Source: an uncultured Verrucomicrobiae bacterium
Lineage (GTDB): Bacteria; Verrucomicrobiota; Verrucomicrobiia; Chthoniobacterales; UBA10450
NCBI GenBank assembly: GCA_963815455.1
Contig: CAWFGO010000003.1
Location: forward strand, 480,001-544,000
Reading direction: 5' to 3'
DNA length: 64,000 nucleotides
Positions 1-64,000 of the stretch are shown here, one piece after another. The notes under the pieces were generated by a model. The model made no database searches, was not told the origin of the DNA, and worked only from the letters and a program-made list of their open reading frames with translations. Numbering within the stretch: the first letter of the stretch is position 1; the number at the start of each line of letters is the position of its first letter. The translations under genes were made by a program, and so were the position numbers.

Positions 1-246
1 AAAGAACTCTTTTGTTTTCCACGCCTTGTCCAAAGCGGCGGCGTGGCCCTGCCAGGCGGCGTTCTGCGTGAGCGGCACGAGCGGCCCGGTCGTCACGGGC
101 AGGCCGGCGAGCAGGTGCGCGGTCTCGTCGAGCGTGGGGCCGTTTTGACCGTAAACGGATGAGCAAACGACGGCCAAAGAGCAGGCCAGCGCAATCTGGC
201 AACACTTACGTTGCATCAATTCCGCGAAGAAATTCCTTCGATTCAT
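1..246 (-). CDS. Hypothetical exported protein, N-terminal part (runs off window start)
   Basis: Manually translated: MNRRNFFAELMQRKCCQIALACSLAVVCSSVYGQNGPTLDETAHLLAGLPV...; open to window edge; signal-peptide-like N-terminus. Confidence 0.6.
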   Translation of the reverse strand, partial: MNRRNFFAELMQRKCCQIALACSLAVVCSSVYGQNGPTLDETAHLLAGLPVTTGPLVPLTQNAAWQGHAAALDKAWKTKEFF

Positions 247-411
247 CGGCGTGCTCTTGCCACATAGTCACGGTCGGAGCAAACATTGGGACAAGATTGT
301 GCGTTTATTTGCGTATCTGCTAATGTAAGCGGCTTGATGTTCAGCCGAGGTATAGCAGATTCCAACCCGGCATCGCGCATGATGAGGTTAATACTGCGAC
401 AAAAAAAGTAG

Positions 412-1770
<1,359 letters not shown>

Positions 1771-1789
1771 TTTTTCGTAAATCTCGATC

Positions 1790-3631
1790 TCACCGCACTG
1801 CTTTACTGCGGATTGGCTGCCTGGACCGGTAGGTCTCAATATTCTTTTCCAAGTCAGCAGCCAGACCAGAGTCGCCAGTAGCAGTCGCCGTTTCCCAAGC
1901 TCTTTCCGCGGCGCGGACGGCCTCGGGAAATTGGCCAGTCTCAGCATAAGCCGCTGCCAGGGTGCGTAAGACAATCGGATTATCACGCTTCGAATCGCGA
2001 ACCACACTGCCAGCGAGTCCGACGGCCCTTTCGCCATCGCGCAGCGCGGGGTCGGGCGAAGTGGCTAATACCCACGCGAGATTGCAGCGCACGTTCAAGT
2101 TGCTGGGCGAGTTTCTCAGGCTGTTTTCGAAATGTGCTACCGCGTCCCGCTCATTGCCCAACTGCAGGTAAGCGAGCCCAAGGTTATTTTCCGCATTGGC
2201 GTCATCGGGCCGAATCCGAAGCGCTTGCTGACAATGCGTGATCGCGTCGTTCAACCGGCCCCGCCGCATCAGCAAATCAGCCAGGCTTGAGTGGGCAAAA
2301 TAGTTGTCCCGAGTGACCGATATCGCGTGAGTCCAAAGAACTTCGCTGTCGCGCCAGTAGGCCGCTTGGCCGCGCGCCGTCCACGCCAGTGCGGCGATAA
2401 CCAGACCCGCAGCCAAGCCGATGATCCCCCTGCGAGCAACCCAGTGCGCCGACAGGTGCGCCACTCCCCACGCAATGATCAGGTAGAGACCAATCTGGGG
2501 CAGGTAAGTATAGCGATCGGCATGTCCTTGTAGTCCGACTTGAACAATCCCAATAACCGGCAGCAACATCGACAAGTACCAGAACCAGCCAACGGCGAAA
2601 TACGGCCGGCGCTCACGAAGCCAAAATGCTGCCGTTGTCATCGCGATCAGAAAAACAACAGCGACCACGACTTGCCAGGCAATGCTTGGGCCGCCATATG
2701 GGTAGAAAACCGCGAGCCGATCGGGCCATACCATCTGCCAGACATAAATGGCATAGGTGATGATCGCGTTGGCGATCCGCGAGGACATCGGCAACCGCTG
2801 CATCGATGCCGCATTCTGCGCAATGATCGTTGCCACAGACAAAGCCGCCGACAGTGTAAAGAGCGGAATTTTTTCCAGGATCGCCCGGCGCATTTCACGC
2901 CGCCCAGAAATTCTTTTGAGCGGCCAGTAATCGAGCAGAAGCAACACAAACGGAACAGTTACCAACATCGGCTTGGACATCAGCCCGCAGGCAAACAAGA
3001 TCGACATCGCCACGTAGCGGGCGAACGTTCGCTTGCGCGTATAGCGCACATACGCGCCAAGTGTGAGCATGAATAACACGGCGCTAAGCACGTCCTTGCG
3101 TTCCGCAATCCAGGCGACCGATTCCACGCGCAGGGGGTGAACCGTAAAGACCGCCGCGACAAACGCGCTACGCCCAAGCAGTCCCGTCATGTCGCGGAGC
3201 ACGAGAAAGAGCAAAACCACCGCGATGGCGTGGAGCACAACGTTGGTGAAATGATGACCGCCAGGATTGAGGCCAAACAATTGGCAATCGAGCATATGAG
3301 AAATCGTCGTGAGCGGATGCCAGTTTCCGCCGACGACGTGCGTAAATGCCCAAACAATTCCGTGAATGGTTAGCCCTCTGATGATCTCGGGATTCTCATA
3401 GATGTAGTGAGGATCGTCGAAATCAACGAACGGAAATCGAATCGTCTGACCGAACACAAACCAGGTGATGGCGACCAGAAGAAGGCTGATGACGACGGTC
3501 GTTCCAAGCGAAGTCGAGGAATCCCGATGCAAAATCGACCGGCTGCTCCGCGGAATCCTTTCACTCCGAAAGGTTTCGGAGCTCAGGATGACTGGGCGAC
3601 GAGAGCGCCCCCTATTCGTTCGATTCCGCAT
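1790..3631 (-). CDS. TMTC-like GT-C membrane glycosyltransferase with C-terminal TPRs (copy 1)
   Basis: Multi-TM domain with FDD..Y loop, WHPLT, HPLRVESVAWIAERKDVL, ADRYTYLP, followed by TPR repeats. Confidence 0.8.
   Translation of the reverse strand: MRNRTNRGRSRRPVILSSETFRSERIPRSSRSILHRDSSTSLGTTVVISLLLVAITWFVFGQTIRFPFVDFDDPHYIYENPEIIRGLTIHGIVWAFTHVVGGNWHPLTTISHMLDCQLFGLNPGGHHFTNVVLHAIAVVLLFLVLRDMTGLLGRSAFVAAVFTVHPLRVESVAWIAERKDVLSAVLFMLTLGAYVRYTRKRTFARYVAMSILFACGLMSKPMLVTVPFVLLLLDYWPLKRISGRREMRRAILEKIPLFTLSAALSVATIIAQNAASMQRLPMSSRIANAIITYAIYVWQMVWPDRLAVFYPYGGPSIAWQVVVAVVFLIAMTTAAFWLRERRPYFAVGWFWYLSMLLPVIGIVQVGLQGHADRYTYLPQIGLYLIIAWGVAHLSAHWVARRGIIGLAAGLVIAALAWTARGQAAYWRDSEVLWTHAISVTRDNYFAHSSLADLLMRRGRLNDAITHCQQALRIRPDDANAENNLGLAYLQLGNERDAVAHFENSLRNSPSNLNVRCNLAWVLATSPDPALRDGERAVGLAGSVVRDSKRDNPIVLRTLAAAYAETGQFPEAVRAAERAWETATATGDSGLAADLEKNIETYRSRQPIRSKAVR
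3498..3592. repeat. GTCAT...ATGAC palindromic (CGTC-type, REP/MITE-like) repeat, read in frame within the 1790-3631 CDS
   Basis: gtcgttccaagcgaagtcgaggaatccc...gctcaggatgac matches copies at 12606, 14363 and 25558. Confidence 0.8.
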
Positions 3632-5582
3632 TGGTCAGACTAGAATCGCGTAAGGGAAAGCGTTCGCGATAAAGATCGACATCCTGCGCTAACTTAATTG
3701 CCAGCGAATTCTGACCAAGCGCGTCGGCCAGCCCTGCTGCGCGTTGGGCGATTTCGATTGCGTCGTCAAAGCGGCCAGCGTCGGCGTAGGCCGCCGCCAG
3801 AGTACGCATGACGATTGGATTTTTTTCGTCGGAGTAATGGTTGGCTTTCCGCGCGAGTTCAATCGCTTTCGCGCCATCGCGTAACGACGCATCGGCAGAA
3901 GTGGCTGAAATCCAAGCGAGTTTGTTTAGCGTTAAGATCGAACGCGGGTCCAGCTGCAACACCTTCTCATAATGGGATATCCCCTCTCGAATCCGGTGTG
4001 TTCGCACGAGCGCGTCGCCAAGCATCGTATGCCCTTCGACATCGTCGGGATGGATCGACAATGTCTTCCTCCATTCGGCAATCGCTTCGTCCAGCCTGCC
4101 TTGCTGAAGAAACACGCTACCGAGATTGAAATGGCCATCCGCGTAATCCGGCCGCAGCGCGATCGCCTTTTCGTACTGCGCAATCGCTTCGTCGAGTCGC
4201 TCCTTTTCGACAAAGGCGTTGCCGAGATTGTTGTGAACCAGCGCATTACTCAAGTTGTAGCGCGCTTCCTGGGCATCGCCGCGAATTCGTAGCGCGGCTT
4301 GATATTGGGCGATTGCGCCGTCAATTCGGCCGCGCTCGGCGAGGAATTGGCCGAGATTGTTGTGCGCGATATCGTTGTCTGAGGTAACGGCCAGCGTGTG
4401 CGTCCATAGCGTTTCGCTGTTTTTCCAGTACTTCGTCTGCTTCCAGGACTGCCACCCGGGTGCCAACAGCAAAATCGCGGCAATGGCCGCCAGAAATTTC
4501 TCCCTGCCACGGAAGATCGCCATATCCGCGACTGTCCAGGTCGCCAATACGTAGAGGCCAATTTGCGGCAGATAGGTGTAGCGATCGGCGTGACTTTGAA
4601 GACCGATTTGGAGAACGCCAATCACAGGAACGAGCATTCCCAAATACCAAAACCAACCGGTAAAAAGATATGGATGTCTTTTGCGCATCGCGACCGTAAT
4701 TGCACTGACCGCGATGAGAAATCCAAACGCGAAAACGATTTGCCAAACGGAGAAGGAATGCGCCGGATAGAAAACCGCGAGTTTAACAGGCCAAAACATT
4801 TGCCCGATATAAGTCGTGCAGCTGACCGCGGCGTTTTCGATTCGCCAGATGAATGGGAGTGGTTCCATATCGCCGGTCGATCCCCGTTGCGCGATAATGG
4901 TTACGACACACGACGCGGCTGACAACACAAACAGCGGAAGCTTTTCGACCACGAGACCAATGACAACCGACCACTGACCTTTGAGGCGATCCAGCGGCCA
5001 ATAATCGAGCAAGAGCAAAACAAACGGCACAGTTACCAGCATCGGTTTGGACATCAGCCCGCAGGCGAACAGGATCGACATCGTTACGTACCGGCCAATC
5101 GTCCGCCGCCGCGTGTAACCTACGTAAGCGCCTAGCGTTAGCATAAAGAAAACAGCGCTGAGCACGTCTTTGCGTTCGGCGATCCAGGCGACGGATTCGA
5201 CATGCAACGGATGAATTGCGAAGACCGCCGCAACAAACGCGCTCCGCCAAAGCTGTGCCGTCATTTGATTGAGCACGAGAAGGAGCAAGATAACGGCGAT
5301 GGTGTGGAGCAGAACGTTTGTGAAATGATGACCGCCCGCGTTCAGCCCGAACACTTGGCAATCGAACATGTGCGAAATCGTGGTCAGCGGATGCCAATTA
5401 AGCGCGTGGCTGTGGATGAACGCCCACGCGATTCCGGGCCACGTCAGTCCACTGGTTACCACCGGATTCCCGTAAACGTATGTCTTGTCGTCAAAATTGA
5501 CGAAGTCGTGTCCGAGCGTCTGGCCAAAGACCAGCCACGTAATCGCGACCAGAAAAACGCAAATCCCGAGACGCGTCTTCAA
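3612..5582 (-). CDS. TMTC-like GT-C membrane glycosyltransferase with C-terminal TPRs (copy 2)
   Basis: Same motifs as copy 1 (FVNFDDKTY, WHPLTT, ESVAWIAERKDV, ADRYTYLP) plus TPRs; likely TTG start at 5582, just after the upstream GT2 stop. Confidence 0.8.
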   Translation of the reverse strand: MKTRLGICVFLVAITWLVFGQTLGHDFVNFDDKTYVYGNPVVTSGLTWPGIAWAFIHSHALNWHPLTTISHMFDCQVFGLNAGGHHFTNVLLHTIAVILLLLVLNQMTAQLWRSAFVAAVFAIHPLHVESVAWIAERKDVLSAVFFMLTLGAYVGYTRRRTIGRYVTMSILFACGLMSKPMLVTVPFVLLLLDYWPLDRLKGQWSVVIGLVVEKLPLFVLSAASCVVTIIAQRGSTGDMEPLPFIWRIENAAVSCTTYIGQMFWPVKLAVFYPAHSFSVWQIVFAFGFLIAVSAITVAMRKRHPYLFTGWFWYLGMLVPVIGVLQIGLQSHADRYTYLPQIGLYVLATWTVADMAIFRGREKFLAAIAAILLLAPGWQSWKQTKYWKNSETLWTHTLAVTSDNDIAHNNLGQFLAERGRIDGAIAQYQAALRIRGDAQEARYNLSNALVHNNLGNAFVEKERLDEAIAQYEKAIALRPDYADGHFNLGSVFLQQGRLDEAIAEWRKTLSIHPDDVEGHTMLGDALVRTHRIREGISHYEKVLQLDPRSILTLNKLAWISATSADASLRDGAKAIELARKANHYSDEKNPIVMRTLAAAYADAGRFDDAIEIAQRAAGLADALGQNSLAIKLAQDVDLYRERFPLRDSSLTNAESNE

Positions 5583-5583
5583 A

Positions 5584-6312
5584 TTAACGATCGGGACCCG
5601 AACGCGCGAGTCCGTAGCGCAAAGCCGTGGCGAGACATCCGAGCCCGTAGCGGACGCTTCGGCGAAAATTGATCGATGATGCTTCGGGCATATAGCGCGC
5701 GGGGCATGTGACTTCACCGATCGAAACTCCCAACGCGATGATTTGGGCGAGGATCTGGTTATCGAAAACGAAATCGTCGGAGTTCTTTTCGATCGGCAAA
5801 CGCTCGAGCAAATGCCGGGAAAACGCTCGATAACCGGTATGATACTCCGAAAGCTTAGCGCCAAGCAGTAGGTTCTCCGCCAGCGTGAGAAAGCGGTTGG
5901 CGACATATTTCCACAATGGCATTCCGCCGCGCAGAGCGCCGCCGCCGAGAATCCGCGAGGCGAGTACGCATGGGTAAAGCCCGCTAGCAACGAGCGACGC
6001 CATCGCCGGGAGCAGTTGCGGCGTGTACTGGTAGTCGGGATGAATCATGACAATAATATCGGCTCCGGCGGCGAGCGCGAGCCGGTAACAAGTTTTTTGA
6101 TTGGCGCCGTAGCCGCGATTCTCTGGATGCACTTCCACCTGGACGCGATTCAGAGTGCGGGCGATCGCTACGGTTTCGTCGTGGCTGGCGTCATCGACGA
6201 CAATAACAAGATCGACAATGCCCTGAGCCATCACTTCGTCGTAAGTGCGTTGCAAAGTGCGCGCGGCGTTGTAAGCGGGCATTACCACGACGATCTTCTG
6301 GCTGTTCAACAT
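5584..6312 (-). CDS. GT2 glycosyltransferase, DPM1/polyprenol-phosphate sugar synthase-like
   Basis: VVMPAYNA, VDDASHD, NRGYGANQK, HPDYQY, ASR, HTGYRAF motifs. Confidence 0.85.
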   Translation of the reverse strand: MLNSQKIVVVMPAYNAARTLQRTYDEVMAQGIVDLVIVVDDASHDETVAIARTLNRVQVEVHPENRGYGANQKTCYRLALAAGADIIVMIHPDYQYTPQLLPAMASLVASGLYPCVLASRILGGGALRGGMPLWKYVANRFLTLAENLLLGAKLSEYHTGYRAFSRHLLERLPIEKNSDDFVFDNQILAQIIALGVSIGEVTCPARYMPEASSINFRRSVRYGLGCLATALRYGLARSGPDR

Positions 6313-6388
6313 GGCTCATGTTTATATTAGGCCGTGCTCAAGAAGCAAACGTGCGGTCGATTTTGAATCATAAATAATTCGAGCCGTT

Positions 6389-6413
6389 GCCGGGATCAGC
6401 GATCCCGGCTACA
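6389..6413 (-). repeat. GTAG-type REP, subfamily 2 (TGTAG-CCGGGATC-N3-GATCCCGG)
   Basis: GTAG foot plus perfect 8-bp stem; second copy at 48006-48029. Confidence 0.7.
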
Positions 6414-6421
6414 ACTGCGAC

Positions 6422-8375
6422 ATGCCGATGGCTGAGTTTTTTTCCTCGTCGCGCAATCGAGCGTGCCTGTTTGGCTTGATCCTCGTTGCCGCGACGATCT
6501 TGGCCTACCGGCCGGCCTGGCACGGCGGATTTATCTGGGATGACGATGAATACGTGACGAAAAATCATCTGCTGGTCGCGCCTGATGGGCTGCGCCGGAT
6601 CTGGTTCTCGCTCGATTCGCCTTCGCAATATTTCCCGCTCACTTACACAACGCTTCGGATCGAGCGCGCGCTTTGGGGTCTGAATCCGACGGGATATCAT
6701 TGGGTTAACATTCTTTTTCACGTCGTGAACGCGTTGCTGTTGTGGCGGTTGCTGACGCGCCTAAAGATTCCCGGCGCATGGCTGGCAGCCGGCATTTTCG
6801 CGCTCCATCCCGTTCAGGTGGAATCGGTCGCCTGGATCACCGAACGCAAGAACGTGCTGATGGGATTTTTCTTCCTGTTGACGCTCCTGGCCTGGACAAA
6901 GTTTGTCGGCGAGCAAACGGCCCGGCGCTGGCGTTTCTACGCGCTGTCCCTGGTTTTCTTTCTGCTCGCGTTGTTCGCTAAATCGACGGCATGCACCCTA
7001 CCGGCGGCGTTGTTTCTGATTTTATGGTTGCAGGAGAAACGGATCGATTGGCGGCGAGTCGCACAAATCGTCCCGTTTCTCGTTCTCGGTTTGGCGATGG
7101 GGCTCATTGCGGTCTGGTGGGAGCGTTATCACCAGGGGACGCGCGGAGCGATGTTCGCCCTCGGGCCGTTCGAGCGATTGATCGTGGCAACGCATGCGAT
7201 CTGGTTTTACCTGGGCAAATTGTTATGGCCAGCGAAGCTGACGTTCATTCATCCGCAGTGGACGATCTCACCGGGTAATCCCCTTTCCTATGCCTGGCTC
7301 GCGGCATGTATCGCAGCGGGGATTGCGATCTATTTTCTCAGACGTCGCGTCGGGAGAGGCCTCGAAGTCGCCGCGGCGTTTTTTGTGGCTACGCTGAGCC
7401 CCGTCTTGGGGTTCATTATGCTCTACACGTTTCGTTACACGTTCGTGGCAGATCATTACCAATATCTCGCCTGCATCGGCCCGATCGTGCTCGCCGCGGC
7501 CGGTATTGTGAAATTCACGGAGTGGACGCGACTCGGTCCAGGCGTTCTCGCCGGTATCGGCACGTTGATCTTCGCCATGCTCGGCATATTGACCTGGCAT
7601 CAAAGCGCCAACTATCGCGATATCGAAACGCTCTGGCGGGCAACCATTGCGAATAATCCCGATTGCTGGATGGCGGAAAATAATCTCGGGATCGCCCTCG
7701 TGGAAAAGGGTGAGGTCGATGAAGCGATCGCGCATTACGAAAAATCCCTCGGGATGCGGCCCCAATACGCACAGACGCATTACAACTACGGCAATGCGTT
7801 GCTACTCAAAGGGCGCGTTGACGAAGCGATCGCGGAAAGTCGCGAGGCGTTGAGCCCTGGAGCCGAACGATCCGGACGCGCATGTCGCTCTAGGCAATGC
7901 TCTTTTGACCAAAGGTCTCATCGACGACGCAATCGTCCAGTATTCGAAAGCTCTGGAACTGCGTCCCCATCACAGCAGCGCTCATTACAATCTGGCCAAC
8001 GCATTGTTGCAGAAAAGCGAACGGCGCCAGGCGATCGCACATTACGAAGCAGCTCTCGACGAACAACCGGATTTTGTTGAAGCGCTGACCAATCTGGCCT
8101 GGCTGCTGGCGATCTCGCCCGGATCGGCAATTCGCAATGGCACCAGAGCGGTTGCTCTGGCCGAAAAAGCCAACCGGCTAGTGGGTGGAGCAAACGTTCT
8201 TAATCTCCGGGCACTCGCTGCCGCCTACGCCGAAAACGGGCAGTTCGAATTGGCGGTTGCGACGGCTCAGCGCGCCTTGCAGATCGCGTTGCAACACGAC
8301 CAGCCAGCACTGGCCGAAGCGCTTCGCCGCGAAATCACGCTTTACGAAAGCGGCTCATCGTATCGGGAGCCGTAA
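6422..8375 (+). CDS. TMTC-like GT-C membrane glycosyltransferase with TPRs (copy 3); one frameshift near 7856
   Basis: FIWDDDEY, YFPLT, HPVQVESVAWITERKNVL, ADHYQYL; TPRs continue in ORF 7905-8375 after an extra C in a CCC run. Confidence 0.8.
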
Positions 8376-8401
8376 AGCTGCTGCGGGTGCCTTGTTGCGA
8401 T

Positions 8402-8440
8402 AAAAAAATCCGCCGCCCCGATGTTATTCGGAGCGGCGGA
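8402..8440 (-). terminator. Rho-independent terminator
   Basis: tccgccgc/gcggcgga GC stem next to an A7 run (U-tract on minus strand), downstream of 8466-9203. Confidence 0.75.
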
Positions 8441-8465
8441 GATCCAATTGGAGTTCAGCTATGCT

Positions 8466-9203
8466 CTAATCGCCAAATAGCCGCATGTTGCAGGTAATGG
8501 TCGCATCCGTAACAAATTTTGCCGTGCCGGTGACATCCATTCGAATCGTCATAGGATTCTTGAACAGGTTGTCCACAACGCTCTGCGGAAGACCTGATCC
8601 TACCAACTGGGCCTTATTGATTCCGGCGTTTCCCGCTCGTGCATAATCCAGGCGAGTTCTGATCCGCTCGTCCACAGCAAGACTGCGATCAACCCGGTTG
8701 CGATTGGGCGAGAAGACGAAAACCAGCTGCCCGTTGGCCGGCAAGCCGGTATTGGGATCAATGATGCTTGGATCGTTCAAGACCGTACTCACGATTGTGA
8801 GACTCGCTGAGTAATCAAATATGGCCTGCGGTTGTGCAACCCCGGTTGAATTTTGCAATTGATAGTTCACAAAGAAATTCAGGACCGGATAAATGATGTC
8901 TTTCGAGCTGTTCTTCGGCAGATTGATCCGGCAAATGTTCTGCGCACTGAATGTGGTCACAGCCGGTGCCGGGTTAAGCGTGAAACACTGATTGTCGGGC
9001 GGTGTGGGAGTAGGCGAAGGCAGAGCCGAGCAATCGGGCGACAAGGTGATGAATCCACTCGCGACTCCTATGTATTGAGCATTGTGACCAAAAGAATCGA
9101 CATCGCCCACGTCGCTGGGGCTCGGAGGCGCGGCCCGCAATCCCCCTGCAATCGCCAAACTCGACAGAACTAGCACAAGCGTTCCAAACATTTTGCATTT
9201 CAT
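8466..9203 (-). CDS. Secreted hypothetical protein
   Basis: 245-aa ORF with signal peptide, beta-rich; no family recognised. Confidence 0.75.
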   Translation of the reverse strand: MKCKMFGTLVLVLSSLAIAGGLRAAPPSPSDVGDVDSFGHNAQYIGVASGFITLSPDCSALPSPTPTPPDNQCFTLNPAPAVTTFSAQNICRINLPKNSSKDIIYPVLNFFVNYQLQNSTGVAQPQAIFDYSASLTIVSTVLNDPSIIDPNTGLPANGQLVFVFSPNRNRVDRSLAVDERIRTRLDYARAGNAGINKAQLVGSGLPQSVVDNLFKNPMTIRMDVTGTAKFVTDATITCNMRLFGD

Positions 9204-9384
9204 TTTTTCCTGTTTCCTTTCCTGGTTGAGTTATGAATCGTAATGGTGCACCGATCCGGTCGCACCCTCAGCGTATGTATTATTACATGGCCGACCTTGG
9301 AGATCTGTCAATTTCGATCGCTGCGGATTTGCCACGTGATTGCCGATTCCAGAGACAACCTTATTTCCGGACTTTTCTTCATTT

Positions 9385-10242
9385 ATGATTATCTTTCATG
9401 ATCCGAAGTGCGCGGAGTATTCCGCGCCCGGGCATCCCGAGCGGCCGGGCCGGATTGTGCGAACCGTGCCGCTTCTGCAAAATCGACATCGCGATTGGGA
9501 ATGGAGGGAGCCCCGCGTGGCGACTGAGGAGGAACTCTTGCGCGCGCATTCACCGGAACAGATCGCGCGGATTAAGTTTGCCGCTCAGGATTTCGATGCC
9601 GATACGCCGGCGTATCCGAATATCTTCGATCACGCTTTGCGATCCGCCGGAGCGGCAGTCGAAACTGCTCACGTTGCGTTAAAGGGCGAACACGCTTTCA
9701 GTTTGATGCGGCCGCCCGGGCATCATGCAACCCGCGATCAGGCGATGGGATTCTGTTATTTCAGCAACATCGCCGTCGCCGCGCTGGACGCGTTGGCGAA
9801 TGGCGCCCAGCGGGTCGCCATTTGGGATTTCGACGCGCACCATGGCAACGGCACCGAAGCCATCGTCGCCCACAACGCGGCGATCGCATTCGCCTCCATT
9901 CATCAATTCCCGGCTTATCCAGGCACCGGCGCCAAATCGTTCGACAACATCGACAATTATCCTGTAGCCCCGGGCACACCCCGGGTCCAACATGTCGACG
10001 TTGCGGAACGGGCGCTGCAAAAGCTGCTGCGGTTCAAACCCGATCTCCTTCTCGTTTCCGCCGGGTTCGATGCCTACGCGCGCGACCCGTTGGTGCAAAT
10101 GACATTGGAAATTGAAGATTTCGCGCGGTTCGGTGAACGGCTCGCGAACGTCGGAACACCTGTGGCCGCGATTCTCGAAGGCGGCTACAGTGATGATCTT
10201 CCGGAATTGATCGACGCCTTTTTGACGAGTTGGGCTGGTTAG
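9385..10242 (+). CDS. Histone deacetylase family (AcuC/AphA-like) protein
   Basis: HPERPGR, RPPGHHA, GFCYFSN, DFDAHHGNGT, SAGFD, LEGGY. Confidence 0.93.
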   Translation: MIIFHDPKCAEYSAPGHPERPGRIVRTVPLLQNRHRDWEWREPRVATEEELLRAHSPEQIARIKFAAQDFDADTPAYPNIFDHALRSAGAAVETAHVALKGEHAFSLMRPPGHHATRDQAMGFCYFSNIAVAALDALANGAQRVAIWDFDAHHGNGTEAIVAHNAAIAFASIHQFPAYPGTGAKSFDNIDNYPVAPGTPRVQHVDVAERALQKLLRFKPDLLLVSAGFDAYARDPLVQMTLEIEDFARFGERLANVGTPVAAILEGGYSDDLPELIDAFLTSWAG

Positions 10243-10264
10243 CGCACCTGCCAGCGCCCCTTCT

Positions 10265-10402
10265 GTCATCCCGATCCCGCAGTCGCGGGAGAGGGACCTC
10301 GCGGTCGTAGTCACCGCAGCGAGCACGCTGAAAGCATTGATCGTTTGGTTTCTCGCAAACGTTGCCTCCATTCGGGGGGTTCTTCGCTTCGCTCAGAATG
10401 AC
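10265..10402. repeat. GTCAT...ATGAC palindromic repeat
   Basis: Ends gtcatccc... and ...cttcgcttcgctcagaatgac. Confidence 0.7.
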
Positions 10403-10409
10403 GGAGCGC

Positions 10410-10460
10410 CGGGCTGGCGGGATTTGAACCCACGACCTGTCGCCGCGGCGACCGTTCTAT
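10410..10460 (-). repeat. Pseudo-tRNA: copy of the tRNA-Pro 3' part with a substituted anticodon arm
   Basis: 29 bp (10410-10438) identical to the tRNA-Pro 3' end; TAGAACG D-arm strand retained; anticodon arm replaced by GTCGCCGCGGCGAC. Confidence 0.85.
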
Positions 10461-10580
10461 CGACCAAGCTTAGCGACCGCCGCCGGAAACGCCCGGTCGG
10501 TTGCAACCATCGCTGACAAATTACCCGAACCGTCCGCCTGCCCAGCGGGGCGGCGGTTCGCTGCAGCGCTCTGGTTAGGC
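10455..10580 (-). mobile_element. Integron attC-like recombination site
   Basis: Minus strand GCCTAAC(R'')-cagagc-GCTGCAGCGAACCGCCGCC ... GGCGGCGGTCGCTAAGC-ttggtc-GATAGAA (R' variant); about 126-bp imperfect palindrome with two unpaired bases, 13 nt after an ORF stop. Confidence 0.75.
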
Positions 10581-10593
10581 GTTACGGTGTCTC

Positions 10594-10989
10594 TCATCTG
10601 AACCCCTGAAAATCAAAATTGCCGAGGAAGCGCACGGGCGCAGTCGGATTAACGGTGACCCGCTTCGGGTCAAACTCAACCCAGTGAAACACTAGCATCG
10701 TGGACGCGGAAGCAATCCCCGCTGCCTCTGCCGCCGCCACAACAGCGTCTGCGTAGTCACGCCAGCACGAGAACTCCTCGACAAGCTCGCGAATCGAAAC
10801 TGGCTGCGGTGTAACCGCCATCTCCGGGCCTCGTCGGTCGGCGATGCGAAAACCAAAATCCCGCTCAAACCCTCGGTCAAGATTCATGTAGTCGTCTGCC
10901 TGCAACTCGTCGGTGAATGAGCCAATCCAAACGGCAACACGCCCCTGAACGGTGATGTCGTCTTGGTGGAATGATGGCTGAGTAGTCAC
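10594..10989 (-). CDS. Immunity protein 22 (Imm22)-like cassette ORF
   Basis: GTG start, 131 aa; VAVWIGSF, FERDFGF, SIRELVEEFS, VRFLGNFDF resemble Imm22 from recall, not searched. Confidence 0.6.
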   Translation of the reverse strand: MTTQPSFHQDDITVQGRVAVWIGSFTDELQADDYMNLDRGFERDFGFRIADRRGPEMAVTPQPVSIRELVEEFSCWRDYADAVVAAAEAAGIASASTMLVFHWVEFDPKRVTVNPTAPVRFLGNFDFQGFR

Positions 10990-11005
10990 AGCAACGTAGT
11001 AACGT

Positions 11006-11245
11006 CTATCTGTCCAATCTGTCGAGTTCATCCCGACCGCATCCCGTCTTGTAATAACGCTCCTTTCGCTCAGCATCCGTTCGGGTTGCGAAACTTTCCG
11101 TGTGCAAAACGATTCACGGGACACCATGCCGTGTTGCTTTTGAGTGACCAGCATTGTGGCGACGAACCCTCTCGTCCACGTCTTCGCATGATCCAACATA
11201 GCGCCGGCCGGTCTTCCTATTTCGCAAGACGTAGACATGAAACAT
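11006..11245 (-). pseudogene. Stand-alone GIY-YIG endonuclease with an in-frame TGA at the conserved Trp
   Basis: MFHVYVLRNRKTGRRYVGSCEDVDERVRRHNAGHSKATRHGVP*IVLHTESFATRTDAERKERYYKTGCGRDELDRLDR. Confidence 0.85.
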
Positions 11246-11274
11246 AGCGACAGTTGTTAGCCTCGCTTTTGACA

Positions 11275-11348
11275 TCGGGCTGGCGGGATTTGAACCCACG
11301 ACCTCTTGAACCCCATTCAAGCGTTCTACCAAGCTGAACTACAGCCCG
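11275..11348 (-). tRNA. tRNA-Pro(GGG)
   Basis: CGGGCTGTAGTTCAGCTTGGTAGAACGCTTGAATGGGGTTCAAGAGGTCGTGGGTTCAAATCCCGCCAGCCCGA folds as a cloverleaf; anticodon GGG; CCA not encoded. Confidence 0.95.
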
Positions 11349-11398
11349 CGAGTTGGTTGCGAACTATTCACTAAATCAAGAAGATCGCCAGTCTCCCT

Positions 11399-11465
11399 TG
11401 TAGCGGCGCTCTCCGAGCGTCGCGCTATTCGATCCAATTTGCGACGGTCGGAGACCGCCGCTACA
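11399..11465. repeat. GTAG REP doublet (REPIN-like), RAYT-cognate family
   Basis: TGTAGCGGCGCTCTCCGAGCGTCGC ... GCGACGGTCGGAGACCGCCGCTACA. Confidence 0.9.
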
Positions 11466-11472
11466 GAGGAAG

Positions 11473-12594
11473 ATGTTTAGCGCCGGAATCGTTGGTTTGC
11501 CCAATGTCGGCAAGTCCACCTTGTTCAATGCCGTTACTCGCACGCATAAAGCGCCGGCGGAGAACTATCCCTTTTGCACGATTGAGCCCAATGTCGGCGT
11601 AGTTGTCGTGCCCGACCCGCGACTGGCGAAGCTCGGCGAGATGTCGCACTCGCAAAAAATTGTGCCGACGGCGATCGAGTTTGTCGATATTGCCGGTTTG
11701 GTCAAAGGCGCGAGTGCCGGTGAAGGACTCGGCAACCAATTCCTCAGCCACATTCGCGAAGTGGACGCGATCGTGCAGGTGGTGCGCTGCTTTGAAAGCG
11801 CGGATATTCATCATGTCGCCGGCACAATCGATCCGGTCCGCGACATCGAGGTGATCAACACCGAGCTGGTGCTGGCCGATTTGGCCGCGCTTCAAAAGCG
11901 GCAGCATCGAGTGCAAAAGGAAGTTCGAGCCGGCGAGAAGGGAGCGAAAATCGAGAGCGCGATCGTCGAGAAACTGTTGCCGCATCTGGACGCAGGAAAG
12001 CCGGCAATCACGCTCGATCTTTCGCCTGAAGAAAAAATTGTGGCGCGCGAATTCTTCCTGCTGACCTCAAAACCGACACTCTTCGCCTGCAACGTTGCAG
12101 AAGCAGATCTCGCTGTAGCCGCGGGCGCCGACCGCGGCAGCGCTGCGCAACATCTCGCCGCGGTGCAGGATTACGCGCGACATCATTTTGGAACTGAGGC
12201 TGTGGTGATCAGCGCCCAAATTGAGAGCGAACTGGTCGATCTCGGTGAAGAGGAAGCGCGCGAATATTTGCGCGGGCTCGGGGTCGAGGACAGCGGCGTC
12301 AACGCACTGATCCGGGCGGTCTATCACCTGCTTGGATTACGCACCTATCTTACGACCGGTGAAAAGGAAACGCGGGCCTGGACGATTCACGCGGGCGACA
12401 AGGCGCCAGCCGCGGCGGGGGTGATCCATTCCGATTTCGAACGCGGGTTCATCGCCGCGGAAACGATCCACTACGACGAGCTGGTCGCGTTGGGTTCGTT
12501 CGCTAAGGCCCGCGACGCCGGCAAACTTCGCATCGAAGGCAAGGATTACGAAGTCCGCGACGGCGACGTGATCACGTTCCGGTTTAACGTCTAA
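11473..12594 (+). CDS. ychF: Redox-regulated ATPase YchF
   Basis: [45 protein letters not shown]. Confidence 0.96.
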
Positions 12595-12605
12595 CCGCGA
12601 CGCAA

Positions 12606-12697
12606 GTCATCCCGAGCGAAGTCGAGGGATCCCGTGGAACTATCTTTGCGTCATGCATCGGGATTCCTCGACTTCGCTTCGCTCCGCTCAGAATGAC
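12606..12697. repeat. GTCAT...ATGAC palindromic repeat between convergent genes
   Basis: gtcatcccgagcgaagtcgagggatccc ... gggattcctcgacttcgct...cagaatgac. Confidence 0.85.
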
Positions 12698-13428
12698 ACC
12701 GCTGTGGCCAGCGATGTCGATCCTACTCGGCCAGGTAAGAGAATCCGGCCGCAGTTTTCGCAACTCACGATCTCCTTGCCGCCTTTGACGGCTGCCGCTG
12801 TGGCAGTGGTCACTTTCATATGGCAACCGGTGCAAACTCCATGTTCCACCCCGACAACTGCCGCATCGCCTTTGCTGTTAAAAAGGCGCTCGAAACGGCC
12901 AAGCACATCTTCGTCGATCTGCCCGGCCAGATCCGCGCGTTCTTTGGTCAATTCACCCAGACGCGACTCCAGAGCCTTTGATTTTTCATCGAGATCTTTC
13001 ATTTGCCGGCTGAGTGAGTCTTTCAGAGTGCCGGCTTTGGCTTCTTCGCTGCTGAGTTCGGCTTTCACTTTGTCGGCTTGCAGCATGAACTCGAGTTCCT
13101 CGTCCTCGATCTTACGAATTTCACTTTCGTAGCGCTCGATCTCATGGCCGATGGCCTGGAACTCATCGTTCTTGCGCGTTTGATATTGCTGGGTCTTGAG
13201 CCGGGCGATGCTTTCGGTGCGGGTGCCCACATCGAGCTCCAGCTTCTTGCGATCGACTTCGATCTGGCGGCCTTTCTGCCTCAGCGCCTCGACACCGGCT
13301 ATGCTCGCCGCCAGTTGGGCTTCAACACTTTTGCGCTGCAACGGCACCGTGGCGATTTCATTTTGGATCTGCCTGATCTTTTGTTGTCGATCCTGGAGAA
13401 CGAGGAGTTGTTCCAATTCCGAATGCAC
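12688..13428 (-). CDS. Coiled-coil protein with C4 zinc ribbon (CT398/HP0958-like)
   Basis: Long coiled coil, then CTGCHM...CENCGRIL; true stop probably near 12723 (1-nt indel). Confidence 0.85.
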   Translation of the reverse strand: MHSELEQLLVLQDRQQKIRQIQNEIATVPLQRKSVEAQLAASIAGVEALRQKGRQIEVDRKKLELDVGTRTESIARLKTQQYQTRKNDEFQAIGHEIERYESEIRKIEDEELEFMLQADKVKAELSSEEAKAGTLKDSLSRQMKDLDEKSKALESRLGELTKERADLAGQIDEDVLGRFERLFNSKGDAAVVGVEHGVCTGCHMKVTTATAAAVKGGKEIVSCENCGRILLPGRVGSTSLATAVSF

Positions 13429-13493
13429 GCGGGCTGAAGGTATTGGCTCGGCGATGCGCCGTCAATCACCGCGCGAATCTTCGGCCAGCTCCT

Positions 13494-14288
13494 TCAGCGA
13501 ACCGGGGATGACTTCATCTCATCGAACGCCGCCAGAGCCTGCTCGGGACGCGCTCGCACCGCGATGCTTTCAGTCAGATTCACCCAGCGCACCGTTCCTG
13601 ATGAGTCGATGAGAAACTCCGCCGGACGGGCAATGTCGGAGCCTTTCGGTCCGGCCCCGGCGTGCAGCAAGTCATACCGCCGAGTCACTTCCGCTTTTTC
13701 GTCGGATAAGAAGCTAAAGGTGAAACCCATTTGCTTCGTATGCCGCCGATTGATTTCGGGCGAATCAACGCTGATTGCCACCACTCGGATCCCGCGCGAT
13801 TCGAAATCGGCAAGCTTTTGCTGAAAACCCCGCAACTCGGAGTTGCAGAAGGGTCACCAGAATCCGCGATAAAAAATCAGCACCACTGCGTTCGATCCGG
13901 AAACCAGATCGGCCAACGCCACGGGCTTGTCGTCTTTATCCGGCAGAGTGAAATCCGGTGCCTTTTGCCCGACCCGCGGTGCGCCGTTCGAGGACGGGAT
14001 TTGGCGCGCCGCGTAAAAGGAGCCGTAGGCAAAAAGGGCGAAGCTACACAGACTCAGTACGGCAAAGATCGATCCAAAAATCTTGCCGCGATAAATTTTC
14101 GGTTTTCCAAAAGCGCGAACCAGGCCGGTGATCAGCAAGAGTCCACCGGTCGCGAAAAGGAGCAGATTGGCCCAGGGAAAATCGCGCGTGACCGGGAAAA
14201 GAATAAAGAGCGGGAAACTAAAAAGGCCTGCCAGCACGAGCAGAAAACCAATCCAAACCGCCGAGTTCCAGTTTCGCTTCGTGCCCAT
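13494..14288 (-). CDS. Membrane-anchored peroxiredoxin-like (AhpC/TSA) protein, probable selenoprotein (UPFC)
   Basis: ORFs 13854-14306 and 13494-13835 are in one frame, joined by TGA: APDFTLPD...FYRGFW-U-PFCNSEL; about 3 N-terminal TM helices. Confidence 0.8.
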
Positions 14289-14362
14289 GCTCATGCTCGT
14301 GATCATAATCGTAATCGAAATTCAAAAACAGTGTCGAGAACGGATTCACGCCGCATTTCGTC

Positions 14363-14465
14363 GTCATTCTGCAGCGAAGCGAAACGAAGTGGAGCGCAGT
14401 CGAGGAATCCCGCTCAGCAACCTCCACGTAACGCCTCGGGATCCCTCGACTTCGCTCGGGATGAC
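14363..14465. repeat. GTCAT...ATGAC palindromic repeat
   Basis: gtcattctg...agtcgaggaatccc ... gggatccctcgacttcgctcgggatgac. Confidence 0.85.
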
Positions 14466-14534
14466 GAGAGCTGCGAAAACGTCCACGGCAAAAGGCGCTT
14501 GCGCTTTGCACGCGTTTTCTAAAAGCTCTGCGCA

Positions 14535-16910
14535 ATGGCGATTGCCGATCCCGCAAACCCGCCGAACGAATATCCAGACATCGTCGGCGCGAAACCGACC
14601 AATCCGCTGGCAGCCAATTTCAAACCGTTCATTCCGGCGTCGGTCCAATTGCCTGAGCTGACCTGGCCGCACCTGATTACGGGCACACTGTTGGGCATCC
14701 TTTTCGGCGCTTCATCACTTTACCTTGTGCTCAAAGTGGGGCTGACCGTCAGCGCTTCCATTCCGGTCGCGGTCATTTCAATCACGATCTTCCGCAGCCT
14801 CTCGAAATTGTTCAAAATCCCGGACGCTAACATTCTCCAGCACAACATCGTCCAAACCGCCGGTTCAGCCGGCGAATCGATCGCTTTCGGGCTGGGGGTG
14901 ACGATGCCGGCGATCATGATCCTCGGGTTCGATCTGGAAATCACGCGGGTGATGCTGGTCTCTGTTCTCGGCGGTTTACTCGGCATTCTGATGATGATCC
15001 CGCTGCGACGCGCGCTGATTGTCGATCAGCACGGCATTTTGAAATACCCCGAAGGCACGGCCTGCGCTGAGGTGCTAAAAGCTGCCGCCAGCAAGGAAAC
15101 GCTGGCCGTCTCCGACAAGACCCATACGACTCCGGACGCCGAGATTGTGAATGAAGAAGCCGCCGGCGGAGGAAAAATCATTTTTGGCGGTTTCGGCCTC
15201 GGCTTGATTTACTACGCGATTGAACGGGCGTTTTACGGCTGGAAGGAGATTCCGGAAAAGATTTTTGGTGCGCCGTTCAAAGGCGGATCGGTCGGCATCG
15301 AGATCAATCCAGCATTGTTAGGCGTGGGCTACATCATAGGCCCGCGCATCGCGTCCCTGATGTGCGCGGGAGGTGTGCTCTCCTACCTCGTCCTGATTCC
15401 GGCGATCAAGTTTTTCGGCGACCATATCCCGGGCACGCTTGCTCCGGGCAACATGCCGATCGCCGACATGACGCCGGACGACGTCCGGGACGCCTATGTG
15501 CTTTACGTCGGGGCTGGAGCGGTAGCGGCCGGTGGCATCATTAGCTTGTTTCGATCGCTGCCGACGATTTGGCACGGCATGAAAGGCGGAATGCGAGATT
15601 TGTTAGGTCAACATGGGCCGCGTGACGGCGGATTGCGAACGGATCGAGATTTGTCAATGCGCTTCGTGATCATCGGCTGTCTGGCGATCATCGCCGTCAT
15701 TATGGTCGTGCCGCAACTGCATCTCCAATGGAATTTGCTAGGGGCCCTGCTGATCGTCATTTTTGGATTTATTTTCGTCACCGTCTCTTCCCGGCTCACC
15801 GGAGAGATCGGCTCGTCTTCGACTCCCACTTCGGGAATGACAGTGGCGACGCTGCTGCTCACCTGTCTGGTGTTCCTGATTGTTGGCTGGACAGCGCCAC
15901 ACTATTACGTCACCGCGCTTTCCATCGGCGCGATTGTTTGCATCGCTAATTCCAATGGCGGTACGACATCTCAGGATCTAAAAACCGGGTTTCTGGTCGG
16001 CTCGACACCGAAGGCGCAACAGATTGCCATTCTGTTTGGCACGCTCGCATCCGCGCTGGTGCTCGGTTATGTCCTCCTGCTGCTGAACAACGGGAACACG
16101 GTCTACGTTCCCGTTCCGGCGACTACCGGGCTTGTGGCGCCGGCAAACGAACTTGGCGGGACCGAGAAGCTTCGCGGGTTGCAAGCGGTCTCGGATCCAA
16201 AAAGCTATCGTGTCTGGCAGCGATCCGATCCGAGCGGTGGGTCCGCCCAGCGCTATCTCGTGAACGAACGAGGCGTCCCAGTTTATCTGGTCGATCCCGG
16301 AATTAACGGCACGCATAAGTTCCGACCGGACGGTTCGAGCGTAATTAAATTCGGCGCCCCGAAAGCGACCTTGATGTCGTATATCATTAAGGGAATCCTC
16401 AGCCGCAAACTGCCGTGGACCCTGGTCTTGTTAGGCGCGATGATCGCGATCGTCCTGGAGATGAGTGGCATTCCCTCCCTCGCCTTCGCCGTAGGCGTTT
16501 ACCTGCCACTTTCGTCCTCCAGCCCAATTTGGGTTGGCGGGATGATGCGCTGGCTGGTCGATCGTTATCTAAAGGTAAAATTCCGTCACAAGAATCTTTC
16601 CGAACTTGAGCTTACCGCTGAGGGCGACAAGGGTCCGGGTGTCTTGCTCGCTTCCGGTTATATTGCCGGTGGCGCGCTTGCCGGCATCGTCATTGCCTTT
16701 ATGCAAGGATTCCCCGGCCATTTTGGCGAACGTTTGGCCGGATTCGGCAAGACGGTCGAAGATTGGTCCAACGCTCACAATCCTTTCTTCAACGGCGCAT
16801 ATGCCGACCTGCTCGCCTGCATCCCGTTTCTTGGGTTGTGCGTTTTACTCTACCTGGTCGGCCGCGACAGATTACTGGCGGTCAGACCGGCTCACGGAAA
16901 ACTCGAATAA
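14535..16910 (+). CDS. OPT family oligopeptide transporter
   Basis: LKVGLTVSASIP, NIVQTAGSAG, YPEGTACAEVL, QDLKTGFLVG, APKATLM. Confidence 0.93.
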   Translation: MAIADPANPPNEYPDIVGAKPTNPLAANFKPFIPASVQLPELTWPHLITGTLLGILFGASSLYLVLKVGLTVSASIPVAVISITIFRSLSKLFKIPDANILQHNIVQTAGSAGESIAFGLGVTMPAIMILGFDLEITRVMLVSVLGGLLGILMMIPLRRALIVDQHGILKYPEGTACAEVLKAAASKETLAVSDKTHTTPDAEIVNEEAAGGGKIIFGGFGLGLIYYAIERAFYGWKEIPEKIFGAPFKGGSVGIEINPALLGVGYIIGPRIASLMCAGGVLSYLVLIPAIKFFGDHIPGTLAPGNMPIADMTPDDVRDAYVLYVGAGAVAAGGIISLFRSLPTIWHGMKGGMRDLLGQHGPRDGGLRTDRDLSMRFVIIGCLAIIAVIMVVPQLHLQWNLLGALLIVIFGFIFVTVSSRLTGEIGSSSTPTSGMTVATLLLTCLVFLIVGWTAPHYYVTALSIGAIVCIANSNGGTTSQDLKTGFLVGSTPKAQQIAILFGTLASALVLGYVLLLLNNGNTVYVPVPATTGLVAPANELGGTEKLRGLQAVSDPKSYRVWQRSDPSGGSAQRYLVNERGVPVYLVDPGINGTHKFRPDGSSVIKFGAPKATLMSYIIKGILSRKLPWTLVLLGAMIAIVLEMSGIPSLAFAVGVYLPLSSSSPIWVGGMMRWLVDRYLKVKFRHKNLSELELTAEGDKGPGVLLASGYIAGGALAGIVIAFMQGFPGHFGERLAGFGKTVEDWSNAHNPFFNGAYADLLACIPFLGLCVLLYLVGRDRLLAVRPAHGKLE

Positions 16911-16914
16911 CGTT

Positions 16915-18921
16915 TTACGTCGATCTTGCCGCAGCCATCGACAAGATCCAGCGATACAGCACTAAGGCAATCACTGCGAAAGCCAGGCCGCCGATGATGA
17001 TCCCGGCAGTTTCAAAGCCCGGCCCGACTAGTGCCAGCGGCGCTCCTTTTCCGGAGAAGACGACGATCGCGGAAATCACGACGCCGATGATGCTTTCACC
17101 CACAATCAAGCCGGACGCCAGCAATACGCCGAGTTGTTCCGTCGCTTCCGGCTTCGGCGTGCGAGCGGCACGTTTGGAGAAAAGCCAGCCAACAATCGCA
17201 CCGACCACGATCATGAGCGTACTGGACGTTGGCAGATAAATCCCGAGGCCGACGGCGAGCGGCGGAACACGCAAGTGCTTTGTGAAGCGAGTGAGGACTT
17301 CATTGAGAACAATGATGCCTGCGCCAATCCATGCGCCGATTCGGATCAAGCTCCAATCGATGTCACCGGCAATGACGCCTTGCGCGAGAGAAGAAATCAG
17401 CCCGGCCTGCGGCGCGGGCAATGGATTGGGGCGCAGTTCGGCTCCGGGCGCGCCCACGAAACCGTAGGCGTGGTTTACCAGATCGAGCACTGGCGGAATC
17501 ACGAACGCGCCTGCGATTACGCCGATCACCAGCGCCACCTGCTGTTTCCATGGCGTGGCATCGACCAACTGCCCGGTCTTTAGATCCTGCAGGTTATTGT
17601 TTGCAATAGAAGCGACATTGAAGACTACGGCAGTGGTAAAAAGAGCGAATGCCATGAGCGCCTTGCTCGCATCGGGACCAACGTAGGGCTTAACGCCTAG
17701 CACGAGCAACAACGCAGCCCCGATCACCACCAAAATACCAATCCCCGATAGCGGGCTGTTTGAGGAACCGATCAGGCCCGCCATATAACCGGTGACCGCT
17801 GAGACGAAAAAACTCATGACGACGACATAGGCAAGACCGCCGATGACGAGAATTGTGAGATGCCCGCCGAGTCCGCTCGAATTACCAAAGTAACCGAGCA
17901 ACCAACCGATTGGCGCCATACAAACCAGGGTGATCACGGCAACGATCCCGATTGGGATATCGCGCTCGGTGATTGGCAGCGTATCGGCCTTCCCGGCCTT
18001 GCGCGCGCGCGAGGCTGCCATCGCGCCGGCGAGACCTTGGGCAACGGGTTTGACCAGCTTGAGCAACGTCCAGATCGCCGAGACGCCAATTGCGCCCGCG
18101 CCGACAAAACGGACTTTATGACTCCAGGTACTCTGCGCGAGTTGCGCCGCCGCAGTGGTAAGGTCCCCGGCGATTGCCGAATAATGCGGGACACCCCAGC
18201 CCCAACCGATTATCGCTCCAATCAGCATCGCGATTCCGACAGATAATCCGACCAAATGGCCGATGCCGAGCAACGCGAACGACAGGAAGAAATCGTAGCC
18301 GCTCACTGCGCCGCGCCGGCCGATTCGAAAAGTCTGCGCCACGTCGGCGGCAAACAGTTGCGTTGCGACAATCACAGCAAATACCGCTGATACAATCGAT
18401 CCCCATAAAACCGCGAGCAGACCGGCGCGGCCATGTTCGATATCGGCGGCATGGACCGAGTCTCCGGTGCTGCCAACCTTCAACACTTCGGCACATGCGA
18501 CACCTTCGGGATACGGCAGGTCGGAGTTTGTTACCAAAGCGCGCCGAAGCGGGATCGAATACATCACGCCGAGGATTCCCCCGAGTGCGCAGATCCAAAA
18601 CGACGTCCAGAACGGAAATTCCGTCCAGTATCCGATCATGATCAGCCCCGGCAGGACGAAGATGATTGCCGAAAGAGTGCCCGCGGCGGATGCGACCGTC
18701 TGCACAATGTTGTTTTCCTGGATCGTTGCCCCGCGAAAACTGCGCAGAATCGCCATCGAAATCACCGCCGCCGGGATCGAAGTGGAGAAAGTAAGACCGG
18801 CCTTGAGGCCGAAGTAGACATTCGCCGCAGTGAATACCACGGTAATGAAGACGCCAATAATCATGCCGCGAATGGTGAGTTCCGCGGGCGAACTGGCAGG
18901 GGTTTGTTGGTTGGCGTTCAC
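16915..18921 (-). CDS. OPT family oligopeptide transporter
   Basis: GLKAGLTFSTSIP, ENNIVQT, YPEGVACAEVL, LQDLKTGQLV, APQA. Confidence 0.93.
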   Translation of the reverse strand: MNANQQTPASSPAELTIRGMIIGVFITVVFTAANVYFGLKAGLTFSTSIPAAVISMAILRSFRGATIQENNIVQTVASAAGTLSAIIFVLPGLIMIGYWTEFPFWTSFWICALGGILGVMYSIPLRRALVTNSDLPYPEGVACAEVLKVGSTGDSVHAADIEHGRAGLLAVLWGSIVSAVFAVIVATQLFAADVAQTFRIGRRGAVSGYDFFLSFALLGIGHLVGLSVGIAMLIGAIIGWGWGVPHYSAIAGDLTTAAAQLAQSTWSHKVRFVGAGAIGVSAIWTLLKLVKPVAQGLAGAMAASRARKAGKADTLPITERDIPIGIVAVITLVCMAPIGWLLGYFGNSSGLGGHLTILVIGGLAYVVVMSFFVSAVTGYMAGLIGSSNSPLSGIGILVVIGAALLLVLGVKPYVGPDASKALMAFALFTTAVVFNVASIANNNLQDLKTGQLVDATPWKQQVALVIGVIAGAFVIPPVLDLVNHAYGFVGAPGAELRPNPLPAPQAGLISSLAQGVIAGDIDWSLIRIGAWIGAGIIVLNEVLTRFTKHLRVPPLAVGLGIYLPTSSTLMIVVGAIVGWLFSKRAARTPKPEATEQLGVLLASGLIVGESIIGVVISAIVVFSGKGAPLALVGPGFETAGIIIGGLAFAVIALVLYRWILSMAAARST

Positions 18922-19155
18922 GATGTGATCTCCTTGGGTTTAGAAATAATGAGCGGTCTGCACTCTGCCCGACCGATTGAGAGCGGAGGATAATGTGAAA
19001 TCGCGGAAAGGGTCAAGACAGCGTCACTCCATTCGGAGCGCTGGCTAATCCTGCCCGAGGCCAACCGCCGCCCCGTTCCTACCACAAGATTTGTCGTAAC
19101 AAGCTTGGACTGAACCGCTGCGTGATAATATGTTCGTCGCCTTCACGTCCGAATA

Positions 19156-21444
19156 ATGCCGTCCCGAAACCGAATCCTGCTGATTGCGTTGTCGATCCTG
19201 CTGGTCGGGGCGACCGCGGTTTGGTTTACGCCATTTATTGTGTCGCGCGGATTACGCCTCTGGATTTCCTGGAAAGCGCGCCAGCAGCATCTTGTCGTCA
19301 AGATCGACAAAATCGACGCGCCGCTTTTGCGCCCGGTGGTCATGCGCGGGATTCATATCGCAAGCGCTCCTGGAAATTCAGTCAACCTCAACGTTGACGC
19401 GACTCAGGCCACATTCGATTTCAACCTTGCCGCCGTCATTTTGCGACGTGGTCGTTCGATTCGCTCGCTTTCGGTTGACGATTTTCACGTCGAGACCCAC
19501 CGCCTTCGGCCCGGGGCGTTCCTGTCCGAATCCGGCTGGATCGCGATGCAAAAATTGTTCCCGCTCAAATTCAACTTCTCCAAGTTCGATCTGCGCATGG
19601 AAGACGGGGCGACCGTAATTCTGCTTCGCAACGCGTCGATGTCGGGGAGCGAAATCGAAGCGGGCCAGTTTAGCGCCGGCGAGGTCACGATCGCGTCACC
19701 TTTATTTCGCCAGACTTTCGGCCAGCTCCGGGGCTCGACCAATTGGCAAAACGATCATTTAACCGTGGCCGGCCTGAGCCTTGCCCGGGGCCTCGATCTT
19801 CAGTGGATGACCTTTGATTTATCCCAGGTTGGAAGGCAACGCCTCGCGCTCGATTTCGATGTCGATGCTTTCGGGGGAAAAATTCGCGCCAGTATTTCCA
19901 ACGAATGGCTTCCCGGCAGTTCTCTCTGGAATGTGGTCGGCTCGGGAAACGATATTTCACTGGCGCAAACTTCGGAAGCGCTCGGGTTCACCGACCGGAT
20001 GGGTGGACTTCTTCACGCCTGCAAATTTACTTTCCGCGGCGATCCACACGATCCGTTGCAGGCGGCCGCATCGCTTTGGACCGAGCTGACCGGATTGAGT
20101 TGGCGCGATCGCGCAGCCGAAGTGATCATGCTCGGCGTCTCGCTCTACAATCGGCAGATCGACATCCAGGAACTTTACGTCAAGCAAAGCAAGAACCAGC
20201 TGACCCTGAAAGGCCAGGGCGCGTTCCCGGGGAAATCGTCGGACTGGCTCAGCCCGGATTTCCAAGGCGATATTTCCGCGTCGATCAACCAGCTCGGCGA
20301 TTTCGCCGCCCTGTTCGGCGCGGATCCGCGCGATTTCGCCGGAAAAATTGCGATCGACGGGACAATGAACGCTCGCGACCGAAAGATCGGCGGGCACCTT
20401 ACCTTCGATGGCAAGTCGCTCACGCTTTTCAAAACCGGAATCAATGCCTTAAGCGCGAAGCTCAGTCTCAAAGCGAGCGAATTGCAGATCGAACAACTGG
20501 AGCTGAAGCGCAAAAACGATTCGATGACCGCCCAGGGCAAGATCGACATGTCGCATGAGCATAAATACTCGGGCACGCTGAACGCCGCGGTCGACGACCT
20601 GGCCGACTATTTGTCGATCATCCGCGGCCCGACTGAAGACAACGTGAAGCCGACCCCGGCTAGCGTTCAAATAAACATCGAGGCCAGCCGATGGGACGCG
20701 AACGGGTCGATCAAGTTACCGGGTTCGAGCCCATTCGATTTCACGGCCAATTTCTTCCTGCCCATCGGAGCGGATTGGAGCGCTCTTCGGGCGGCGCCGG
20801 TCAACATTACTCTCGATTTTCCCTCGGTCTTTCTTGGAAGCACGCCACAATTTTTTCATCCGAGGATCTTCCGCGACGGCATTCTTAGCGGAAACCTCTC
20901 CATTGCCGGTTCCCTGCAACACCCCCGCATCACAGGCGACCTGCAGTTGTTAAACAGCAAGCTGGAGAACGCATCCTTTAATTTCACCGAAGCCAGCAGT
21001 CGGATTACCTTTAGCGGAGATCGCGCCTCGATAGATTTTTTTAATGCCGCCACCAAGGATGTGGATCTCTCGCTTCGCGGAGAAATCGATCTGCGCGACG
21101 CAAACGATCTCGGCATCAAGATAATTGCCGGAACACCGATCTTCGATCTCACGCCGCGGGCAATTGATTGCGTGAGCAAGATCGAGATCGATTCTGTGGC
21201 CGCAACGCTCGCGCCCGCTGTTACGGAACTGGAAATTCGCGGCGCGTTTCGATCTGCCTGGAAGATGAGCCTGAAAGAACGCGCAAGCACTCAATCCCCC
21301 GGCGGTCCGAGCTTGGACGAAACTGCTCGAAAATTTCCGATCTGTCTGGGCACGGCTACGGAAGGAAAAACGCTGGTGCTCGGCGGCCCATCGCGGCCGG
21401 AAAAACCTGCCGTTCGCCCACAAAAACGAAAGAAGCGGCGCTAA
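19156..21444 (+). CDS. AsmA/TamB-like membrane-anchored periplasmic protein
   Basis: Single N-terminal TM followed by a long run of amphipathic beta-strand sequence. Confidence 0.6.
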   Translation: MPSRNRILLIALSILLVGATAVWFTPFIVSRGLRLWISWKARQQHLVVKIDKIDAPLLRPVVMRGIHIASAPGNSVNLNVDATQATFDFNLAAVILRRGRSIRSLSVDDFHVETHRLRPGAFLSESGWIAMQKLFPLKFNFSKFDLRMEDGATVILLRNASMSGSEIEAGQFSAGEVTIASPLFRQTFGQLRGSTNWQNDHLTVAGLSLARGLDLQWMTFDLSQVGRQRLALDFDVDAFGGKIRASISNEWLPGSSLWNVVGSGNDISLAQTSEALGFTDRMGGLLHACKFTFRGDPHDPLQAAASLWTELTGLSWRDRAAEVIMLGVSLYNRQIDIQELYVKQSKNQLTLKGQGAFPGKSSDWLSPDFQGDISASINQLGDFAALFGADPRDFAGKIAIDGTMNARDRKIGGHLTFDGKSLTLFKTGINALSAKLSLKASELQIEQLELKRKNDSMTAQGKIDMSHEHKYSGTLNAAVDDLADYLSIIRGPTEDNVKPTPASVQINIEASRWDANGSIKLPGSSPFDFTANFFLPIGADWSALRAAPVNITLDFPSVFLGSTPQFFHPRIFRDGILSGNLSIAGSLQHPRITGDLQLLNSKLENASFNFTEASSRITFSGDRASIDFFNAATKDVDLSLRGEIDLRDANDLGIKIIAGTPIFDLTPRAIDCVSKIEIDSVAATLAPAVTELEIRGAFRSAWKMSLKERASTQSPGGPSLDETARKFPICLGTATEGKTLVLGGPSRPEKPAVRPQKRKKRR

Positions 21445-24400
21445 GCCCGCCGCTCAGATTTCGTTGCCACCAGCCAGCGGGCAAGCTTTTCTTCCAGATC
21501 GCTGGTAAGGTTCACGTGAAACTCCGCGCCGGCATCGAGAAGCAGCGAACCGCTGTTGCCGCGATCGAACAGGAATCGAACCGGACTGCTTCCAGGAGAG
21601 CTGGCCAGGATCTTGCGCACTTCGCGCAATTCTTCGCTCGTTGCCGCCGAAGAAAATTGCAACAGGATCGGCGGCTCTTCTTTTGTTCCGTTTGTCGATC
21701 CTTCCCTCCCCTCGCCGTTCGTCTTTTCGGTAGTTAAAACCTTGACCTTTTGCGCTACTGCGCGCGATCGATCGTCGCGGCTATCGACGCTGGCCTGGAC
21801 CGCAATCACCCGGCCGGGCACGAGGAGGTCGGCTACTTTCGAATAAGTGTCGTCCCACAGGAAAACTTCAATCGATCCGGTCAGATCTTCCAGCGCGAGG
21901 ATGGCGTACGGCTTCCCATCGGATCGCCGGAATTTCTTTTCGACTTGCGTGATTGCGCCCGCGATTCGGCAGACGGCCCGATCGTCTAATTCGGCTAACG
22001 AGGCGATCGATTGATATTTCTTTTCCGCCAAAAGATCGGCAAAAGCCTCCAGCGGATGCCCGCTGACGTAAAAACCGAGCAATTCCTTCTCGAACGAAAG
22101 TTTCTCGTGCTCGCTCCATGCCACCACCGTTCTCGGCTTTGTCGATGTTGTCGAGGCGGTCAGCTCCTCAAACAACGAGCCTTGTCCCGCGGCGCGATCG
22201 CGCTGCGCCGCGGCCGAGGCCGCCAGCGCTTCTTCGATACAGGCGTGAAGCTCCGCCCGGTCGCGCCCAAGAAAATCGAACGCGCCGGCTTTGACCAAAC
22301 TCTCAAGCATTTTCCGATTGGCCCCGCGCGTTCCCAGCCGTCCGCAAAAATCTTCCAGCGAGGTAAATTCGCCGCCTTGCTCGCGTTCCTGGATCGTCAC
22401 GTCCATGGCTGCTTCACCGACGTTCTTGATCGCCGCCAGCCCGTAACGGATTGCGTTCTTCTGTAGCGGCGCTCTCTGAGCGTCACCTTCTTCGGTTCGG
22501 CGGTCAGAGACCGCCGCTACAATGCTTTCGGGACTAAACTTTAACCCGCTCCGGTTCACGTCTGGCGCGAGAATCGGAATGCCCATTCGTTTACATTCGC
22601 CGACGAAGACCGAGATTTTTTCGGTATTGCTAATCTCGTTGCTCAGCAATCCGGCCATGAATTCCACCGGATAATGCGCTTTTAGATATGCGGTCTGATA
22701 ACTGATCAGTCCGTAAGCGGCGCTGTGGCTCTTGTTGAATCCGTAACCGGCAAATTTTTCCAGCAAATCGAAAATCGCGTTCGCTTTTTTCTCCGGGATC
22801 TTGTTCGTGCGCGCGCAACCCTCGATAAAATTCGTGCGCTCCTTGGCCATTTTCTCCTTGTCCTTCTTCCCCATGGCGCGCCGCAGCAAATCGCCCTGGG
22901 CCAGCGAATAGCCGGCCAACTTGCTGGCCGCGGCCATCACCTGTTCCTGGTAAATCATAACGCCATAAGTGTCGGCGCAGATTTCCTCCAGCAGCGGATG
23001 CTCGTACCGAATCTTGGTTAGTCCCTTTTTGCGTTTGATGTAATCGCCGATGAGATCCATCGGGCCGGGCCGATAGAGTGCGATCAACGCGATGATGTCG
23101 TCGATCTTTTGCACGTCGAATTGCTTGGCCGTGCTGGTCATGCCGCCTGATTCCATTTGGAACAGCCCGATGGTTTCTCCGCGGTTGTAGAGACCGAACG
23201 CGGCTTCATCATCGAGCGGAATATTTTTCAGCGAAAATCCCGGCTCGCGTTTCCGGATCAGCTTCAGCGTGTCCTCGATCACCGTCAGGGTCTTGAGCCC
23301 GAGGAAATCCATCTTCAGCAGACCAAGATCGTTCAGCGGCCCCATCGCGTACTGACTGATGATGTCGTTTCCCTTCACGTCGCGGCAGAGCGGGATGTAT
23401 TCGGACAAATCGCGATCGGCGATGACGACGCCGGCGGCGTGCACGCCGGCATTGCGCGAGATGCCTTCCAAAATCTTGCCGTACTCGAAGACCTGCCGCG
23501 TTTCTTTTTCGGTCGCGATGGCCCGTTTCAGCTCGGGATTCTTTTCGACGGCAGATTCGAGAGTGATGTTCAGTTCGTTCGGGATCATCTTGGCGATGCG
23601 GTCCGCCGCGGCGTAGGGAAGCCCGATCACGCGACCCACATCGCGCACCACGCTCTTCGCTTTCAGTTTTCCGAAGGTGATGATCTGCGCGACCCGGCGC
23701 TCGCCATATTTCTGCCGAACGTACTCGAGCACTTCACCCCGACGCGCTTCGCAAAAATCGACATCGATATCCGGCGGCGAAATCCGGTCCGGATTCAAGA
23801 ACCGCTCAAAAATCAGACCGATACTGCAACGGATCGATGTCCGTAATTCCGAGCACGTAGGCCACCAGTGATCCGGCCGCCGATCCGCGCCCCGGCCCGA
23901 CCGGGATCCCGCGTTCCTTGGCGAAGTGCGATAAAATCCCAGACGATCAGGATGTAGCTGACGAAGCCGGTTTTCTCGAGAATGCCCAGCTCATAATCGA
24001 GACGCTGTTGAAGTTGATTGTCGATCTTCGCTCGCTCGCCGTAGCGCTCCTCCAAACCCCTGGCGCAAAGAACGCGCAGATATTTCTCGCGTTCAACGCC
24101 TTCCGGCACGGGATATTCCGGGTATTTCGACTTACCGAGCTCGATCTCCAGGTTGCAGCGCTCGGCGATCGCCAGCGTGTTGGCGATCGCCTCCGGGAAA
24201 TCCTTGAATATCTCCCGCATCTCTTCCGGCGACTTGAAATAAAGTTCCGGCAGATAATGCATTCGCTGCTCGTCCTGCACCATTTTCCCGGTGCCGATGC
24301 AAAGCATCACATCATGCGCGTCATGATCGCTCCGCCGCAGAAAATGCACGTCGTTCGCGGCAACAAGCCCGACACCCAGGTCTTTCGCCATTTTCGGCAG

Positions 24401-24976
24401 GACGGCATTGCACCAGCGCTGTTCCTCCATGCCGTGATCGTGCATTTCGATGAAGAAATTTTCCGCGCCGAGAATGTCGCGATACTCGGCGGCGGCCTGC
24501 GTCGCGCTGTCGATCTTGTTCGATTGAATGGCCGAGTTCATTTCGCTGGCCAGACAACCGCTCAGCCCGATAAGGCCCTGCGCGTGTGAAGCGAGAAGTT
24601 CCTTGTCGATCCGCGGCCGGTAATGAAATCCGTCGAGATGCGCGGTCGAAATCAGTTTTACCAGATTGCGATAGCCCGTTTCATCCTGGGCCAGCAGCGT
24701 AAAATGATAGGCCGACTCGCGCATCGAGCTGGGCCGGTCCTTGTGCGAACGCGGCGCGATGTAAGCCTCGCAGCCGATGATCGGTTTTATCCCGGCCCGT
24801 TTTGCCTCCTGATAAAATTCGATCGCGCCAAAAAGATTGCCGTGATCGGTCATCGCTACCGCCGGCATCTTGAATTCTTTCGCTTTTTTCATCAGCTCCC
24901 GCATCCGAATCGCCCCGTCGAGGAGGGAGTATTCGGTATGGAGGTGGAGATGAACGAAGGAATCGCGGGGCATCAT
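21441..24976 (-). CDS. dnaE: DNA polymerase III alpha subunit; two +1 indels near 23930 and 23820
   Basis: [18 protein letters not shown] domain; [14 protein letters not shown] in an intermediate frame; [24 protein letters not shown]-terminal OB fold. Confidence 0.95.
22462..22521. repeat. 60-bp GTAG REP doublet in frame inside dnaE
   Basis: TGTAGCGGCGCTCTCTGAGCGTC...CGGCGGTCAGAGACCGCCGCTACA; encodes [20 protein letters not shown]. Confidence 0.9.
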
Positions 24977-25097
24977 TTTCAGTATTGAACGCCACCGCGA
25001 TTTGGCAAAAAAAATTCGCTCGGGATCGCGAAAAATTCGTGATTGCATTCCCTCTGGCGCCGTTGCTATGAGAGCCCGTGCCGGATTCAGCTTTTGA

Positions 25098-25523
<426 letters not shown>

Positions 25524-25557
25524 GAACCGCCTTGCGCCTATCTGCCCTTCCAAACTC

Positions 25558-25626
25558 AGTCGAGGAATCCCGTTGCGGTAGCTTTATAGTGACAACGCGG
25601 GATCCTTCGACTTCGCTCAGGATGAC
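25558..25626. repeat. 5'-truncated GTCAT...ATGAC palindromic repeat in the glnB-glnA spacer
   Basis: agtcgaggaatccc ... gggatccttcgacttcgctcaggatgac. Confidence 0.8.
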
Positions 25627-25674
25627 AGGCTCTTAATTTTCCAACTATTCAACCACTCAACTCCTCAACCTCCT

Positions 25675-27096
25675 ATGCCCAAAGACAAGACCCCATCCGA
25701 TGTCAGTAAATTGATCAAAGACAACGACGTGAAATTGATCGACTTCAAGTTCACGGACCTGCTCGGTACCTGGCAGCATTTCACGACTACTCTTACCGAA
25801 TATAACGAAGAAATTTTTACGGACGGCCTCGGCTTCGATGGCTCGAGCATTCGCGGCTGGCGAGTGATCAATGCGTCGGACATGCTCGTCATTCCCGATC
25901 CGTCCACCGCGTGGATCGACATCTTCAACGCCGAACCGACCCTCTCGCTCATCTGCACCATCGTCGATCCTATTACCCGGGAACCGTACGATCGCGACCC
26001 GCGCGGCGTGGCCGAAAAAGCGGAAGCGTATTTGAAAAGCACCGGCATCGCCGACACCGCGTTTATCGGGCCGGAAGCGGAGTTCTTCATCTTTGACGAC
26101 GTGCGCTTTAGTTACAACGGGAACTCTTCCTTTCACCAAGTCGACAGCATCGAGGGCCATTGGAACAGCGGCCGCGAGGAGTTTCCGAATCTGGGTTATA
26201 AAATCCGGGCCAAAGAAGGTTATTTCCCGGTCGCGCCGGCGGACAGTTTGCAAGACATCCGCAACGAAATGTGTCTCGAGCTGGAGCGGGCTGGAATTCC
26301 GATCGAGCGCCAGCATCACGAGGTCGCGACTGCGGGCCAGGCCGAGATCGACATCCGTTTCGCTCCGCTCAAACGCATGGCGGACAGTTTGCAGTATTAT
26401 AAATACATCCTGCGCAACGTGGCCAAGAAACACAACAAGACGGTCACGTTCATGCCGAAGCCACTCTTTGGTGACAATGGCTCGGGCATGCACACGCACA
26501 TATCGCTTTGGAATGGCGACAAGCCCCTCTTTGCCGGGAATGGCTATGCCGGCTTGAGCGATCTCGCCCTCTTTTTCATCGGCGGAATCTTGAAACATGC
26601 GCCGGCGCTCACTTGCATGACCAATCCAACAACCAACAGCTACAAGCGCCTCGTGCCCGGATTTGAAGCGCCGGTCAATCTCGCTTATTCCGCCCGGAAT
26701 CGTTCCGCCGCGATTCGCATACCGACCTACTCGCCAAGTCCCAAGGCCAAACGAATCGAGTTCCGCACGCCGGATGCCGCAGCAAATCCGTATCTCGCCT
26801 TTTCCGCAATGCTGCTGGCCGGTCTCGATGGAGTGCAAAATCGAATCGATCCCGGCGACCCGCTGGACAAGAATCTGTATGAGCTGCCGCCGGAAGAGCT
26901 GGCCCAGATCGCCAGCGTGCCAGATTCACTCCTTGGCGCAATCCAAGCGCTCCGGGCCGATCATTCCTTCCTGTTGCGCGGCGACGTCTTCAACGCCGAC
27001 TTCATCGCCAACTGGATCGACATGAAACAGAAAGAATACGACGCGTTGCGGCTGCGCCCGCACCCGTACGAATTCTCGATGTACTACGACGTGTGA
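25675..27096 (+). CDS. glnA: Type I glutamine synthetase
   Basis: [26 protein letters not shown]...[15 protein letters not shown], adenylylation-site NLYELPPEE. Confidence 0.97.
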
Positions 27097-27109
27097 TCGT
27101 CGTTTCGTT

Positions 27110-27835
27110 TTACCCGCGCCGATATCGCCGCATCAACTTGAAAAACCGCAGCGTGTCGCGCATGGGATGGATGCTGCTCACTTCGTCGCAGTAAACAGTC
27201 GTGATTGGGACGGAGTCGATTCGGAAACCTTTGCGGCTCGCTTTGATCAACATCTCGGTTTCGTAATCGAACCGGTCGGCGCCTTCGAGCATCTCCGGGA
27301 TCACGTCGCGATGCAGCATCCGAAATCCGCATTGCGTGTCGGGAATGGTTTGACCACACACCCGGCTGATCTTGTTGCTCATGTAACGATTCACAAGTCG
27401 CCGAACCAGCGGCATGCGCGAAAGATCGTTCATTCGATTGCCGACAAATAACTTCGCGTCCTTTGCCGAAGCGGCGCTCAGGAATCGATCGATTTCTTCC
27501 GGGCGATGCTGGGCGTCGGCGTCCAGGATCATCACCCAGGATACTTGTCGATCCTGTCCGCCGTCGGACGGACTCGCCGGGGCGAGCCAATGCCGCAGCC
27601 CGGTTCGAATCGCTTCGCCTTTGCCGCGATTTTGCGGATGGGTGATGACTTCCGCCCCGGCGATGCGAGCTTCGGCAGCCGTCGCATCGCTGGAACCATC
27701 GTCGACCACCAGAACATGATCGAGCTTGCCTCGCGTCCGCCGGACAACGTCGCCAATATGTTTCTCTTCGTTGAAAGCAGGAATGACCGCCGCGACCGAC
27801 TGTCGCTCCTGCGCGCGCGCTCCGGCCGTCTCCAT
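27110..27835 (-). CDS. GT2 glycosyltransferase (DPM1-like)
   Basis: IPAFNEE, VDDGSSD, NRGKGEA, LDADAQH, DTQCGFR. Confidence 0.88.
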   Translation of the reverse strand: METAGARAQERQSVAAVIPAFNEEKHIGDVVRRTRGKLDHVLVVDDGSSDATAAEARIAGAEVITHPQNRGKGEAIRTGLRHWLAPASPSDGGQDRQVSWVMILDADAQHRPEEIDRFLSAASAKDAKLFVGNRMNDLSRMPLVRRLVNRYMSNKISRVCGQTIPDTQCGFRMLHRDVIPEMLEGADRFDYETEMLIKASRKGFRIDSVPITTVYCDEVSSIHPMRDTLRFFKLMRRYRRG

Positions 27836-28725
27836 TATCGACGGACGACCGGATGAAAATCCGCTGCGTGATACGAACTGCGGACGAGCGGACCGGAGGC
27901 GACGTAAAGAAAACCTTTTTGACGTGCGATGTCGCCGTAGAGATCAAATTGTGCCGGCGTGATGTATTCGACGACTGGCAAATGTTTCGGTGTTGGCCGC
28001 AGGTACTGTCCCATGGTCAAGACCTCGCAGCCGGCTTCGCGCAAATCGTCCATCGTTTGAAAAATTTCAGGTTCGGTTTCACCGAGGCCGAGCATGATCC
28101 CGCTCTTGATGACAGTTTTCGGAGACAGTTCCTTCGCCCGCCGCAATACTTCGAGCGATGTCCGGTATTTGGCGCGTGAGCGCACCAGCGGCGTCAGCCG
28201 CTCGACCGTTTCCATGTTGTGATTGTAGATGTCCGGTCCGGCGTTGAGGACGATCTGGATGCACCAATCTTGCGCGTGAAAATCGGGGACGAGCACCTCG
28301 ATCACAATCGTGGGATCCATGTCTCGAATCGCGGTGATGACGCGGGCAAAGTGATCGGCGCCGCCGTCTTCGAGATCGTCGCGAGCCACTGCCGTAATCA
28401 CGACGTGTTTCAATTTCATCCGCTGCACGGCCTCGGCCACGCGCTGCGGCTCGTCTTCTTCGAGCGCAAACGGCTTGGCCGTCGTCACCGCGCAAAATCC
28501 GCACGCCCGGGTGCAACGATCGCCCGCGATCATGAACGTCGCCGTGCCCTGGCTCCAGCATTCCCAGCGATTCGGGCATTGCGCGCTTTCACAAACCGTA
28601 TGCAATTGCAGATCGGAAATCAGCGCCTTGGTGGAAAAGAAAACCGGATTCGACGGCAACCGCACCTTGATCCAGGACGGTTTGCGCGCCTGGTGCAACG
28701 CCGGATCGATTTTTGCGCAGGACAT
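27835..28725 (-). CDS. lipA: Lipoyl synthase
   Basis: CESAQCPNRWEC, CTRACGFC, RSSYHA. Confidence 0.96.
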   Translation of the reverse strand: MSCAKIDPALHQARKPSWIKVRLPSNPVFFSTKALISDLQLHTVCESAQCPNRWECWSQGTATFMIAGDRCTRACGFCAVTTAKPFALEEDEPQRVAEAVQRMKLKHVVITAVARDDLEDGGADHFARVITAIRDMDPTIVIEVLVPDFHAQDWCIQIVLNAGPDIYNHNMETVERLTPLVRSRAKYRTSLEVLRRAKELSPKTVIKSGIMLGLGETEPEIFQTMDDLREAGCEVLTMGQYLRPTPKHLPVVEYITPAQFDLYGDIARQKGFLYVASGPLVRSSYHAADFHPVVRR

Positions 28726-28769
28726 GCGGACGAAATTTGTCATCGCCGGGTTGAAAAGCAAACGAACGT

Positions 28770-28923
28770 GTCATCCCGAGCCTGCCTGTCATCCAGAGCG
28801 AAGCGAAGGATCCCGCGTTCCGGAATGACGCTTGCGATCAACCAAGTAATCACAGCCCGGGATAATTTGGGCATTGCAATCGCGTAGGCGAGATCCCTCG
28901 CCGTCTACGCGGCTCGGGATGAC
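28770..28923. repeat. GTCAT...ATGAC palindromic repeat (compound, doubled left end)
   Basis: gtcatcccgagcctgcct-gtcatccagagcgaagcgaaggatccc ... gagatccctcg...gctcgggatgac. Confidence 0.8.
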
Positions 28924-28934
28924 AAGCGCGCGAG

Positions 28935-29543
28935 TTACAATTTCGTTCGTCCTGAAAGCGCGGCGGAAAGCGTCAATTCATCGGCCGATTCCAGGCCGCC
29001 GCCGGCTGGAATGCCCCGGGCAATTCGGGTAAGCGCGATCGGCTTGCCCTTCAGAAGATCGACAATGTAATTCATTGTCGATTCACCTTCGACATCGGCG
29101 GCCACAGCGAAAATAATTTCGGAAATCTTTTCCCGCTCGATCCGATCGATCAATTCCTTGATCCGCAAATCCTCCGGACCAACATGATCGAGCGGTGAGA
29201 TTTTTCCACCCAGCGAATGATAGCGACCGCGAAACGCGCTTGTCTTTTCCAGCGGCAGAATATCAGTGGGTTGTTCGACTACGCACAGCAGCTCGGACGA
29301 ACGCGACGCGTCCGCGCAAATGTCGCAAATTTCCTGCGTGGTAAAGAATCCACAGAGCGCGCAGGCATGAATATTTTGCCGCGTCGAATGAATGGCCCGC
29401 GCGATTTGATCGGGTTTATCGTCACGCGCACGCACGATCCAAAGAGCAATGCGCTCCGCCGAGCGCGGCCCGACCCCGGGCATTTGTCGAAGTTGCGCGA
29501 TCAGGTCCCGAATCGCGGCCGGATATTCGGTTTTTCTCAACAC
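28935..29543 (-). CDS. recR: Recombination mediator RecR
   Basis: PGVGPRSAERIA, CALC...CDIC zinc finger, Toprim CVVEQ, DVEGEST, ADELTL. Confidence 0.95.
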   Translation of the reverse strand: MLRKTEYPAAIRDLIAQLRQMPGVGPRSAERIALWIVRARDDKPDQIARAIHSTRQNIHACALCGFFTTQEICDICADASRSSELLCVVEQPTDILPLEKTSAFRGRYHSLGGKISPLDHVGPEDLRIKELIDRIEREKISEIIFAVAADVEGESTMNYIVDLLKGKPIALTRIARGIPAGGGLESADELTLSAALSGRTKL

Positions 29544-29552
29544 GCCCAGATT

Positions 29553-30803
29553 CTAGCCGTGCGTCGTTTCCGCCAGATGCAGAGCGAGCGGCTCCAGTCG
29601 ACGCAAATATAGTTGCAATGGCGCATCGTTATCGGCATCCGGCCCGCGCGCCTTTTGAAATTCCTGGTAGGCTTCGGCCCACCGCTTTTCTCGATAGAGA
29701 ACAACGCCGTTCCAGAAATAGTCGCGCCGGGCGAGATGCTCCGGCTTCGCCTCGGCGGCCAGCCAGAGCGGCTCGTAAATTTCGTGACGCTCCTGAGAAT
29801 TCACCCCGCTAAGAAAGTCGATTGGGCGCGCGACAACCATTTTGCTGGCCAGCTCGAACGTTCGCGGACCGATCAAGACTCGCGACCCATAAAACCGGTT
29901 CGCAACACAGAACCGGCGGGCAAGCTCGACCGGTTCTCCGCTGGTAAAAAGCGAGGGCCCCTCATCCCGATTCAACGGCGCAACAATGATCGTGCCGGAG
30001 CTGACGCCCAGGTGCACCTCGCAGTTCCCGAAAAGTTCGCCGTTGTTTTGCCGGCGCGAATCACGAAAATCGCCGACCAGATCGAGCGCGACCCGCACCG
30101 CTTTTTCGGAATGCTCGGCATCGCCCGCCGGAAATCCGAAGATGGCAACCACGCCTTCGCCGTCGGCGGCCTGGATATAACCGCCGGCCTTGAGAAGAAG
30201 ATCGGTTGTCCGCCGAATGAATTTCTCAGTGGCTTCGGCAAATGCTGACGGCTCGGTATCCTCGGCCAGATCGTATTTGTTAGCGATGTCGCAGACGAGG
30301 ACGGTGGTTTCATATGTGCGCGCTTCGGGTTCGAGCGGCACTTCTCCTTCAATGATGCTCCGCACCTTGTCTCCGGACAACCGGCCGGCGAAAAGCGCCC
30401 GGGCCAGGTGGGCCCGGCCGCGGGTGGCAATTGCCACCGTTCGCTCGGCCGCGACGAAAGCGAGGCCGGTAACCAAAAGCGAAGGGATCGGCTGAAAAAA
30501 CAGGTGAAACAGCGCGCAAATCCAGGCCAGGGCCACCAATTCAACCAGCAGCACGCAGATCAGCCAGGCCATTCGCATACGGCGGGCAGCGGTAATAGTG
30601 AGCCCGGCCACTCCAAGCGACAACGCGGCGATGATAAGATACTGCCACTTGTCATCGAGGGGATGGGATACTTTGCGGAAATGGGAAATGAGTCCCGCGA
30701 TCGGCTCTTCGATCCGGAGCAATACTCCGAAGCCGTGCAAAGCCCCGACCAACCCCGCGACGAGGAGACCAATAATCAGGGCTGCAACAAGAGGTCGTTT
30801 CAT
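29553..30803 (-). CDS. Membrane protein with class III adenylate/guanylate cyclase-like domain
   Basis: About 4 TM helices, then TVLVCDI, DGEGVVAIFG, HLGVSSG, YGSRVLI; C-terminal helical tail. Confidence 0.75.
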   Translation of the reverse strand: MKRPLVAALIIGLLVAGLVGALHGFGVLLRIEEPIAGLISHFRKVSHPLDDKWQYLIIAALSLGVAGLTITAARRMRMAWLICVLLVELVALAWICALFHLFFQPIPSLLVTGLAFVAAERTVAIATRGRAHLARALFAGRLSGDKVRSIIEGEVPLEPEARTYETTVLVCDIANKYDLAEDTEPSAFAEATEKFIRRTTDLLLKAGGYIQAADGEGVVAIFGFPAGDAEHSEKAVRVALDLVGDFRDSRRQNNGELFGNCEVHLGVSSGTIIVAPLNRDEGPSLFTSGEPVELARRFCVANRFYGSRVLIGPRTFELASKMVVARPIDFLSGVNSQERHEIYEPLWLAAEAKPEHLARRDYFWNGVVLYREKRWAEAYQEFQKARGPDADNDAPLQLYLRRLEPLALHLAETTHG

Positions 30804-30810
30804 GGACTGG

Positions 30811-32409
30811 CTAGGCCTTCTGGCCTTGCGCACCTGGATAGTACGATTGCACAACCAATTCGCTCAAGAACTTATCGGGGGCATCAACCGCCCCGGCATT
30901 TAGCACAAATTTTCCAAGGCCCGTGTTCTTCTGGATCAGGCCCAGCCCAAACTGATATTCCTTAAACAAGTGTCCGCAAAGTTCCGCCATGGTCATACGC
31001 TCTGCTTGAGCGCGCTCGACTAAACGCCGGATTGCCGCGTCGTCGAACACTATTTCGACGCCGTGTTGCTTGGTAAACTGATCGGCATACTGCCGTGCGC
31101 TTGCTTCCAGCGCCTGCGCTTCCTGCTTGTGCCCCTCGGCCATCAGCCGATCCAGCACCCGCCTCGGTTCCCGAACCGTCTCGGCTGTAACCCGCAACTG
31201 GCTCAAGCCGGACCCGGCCAGATGATATTTATAATCGCGGAACAATTTCTCGAACACGGTCAGCAAACCGCGCGCGCCGGTCTTTTCCTTGCCCGCAGCG
31301 GCAGCCAGCAACAAGAGCGCTTCATCCTCGAAGCTGATGTCGATCCCGTAAGCGCGAAAAGCGCGCTCGTATTGTCGAAGCAAGCTGCCTTCGGAAAATC
31401 TCATGATCTTAAAGAGATCGTCGGCATCGAGGTCCTCGCACACCACCCGCACCGGCAACCGGCCGATAAACTCCGGCTCGAACCCGTACTCGACAAAATC
31501 CTGCGTAGTCACGTGCTGGAACAGCTCGTTGTCCATCACATGGACCGGCGAAGCGCTGAACCCGATCTGCCCCTGCCGGACGCGCCGGGCCACTTGTTCT
31601 TTCAATTTCTCGAACGCGCCGCTAACCACGAAGAGAATATGCCGGGTATTGATCGTTTCCCGTTTCGACTTGCCGCGGCGTTGAAACTCGAACGCCGCCT
31701 GCAACTGGGCCTGGAGATCGTTCATGCTTCGCACCGGCACTTCCGTCTCTTCCATTAACTTGAGCAACGTGGTCTGCACCCCTCGTCCGCTCACGTCGCG
31801 ACCGGACAAATTGCTGGCCGACGCAATCTTATCGACCTCGTCGATGTAAATGATCCCGAATTGCGCCAGGTCCACGTCGCCGTCCGCTTTGTGGACCAGT
31901 TCGCGGACCAGATCTTCCACGTCACCGCCCACATAGCCGGTCTCGCTGAACTTCGTCGCATCCGCTTTCACGAACGGCACCTTGATCAGCTCGGCGATAT
32001 GCTTGATCAGATACGTTTTGCCGACACCGGTGGGCCCGACCAAAATCACATTCTGTTTCGCGTATTCGGTTTTTTCCGCCAGAGCCGGGTCCTCCTTCTC
32101 GAGCCGGCGCAGATATTTCGCGTGGTTGTAATGATCGCAAACGGCGATCGAGAGCACCTTTTTCGCTTCCTCCTGTTTGATCACAAACCGGTCGAGATGC
32201 GCCTTGATGTCGCGCGGCAGAAAATTGAACTCGAAGTCCTCGTGCTCGGTCGCGGCCTTTTCCGGCTTCTCCTCCTCGGTCGCCGCAGCCGGCTCGGGCT
32301 GCATAAAAGTCTGGACCGAAACGCGATCGCCGAAGTTCTGTTTCATGAACTCCGAGATCTTGGACTTCAATTCTTCCGGTGAAGGGAAAGGTGGCGGGGT
32401 CGGTTCCAT
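30811..32409 (-). CDS. ClpX-like AAA+ ATPase without N-terminal zinc finger
   Basis: [44 protein letters not shown] loop, TGARGL. Confidence 0.85.
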
Positions 32410-32580
32410 GTGTCAGGGGCAAACAGTCGTGCAAAAACCTACCATCGCAATAAAAGCTGTAAATTCGACTCTCCGAGCGCAAATTTCGTTCATCCCCGGC
32501 GAGGCATCCGGCGTTGACAGTGGCCTTTCGCGTCCGAAGCCGGGTTGTTGTGATTTTCCTCTCTGGGAGTAACTTTGCCG

Positions 32581-33054
32581 ATGCTTCGCGTGCGCGGGTT
32601 TACGTTGCTGGAGATCGTGCTGGCGGTCGCCATTTTGATGGTGTTACTACTGCTGGCGGTGCCGAGTCTGGATGGCGTGCTATCGGACAGGCATCTCCGG
32701 CGTTCGCTGGATAGCTTTAACGCTCTGGTGCGCCAGGCCCAGGAACGAAGCGTGAACGAGCATCGCGCGTATCTCATCGTCTGGGGGGAAAAGGGGGTCT
32801 TCTTGCGGCCCGAGGGTTTTGCCAAGGGCGAAGAAGAGACTACGACGGCGAATCTCGAGCTGCGGAAGGGAGACGTCTTTAAGTTGTCGCTGCCGGCGGC
32901 GCTGGTGAAGGATCCACCGAGCGAATGGATTTTCTGGCCCTCCGGCACCTGCGAACCGGCGGTGGTGCAATTCACCGGGAAAGACGGAACGTGGACGGCG
33001 AATTACGCGGGCCTGACGGCGCGGGCGGAGATCACGAAGTATGTCGCGAGATAA
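32581..33054 (+). CDS. Type II secretion minor pseudopilin (GspH/FimT-like)
   Basis: RGFTLLEIV prepilin motif; FWPSG. Confidence 0.75.
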   Translation: MLRVRGFTLLEIVLAVAILMVLLLLAVPSLDGVLSDRHLRRSLDSFNALVRQAQERSVNEHRAYLIVWGEKGVFLRPEGFAKGEEETTTANLELRKGDVFKLSLPAALVKDPPSEWIFWPSGTCEPAVVQFTGKDGTWTANYAGLTARAEITKYVAR

Positions 33055-33483
33055 CGAAAAAGAAATTCGAGATTCGAGATTCGAAATTCGAAACTTTTCC
33101 CGCGCCTTCGCCCTTTACGAAGTGCTCATCGGAGTGGCAATTTTTGCCATCGGCGTGCTGGCCATCGGCCGTTCAGTAGAAAATTGTTTGAACGCGAGCA
33201 CCCTCGGCGCCGAGGAAGACCGCGTACGCGAGATTTTGTCGAACCGAATGGCGGAGGTCCAAACCGCGCCCGGTCTTCCCGATGTCTCGGAAAAAAAGAA
33301 GATCGACACCGGCTACGGAATGGTGACTTTGATCCAAAAGAGCGTGCCGGCAAACTTGACCGAACCGGATGGTGCCCGCAAACTAACCGGGATGGTGCTG
33401 GTGACCTTGAAGGCGGAATGGGAGCGCGGCGGCGTGCCGCAATCGGAGGCGATCGAGTTTTATGTTTATCGTTCCGGTCTTAA
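33041..33483 (+). CDS. Minor pseudopilin (GspI-like); end approximate, joined to the next gene by a probable indel
   Basis: RAFALYEVL prepilin-like motif. Confidence 0.65.
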
Positions 33484-34094
33484 TTCCGCGGGCCGGCGCG
33501 CCTTTACGCTGCTCGAGGTGACCCTGGCGGTGGTGATCCTCGGGATGATGGCGCTGGTGATTTATCGTTTCGTCCAGATAAACATCGTAGCGATACGAAT
33601 TTCCGCGGAGACGACCGCGGCGGATGCGCAATACTCCGGACTGCGGGATCTCTTGCAGCGCAATGGCAGAGTCTGCCCCCGGGCAAAGGTGCGATGACCG
33701 GCGAGCCAGGCAAGTTGGAACGATCGCGCGCGGGATGAGATTCGGTGGACGTGCGGGCCCGGGCCGGGGTTGCTGACGCGATATGCGCCGGGCGATTTTG
33801 CCGTCTGGTTGCGTCTGAAACCGGAGGATAAAAACAGCAAACAGCTGGATCTTGGGGTCTTGCGGCGGCCGCTGGCCGAACCCGGTCTGGTTCACGAACA
33901 CGATACCTGGGTGCCGTTAATTAAGAACGTTGGCAGCCTTAAGATCCGTTATTTCGATCCGCGCTTGAATGTCGTGGGTGGAGCGGTGGAGCGACACTTT
34001 GCTGTTGCCCCGGCTGGTGAAACTGACCGTGGGTCGCAACGATGCCAATGCGCCGTGGGAAGTGATCATCCCGCTCGGGCGCACCCCGTATTGA
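33462..34094 (+). CDS. Minor pseudopilin (GspJ-like), frameshifted
   Basis: RAFTLLEVTL; ...KIRYFDPRLN/WVERWSD...LPRLVKLT pieces across frames. Confidence 0.7.
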
Positions 34095-34096
34095 CG

Positions 34097-35024
34097 ATGT
34101 CAATGTTAACGAGACGCTGTCAGAAAGGCCAGAAATCGCGCGGCGCGGCGATCATGCTCGCGCTCTGGGCGCTTTTCCTGCTCAGCGCAATGGTCATTTC
34201 CTGGGCGCTCGATATTAATGCAAGGCTCTCGCTGGCCGGAAACGCCAGCCGGGTTCTGGAAGCCGAAGCCATGGCCTGCTCAGGCGCGGAAGTTGCGCTG
34301 CATCCTCTCATCAAGACCGACTCCCCCAATTTGCACAGGAACATTGGGCGGAAAAATTATGAAGCGCGCATTACCGGCGAAGGAGGCCGTTTGAACATCA
34401 ACTGGATCGTGGCCGGGGAAGACCCAACCCGGCTGGAAATTCTGCGCCGATACCTGGAGCAAAAAGGGATCGATTTGAACGAACGCGAGCACATGATGGA
34501 TTGCCTGCTCGACTGGGTGGACGCCGACGATCTGGTGCGATTGAACGGCGCCGAAGCAAGCGACGATTATCGTCCGGCCAATGCGCTGCTTACGCGCATC
34601 GACGAACTCAAGAACGTGAAAGGCTGGGAGGAATTCACCTCCAACCCCGGGTGGGACGACGATCTTACGGTCAACAGTTCCGGACCGATCGATGTGACCT
34701 GGGCCTCGCGCGATGTGCTGCTCGCGTTGCCGGGGATGACCGAGGGCCTGGTCGATCGGTTCCTGGAATTGCGGCGCGGTCAGGATGGAATCGATGGAAC
34801 GGATGACGACATGCAATTCAAGAAGTGGGACGACGTTCGGTACCGCGCTCGGCCTCTCCCCGGACCAATTCAAACAGCTGCAGCCGGGCGTTTTGATCGC
34901 GCTAAAAGATCCATTTTATCGAGTTGTTAGCGTCGGAAAATCGGGCAACGCGCGGCGAACTGTGCAATTAGTCTTCCAGCGCACGGGCGCTACGCCTCAA
35001 TTGCGCACCTGGAAGGAGTTTTAA
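34097..35024 (+). CDS. gspK: GspK-like pseudopilin; frameshift near 34840
   Basis: RGAAIMLALW, EGGRLNIN, LLDWVDAD, DELKNVKG, IDVTWAS. Confidence 0.8.
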
Positions 35025-35133
35025 TATCGAAGCAGGATCGACATCCGTTTTCATTACGCCGACCGCGCACGGCTGGAATTTCCTCCGTTCGACCGACCTG
35101 AACGGGACGTGGGACGTTCGGTCGCTTCGCACT

Positions 35134-36261
35134 TTGGAAGAAGCCGTGCCGCTAATGAAAGCGGAGGACGATTTCGTGCTTGGTCTTCCTCTTTCCGCGG
35201 TTCTCGCTCAGCGCATTCATTTGCCTACAGCCGATCCGGCGGAATTTGCGGAAATGGTCCGTCTCCAAATTGAAAAAGCGCTGCCGTATTCGTCTGAGGA
35301 AGTGACAACCGATTTCGAAGTGATCGAGCAAGGCGAGAACGGTTGCGTCGTTTCTGCCGTCGCGGTTCACAACGGACGGCTGTCCGAGATGGCCGCGCCG
35401 TTGCTGGAGCGCGGTTTCATCCCGCGGCAGGTGACCGTTTATGCCGCTCAACGCGGCAGCACGCACGCGCCTAAGGGCAACGCCCTTCTCATTTACCCCG
35501 AAGGCGAGGAACTGGTTTCGGCCATGACGGAAAACGGCAAGGTGAGCCTCACCCGAACATTCGAGGGTGTGGAACCGCAGAACCTGCAAATGGAATTGCC
35601 GCAATTGACCTTGAGCGCGGAATTGCAAGGGATCAATGCCGGGGCTTCGAGCGTGTTTCTCGACGAAACCTGTTATGACTTGCGCGATACGGTGCAGGGA
35701 ATTTTGTCCAGTTTGCCCTCGATCGTGGGAGTGGAAAGACCCCCGGCCACGGTCAAGCTCAATCTCCTGCCGGAGAGCTGGCGGCAGCGCAAAGCGAAAC
35801 TCGCCAGGCAAGGCGAGTGGCGCAAACGGCTTCTTTGGGCCGGCGGCGCTTATGCCGGCCTCTTCTTTCTTTTGCTGGCCTTGCTCGGTTTCTTCCGGTT
35901 CGAGATTTCGCGGCTCGGTCGAACCATCGCGCGCAACGAACCGCAGATCCAATTCGTCCGCAGCGCCGAAGCGAGCTGGAAAGCGCTTCAACCGGCCATC
36001 GACACGCGTTATTACCCGGTCGAAATTTTGCTTCATCTTTTCCAGAGCCTCCCTTCAACAGATGTGCGCATCACTGCTTACAACCAATCCGCTCGGCAAA
36101 TTTCCGTCGACGGCGAGGCCAACACCGCGCAACTGGCCTACGATTTCGCCGAGAAAGTGAAAAAGGATCCGGCCCTGCAAATTTTCCAATTCAATATGGC
36201 CGATCCGCGGATTCTGCCGAACGGCCACGCCCAATTTCGACTGGAGGGACGCCCCCGATGA
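35134..36261 (+). CDS. GspL/PilM-PilN-like assembly platform protein; frame open upstream, start uncertain
   Basis: Actin-like N-part (LQIEKALPY), LNLLPESW, a TM helix, then a periplasmic part; operon position. Confidence 0.65.
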   Translation: MEEAVPLMKAEDDFVLGLPLSAVLAQRIHLPTADPAEFAEMVRLQIEKALPYSSEEVTTDFEVIEQGENGCVVSAVAVHNGRLSEMAAPLLERGFIPRQVTVYAAQRGSTHAPKGNALLIYPEGEELVSAMTENGKVSLTRTFEGVEPQNLQMELPQLTLSAELQGINAGASSVFLDETCYDLRDTVQGILSSLPSIVGVERPPATVKLNLLPESWRQRKAKLARQGEWRKRLLWAGGAYAGLFFLLLALLGFFRFEISRLGRTIARNEPQIQFVRSAEASWKALQPAIDTRYYPVEILLHLFQSLPSTDVRITAYNQSARQISVDGEANTAQLAYDFAEKVKKDPALQIFQFNMADPRILPNGHAQFRLEGRPR

Positions 36262-36818
36262 CTGTCACGGCCTGGTACGAAAAATTGAGCCGCCGCGAAC
36301 GCCTTTTGTCGTTGACCGTGGCGAGTCTTGTTTTCGTGGTGCTCAATCTCCTGATCTGGAGCTGGCTTTTCGGCGCGCTTGGCCGCGCCCGGACCGAGCT
36401 CGCAGAACGCAAATCGACGCGTGCCCAGCAGGCCGTTTACATGCAAGAGCGCGATCTCTGGGTAAAACGGGAGGAGTGGATCAAAAAACATCAACCTGTC
36501 CTCACCGGACCGGGCGAAGCCTCAAAACTCCTGGAAGATCACATCAAGCCGGTCGCCGCGAAGCATAATGTTTTGCTCGAAAACCCGCAGATCGGCTCGG
36601 GCGAAACTACGCCTTATCATCTGACCGTTTTCACTTCCCTGGAAACAAAGAGCCCATGGCCGGCGCTCGTGCATTTTCTCTATGATGTTCAGCAGCCGGA
36701 GAAATTTGTCGTGCTTGAAAGTGTGATGCTTTCGATCGATTCAAATGATCCCACAATGATGCATGGAAAATTCAAGATTGCGCGGTGGTTTGCCCCCGCT
36801 CAACGTAAGAAAGGATGA
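36258..36818 (+). CDS. GspM/PilO-like protein
   Basis: WYEKLSRRERLL plus TM, LVHFLYDVQ; ATGA overlap with upstream gene. Confidence 0.65.
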   Translation: MTVTAWYEKLSRRERLLSLTVASLVFVVLNLLIWSWLFGALGRARTELAERKSTRAQQAVYMQERDLWVKREEWIKKHQPVLTGPGEASKLLEDHIKPVAAKHNVLLENPQIGSGETTPYHLTVFTSLETKSPWPALVHFLYDVQQPEKFVVLESVMLSIDSNDPTMMHGKFKIARWFAPAQRKKG

Positions 36819-37390
36819 TTATGAAACGCTGCCTGCTTTCGCTGTCGATCCTGGCCACGTCCGTCGCGACGATTTGTCGAGCGGACGATGTCATTCCAAA
36901 ACGCACCGATTTTAGCCGTTACGCGGCGATGGTGGAGCATTCGCCGTTTGCCGTGGCCAGCGCTCCGGTCCAGGCGTCAACGACACCATCCTGGTCGAAG
37001 GACCTTTTCATCGCCAACGCAGCCCACATGCCCGAGGCCGATTTGATCACGATCATGTCGTTGTCGGACAAGAACCTGAAAGAATATGTTTCCACTGACG
37101 AGCCAAACGAACACGGCTATGGCATCGCCAGTATTGAATGGTCGGACAATCCGGGCGCAACCAAAGTCACCATTAGCAAGGATGGCCAATTCGCGACTCT
37201 CGGGTTTAACGAAGCGGTGATGGCCCAGCCGCCGATGATTCCTAACGCGCCTCCGCCGCGCAATATTCCCGGGATTAAACCAGCGACGCCGCCGACCTTG
37301 CCCGCGCCCCATGTGCGCGGCGTGATTCAAAGAAAACCGTCGCAGCCTTCCCCGCCAAACAGTGGGCCGGTGACCGCGCCCGAATCCTGA
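36815..37390 (+). CDS. Exported Pro-rich protein, possibly GspC-like
   Basis: Signal peptide, SPF motif, Pro-rich tail; last gene of the operon. Confidence 0.5.
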   Translation: MIMKRCLLSLSILATSVATICRADDVIPKRTDFSRYAAMVEHSPFAVASAPVQASTTPSWSKDLFIANAAHMPEADLITIMSLSDKNLKEYVSTDEPNEHGYGIASIEWSDNPGATKVTISKDGQFATLGFNEAVMAQPPMIPNAPPPRNIPGIKPATPPTLPAPHVRGVIQRKPSQPSPPNSGPVTAPES

Positions 37391-37408
37391 TTGTTAATTT
37401 ATAGCGTT

Positions 37409-37826
37409 CTAATCGCCCCAATCGTCGTCAGCGGTATCGGGAGTCCGGTCCGGACCCGCGGAAAAAAGATCGTAGCCTTGCGGATGTTTGAGTCCCGGAC
37501 AGCGATAAATGTAAGGGTTCTGCCATGGATCTTTGGGCACCTCCTTGAACAATTGATACCAGCGCGATGGCCGCGGTTCGCTGTCCATCCTGGTCACTAA
37601 CGCTTCCAAGCCCTGATCGGTACCTGGGAAAGAATCCATTCATGCTTTCATACAAGTTCAGTTGCGTCCCAATGGATTGAATATCTGCTTTAACCCCCAC
37701 GCCTTTCGCGAACCCCAGGGGATTGCCGATCTTCGTGATCGCCAGTCCTAAAAGGACCACGATGATGCTCACCACGATCATGATCTCGAGCAGGGTGAAG
37801 CCTTGCTGATGTTTCTTCGTCGTCAT
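37409..37826 (-). CDS. gspG: Major pseudopilin GspG; frameshift near 37622
   Basis: QGFTLLEIMIV; TDQGLEALV, PKDPWQNPYIYRCPG, SAGPD. Confidence 0.88.
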
Positions 37827-37847
37827 TCCGATCCCCTTTTCCGTTTC

Positions 37848-38914
37848 TTACTGCCCCGTCTTCAGCAGGTAATCTGATTTGTCCCAGAGATACTTCAATT
37901 GAATTTGCGTTGCCGAATAGCCGAACCCGACGCGTTCGCGCCGTTCAAAATGATCAAGTCGTTGTTCCCAGCTTTTAAGCTGGAGGCCGGCACGATTTTC
38001 TGCGCCCGGAGCCAGCCCGTGTATTGAAAGTGCATTTGCTTCACCAATGGTTCCATTTCGCCGCGATAACCGGGATCAGCCAGCTCGGGCAATGCCAATG
38101 AGACAGGCCCAACGTCCGCGCCGTTCAGATAGACCTCGGGCGGCGAATCGATCCGCGGACTGGCGATCTCGAACGTGAGCACCGCCAGCAACGGCTGCGA
38201 TTCAATCCCGAACTGGAACACCGCCCCCTCTTGAATATCCGGTCCGATCCGAATCGCGTCGGCGGCCAGCGTGGCCGTCACCGTCCCAAATTGCTCGACG
38301 TCCTGCTCGGGCACATGCAACGGCGGCACCGCCGAGAACGGTTCCGGAATCACGTCGCGATGTTCGGCCTTCAACGGGTGGACGACCTCGCTGCTCGTCA
38401 TCCAGTCGAGATAGGCGCCCCGTACCGTTTTTCCGTCTCCGGGTACTTCGATGTCGATGGTCGATATGCCAAACATTGGGATCATCACCGAATCGGAGCT
38501 GGGCAGATTGATTCCCGACCCGAGCTGGCCGGAACGCAGTATTTGCGTTCCCGATTCGTCCCATGCGATCAACTCGGGGCGCGCATCTGGTTTGTCGTCG
38601 AAGAACAATCGGAAGAAGAGAACCTGATAATCGGGTCCGGGCTGCGAAACGCGGATGCGAAAGACACTCTTGGAAATCCCCTCCCCGGCCCCCTTAACCG
38701 AACTGAGTCCGACCGCTTCCACCCAGCGCGGGGCGCTTTGTGGTTTGGAATTGGCCGGCGCGTGCTGGCGTAAATCGAGCCAGGCGCTTTCCGGACGCGC
38801 CGTTGTCGATCCGGCATCTCCCGATACAGGCAAGGCGTCGCTGAAGGCGACCTGGGCGTGAAGAGAAGACGTTGCGCCCAGCAGAAGAACGGCCGCAACA
38901 AGGCGAGGAACCAT
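37848..38914 (-). CDS. Secreted hypothetical protein; frameshift near 37913
   Basis: Signal peptide; C-terminus continues ATQIQLKYLWDKSDYLLKTGQ* in a shifted frame. Confidence 0.65.
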
Positions 38915-38932
38915 TAAGCTGTCGAGAGTACC

Positions 38933-40186
38933 CTAGTGCGGGCGAACCTGCAAACTCTTTGTCATCTCGAATACTGCCGAGAGAATGCTGTAAACCACCA
39001 GCCCGATCACGATCGCGATCACGGCGATAATGATTGGCGGGATCAGTTGAGAAATCACCGAACTGGTCCGGTCGAGCTCGCGTTCGTAAACATCCGCGAT
39101 CGTTTGCATCGTCTCTACGAAATGTCCGGTCTGTTCTCCAACCGCCATCATGTCAGTAAACAAATCCGGAAACAATTTTTGACTCGTTAACGCGGCCGAG
39201 AGCGTGGCGCCGTCGATCACGGCGCGCCGAACTTCTGCCATTTTCACTTCCAAAAATCGATTGCTCGCGATTTCGGTGACCAGATCGAGCGAGCGAAGCA
39301 GAGGCACGCCATTTTCCATCAGTGTCCCCAATGTGCGGGCGAATTGCGCATAATAGCGGTGGCGGATCACGCGGCCGTAACCCGGAATAACAAGACGAAA
39401 ACGGTCCCAGGCGATTCGTCCTTCATCGGTTCGCACAAACGCTCTAAACCCGACCATTCCTCCTACGACAACGAGCGCGCCAACCCACCAGTAGCCGGTA
39501 ACAAGATGGTTAATCTGGATCAACAGTCGCGTGGCAAACGGGAGCGAACTGCCCGTTTGCGTCTGCGCCATGAACCCGACGAGCTTCGGCACCATGAAGG
39601 TAATAAAGATCGTGATCAAAGCGATGCCCGCGACGGCAAGGAACGCCGGATAAATAAGCGCCTGCTGCACGCGATCGCGAAGATCTCGCGCCTGGCTCAA
39701 GTGTTTCACCACCCGTTGCAAAATATCCGGGAGCGCGCCGCTCGCTTCGCCCGCCGCCACCATGTTCACGTACAACGGCGGAAAAATTCGCGGGAACTCG
39801 CGCAGCGCTTGCGAGAAACTGCGCCCATCGACAAGGGCCTGGTGAAGCGAGTGCGTCATCTGTTGCACCCGTGGCTGTTTGATCCGTTTCTCCAGGATCG
39901 ACAACCCCTCGTCCAGCGTCATGCCCGCGCGAAGCAAGTGCCCGAGTTGCTCGGTAAACACCAGTACCTGCCCATGCGGAATTTTCAGATTCTGCGTCGG
40001 GGACGCGGCGGCGGCCGCCCCGTTTTGCCGGGCCACGGCCGGATCCGCCCCCACGATGTCTACCCGAATCGGGATATACTTCTGTTGCTCGATCTGACGA
40101 ATGGCGACGGATCGATCCGGGCAATCCAATATCCCTTCGACCAGGGCCCCCTGCGCATCCCGCGCCCGATAAGCAAACTGTGGCAT
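38933..40186 (-). CDS. gspF: Type II secretion F family protein (GspF/PilC)
   Basis: MPQFAYRA, FTEQLGHLLRAG, YVNMVAAGEASG, LIYP, VGEQTG. Confidence 0.92.
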   Translation of the reverse strand: MPQFAYRARDAQGALVEGILDCPDRSVAIRQIEQQKYIPIRVDIVGADPAVARQNGAAAAASPTQNLKIPHGQVLVFTEQLGHLLRAGMTLDEGLSILEKRIKQPRVQQMTHSLHQALVDGRSFSQALREFPRIFPPLYVNMVAAGEASGALPDILQRVVKHLSQARDLRDRVQQALIYPAFLAVAGIALITIFITFMVPKLVGFMAQTQTGSSLPFATRLLIQINHLVTGYWWVGALVVVGGMVGFRAFVRTDEGRIAWDRFRLVIPGYGRVIRHRYYAQFARTLGTLMENGVPLLRSLDLVTEIASNRFLEVKMAEVRRAVIDGATLSAALTSQKLFPDLFTDMMAVGEQTGHFVETMQTIADVYERELDRTSSVISQLIPPIIIAVIAIVIGLVVYSILSAVFEMTKSLQVRPH

Positions 40187-40280
40187 CGGCGTCGAAAATA
40201 ATCTGAAACCGGAAAACTGCATCGATTCTTTCTATCGACAGCGAACCGGCCGTCTGGCTAGGATCGACATCGTCGTCGTC

Positions 40281-40700
40281 ATGAATACGCTTCGCGCTGC
40301 GTTTGTTCCCGGGCTTATCGCCGGTGTCGTGTCCATCTTTACCAGCTGGCTTTGGATGGGCGTTATCTTTCACCGCTATCAACGCGAGACGCCCGAAACG
40401 TGGCGACCCGAAGGCGCGAGGAGCTATTTAGGCGCGAGTCTGCTTCACTTGCTCGCCGCAATCGGGATCGCTTGTCTATTTACACTAGTTGTTCGCTTCA
40501 ACGTTGGCGTTTTCGCGCTCGGCTTCGGCGGAAGCATTTATTTCGCCATATGCATCTGGGGCGCGCTGGCTCTGCCCATTCTTATCGAGTCCGCGCTCTT
40601 CATTCGGCTCCATACCCTGGTCGTTCTCGGTCAACTTCTCGACTGGCTCACCACTGCGCTCCTGGCCTGTGTCATTACCGCCTGGTGGCTAGGGCGCTGA
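40281..40700 (+). CDS. Small 4-TM membrane protein (DUF1761-like)
   Basis: 139 aa, four hydrophobic segments. Confidence 0.6.
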   Translation: MNTLRAAFVPGLIAGVVSIFTSWLWMGVIFHRYQRETPETWRPEGARSYLGASLLHLLAAIGIACLFTLVVRFNVGVFALGFGGSIYFAICIWGALALPILIESALFIRLHTLVVLGQLLDWLTTALLACVITAWWLGR

Positions 40701-40738
40701 GCTTCCCCGGCGTCGGCGAAAAAAGGAATTGCCTAAAA

Positions 40739-40754
40739 TGGCACGTTTGGTGCA
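40739..40754 (+). promoter_or_regulatory. Putative sigma-54 promoter
   Basis: TGGCACGTTTGGTGCA: GG-N10-GC with a TGGCAC -24 box. Confidence 0.55.
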
Positions 40755-40771
40755 AAATAATGATTGAAATT

Positions 40772-40951
40772 ATGAGAATTACCATTGTTTCCCTCCTCGT
40801 TACCCTGGCGTTTTCATCCCCTGCCTTTGCCATCCTGCGCCCCCGTTTCCCGATCAAGCCCCACGCGCCCTATCGCGGACAGGTCGCTATCATCGACGAC
40901 GACTCGCTCAAAAGCCCGCCGAAGAATTCTCCGTTCCAAGCATCGAGATAA
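40772..40951 (+). CDS. Small secreted protein (59 aa)
   Basis: MRITIVSLLVTLAFSSPAFA signal peptide, then ILRPRFPIKPHAPY... Confidence 0.55.
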   Translation: MRITIVSLLVTLAFSSPAFAILRPRFPIKPHAPYRGQVAIIDDDSLKSPPKNSPFQASR

Positions 40952-41040
40952 CGGAGCAACATCCAGGCACGTCCCTCCGGCAAAACGGCTCTCAGCTCCA
41001 GCGGCAAATCGAAGATCGCCGATCAAAAATCGAAAATGTA

Positions 41041-41330
41041 GTGAGGCAGGGGCGGGAATGGAGCCGGCGGGAGCCGAGCGACATAGACGAAGCCCCGTCA
41101 GGGGTGAGGTCGCCGGGCGGCGACCGAATCAATCGAACCTAAACGTGGAACGAAATTTAGTTGTCAACAAGGACCGAGCGTGATGTGGAGGCGGGGGCGG
41201 GAATGGAGCCGGCGGGAGCCGAGCGACATAGACGAAGCCCCGTCAGGGGTGAGGTCGCCGGGCGGCGACCGAATCAATCGAACCTAAACGTGGAACGAAA
41301 TTTGGTTGTCAACAAGGACCGAGCGTGATG
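41041..41330 (-). repeat. Two 145-bp tandem repeats, each carrying the tRNA-Cys 3' end
   Basis: Units start at 41041 and 41186, tRNA at 41331; near-identical sequence. Confidence 0.92.
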
Positions 41331-41405
41331 TGGAGGCGGGGGCGGGAATCGAACCCGCGAATAGCGGTTTTGCAGACCGCAGCCTTACCACTTGGCTACC
41401 CCGCC
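41331..41405 (-). tRNA. tRNA-Cys(GCA)
   Basis: GGCGGGGTAGCCAAGTGGTAAGGCTGCGGTCTGCAAAACCGCTATTCGCGGGTTCGATTCCCGCCCCCGCCTCCA; encoded CCA. Confidence 0.95.
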
Positions 41406-41429
41406 GACGCTAAGGGAGAGAATTATCGT

Positions 41430-41455
41430 TGTAGCGGCGCTTGTATCAAGCGCCG
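41430..41455 (+). repeat. Single GTAG REP
   Basis: TGTAG-CGGCGCTTG-TAT-CAAGCGCCG. Confidence 0.75.
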
Positions 41456-41494
41456 AAGCTAAATAAATAGGCGATTGGCCCACGCGCCTCTACA

Positions 41495-42783
41495 ATGCCT
41501 TCCAAATCATCCAAACTCTTCGCCGCAGCCCAAAAGCGCATTCCCGGCGGCGTAAACTCGCCGGTCCGCGCTTTTCGCAACGTCGAGCGGCGAACCATTT
41601 TTCGTCGACGCGCGCCAAAGGCTCGAGAATCTGGGATGTCGATGGAAACGAATACATCGATTACGTCGGCAGTTGGGGCCCGGCCATTCTCGGTCATGCG
41701 CCGGAAGTTGTCGTCGATGCCGTTGCGATACCGCAACGCGCGGCGTCAGTTTCGGAATTCCCAATCCGCTCGAAGTGGAAATGGCGGAATTGATCTGCCA
41801 GCTGGATGCCGTCGATTGAAAAAGTGCGGATGGTCAACAGCGGCACCGAAGCGACGATGTCGTGCATCCGTCTCGCGCGCGGTTTTACCGGCCGCGACAA
41901 GATCATCAAGTTCGATGGCTGTTATCACGGGCATGCCGATTCGCTGCTGGTGAAATCCGGCAGCGGCGCGCTCACCCATGGTCAGCCCGATAGCGCCGGC
42001 GTGCCGCAAAGCGTTTGCCGATCTCACGATCTCGCTGCCATTCAACGATGCCGATCTTGTCCGGAAAGCATTTCGCGAAAACAGGAACGAAATCGCCGCC
42101 GTGATTCTCGAACCGATCCCGGCCAATGCCGGCCTCTATTTTCCGCAGCGAGAGATTTTCTGTCGATCCTGCGCGAGGAATGCACCAGAAACGGCGCGCT
42201 TTTGATTTTCGACGAAGTGATGACCGGTTTTCGCGTCGCGCGCGGCGGCGCGCAGGAAATTTACGGAATCAAACCGGATCTCACCGCGCTCGGAAAAGTG
42301 ATCGGCGGCGGTTGCCGGTCGGCGCGTTCGGCGGGCGCGCGGAAATCATGGACAAGCTTTCGCCGGACGGTCCGGTCTATCAGGCGGGAACGCTTTCCGG
42401 AAATCCGCTCGCCATGGCGGCCGGTCTGGCGCAACTGCGCGAGCTGGAACGAATCGACGGCTGGAAATTACTCGAAGAACTCGGCGCGCAATTTGAAAAG
42501 CTCGACGCGCGAAGCAATCTCGCGAAGGCGAGGATCGACATCACATTTCACCGGATCGGCTCGATGTTTTGTCTGTTTTTCGCGTCCGGACCGATTGTCG
42601 ATCTTGCCGGCGCAAAACGCAGCGACTTGAAAATGTTCGCGAAATTCTTCCACGGTTGCCTGGAGCGCGGCGTTTATTTCGCGCCGTCGCAATTCGAAAC
42701 CGGATTTATCTCAACCGCGCACACGGCGGATGACATCGAGCGAACCGGCGAAGTCGTGCGCGAAGCGCTGGCTCGAGGTGTAG
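41495..42783 (+). CDS. hemL: Glutamate-1-semialdehyde 2,1-aminomutase; multiple indels, end approximate
   Basis: [59 protein letters not shown] spread over several frames. Confidence 0.9.
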
Positions 42784-42802
42784 CGGCCGCTACTGCGGGC
42801 GC

Positions 42803-45512
42803 ATGTCGTGGATCAGCGACTGTGCCGCCCATCGAGCGCCATGCTACATGGAAGCGAGGAACCCTGCGATTCATCTCGCGACTGGACGCGCGCATGGACT
42901 CGCGACCTTTCCCGCTGTGAGCGATAACTCGCGAGTTCGCGCAGTCGCGAAATTTTTTTTCGACGGCGACAAGAAGTTTTTTGTCAAAGGCGTCACCTAC
43001 GGCCCGTTCAAGCCGGATGCGGAAGGAAACTATCTCGGCGCGCCCGGAACAGGTGGATGTCGATCTTGCGCTGATGCGCGAGAGCGGGCTGAACGTCGTG
43101 CGCATTTATCACGCGCCGCCGCGCTGGTTTCTCGATCGATGCGCCGCCGCCGGGATGCGGGTGCTGATCACTTTGCCATGGGCGAAGCACGTCGAGTTTT
43201 TGCGCCAGAAGAAAGGCGCGTGACGAAATCGCCGATGCGGTCCGGGAAGCGGTGAGCGCCAATGCCGGGTCATCCGGCGATCTTCGGTTATCTGGTGGGC
43301 AACGAAATCCTCCAGCACGATGGTGCGCTGGCTCGGCGTGCGCCGGGTCACGGAGTTTGTCGAGCATTTGATTCGAATCGGCCGCGCCATCGATCCCGAA
43401 CGTTCTTTTTTCCTACGCCACGTATCCGCCGACCGAGTATCTCCTGCCGCAGAATGTCGATTTCTTTTGCTTCAACGTTTATCTTCATAATCAGCGCGAG
43501 TTCGAACGATATCTGCTTGCGCCTGCAAAATCTGACCGAGGAAAAGCCGCTCATTCTCGGCGAGTTCGGCATGGACACGATCCGCCATTCGCAGGACGAG
43601 CAGGCCGAGATGCTCGGCTGGCACATCGACAGCGTGGTGAAATGCGGGCTGGCCGGCACGATTTTCTTTTCCTGGACGGACGAATGGTTCACCGGCGAGC
43701 AGGAAATCACCGATTGGGCGTTCGGCATCGTCACGCGCGAACCGGCAGCCGAAAAAAGCGTTTCACATGTTGCGGGAAAAACTCGGCTGGAGAATTCGCG
43801 TTCTGCCGCACCGTCGCTCTGTCAACAACGCCGTCTGTTTCGGTGATCGTCTGTTCCTACAACGGCGCGCAAGACGCTCGCGCGCCTGTCTCGAATCGTT
43901 AGGCCAACTCAACTATCCCGATTACGAAGTGATCCTGGTCGATGATGGATCGACCGACGATACCGCCTATATCGCCGCTCAGTTTCCCAAGGTCCGCTAC
44001 ATTCACCAGACGCAATCACGGCTTGAGCCACGCCCGCAACACCGGCGCGGCCGCAGCCAATGGCGAAGTGTTCGTTTATACCGATTCCGACTGCATGGCG
44101 GATGTCGATTGGCTCTATTATATGATCGGCACGCTGACGAGCGGCGATTACGCGGGGGTCGGCGGACCGAATATCACGCCGCCGGCGCAGAATTGGGTCC
44201 AGGCTTGCGTGGCTGCCGCGCCCGGCGGGCCGAGTCACGTTCTGCTGACGGACACGGTCGCGGAACACATTCCCGGCTGCAACATGGCGTTCTACGAGTG
44301 GGCGTTCGACAATGTTGGCGGATTCGATCCCGAGTATCGCAAGGCCGGTGACGATGTCGATTTTTGCTGGCGAATTCAACAGGCCGGCGGCGTCATCGCC
44401 TTCAGCCCGACAGCGATGGTCTGGCATCATCGGCGTTTTACTTTGCGCGCGTTCTTCAAGCAACAGGACGGATACGGCGAGGCGGAATCGCTCTTGCGGT
44501 TCAAGCATTTGATTTTTTTCGGCCCGACCGGCACCGCAAAATGGCGCGGCCAGATTTACGGTGCGCCGCGGTTCAGCTGGTTTCTAAACCGGCCGATCGT
44601 TTATCACGGAGTTTTCGGCGAAGGATTTTTCCAATCGATGTATCCGACTCCGCAATCGGAAGTAGCCGCGTATCTGAGCAGCATCGAATGGTTCGCGCTC
44701 ACGATTTTTCTTTTCGGTCTGGGAATTTTTCTGCCGTCGCTGCGGATCGTGCCCTACGTGATGCTGGGCGGCACATTTTGCGTGGCGCTCTCCTACATGG
44801 TGCGGGCCCATATCGAGCCGAAGTTCGACACCGTCGCACGCGCGGTTGCTCGTCATGTTTCTGGCTTTTGTGCAACCGCTGGTGCGCGGTTTTCGCGCTA
44901 TTTCACCTGGCTGCATTTCAAGCGCACGCCGAGAAGCGTGATCCGGACGCACGAACAGCTTCCCGCTGTGGCGCGGTTTTCAGGAGCGCTTGCTCGCCGT
45001 GTCTTTTGGAGCGAAGAAGGCCGGGACCGGCATCATCTGCTCGGCGCCATTTTTCAATTACTCGAAGAAGAAGGATGGCGTTACTCCACCGATTCGGGCT
45101 GGAACGAATGGGACATTCAGATCTACGGAAATTTCTGGTGGAGCGTTGCGCTGCAAACCGTCACCGAATACCACGGCGGCCCGAAATGCCTGACGCGCGT
45201 CAAGCTCCGAGTCGCGTCTGGTGCCCACCACGGTGATTTTTAATTTCATTGTCGCTGAGTCTTTTGATTTATCGGCAGGTCAATATTTCCCATATCGATC
45301 TTTGGTTCATCGTTCCTTATGGCTTGTTTCTGCTTTTTCTCGCCAACCGCGCTCGCGCGTTGAAATTGCGCGTTGCCGAACTGGTCGATCTTGCTGCCTA
45401 TCGCGCCGGTCTCCAGCGCATCACCCGTCGCTGGCGCGGGAAACCTGTCGCCGCCAAAGCCGAGCCGCAACTGGAAGTTCCGATAAACACCGATCCGGCC
45501 GCGCGCACTTAG
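42803..45512 (+). CDS. Glycoside hydrolase (GH2-like TIM barrel) fused to GT2 glycosyltransferase and TM segments; multiple indels
   Basis: VKGVTYGPF, NVVRIY, YLVGNEI, ILGEFG, FSWTDEW; then VIVCSYN, VDDGSTD, YTDSDC, IPGCNMAF, AGDDVD. Confidence 0.75.
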
Positions 45513-45530
45513 GCGTCGGTGATAATGAAG

Positions 45531-45565
45531 TTGCATAGCCGGCATTATGTACCTACTGTAGCTAC
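45531..45565 (+). promoter_or_regulatory. Putative sigma-70 promoter and operator of vapBC
   Basis: TTGCAT-17 nt-TACTGT, overlapping palindrome GTAGCTAC. Confidence 0.5.
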
Positions 45566-45567
45566 GC

Positions 45568-45798
45568 ATGGAAACGGCGAAGTTGTTTACGACCGGCGGA
45601 TCGCAAGCGGTGCGGCTTCCCAAAGATTTCCGCTTTGATGGGGATGAGGTCTCCATCCGCAAAGAGGGGAAGGCTGTGATTCTGGAACCAAAATCGAAGC
45701 GAGGCTGGCCCCGGAATTTTTTCAGGCGGGTTCGCATTACGGACCGGGCCTTTAAGCGGCCCCCTCAAGGAAGCCTACCTCCTGCGCCTAACCTGTGA
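45568..45798 (+). CDS. vapB: VapB antitoxin (AbrB/MazE fold)
   Basis: [21 protein letters not shown]. Confidence 0.92.
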
Positions 45799-45810
45799 AC
45801 GAGCAAGTCC

Positions 45811-46206
45811 GTGGAGTATCTTCTCGATACTGACACCTGTGTTGATTTGCTGCGTGGGCTGCGCTCCGTGATTGGCAAACTGGAGCAGCTCGCGCCCGAA
45901 GATTGCACCATCTCAGCCATCACTACCTTCGAACTGTTTGCCGGCGCGGCCAAAGCCCGCCAGCCCCGCGCGGAAATGGACAAGATCAAACGGCTGGTCG
46001 AGGTCGTGGAGGTAGCCAGTTTTGACGCGGCGGCGGCTCGTCAGGCGGGATCGCTCCGAAATCGTCTGGACAAAGCAGGCACACCGGTCGGGCCCTATGA
46101 TTTGCTAATAGCAGCGCACGCGCTTGCCTTGGATGCCACCCTGGTCACTGCGAACATCGTCGAATTCAGCCGGGTTCCCGGTCTGCGAATTGAGAGTTGG
46201 AGATGA
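45811..46206 (+). CDS. vapC: VapC PIN-domain toxin
   Basis: YLLDTD, FELFAG, GPYDLLIAAHA, LVTANIVEFSRV. Confidence 0.92.
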   Translation: MEYLLDTDTCVDLLRGLRSVIGKLEQLAPEDCTISAITTFELFAGAAKARQPRAEMDKIKRLVEVVEVASFDAAAARQAGSLRNRLDKAGTPVGPYDLLIAAHALALDATLVTANIVEFSRVPGLRIESWR

Positions 46207-46218
46207 AAGCGTGCCGGC

Positions 46219-46941
46219 CTACTTCGCCGGCGAGATCAAGTAAATGACGTGAACGCTTTGGCTAACGATGATTGGAGCCAGCCGATATTCCGGTCCCGGT
46301 GGCGCTTCGTAACGCTGCACTAAGTCAGTTTGTGCTAAACCGAGAAGCCTGTCCTGAATGGAACGGAAATTCACCGGTGAGACAGCGAAGACAGAATCGA
46401 TCTTCATTCCGATCGGTTTGAGGGTTTTTTCAGCTTGATCTCGAGCATCGGCGAGAGCTTTCTGCCAGACTTCGGGCTTAATCTCCTTTTCGTTGGCCAG
46501 TTCACCGTCGATTCCCGAAAATTCTACGCCTTGGATATTGATCACTTCATCGGCAAGCTTTGGAAAGACAACGATATCACGCACTCGAACTCGAAAACTG
46601 CGGGTCACCTTGTAACCGATGAGCTTTCCACGTCGGGAAGAATATTCCTCGCCCTGCTCGAATTCTGGCTGTGATTGAAGATTTTCCGCAATAACATCGT
46701 TTTCGGCGATTTTGCGTTCGTTAAGCAGCGCGAATATCTTTTTCGCGTTCAATTGAACTTGCTGATTTGCTTTCTGTTGATCCGGCGCGCGCGCGACCAA
46801 ATCGAATCGAATGGTAACAATATCCGCTGGCTTCTTAATTTCGCCGTTGCCTTCAACGTAGATGTAAGGCGTGTTCGGCAAGCCGCCCTCCGCTAACGCT
46901 GAGACCGGAAGAATGAGAACAGCGAAGAGAAGAAGTTTCAT
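46219..46941 (-). CDS. SIMPL domain (DUF541) periplasmic protein
   Basis: Signal peptide; VEGNGEIKKPAD, ALADARDQAE, SQSVHVIY. Confidence 0.8.
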   Translation of the reverse strand: MKLLLFAVLILPVSALAEGGLPNTPYIYVEGNGEIKKPADIVTIRFDLVARAPDQQKANQQVQLNAKKIFALLNERKIAENDVIAENLQSQPEFEQGEEYSSRRGKLIGYKVTRSFRVRVRDIVVFPKLADEVINIQGVEFSGIDGELANEKEIKPEVWQKALADARDQAEKTLKPIGMKIDSVFAVSPVNFRSIQDRLLGLAQTDLVQRYEAPPGPEYRLAPIIVSQSVHVIYLISPAK

Positions 46942-47061
46942 GGATATACGTTAGCCTGCGAGCAGCAGAGAAGTCGATGTCGATCTTGGCGCGGGAGCGC
47001 ACGCTTCCAGCGTGCCGCGGCGACGAGGTCGCTCCCCAACGCCGTCGCTCGTATGACGCCG

Positions 47062-47988
47062 CTACAGATGATTCAGCGCGTCGGCAAAATCCTTCGGCAA
47101 AGGCGCTTCGAAACTTTTCCATTCACCGGCGCGGGGATGATTAAACCCAAGCTTCCAGGCATGGAGCATCTGGCGGGGATAATTCGTGGTCAGTTTCGCT
47201 GCGTAAACTTTGTCGCCCAGGACCGGATGACCCAGATGATGAAGATGGACCCGGATTTGATGGGTGCGGCCGCTGTGTAACCGGCATTCGATCAGGCTTC
47301 CGTTCTCGCCGGCCCGAATCACTCGATACTCGGTTTTCGCGGCGCGCCCGCGCGACGAAGCCACCGACATTCTTTGTCGATGCACTGGGTGACGGCCGAT
47401 CTTCTCTTCAATCATGCCCGTGCTCTGTTTCAATTTTCCGGCGACGAGCGCGAGATAAATCTTTTCGACTGTGCGCGCGGCAAATTGTTCCGACAATCCG
47501 CGGTGGGCTTCGTCGTTCTTCGCGACGACGAGGCAACCGCTCGTGTCCTTATCGAGTCGATGCACGATACCGGGACGTTCCTTGCCGCCGATTCCAGAGA
47601 GCTTCGGACAATGATAAAGGAGCGCGTTCACCAGTGTGTGCTCGCGGTGCCCCGCCCCGGGATGAACGACCAGACCGGCGGGCTTGTTGATCACGATCAG
47701 GTCGTCGTCTTCGAACAGAACATCGAGCGGAATCGGCTCCGGTTGATTGTCGATCTTCTCCAGAGGCGGCTCGATAAGATCGACATGATCGCCGGTGCGG
47801 ACCGATTCGCTCGGCCGGGCTGGTACGCCATTGAGCGTTACAGATTTGTCGCGGATCAATTGCTGGATTCGCGAGCGCGAATAGGCGGTAAGCTCTTTCG
47901 CCAGAAAACGATCAAGCCGAAGACGAGCGTCTTGTTTCGTTACGACTAGCTCAATTCGTGTCGGTTTGGCGCTGGAGAGTGGGCTCAT
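47062..47988 (-). CDS. rluD: RluA-family pseudouridine synthase (RluD-like)
   Basis: S4 domain RLDRFL, NKPAGLVVHP, HRLDKDTSG, GRTHQIRVH, LHA. Confidence 0.9.
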   Translation of the reverse strand: MSPLSSAKPTRIELVVTKQDARLRLDRFLAKELTAYSRSRIQQLIRDKSVTLNGVPARPSESVRTGDHVDLIEPPLEKIDNQPEPIPLDVLFEDDDLIVINKPAGLVVHPGAGHREHTLVNALLYHCPKLSGIGGKERPGIVHRLDKDTSGCLVVAKNDEAHRGLSEQFAARTVEKIYLALVAGKLKQSTGMIEEKIGRHPVHRQRMSVASSRGRAAKTEYRVIRAGENGSLIECRLHSGRTHQIRVHLHHLGHPVLGDKVYAAKLTTNYPRQMLHAWKLGFNHPRAGEWKSFEAPLPKDFADALNHL

Positions 47989-48005
47989 ACGTTTTCTGCC
48001 AAGAG

Positions 48006-48029
48006 TGTAGCCGGGATCGATGATCCCGG
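48006..48029 (+). repeat. GTAG-type REP, subfamily 2
   Basis: TGTAG-CCGGGATC-GAT-GATCCCGG. Confidence 0.7.
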
Positions 48030-48087
48030 TAGAGCTTGCTGCCGTCATTTCTTTTTTTCCAAAGACGTGAATGATACAGTCGATTCG

Positions 48088-50286
48088 ATGGCTTCCGACG
48101 ACAGCGCGACGACTCAGTCTTGCCCGGCCTGCGGCGTTCCGATCGACACCGCGAATGCCGAGCCGTTGGAGCGCGTAGCCTGTCCGAAGTGCGGCGAGAA
48201 AGTCCGGGTGGAGCGGGCGTTCGATAATTTCGTTCTGGTCGAGACGCTCGGGATCGGCGGCATGGGCACGGTTTACAAGGCCCGGGACACATTGCTCGAT
48301 CGATTGGTGGCGCTGAAATTGTTGCGCAAAGATCTCGAGGGCGGAGTCGATCAGGCCAAACAACTACAGCAGGAAGCCCGGGTAACGGCATCGGTTAATC
48401 ATCCCAACGTGGTCCAGGTTTTTTCTTCCGGGACCGCTCACGGCCAATTTTATCTGGTAATGGAACTGGTCGATCACGGCAGCCTGGACGATTTGATCGA
48501 ACAACATAAACGGCTGCCGGAAGAACAGGTTCTGGAAACGGGCATCCAGGTCGCAAAAGGACTGCGCGCGGCCTACGCCAAAGGGCTCATTCATCGCGAC
48601 GTGAAACCGGCGAACATTCTTTTCAACGAGGAAAACGCGGCCAAGATCGGCGACTTCGGCCTGGCGGGCGTGGCCGCACAAGGGGCGGAGGATCGCGGCG
48701 AAATTTGGGGCACGCCGTATTACGTCGCGCCGGAGCGATTGAACAACGAAGCGGAGGATTTCCGCAGCGACATCTACAGCCTGGGCGCGACGCTGTTTCA
48801 TGCCGTTGCCGGTAAAGCGCCGATTGAAGGCGATACCAATTCCGCCGTCGCTCTGCTGAATCTAAAAAGGGAACCGATCGATCTCGCGACAGTCGCGCCG
48901 GAAGTTTCCGGGCCGACCGCGCAGGTTTTCCGTCGCATGATCGCGCCCGATCCGGCGCAACGTTTCTCTTCCTACGACGAACTCGTTACCGAGCTGGAGA
49001 ACGCCTATGGATTGTTAACCGGAAAAGACGAATTCCTGAAACGACGCCGGAGCAAATTACCATGGCTAATCGGCGTGGCGGCACTGGCTTTGGCCCTCAT
49101 CGGTGTCGGCTCCTGGGCGTATATTTCCCGCCAACACGCCCAAAAAGCTCTCAACGCCGCATCCGCGCGCGCCGAACAACTGGCAACATTGGCTCCACTC
49201 GAGGCGCGAGCCGCTGAGGCCCGGCGGCGTTTGGTCCTTAATCACTTCGACATCGCGGCCGAAGGCTTCGAACAAATTGCGGCCGAAGCAAGAGGGAAGC
49301 AGCCGTTCTACGATTGGGCACGCCTGCAACAAGGCCTCTCCTCATCAGTCGGACGAAAGACCACGCGCGCGGACGGAGCGTTTAAGGAAATAGAAAAAGC
49401 GGGTGAAGCGGGCTTTGCCAATGACGATGTCGATCTTGCGAAATTTTTCGGGACGACGGCGAAGAAGCTTCTCGAAACCAGTCCGGTGCCGGCCGGCGAA
49501 GTCGCTGGGATTAACGCCGATTCCTATCAGGCGTTCGCTCTCCTCGCCTTTGGGGTAAAGGACTTTAATGAAGCCGATATCGAGAATGCCACACAACTCC
49601 TGAAGCAGTTTATTGGCGCGAAACCGACTGGGAAATTTTCCTGGATCGCGGAGCTAAAGCCGATCGGCCGAAGGTATCTCCGCGATTGCGAGCTTTTCAC
49701 GGAGTGGAAAGAGGAAGCGGCCAAGGCTTCCGACGCGCCGGCGTTATCGGCCGCTCTGGCCAAGCTTCCCGATTTGAAAAAGAGACTGAAATCCTACGGC
49801 GCCATTATAAGCGAGTTGGATACCGAAGAAGCAAAGTTGAATCGGCGCTTAACGGAAGCGGGAGCGGCACAGAAAAAGGAAACGCAACAAACAGCGGAAC
49901 AGTTTGCCCAAAAAAAAGCAGGCTGGTTAACTGCTTGGAAAAAACAACTGATCACGGACATCAACCGGACACCTTTCTCGGGGCCGATTAGAGATAGCGG
50001 CGGCATGCAGTACACCGGCATCGTGGCGGCGACGGATCGAATTCTCAAGATGAAGCTCCCGTACGGCACTGCGCAACTCAGTTGGGCAAAGCTTCCCCCT
50101 CAAATACTCCTGGCAATCTCGACGTCGTTCGTTAAACCAAACGCACCCGACGCGGGAGATCGACGATGGCTCTGCGCCGTCTATGCCGCTGAAACCGGCC
50201 AGATGGAAGAGGCCCGGAAGCTGGCCGAGGAAGCCATCAAGGCCAAGCCGGAGTACCAGGACCAAGTCTCGTTGCTTATCAAATAG
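48088..50286 (+). CDS. Hanks-type Ser/Thr protein kinase with N-terminal zinc ribbon, one TM and a helical C-terminal domain
   Basis: CPAC...CPKC; GIGGMG, VALK, HRDVKPAN, DFG, GTPYYVAPE. Confidence 0.92.
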   Translation: MASDDSATTQSCPACGVPIDTANAEPLERVACPKCGEKVRVERAFDNFVLVETLGIGGMGTVYKARDTLLDRLVALKLLRKDLEGGVDQAKQLQQEARVTASVNHPNVVQVFSSGTAHGQFYLVMELVDHGSLDDLIEQHKRLPEEQVLETGIQVAKGLRAAYAKGLIHRDVKPANILFNEENAAKIGDFGLAGVAAQGAEDRGEIWGTPYYVAPERLNNEAEDFRSDIYSLGATLFHAVAGKAPIEGDTNSAVALLNLKREPIDLATVAPEVSGPTAQVFRRMIAPDPAQRFSSYDELVTELENAYGLLTGKDEFLKRRRSKLPWLIGVAALALALIGVGSWAYISRQHAQKALNAASARAEQLATLAPLEARAAEARRRLVLNHFDIAAEGFEQIAAEARGKQPFYDWARLQQGLSSSVGRKTTRADGAFKEIEKAGEAGFANDDVDLAKFFGTTAKKLLETSPVPAGEVAGINADSYQAFALLAFGVKDFNEADIENATQLLKQFIGAKPTGKFSWIAELKPIGRRYLRDCELFTEWKEEAAKASDAPALSAALAKLPDLKKRLKSYGAIISELDTEEAKLNRRLTEAGAAQKKETQQTAEQFAQKKAGWLTAWKKQLITDINRTPFSGPIRDSGGMQYTGIVAATDRILKMKLPYGTAQLSWAKLPPQILLAISTSFVKPNAPDAGDRRWLCAVYAAETGQMEEARKLAEEAIKAKPEYQDQVSLLIK

Positions 50287-50361
50287 AATTGCCCCTGATG
50301 AAGGGAGCGCGACGAGGCGCAGTCCATCCTGTTTTGGCGCATCTTCTGCTCCCTGAAAGGG

Positions 50362-51258
50362 ATGCAGCGACATGTTCTCACCGCTTTCGCTTTCCTTCTC
50401 TTATCGATCACGGCCGCACACGCCGGACAATTGCCAATGACGGCAAACGAGGTGGGTCTGATGCTCCGTTCCGGTTATACCAACGACACCGTGGTGCGAG
50501 ACCTCGCCAAACGGCATTTCGCCGATACCATCGATGCCAAGTCGGAGGCGATGCTCATCCAGGCCGGGGCAACGATGGAACTGGTGAGCGCACTGAAGAA
50601 CGGAACTTACTCAGTGCCGGCGGAGGAGGCGGCTCGGGCCAAGGCAGAGTTAGCCGAACAGGCGAAGCGGCGCGAATTGCAAGCCGAAGAATCGCGCAAA
50701 TTCAGTACGCTTTACCAGGACCAACTGGCCCGAGAGCGTGCGACCGCTCTGCAGACCTTCCACAGCGCCAATACCACTTACGATTACTTGAAGGGATCTC
50801 TGGTCCGTCTCAGCAACAACGGCGTTGTCCGGCTTGATGACGAAGAAATCGGGAAAAAGAAACTGATCGCGTATTATTTTTCGGCCCATTGGTGCGTGCC
50901 CTGCCGCAAGTTCACGCCGCAATTGGTCGAATACTACAACCGGGTCGCGGCCGAGCATCCGGAGTTCGAAGTCGTCTTCTTCAGCATGGATAAATCGGCT
51001 GCCGAAATGGAGCAGTACATGCGTCAGAACAACATGCCCTGGCCGGCGATCGAATATGACAAGCGTCAGGAGAAAGAAGAACTGTTAAAAGCTCATGGCA
51101 ACGGGATTCCGTCGCTCTTGCTGGTCGAATCGACTGGCAAACTAATCTCCAGCAGTTACGACGGGGAAAAATATCTCGGCCCGCAAAAGGTGCTGGCCGA
51201 TCTCGATGCGATCTTTGCCGGGAAAACGATCGCTCCGGTGACCGCGCAAACCCAATAA
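50362..51258 (+). CDS. Exported thioredoxin-fold protein (nucleoredoxin/tryparedoxin-like)
   Basis: Signal peptide; YFSAHWCVPCRKFTP, FEVVFFSMD, MPWPAI, GIPSL. Confidence 0.85.
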   Translation: MQRHVLTAFAFLLLSITAAHAGQLPMTANEVGLMLRSGYTNDTVVRDLAKRHFADTIDAKSEAMLIQAGATMELVSALKNGTYSVPAEEAARAKAELAEQAKRRELQAEESRKFSTLYQDQLARERATALQTFHSANTTYDYLKGSLVRLSNNGVVRLDDEEIGKKKLIAYYFSAHWCVPCRKFTPQLVEYYNRVAAEHPEFEVVFFSMDKSAAEMEQYMRQNNMPWPAIEYDKRQEKEELLKAHGNGIPSLLLVESTGKLISSSYDGEKYLGPQKVLADLDAIFAGKTIAPVTAQTQ

Positions 51259-51406
51259 GACCGTAGCCGAGAGCGGCAACGAGGCTATGCCCGGTGTCGC
51301 CAACCCTGCGCGGCAAGCAGGGTCGCCTAGCGCCCGCAAGCAGCCGCTAAAAAAAAGCAATCCAGCGGCAGCGGCCCTTTGCCGGTATGATAAGCTTCAA
51401 TTCGAC

Positions 51407-52429
51407 ATGAAGATTGCTCTGCGCATCGGCATCCTCGTGGCTGCGCTTTTCGTAGTCACGATGCTTGTCTGGCAGGGGCTCAGGGCACACGGCGCGCCCG
51501 ATCCGATGCGGCCCAATACCAGCCCGACTGTTGCGTTCCTCGACATCGGCATCCTGGTTTTCCGGGAGGGACTGGAGTGCATCCTGGTATTGGCCGCGAT
51601 CACCGCCAGCATGACCGGCGCCAAGCGCAGTCATCGCCGGCCAGTCGCTTTCGGCGCGGGGCTCGCTTTTGTCGCCAGTTTGATCACCTGGTTCGTCGCT
51701 GTGCGCATCGTCGGCTCGCTCAGCGACAACGTGTCGGCGCTCGATCTTCAGGCCGCCACCGGTCTTCTGGCTGTGATCGTTCTGCTGGTGATCATGAACT
51801 GGTTTTTTCACAAGATTTACTGGGGCGGCTGGATTCGGGCTCATAATCGCCGCCGCAAGACGCTCCTGGAAAACGCGAGCACCGTCGAAATTTCGCGGCG
51901 GCATCTCTGGTGGGGATTAATCCTGCTCGGGTTCACGTCGCTGTATCGCGAGGGGTTCGAAGTTGTTTTGTTTCTGCAAAGTTACAATCTGCGGCTTGGA
52001 GGCGGGGTCGTGCTCAAGGGCGCCCTGCTCGGCCTCACTCTTTCGGCCATGGTCGCGGTGCTCACATTCGTTCTTCAACAACGTCTGCCTTATCGAAAAA
52101 TGCTCATCACCACCGGCATTCTTCTGGGAGTGGTCCTGCTGGTGATGGTCGGCGAACAAGCCCAGGAAATGCAATTGGCCCACTGGATTTCGACCACGCC
52201 AATCGGTCGCCTCGAAAATGTGATTCCGCCCTGGATGGGAATGTGGTTTGCCGTTTTCCCGACTGTCGAGACTCTCGCAGCCCAACTCATTGCCGGGATC
52301 CTGGTAATCGGATCCTACTATGCCGCTCGACACTTCGGCGGCGTATTGCCTGAAAATGCCGAGCCGGTCGAGGAAGCGCGAGAGGAAGCCAAAGCCGTAA
52401 TTGCGGAGCAACTCGAACCGGTCTCGTGA
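51407..52429 (+). CDS. FTR1-family iron permease
   Basis: Two REGxE motifs (FREGLE, YREGFE) in a multi-TM protein. Confidence 0.88.
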   Translation: MKIALRIGILVAALFVVTMLVWQGLRAHGAPDPMRPNTSPTVAFLDIGILVFREGLECILVLAAITASMTGAKRSHRRPVAFGAGLAFVASLITWFVAVRIVGSLSDNVSALDLQAATGLLAVIVLLVIMNWFFHKIYWGGWIRAHNRRRKTLLENASTVEISRRHLWWGLILLGFTSLYREGFEVVLFLQSYNLRLGGGVVLKGALLGLTLSAMVAVLTFVLQQRLPYRKMLITTGILLGVVLLVMVGEQAQEMQLAHWISTTPIGRLENVIPPWMGMWFAVFPTVETLAAQLIAGILVIGSYYAARHFGGVLPENAEPVEEAREEAKAVIAEQLEPVS

Positions 52430-52511
52430 CGTGGAACGGCAGAGGAACCGACAACTTGTCTTCGATCAGTTGTCGATCCTCCCCAGCGATTTCCAGCCTG
52501 CGGCCCCCGAA

Positions 52512-53805
52512 CTATTCGTAACGCAGCGCTTTCACCGGATCCAGACGCGCGGCGAAGTAGGCGGGGATAATCGCAAATATCCAGCAGATGAAGAACGCCC
52601 CGATGCAAACTCTGGCCACATCATACGGCACAATTTGGGCCGGGATTTCAGAGAATTGATAAACTTCGCGGGGGAAAATCTCGATGTGCAATGTCGAGGC
52701 CAGCAGTCGGCTAAATTCGTTGCGGTAACGAATTAGCGTCATACCTAGCCCAAGCCCGATCGCAGTGCCGAACAGACCGACGATTACGCCCTGGCCCATG
52801 AAGACCCACACAATTTGCGAAATTCTGGCGCCGAGCGCTTTCATAATCCCGATCTCGCGCCGTTTTTGCACGGTCACGGTGATGAGCGTGTTCATGATTC
52901 CAAACGCCGCCACCACCACGATGAAGAACAAGCAGGAAGAACATGACGTTGCGCTCGAGACGAATCGCTTCGAAGAATTGATGGTTCATGTCGATCCATG
53001 TCTGCGCGAACTCAGGCGGTTCCAGGAACTTCTCAATCGATTCTTTTACGCGCTCGGCGATGTAGGGATTGTCTGTCTTAACCGTGATTCCGTGGAGCGC
53101 GTCGCCAAGACCGTATAACTCCTGCCCGATATGAACCGGCACGAGAAGAAATTCTGAGTCGTGCAAGTAATGACCGGTTTCATAAATGCCGGTCACGGTC
53201 AGCTCCTTGGGCAAAATCACGTCGCGCAGTTGATCGATCGCCTGTTTTTCCTGGGCGCCCTTGGCGTTTTCCAGCTTCTTAATTCCATCAAGAACCTGAT
53301 TAAGATTACCCGGCGAATAAACCGTGACCTTGTCGCCGACATGGACCTGTAATTTTCGCGCCAGTTCGACTCCAATCACGGTCGATTCGCCGTCCAGATC
53401 GAGCTTGCCCTCCTTAATGAACTTCTTCAGCGGAATGACTTTCTCCTCCTGAGCCGGATCGATCCCGCGGATCATCGGAGCCAGCCGGCGATTTTGAAAT
53501 TCTACGATCACCGGGCCCTGAACGAACGGCGCGGTGGCGACCACACCCGGGGTATTGTCGATCTTCGTTCTCAACTCGCGCCAGTCCCGCAGGACATCCT
53601 CCGTAGTAACAAGAATGTGCGCGTCGAACTCGATCACTTTCCGGCGCAGCTCGCGATCGAACCCGGTCATGACCGAGATAACGAGAATGAGCACGGTCAC
53701 TCCGAGCATCACGCCGATAATCGAAATGAGTGTGATGATCGAAATGAACGTGCGTTTCGGCTTGAGATAACGCAGCGCCAGAAAAAGACTAAACGGCAGT
53801 TTCAA
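52512..53805 (-). CDS. lolC: Lipoprotein-releasing ABC permease LolC/E; frameshift near 52932
   Basis: LALRYL, SVMTGF, KRREIGIMKALGA, AARLDPVKALRYE. Confidence 0.85.
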
Positions 53806-53854
53806 TTCGGCGATACCGTGGACGGGATTCCCCCAGTTTTCCAGAATTGAATGT

Positions 53855-53942
53855 TGTAGCGGCGGTCTCCGACCGTCGCACTTTGGATTGCCCGCGCCCG
53901 CGCCCAGAGAAAATAGTGCGACAGTCGGAGACTGCCGCTACA
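53855..53942. repeat. 88-bp GTAG REP doublet (left flank of RAYT)
   Basis: TGTAGCGGCGGTCTCCGACCGTCGC...GCGACAGTCGGAGACTGCCGCTACA. Confidence 0.95.
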
Positions 53943-53950
53943 AGTGGAGG

Positions 53951-54421
53951 ATGGTTGAACGCCTGAGGCGCCTCGAATGGACGTTTGAGCGCGCGCCAAT
54001 TTATTTTATAACCGCTTGCATACATAAAAGGCGGCATTTGCTGGCAAATGATGCGGCTCATAACGTGTTCCAACGGTTTTGTGAATCCGCACCCGATCAC
54101 GGCGCCTGGGTCGGCGCATACGTCTTAATGCCGGATCACTTTCATCTCTTCGTTGGATTGGACCACGAGCGGCTCGCCTTATCAGCGTGGATGAACTCTT
54201 TGAAAGGCATCGTCTCCGCACATTTTCGAGAAGCTGCTGTCGGCCGGCCCTATTGGCAGAAGGGATTCTTCGATCACGTCCTGCGAAGCGGAGAATCCTA
54301 TTCCGAAAAATGGCACTACGTTTGCGAAAATCCGGTCCGGGCGGGTTTGGTGTCGCGGTGGGAAGAGTGGCCCTACGCGGGAGAAATTTGCGATCTCGAA
54401 TATCGACGCGACCGGATCTGA
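53951..54421 (+). mobile_element. REP-associated tyrosine transposase (RAYT, HUH Y1 family)
   Basis: YFITAC, AYVLMPDHFHL (HUH), WQKGFFDHVLR, YVCENPVRAGL, WPY; flanked by REP doublets. Confidence 0.93.
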
Positions 54422-54427
54422 CTTCGC

Positions 54428-54515
54428 TGTAGCGGCAGTCTCCGACCGTCGCACTTTGGATTGCCCGCGCCCGCACCCAGAGAAAATAGTGCGACAGTCG
54501 GAGACTGCCGCTACA
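54428..54515. repeat. 88-bp GTAG REP doublet (right flank of RAYT)
   Basis: Direct repeat of 53855-53942 with 2 differences. Confidence 0.95.
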
Positions 54516-54517
54516 AA

Positions 54518-54880
54518 TTACGTCTTGAGTGCGTGCGCTTTTAGTTCCTCGATCGTGACGAACTCCAGCGCGCTGGAATGCGTCGCCTCGAGATCAATGG
54601 GGGCCGCGCGATCGTGATCCAGCGCGGCTTTCCAGCGGGTGACACAGACGCACCATTTGTCACCGGGCTTCAGTCCCGGAAAACCCCACTCCGGGTGCGG
54701 CGTGACCAGATCGTTTCCATCGAGCACGGAGAAATCCAGAAACTCGCGCGTAACTTCCACACAAACCGTGTGCTGACCAATGTCTTCCGGCCCTGTGCGA
54801 CAATAGCCGTCCCGATAGAATCCAGTGAGCGGGTCACGACAACAGCATTTCAATTCCGTTCCGAGAACGTTTGTGGGCAT
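54518..54880 (-). CDS. DUF2237 family protein
   Basis: NVLG, DPLTGFYRDGYC, HTVC, FPGLKPGDKWCVC. Confidence 0.9.
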   Translation of the reverse strand: MPTNVLGTELKCCCRDPLTGFYRDGYCRTGPEDIGQHTVCVEVTREFLDFSVLDGNDLVTPHPEWGFPGLKPGDKWCVCVTRWKAALDHDRAAPIDLEATHSSALEFVTIEELKAHALKT

Positions 54881-54915
54881 AAGGTTGGAAAACGTTAAAG
54901 GGCTGGACTAGTTCG

Positions 54916-55389
54916 TCACGCGAAATCAGGTTCCTCGGTCGAGATGGTCGATTCGCCGGCGTTTTTCTCTACTGCCTGCTCCATCGCGCGCCAAGCCAGC
55001 ATGGCGCATTTGACCCGCTGCGGAAATTTTCGCACACCGCGCATCACGCGAAGATCGCCGAGCATTTTCGGCGGATCGCTCGTCTCCTGCGTCACGAGTT
55101 CATGAAATGCGCGCAGCATTTCCATCACTTCTTCGCGGCTTTTTCCTTTCAGTTTCATTGTCATTAACGAAGCCGAGGCCTGGCTAATGGCGCAGCCGTG
55201 CCCGGTAAACTTGATGTCCTGCAAGCCGCCTTCCGAATCGAATTTTACCGCCAGATGGATCTCGTCGCCGCAGGCGGGATTATCGCCGTGCACCCGGACT
55301 GCCGCGTCGGGCAATTCTCCAAAGTTCCGCGGCTTCCGCGAATGATCGAGAATGACTTCCTGATATAGCTCTTCCAGTTCCGAGCTCAT
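54916..55389 (-). CDS. sufU: SUF system SufU (NifU-like) protein
   Basis: LYQEVILDH, NPACGD, GCAISQASAS, RVKCA. Confidence 0.9.
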   Translation of the reverse strand: MSSELEELYQEVILDHSRKPRNFGELPDAAVRVHGDNPACGDEIHLAVKFDSEGGLQDIKFTGHGCAISQASASLMTMKLKGKSREEVMEMLRAFHELVTQETSDPPKMLGDLRVMRGVRKFPQRVKCAMLAWRAMEQAVEKNAGESTISTEEPDFA

Positions 55390-56625
55390 GAGAAGAAACG
55401 CGATCGCGGCGCGGAGGATGTCGATCATCCGATCGATTTCCTCGATCGTGTTATAAAAATAGAAGCTGGCTCGCGTCGTTCCAGGCAGGCCGAACCTGCG
55501 CATCAGCGGCTGATTGCAATGATGCCCGCCGCGCATGGCCAACCCGTGCTGATCCGCGAACGTCGTGAGATCGTGCGGATGCGCAGCCGCCATCACGAAC
55601 CCGACCAGCGCACCGCGCTCCTGGTCGGGTCCGAGAATGCGAATTCCGGGCAACTCCGCCATGCGCTCCATCGCGTGCCGGGTAAGATCGACATCGTGCT
55701 CGAAAATTTCGGGGCGCCCGATCCGCTCGATGTAGTCAATCGCGGCGGCGAGCCCGATTGCGCCGGCAATGTTCGGCGTGCCCGCTTCGAATCGATGCGG
55801 CGCTTTCTTGAACGAGCTTTTTTCCAAGGTAACGCTGACAATCATTTCCCCGCCACCGTGCCAGGGCGGCATGGAATCGAGAATTTCGGCGCGTCCGTAA
55901 AGCGCGCCAATCCCGGTCGGTCCACACATCTTGTGTCCGGAGAAGGCAAGAAAATCGCAGCCCAGCTCCTGCACGTTGACCGGCAAATGTCCCACGCTTT
56001 GGGCCGCATCCACCAGACTCACCGCTCCGACTTCGCGCGCTTTTCGGCACAGATCGGCCACAGGATTGATCGTGCCGAGCGAGTTCGAGACGTGGGTAAA
56101 CCCGAATAATTTCACTTCCGGCGTGAGCAACGACGACAGCCGATCCAAATCGAGAGTGCCATCGTCGCGCACCGGGACAAAACGCAGCTTCGCGCCCACT
56201 CGTTCCGCCAACAGCTGCCACGGCACGAGATTGCTGTGGTGCTCCATTTCGGTGAGCAAAATCGAATCGCCCGCCCGGACAAATTTTTCGCCCCACGCTT
56301 GGGCAACAAGATTGATGCTTTCCGTTGTTCCGCGGGTAAAAACGACCTCATCAGGACTGGCGGCTCCGATGTATGTCGCCACCCGTTGCCGCGCGTTCTC
56401 GTAGGCTTCGGTGGCGCGCGAGCTCAGAACATGAAGTCCGCGATGCACGTTTGCGTTTTCGTGCTCGTAATAATTGCGTAGCGCATCGAGAACGGCCCGG
56501 GGTTTTTGCGAAGTCGCGGCATTATCGAAATAAATCAATGGATGGCCATTGGCCTGCTCCCGGAGGATCGGAAAATCATCCCGGATCGCTTCCCAATCCA
56601 CAGCGCTCGTGGCGGCCTTGTGCAT
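55386..56625 (-). CDS. sufS: SufS-type cysteine desulfurase
   Basis: YFDNAATSQKP, EHHSN, SGHKMCGP, FEAGTP, RGGHHC, RASFYFYN; joined to SufU in the ORF track by a probable indel. Confidence 0.92.
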
Positions 56626-56744
56626 AAGGCTAATCTGCTTCAGAGGCAGCGCTTCGCTACTTGATTCATCAATTCATCTTTCCGAAGGTTTTGTCTTGCC
56701 GGTTGAAAGCACCGTTCTCTAAGCTAGCTCGGATCAACTCATAA

Positions 56745-57282
56745 ATGGCTGCGAAAACTAAAGATCGCCCGACGGTGATCGCTTATTGGCTTGTCCCGGC
56801 CAAACCGGAGCGCGAATTCTTCAACGACGTGATTCGAATTCTCGGCGCGCAAATGAAGGCGCCGCGGTTCGAACCTCACATCACGATCTTCACCGCGCCA
56901 GAGGATCGACATCCGCCCAAGAAAATTCTCGAGAGAATCAAAGCCGAGCCGATTCATTTGGGTGTGCGCGGAATCGGAGCGTCATCCGAGTTTCGGAAGA
57001 ACGCTTTTTGTTCGTCTGCGCCCGAGCAAAGCGCTGGAAAAGCTGGTTGTCGATCTTCGCCGGGCGACAAAATCGCGCGGAAAAGCTGCGCCCGCTCCGC
57101 ATGTGAGCTTGCTCTACAAGAAGCTATCCGCCCCCACCCGTCGCAAGCTGACCTCCATGGTGAAGCTTCCCTTTTCGCAAATCGTTTTCGATTCGATCAA
57201 GGCGGTGCGATGCACTTCGCCACTGCGCAACCGGGCCGATATTGAAACCTGGCGCGTCGTCGCCAGCAAATCACTTAAGTAG
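56745..57282 (+). CDS. 2H phosphoesterase (cyclic phosphodiesterase-like); frameshift near 57000
   Basis: Two HxT/S motifs, FEPHITI and PHVSLLY; N-terminal YWLVP. Confidence 0.75.
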
Positions 57283-57347
57283 ACGCAGTTGTCTTGAACG
57301 GCGCCGGGCGATTGAGGCCAATCGCTCCTGCCATTAGTAGTTTGTCG

Positions 57348-58522
57348 ATGGAAGCGACGACGAAAATATTCGGCGAGCACGACGAGGCGACGATCAGGCA
57401 AATCAATACCTGCGTCGCCGCGGGCGGCGCGCGTGGCGTGCTTTGCGCGGACGGGCATAAAGGTTACGCGCAACCGATCGGCGGCGTGGTCGCCTACAAA
57501 GACAAGATTTCGCTCAGCGGCGTCGGGTTCGATATTGCCTGCGGCAATCTCGCGATTTTAACGGACGCGAAACGGGAAGAGATCGCGCCCAGATGGAGCA
57601 GATCATGGACGACGTAGTGCGCGATATTTCGTTTGGTATCGGACGCAAGAGCAAGACACGCATCGATCACGATCTGTTCGACGATCCGGCGTGGCAACTG
57701 AAACCGATCGGTCACTTGAAAGAGTTGGCCCGCGCCCAACTCGGCACGGTCGGCGGCGGGAATCACTATGTCGATCTTTTCGCGGACGAACAGGACCGCA
57801 TCTGGGTCGGCGTGCATTTTGGGTCGCGCGGGCTCGGGCACAAGACGGCTTCTTATTTTCTAAGAGCGGCCGGCGGCAAGGACGGAATGGATGTGCCACC
57901 GGCGGTGGTCGAAGAGCAATCGGAGATCGGTCACGATTACCTGGCCGGAATGCATTTGGCGGGCCGCTATGCCTACGCCGGACGCGAAGCGGTGGCGCGC
58001 CACGTGGTGCGCAATATTCTTGGCGCGAAAATCATCGAAGAGGTCCACAACCATCACAACTTCGCCTGGCGCGAGAAACACGACGGCGAGGAATACTGGG
58101 TGATCCGCAAAGGGGCAACGCCGGCGTTCCCGGGACAGAAGGGTTTCGTCGGCGGCAGCATGGGTGACGACGCCGTGATCATCGAAGGAGTCGATTCGCC
58201 GGTTTCGCGCGAGGCGTTATTCTCCACAGTTCACGGAGCCGGACGCGTCATGTCGCGAACAGCGGCAAAGGGCCGATTCGTAAAGATTGGCAACAAGCGC
58301 ATTCGCCAGGAAGGGCTCGTCCGGCACGACGAAATGATGAAGTGGCTACAGGATCGACAAGTCGTTCTGCGCGGCGGCGATTTGGATGAAGCACCCCAGG
58401 CTTATCGGCGTCTTCCGGATGTTCTCGCGGCCCATGCGGGCACGATTCGAATCCTGCACAGATTGCGCCCGCTCGGTGTCGCCATGGCCGGTCGCGATAT
58501 TGTCGATCCGTATAAAGATTAG
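57348..58522 (+). CDS. rtcB: RNA ligase RtcB; frameshift near 57591
   Basis: ADGHKGY, GFDIACG, LGTVGGGNHY, HFGSRGLG, HNHHN, RKGATP, HGAGR, DEAPQAY. Confidence 0.92.
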
Positions 58523-60396
58523 CCCGCGGGCGACGGCGCGGGCGTTGCCGTGGCTTTTGGCGCGGGTGTTTGTTTGTGGCCGGAGTTGGTGAAGTTGTTG
58601 GCGAAGGAGTCGGAGAAGCCGGCGCCAGTTTGAGTTTAGCTTCTTCGAATAACTTCTTTTCTTCGGTGTAAAGCGAGCCTCCCTGCGCGGCCTCGATGTA
58701 TTCCTTCGCCATCTCGGTTTCATTCTCATCGAGCAAAAGCGTGGCGAAATAAACCGCGGCGTGAGGATCATGTAATTTGTCGGCCGGTAATTTTCGCATG
58801 ATTTCGAGTCCTTCGGTGGTGCGGCCCAGGCCGTAGAGGGCGAAGGCGTAGGTCACGGCGCAGTTCACATTTTCCGGCGCGCGATCGTAAGCCTCCTTGG
58901 CCAGCTCCTGAGCTTGTTGAGTATTATGATCGATGTTCAGGCCCAGCCGGGCGAGGTCCGCGGTGATCCCGATTTCGTTAGGTGAATTTTCGTGCAACCT
59001 TTGGAGCACGTCGTAGAGCTTGCGCAGTTCGTTGCTTTTTCGATAGATCCGGTAGAGCGCATCGAGCGCTTCCCGGCGAGTCGACGGGTTCCTGGAAACG
59101 CTGGCCCAGAGCTGGGTCGCTTCAATGGAGAGATTCCACCGAGTGGCAAGCCGCGCCAGATTTGCTTCGCGTTCCGGCCGGCCACTGGTTGCGCTTTCGG
59201 CCGAACGCCAGAGCCGGTCGGATTCGGCATCGGCCACGGTCTGGCGGGCCTGGCGCGCGGCATAGGACTGATAGGCGAGGCGCAAATAATCCTGCTCGGC
59301 CCATGAGCTGGTGCGGGTCCAGCGCTTCAGCCGGGACCAGTTTTTCATGTGAGCGAACGCCTCGGCCACGGCGATGGCCACCGGAGGACGCGTGGTGATT
59401 TCGGAAGGCAGTTTGTCCACCCACTTGAGCACTTCGGCGGCCTGTTTGTTGTTGTTCATCCAATCCATCAGAAGCGCGAGATCGGATGGATTGCGCGCGG
59501 CCACGGGCTTCACCTTTTCCAGCAGCGCATCGAATTTTTTCTGGTCGAGCTTGAGATACAAATTCAGGCAAAGCAGGTAATCGGCAAATGTGACCTCCTG
59601 CGACATTTGAAGTTCCTGGGCAAATTTGTCCGCTTCCTCGAGATCGCTGCGATCGATGGCGTCATTGAGCAAAGCGCGCGAGCGAACCGGTACGGAAAGT
59701 TTGTGACTGCCGGAGCCGCTCGAGGGTTTCCCGCGCGCTGGCGCTCTTTTCCGGGTCCGACGAACGAATCTGCAACGCGGCGAGATTGAATTGGTAGACA
59801 TCGTTAGCGGGTTCCTGTTTGGCCGCCTCCGCGAATTGTCGCTCCTGCTCCGCGACATTTCCCTCGGCCTGGGCCAGCCACCCGGCCACGACGTGAAAGC
59901 GGGCCCGGTCCCGATCGCTTTGTTCGACGTTGCCCAGAGCGTTCCGCGCAGTATCGAGATGACCGAAACGCAACGCGGCCGAAGCGAGATTAAGCTGGGC
60001 GTCGAGATCGTGCGGATGCAGCCGGGCAATTTGCGCCCGCCAGGAAACCGCTTCCTCGAGATTCCGTTTTTCGGCCGCTTCGGCCAGGATATAAAAGGCC
60101 GGTAACGAATCGCGATGAAGCTCCAGCACGTCGCGCGCGGTCTGGGCGGCCTGGGGCAGCTTCCCCTGCTCCAACATTGCGGCCGCCCGTTGAAGTAAAC
60201 TCCGCTCCCGCCAGCCGCTGTAGAATTTCGAGCCGTAACTGACGAGAAAAAAACCGGCCACGAGAACGAAGACAATCACGCTCACCAAAAGCACCGCGCG
60301 CGCCGGGGACAAATCGCGCCGGAGAATGTCCCACGATTCTCCAGGAAGAGATCGGATCCTCCGCTTACGGCGAACACGAACAATTTTCTCGGCCAT
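58519..60396 (-). CDS. Membrane-anchored TPR protein with Pro/Thr-rich tail; indels near 59685 and 58570
   Basis: N-terminal TM, TPR-like helices across ORFs 59662-60396 and 58248-60275. Confidence 0.7.
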
Positions 60397-60428
60397 TTGT
60401 TGCCCTTTCTATGCTAGGGGCGGAGTGA

Positions 60429-62567
60429 AATGCAACCCACACGACGGAGTATTGGCACTACGATGATGCCGGCAATCTCTCGAGCCGCCCCACCCGCGCC
60501 GGCCAGGTCGCGACGTTTGCTTACGATAATCGCAATCGTCAGACCAGCGCGGTCTGGAGCGATTCGACCCCGCGGGTGGACAAAACTTACGATGCCGTTG
60601 GCCGGCTCCTCGTCGAGATCAGCAGTGTAAGCTGTATCAGCGACACCTACGATGCCGCCGGACGCCTCACCAGCGAGACGCAACAAATCTTGCCCAATAA
60701 CAAGCCTAAATCGGTCATCTATCATTATGATGGGAGTCCGGGTAGCCCCGGGAAAGATGGGCTCCGGACAAGCGTCGATTATCCCTACGGCAGCTCCGTG
60801 GCTTACGGCTATTCTGGACGGAATCAGATCAACGCAATCACGTCCGGCGCGATCAACGCGACTTACGTTTACGATTTAGATGGGAACGAAAGCACCCGGG
60901 GACTGAACAACGGCGCAAGCGAGAGCTGCGGCTACAACGATGTCGATCATCTTACGTCGTTGAATCATACAGCGAATAGCGCGAGCTTTTCCCGGTTCGA
61001 TTACACCCACAACAAAGTGAACGATTGTCTGACCCGGACGGAGACAGCTGCCGGCGTGGCGAAGCTGGACAAATTTGCCTACGATCTGGATGATCAGGTG
61101 ACCGAGGCGCGATATAACGTCGACGAGCAGCACAGCACCCAGGATCGGCTCTGCAATTATGCTTACGATGCGACCGGGAACCGGATGACCATGAACGACA
61201 ACGTGAACGGGAATGTGAGTTATGCGGTTAACAATTTGAACCAGTACACCGCCGCCGGGGGCGGATCGATGCAGTATGATCTCAATGGCAATCTCAACTC
61301 GGCCACCGTGGCGGGCACGAATTGGACTTACCTTTACGATGCCCAAAACCGGTTGATCAGCGCGATCAGCCCGACCGAACAGGTCGATTTCGCTTACGAT
61401 CCCAAGAACCGGTGCGTGAGCCGGACGGTCTCGACGGGGAACTTCAGCACGGTGACCTATTTTTATTATGACGGCTGGGAAATGATCGAAGAACACGACG
61501 CCAGTGCCGCGTTGCTGGCCCGCTACATTCACGGCGCGCGCGAGGACGAAATGATCGCCAAGATCGACAGCTACGGCACGGTCTATTATCACACCGATGC
61601 CGAAGGCAGCGTGGCGGCGTTGACCGACGCCAGCGGCAACGTGATCGAGCGTTACACCTACGATGCATTCGGTGCAGCGACCGTTAAGGACGCCAACGGG
61701 ACAGTGCGACCCGCTGGAACTGCCTACGGGAATCGGTTTACTTTCACCGGAAGAGAATGGTTGCCCGACCTCGGCCTGTACGATTATCGCAATCGCGTCT
61801 ATTCACCTGAGCTCGGCCGGTTTCTCCAAACTGATCCCAAGAGCTTCGACGCCGATCCAAGCAATCTCTATCGCTATTGCGGCAATGAGCCAATCGACCG
61901 GACGGATCCGATGGGGCTGGAGGGAGACAATTTGGCGGGCGGTTATATCAACCAGTTTTATCGGCAGTCCGAGCAGGAACACACCGAGCCGGATACCCGG
62001 ACCGCTTTGGAAAGAAGCCGTGTTTACGAAGGTATCCGGGAACAGAATCTGACCGCTAGGCAAACGCAGGCTCGTGAACAGGCAAAATCCGTTAGAATTG
62101 TGGTTCGGACCGAAATTCAAGACAATTCTGTTGGACAGGCTGGAATGAAGACAAAACAGGTAGTTAATCTCAATCAAGACGGCACATACACGTCTTCATC
62201 GTCTGCTGGAACCACGAACATCGGCATTACCAGAGTTAAAGGCGAATTCCACTCGTCGACCAATGTAACGTCCGGAGGAGCGCCCGGGGCTTACACCGTT
62301 GAAATGAGAGGATACGCTGTATCGCGTCCTCTAATGTTGGCCACGGGACCAAGCGGCTATGTCCTCTTTTCAATCCACTATTCTGTAAATGTGTCGGTGA
62401 ATTTTTCGAACCATACCGCGGTCGGCCACGGCCTTATTAGCGGATATCCGTCTTCCTACATCCGCGTGGGCGGGCAACGACTGTTTCATCACCAGGAAGG
62501 GCGAATACCTTTGGTCGATCTGCTGCCGGGCAGGGAGGTGCCGGTTGAAGGCCACACTGGGTGGTGA
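60429..62567 (+). CDS. 5'-truncated (orphan) Rhs/YD-repeat protein with C-terminal toxin-like extension
   Basis: YD repeats begin right after a TGA at 60426; core ends FTGREW...YDYRNRVYSPELGRFLQTDP...NLYRYCGNEPIDRTDPMGL, then about 215 aa of variable CT. Confidence 0.88.
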   Translation, partial: NATHTTEYWHYDDAGNLSSRPTRAGQVATFAYDNRNRQTSAVWSDSTPRVDKTYDAVGRLLVEISSVSCISDTYDAAGRLTSETQQILPNNKPKSVIYHYDGSPGSPGKDGLRTSVDYPYGSSVAYGYSGRNQINAITSGAINATYVYDLDGNESTRGLNNGASESCGYNDVDHLTSLNHTANSASFSRFDYTHNKVNDCLTRTETAAGVAKLDKFAYDLDDQVTEARYNVDEQHSTQDRLCNYAYDATGNRMTMNDNVNGNVSYAVNNLNQYTAAGGGSMQYDLNGNLNSATVAGTNWTYLYDAQNRLISAISPTEQVDFAYDPKNRCVSRTVSTGNFSTVTYFYYDGWEMIEEHDASAALLARYIHGAREDEMIAKIDSYGTVYYHTDAEGSVAALTDASGNVIERYTYDAFGAATVKDANGTVRPAGTAYGNRFTFTGREWLPDLGLYDYRNRVYSPELGRFLQTDPKSFDADPSNLYRYCGNEPIDRTDPMGLEGDNLAGGYINQFYRQSEQEHTEPDTRTALERSRVYEGIREQNLTARQTQAREQAKSVRIVVRTEIQDNSVGQAGMKTKQVVNLNQDGTYTSSSSAGTTNIGITRVKGEFHSSTNVTSGGAPGAYTVEMRGYAVSRPLMLATGPSGYVLFSIHYSVNVSVNFSNHTAVGHGLISGYPSSYIRVGGQRLFHHQEGRIPLVDLLPGREVPVEGHTGW

Positions 62568-62571
62568 TTCT

Positions 62572-63288
62572 ATGATCGCAGCCTTGTTGCCGCTTGTTTC
62601 GACGGTGGTGTTTTTTGGCCTTTTGGGTGCCGCGATCGGCTTTGTCTGCTACAAAAAGATTGGCCTGCAACTGGCAATAAGCAGTACGTTGAGCTTGCTA
62701 GTCTTTATAGCGATCCAATTCAAAGCGGGTACCCTATCGTTCAAGGCGTCGCTGCTGACTAATTTTCTAGGAAGTGCAGTGTATCTCCTAGCTCCTTTTG
62801 TAATTTTCTGCCTGTTACCAACCACGGCAGTGTCAGTTCTAGTGGGACATTGGCGGAGGAACCAGCGCTCTGGCGCTGAACCCCAGGCGCAGATCGTTCC
62901 TCGCAACGGGCACAATCTAATTTGGAGCGGCAGAATGAAAAAGGCTCTCTCGGCCTTATCCGTCTCCTATCTTGTTTACGCTTTGCTCACGTCGTGTTTC
63001 GTGGTTTTTTTTATTCTTCGCGCGTACGGCGTAATGTCATCTGCGGCCGCCGAGCAACCGCTTCCGATTGCGGCCTGGCTTTTTTTTGGTGCCGTGAGTT
63101 TTCTGACGGCGATGTTGATTGCCATGCTGTTTTTACTTGGGTATTTTCTCGCTGTCAGACGATACTGGAAGGCGGCGCTCGTAATGGCAGCGTTTTCGGT
63201 TCTGAGCATGCCGATCGGTACAATACTGGGCATATTGTCGATTTACGTTCTGACTCGCCCCCAGGTTGCCTCCGAGTTTACGAGTTGA
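62572..63288 (+). CDS. Hydrophobic membrane protein(s), putative Rhs immunity; may be two genes (second ATG at 62935)
   Basis: Directly after the Rhs CT; lower GC; two halves of about 3 TM each. Confidence 0.55.
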   Translation: MIAALLPLVSTVVFFGLLGAAIGFVCYKKIGLQLAISSTLSLLVFIAIQFKAGTLSFKASLLTNFLGSAVYLLAPFVIFCLLPTTAVSVLVGHWRRNQRSGAEPQAQIVPRNGHNLIWSGRMKKALSALSVSYLVYALLTSCFVVFFILRAYGVMSSAAAEQPLPIAAWLFFGAVSFLTAMLIAMLFLLGYFLAVRRYWKAALVMAAFSVLSMPIGTILGILSIYVLTRPQVASEFTS

Positions 63289-63360
63289 AGGCGAGCGATC
63301 GATGAAGGGGTCTGCCAGAGAATTTTAATAGGGTCAGTCATCAAAATCTTAACGGAAGGG

Positions 63361-64000
63361 AACGATTGCCTGACCCGGACCGAAACGGCCGCCGGTGTGG
63401 CGAAGCTGGATAAGTTTGCCTACGATCTGGACGATCAGGTGACCGAGGCGCGCTATAATTACGATGAGCAGCACGAAACCCAGGATCGACTCTGCAATTA
63501 CGCCTACGACCCGACCGGGAACCGGATGACCATGAACGACGACCTGAACGGGAATGTGAGTTATGAGGTTAACAATTTGAACCAGTACACCGCGGCCGGG
63601 GGCGGCTCGATGCAGTATGATCTCAATGGCAATCTCACATCGGCGACCGTGGCGGGCACGAACTGGACTTACCTTTACGATGCCCAAAACCGGTTGACCA
63701 GCGCGATCAGCCCGGCCGAGCAGGTCGATTTCGCATACGATCCCAAGAACCGCTGCGTGAGCCGGGCCGTTTCGACGGGCTCAATCCAAGGGCCGACGAT
63801 GTCTTTCTATTACGATGGGTGGGATTTGATTGAGGAGTATTCGGGGGCCGTGCTCCAGGCCCGCTACGTGCACGGGGTGCGCGAGGACGAAATGATCGCC
63901 AAGATCGACAGCTACGGCACGGTCTATTATCACACCGATGCCGAAGGCAGCGTGGTCGCGCTGACCAATTCGAGTGGCAACGTGATCGAGCGGTACAAAT
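63361..64000 (+). pseudogene. Second orphan Rhs core fragment (runs off window)
   Basis: Closely repeats 61020-61657 (NDCLTRTETAAGVAKLDKFAYDLDDQ...); no N-terminal core. Confidence 0.88.

Follow-up and report, generated by a model that had tools for sequence, protein, structure and literature searches.

The turn of DnaE in which this bacterium carries a REP doublet is, as the comparison of dnaE loci indicates, a slot found across the family and reused by many repeat families, and is not the work of one RAYT. We consider it likely that RAYTs fill, overwrite and lose repeats in fixed slots of core proteins, and that selection would keep those alleles that are free of stops and in frame. The single insertion in dnaE is of an already published kind. 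What is new, in all probability, is the set of revolving slots throughout the family, for which comparative support is good and for which we infer a RAYT mechanism. Features of the window, meaning the whole stretch of 64,000 nucleotides that was analysed, are given in Table 1.

Table 1. Positions of the dnaE element, its gene, the RAYT and the repeats in the window
Feature	Position	Strand	Remark
dnaE, replicative DNA polymerase III alpha	21441..24973	-	split by two single-base insertions in the assembly
two extra bases in dnaE	about 23822 and 23926-7	-	likely errors of long-read assembly
REP doublet, 60 bp, REPIN-like, "type A"	22462..22521	-	in frame in dnaE
REP arm 1	22501..22521	-	T-GTAG, then 8-bp perfect stem and 3-nt loop
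REP arm 2 (inverted)	22462..22482	+	20 of 21 nt identical to the arm at 11399
replaced stretch	22458..22525	-	68 bases where close relatives have 14 (empty 6-residue turn); run X2, similar in X3
RAYT	53951..54421	+	156 aa from ATG after GGAGG (start inferred); HFH motif and catalytic-type Tyr
type A doublet, 88 bp	53855..53942		upstream of RAYT
type A doublet, 88 bp	54428..54515		downstream of RAYT
type A doublet, 67 bp	11399..11465		intergenic, immediately upstream of ychF
type B REP arm	12111..12138	+	in frame in ychF, second recurrently filled slot
other repeat family	27545..27586	-	in frame in glycosyltransferase gene

The preliminary description of this DNA had reported an inverted REP pair of 60 bp read in frame within dnaE, and this was confirmed. 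The doublet lies in the minus-strand frame, in the HHH_6 domain (Pfam), and folds with a z of -6.4 to -7.3 that none of 200 shuffles equalled. It was also right that the pair belongs to the family of the RAYT-flanking REPs and of the doublet at 11399, since arm 1 matches the REP at 53855 at 20 of 21 nt and arm 2 is as close to the other. The stem of arm 1 extends 3 nt further into the spacer, and 6 of the 8 stem pairs of arm 2 are intact. Matches to the seed with at most one mismatch number 16 in the window against 5.3 expected, a count reached by none of 100 shuffles. Two inverted REPs with a variable spacer form a hairpin, each REP consists of a GTAG tag and a short palindrome, type A is present in many copies (85 arms and 24 doublets in the genome under strict patterns), and doublets of its own type flank the RAYT on both sides, all as in a REPIN. 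The one departure is from the description of REPINs as extragenic (10.1101/2021.07.10.451892), as this copy is coding, an exception that is accepted (PMC3733652). Only 5 of 60 type A loci in the source genome are in open frames, and the remaining loci lie outside them. Doublets of 59-62 bp are a genome-wide subclass (6 of 24). No match to Rfam was found in 22300-22700 at E up to 1, and the reading as an intron or structured RNA fails.

Against NF047646, whose cut-off is 80, the RAYT reaches 102.4 bits, and it also matches PF01797; its Y1 fold, HUH motif (HFH), tyrosine and score above the family cut-off are those of a TnpA-REP. The two bases before GTAG in the 85 type A arms are C in 71% and T in 98%, which fits the C|T cleavage reported for TnpA-REP (PMC8266576). 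This strong bias is confined to positions -2 and -1, with no conserved long tail upstream of the type A REP, so that such a tail does not account for the 4 bases on each side of the dnaE doublet. By analogy, the RAYT would cleave and move type A REPs.

A comparison with close relatives shows what happened at the site. In contigs with an empty allele (91-94% identical to the window; runs X2 and X3 of one study) the ancestral turn of 6 residues is present, and in the source genome it has been replaced and not merely interrupted. The element had been said to add 20 residues, and a gap of about that size was expected on alignment with orthologues. The insertion and the gap are both there, but 14 ancestral bases gave way to 68 and the net gain is 18 residues. 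For the same reason element length modulo 3 is not a valid test of coding insertion, because target bases are replaced; the test had been proposed, and the 24 type A doublets split 6/9/9 with no bias. In the source DnaE loop an Ile precedes the Val of the inserted peptide. A classical MITE was considered and rejected, as the empty alleles reveal replacement of target bases without a target-site duplication.

The insertion site corresponds to residues 882-885 of a DnaE of 1220 residues (PDB 2hpi, 3e0d), between two matched stretches. When the loop was mapped on a predicted structure, as had been suggested, AlphaFold (42-sequence alignment) gave strands at 422-427 and 446-451 joined by an 18-residue loop (428-445) at pLDDT below 50. 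The site is thus predicted to be a floppy turn of a surface beta-hairpin and the inserted peptide a disordered loop with little sequence-specific function. The reading frame suggests that this peptide is made as part of DnaE.

To place this allele among its relatives we used dnaE loci from the family and its outgroups. DnaE was matched in 249 of 261 genomes, and the best 150 of 252 matches, scored against a filled query, were used; 170 loci were fetched and 166 parsed, of which 153 belong to the family (including one unpublished genome, G015, on which no conclusion rests) and 13 to outgroups. Among the 153 best-scoring family loci the turn is filled in 115, empty in 28 and short in 10, an occupancy of 75% that sampling of best scorers with a filled query may inflate. 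An empty loop, seen in 28 genomes of 12 genera, measures 20 residues if counted from PD up to the Ile of IRYGL, and its consensus is PExHDGKMA. All 13 parsed outgroups have 18-21 residues over the same span, and of four unparsed outgroup loci that were viewed, three are short. In the fourth (G057, L154, of an outgroup family) the loop at this turn is longer by about 14 residues. Among phylum genomes outside the family, none of the 131 matched has this region longer by more than 12 residues, and 18 gave no match at the threshold.

The filled slots hold different repeats. Palindrome families assigned by eye account for 106 loci (A 16, B 43, C 29, D 4, E 5 and F 9) with 9 others, where A and B are related and B includes a mis-anchored locus (G258) and one with a single shortened arm (G241). 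On a tree of dnaE without the loop, slot states need at least 58 changes compared with a mean of 78.8 and a least value of 71 in 200 label shuffles, so that kinship is still visible in the slot types. Type A alone takes 15 changes for 16 tips. Primary gains number 31, 22 or 15 when branches under 0, 0.9 or 0.97 support are collapsed, on the assumption that the conserved empty loop cannot be regained. Even between close relatives the content turns over, with the slot type differing in 23 of 51 pairs at 90% nucleotide identity or more. The idea that repeats put peptides into core proteins finds support in the many repeats that lie in frame, but its attribution to a single RAYT does not, given the many repeat families at this one site.

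That the segment is real is supported by contigs from elsewhere. A pattern search for the right junction, which selects type A inserts and so speaks for reality and not for frequency, returned 19 independent metagenome contigs, all of them DnaE with an in-frame type A insert of 37-40 residues; mis-assembly of the segment was not borne out by this shared junction. The exact left junction of the source genome had no match in metagenome contigs, and the repeat contig search gave no contig bridging the source doublet by 31 letters on both sides. Type A is present in 75 of 80 genomes, and the five genomes without it carry no type A insert, whereas an origin independent of the REP would have left the segment in REP-free orthologues.

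Similar slots occur in other proteins, where they were scored at sites occupied in the source genome. The UvrB slot is filled in 23 of 29 genomes by assorted repeat families, two slots in TsaD are filled in 6 and 13 of 31 (at least 8 residues over the shortest), the YchF slot in 10 of 26 parsed (of 30), and the LeuRS slot in 3 of 21 family rows, among which the unpublished G015, G008 and G003 are all empty. In the source genome (G000) UvrB is at contig C1 219948-222248 (L187), with an occupancy as hot as that of the DnaE slot, and TsaD at contig C2 100521-101753 (L178), slot 2 of which mostly holds a GTCATCC-type repeat across genomes. In ychF the single type B arm replaces native residues and leaves protein length unchanged; type B predominates among the inserts that relatives have here, which hints at a target preference. 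The source LeuRS (L172, C1 928735-931629) departs strongly from its relatives along some 250 residues in the editing region and may be another subtype or a garbled frame.

We also surveyed repeats genome-wide. After repeat communities 0 and 6 (350 loci) had been removed as coding k-mers before all counts, the source genome has 954 repeat loci, which fall into 14 clusters. At 115 of these loci the flanks look coding on one strand, and the frame is kept in 81 of the 115 where one third is expected (p 5e-16). At 72 of the 954 the frame is open across the repeat with coding-like flanks, although several, such as a stretch of ribosomal protein S3, seem to be native. When 20 repeat-bearing ORFs were scanned with NCBIfam, 15 were above the cut-off. 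These 15 are PheT, LeuS, IleS, AlaS, ArgS, Mfd, DnaE2 and MetH as well as TsaD, GcvT, QueG, PurL, pyruvate dehydrogenase E2, UvrB and LysA.

There are 16 Y1 transposase matches in the source genome, about half of which adjoin a repeat family (by repeat clusters). Types A and B each have a separate cognate RAYT gene there, as do several others; none was found in this genome for types C, D, E and F. Four of the Y1 matches (C2:124634, C3:170839, C5:91225 and C1:1471019) lie in or close to the repeat-bearing AlaRS and MetH loci, in open frames 922-1507 codons long, and are possible RAYT-domain fusions or core-gene insertions. The commonest repeat of the genome is a class without GTAG that has GTCATCC...GGATGAC ends, occurs in the window at 3507, 10382, 12605, 14392, 25558 and 28769, and also fills the DnaE slot of another genome (G093); no transposase flanked by it was identified in the source genome. 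A related GTAG doublet of 65 bp (41430-41494) and a lone arm (47057-47066) in the window are both apparently intergenic. Apart from the repeats, the window encodes at 30811-32409 a ClpX-like AAA ATPase (532 aa) whose C-terminal extension is long and in which a zinc-finger N-terminus is not evident.

The content of the slot tends to reflect the repeats of the genome. Type C as a genome-wide repeat is found in 27 of 27 carriers tested, in 26 of 47 other family genomes and in 0 of 5 outgroups. Carriers of a type A insert have a median of 34.5 type A copies versus 13.5 and 17 (sister test p 0.025, with related genomes included), and genomes with 85-98 copies can keep an empty DnaE loop; the link between carrying the insert and a high copy number is weak. 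In all scored alleles of the GTAG types A and B the repeat starts at a codon boundary. In the GTGG type C, 21 of 28 alleles (first-arm matches) are in the phase that in a GTAG repeat would read TAG.

Once in place, the inserts change. Amino acids change faster in inserts than in the core (pN 0.123 versus 0.028 in 13 pairs). The insert pN/pS is 0.53 and not 1, and the insert pS of 0.23 is below the core pS of 0.35, from which it follows that the inserts either depart from plain neutrality or arose after the splits. One allele (G086) has a B doublet ahead of a leftover A arm, another (G011) has a leftover C arm, and a third (G097) has a scar of 7 bases where its sister (G101) is filled. These alleles show signs of overwriting and collapse.

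From these patterns and the biochemistry of TnpA-REP, the following course of events may be proposed. Close to the GTAG hairpin a RAYT would cut DNA in single-stranded form at C|T or C|A, and it would join the doublet into the target, replacing a few target bases. Purifying selection would remove insertions that break the frame, introduce a stop or hit anything but a tolerant loop, and because other hits are removed in this way, the few tolerant loops would be struck again and again. To judge from the composite alleles, an occupied slot may itself be a RAYT substrate that is overwritten by another family or collapsed to a short scar. Against this explanation count the loss of ancestral residues at every primary gain, which matches no known insertion mechanism, the fact that no cognate RAYT was found in the source genome for types C to F, the weak link between a type A insert and copy number, the insert pN/pS and pS values, and the broken frame upstream in this assembly.

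A bolder form of this explanation is that coexisting RAYTs treat loops of essential proteins (DnaE, UvrB, TsaD, YchF and tRNA ligases) as a rewritable niche, the hairpin at the DnaE turn being actively kept by targeting or selection. The turn would then serve RAYTs in more than one phylum as a landing pad and couple their activity to replication genes. We regard this as doubtful. Positive selection might also keep the slot filled because any REP hairpin in dnaE mRNA or DNA, and no particular peptide, tunes expression or ties the RAYT to replication genes. The high occupancy of the best-scoring loci is in line with this, as are genera that are filled throughout or nearly so (g10 53/53, g8 13/15), the recurrence of replication and repair genes in published lists (PMC3733652) and occupation of the homologous turn in a Rickettsiaceae dnaE. 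In the contig concerned, which ends upstream, the peptide listed for R. conorii dnaE stands directly before a motif homologous to IRYGLAAIK. However, the 28 empty genomes are spread over 12 genera and some are rich in REPs, slots are also present in tRNA ligases, TsaD, YchF, MetH and PurL, and degenerate and scar alleles persist, all of which makes such selection an unlikely account.

Two further explanations dispense with repeated insertion or with the RAYT. If there had been few insertions, homologous recombination of a dnaE segment could have spread filled and empty alleles among species, and the left junctions of slot inserts do cluster within 2-6 nt while distant type A alleles (the 19 contigs, G009 and G024) are alike in length and register. 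By contrast, the synonymous distance of the flanks at 20 codons in pairs across genera is 0.49-0.53 for the same type versus 0.49 for different types. Flanks of the same type are thus no closer, which speaks against lateral spread, although synonymous sites are near saturation between genera and very short recombination tracts may escape notice. The genome-wide standing of the 59-62 bp subclass and the agreement between the type carried and the repeats of its own genome also weigh against it, and we consider spread of this kind quite improbable. Host recombination or replication slippage at hairpins, swapping slot repeats without RAYT catalysis, would explain why target bases are replaced, unlike in plain Y1 insertion, and the scar in G097 fits a deletion between two TA dinucleotides at the base of the hairpin. 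But the empty loop offers no homology for a first entry, and the CT bias at type A arms and the REPs flanking an intact RAYT point the other way, so that there is little to commend it.

The preliminary description had treated dnaE as one ORF and overlooked two frameshifts in the assembly upstream of the element, which break the frame of a gene that has all of its PHP, polymerase, finger, HhH and OB domains. Both extra bases are absent from related contigs in 4 of 4 runs and from a congeneric genome (G001), dN/dS is about 0.05 downstream of the frameshifts, and the only other DnaE of the source genome is the error-prone DnaE2, with no further replicative DnaE. For these reasons the frameshifts are probably assembly errors. 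Among 12 loci of the source genome compared for frameshifts dnaE was the sole clear case, a number from which a rate is not derivable. Although the frameshifts could suggest that the source dnaE is a pseudogene or the segment an artefact whose peptide is never made, this is hardly credible given the same evidence, the 19 contigs, and type A inserts in intact dnaE frames of 1179-1195 residues (G009, G024 and G138).

We return to the reading in which RAYTs rewrite fixed slots under a filter for frame and stops, and to what it would mean. One reason why it has been hard to work out how RAYTs move REPINs in vivo is that extragenic sites anchor poorly. At the coding slots there are empty, filled, overwritten and scar alleles, dozens of them independent and pinned by conserved codons, which makes it possible to measure the rules at the junctions, the rates of overwriting and how strong the frame filter is. 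The RAYT, the doublet and the empty loop are an exact substrate pair for work in vitro. In a family of more than 260 genomes, mobile DNA may be steadily supplying essential proteins with loop variants, and the DnaE turn appears to be an insertion-tolerant site used in two phyla. Slot loops are best masked in phylogenies.

As a comparison, in-frame intragenic GTAG REP dimers of 20-30 aa were described by Di Nocera et al. (2013; PMC3733652), and the novelty first claimed for coding REPs was accordingly overstated. In that paper the dimers are most numerous in Opitutus terrae, of the same superphylum (70 table rows), occur in dnaE2, uvrA, tRNA ligases and many replication and repair genes, and are explained by flexible loops; the GTAG-17 peptides of O. 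terrae resemble type B of the source family. With recB of two Xanthomonas as the exception, genes of the same category are reported there to be hit at sites that differ. We found no paper on turnover of several REP families at one coding site, or on REPs in Chthoniobacterales, in a search that most subscription papers lie outside.

The dnaE element shares with REPIN-RAYT systems the inverted doublet, the variable spacer and a cognate RAYT flanked by REP (PMC3116915; 10.1101/2021.07.10.451892). Arm 1, with its GTAG, perfect 8-bp stem and 3-nt loop, has the architecture of the group 3 REP of PMC8266576, and the CT before the arm is as for the TnpA-REP of that paper. Excisions are described by Bertels and Rainey (PMC3116915). 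Unlike REPINs that Bertels and Rainey describe as almost exclusively extragenic (10.1101/2021.07.10.451892), the repeats here include the 72 loci in open frames, and there are many RAYT-repeat pairs per genome. Repeat-ORF fusions are reviewed in PMC3184786. The Rickettsia palindromic elements of Ogata (2000), as PMC3733652 and PMC3184786 cite them, are palindromes translated inside conserved proteins. The R. conorii dnaE element is listed as a CGTC REP (CGTC-4), a class for which PMC3733652 reports no dedicated transposase; the tag here is GTAG and the peptide differs. By analogy the dnaE element would work like a Rickettsia palindromic element, yet its tag and peptide set it apart from that class.

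The closest parallel to the revolving slots is in the REPORTH preprint (10.1101/2024.10.14.618302), where P. chlororaphis has 20 conserved spaces, 13 of which hold different REPIN types. There too one fixed position carries different types between genomes and overwriting is proposed. The case in P. chlororaphis is extragenic and within one species, whereas the slots here lie in essential coding sequence across about 30 genera and pass a filter for frame and stops. Compared with the genome-by-genome account of PMC3733652, the data here concern one site followed through 153 genomes, with at least six repeat families and with empty, filled, composite and scar alleles.
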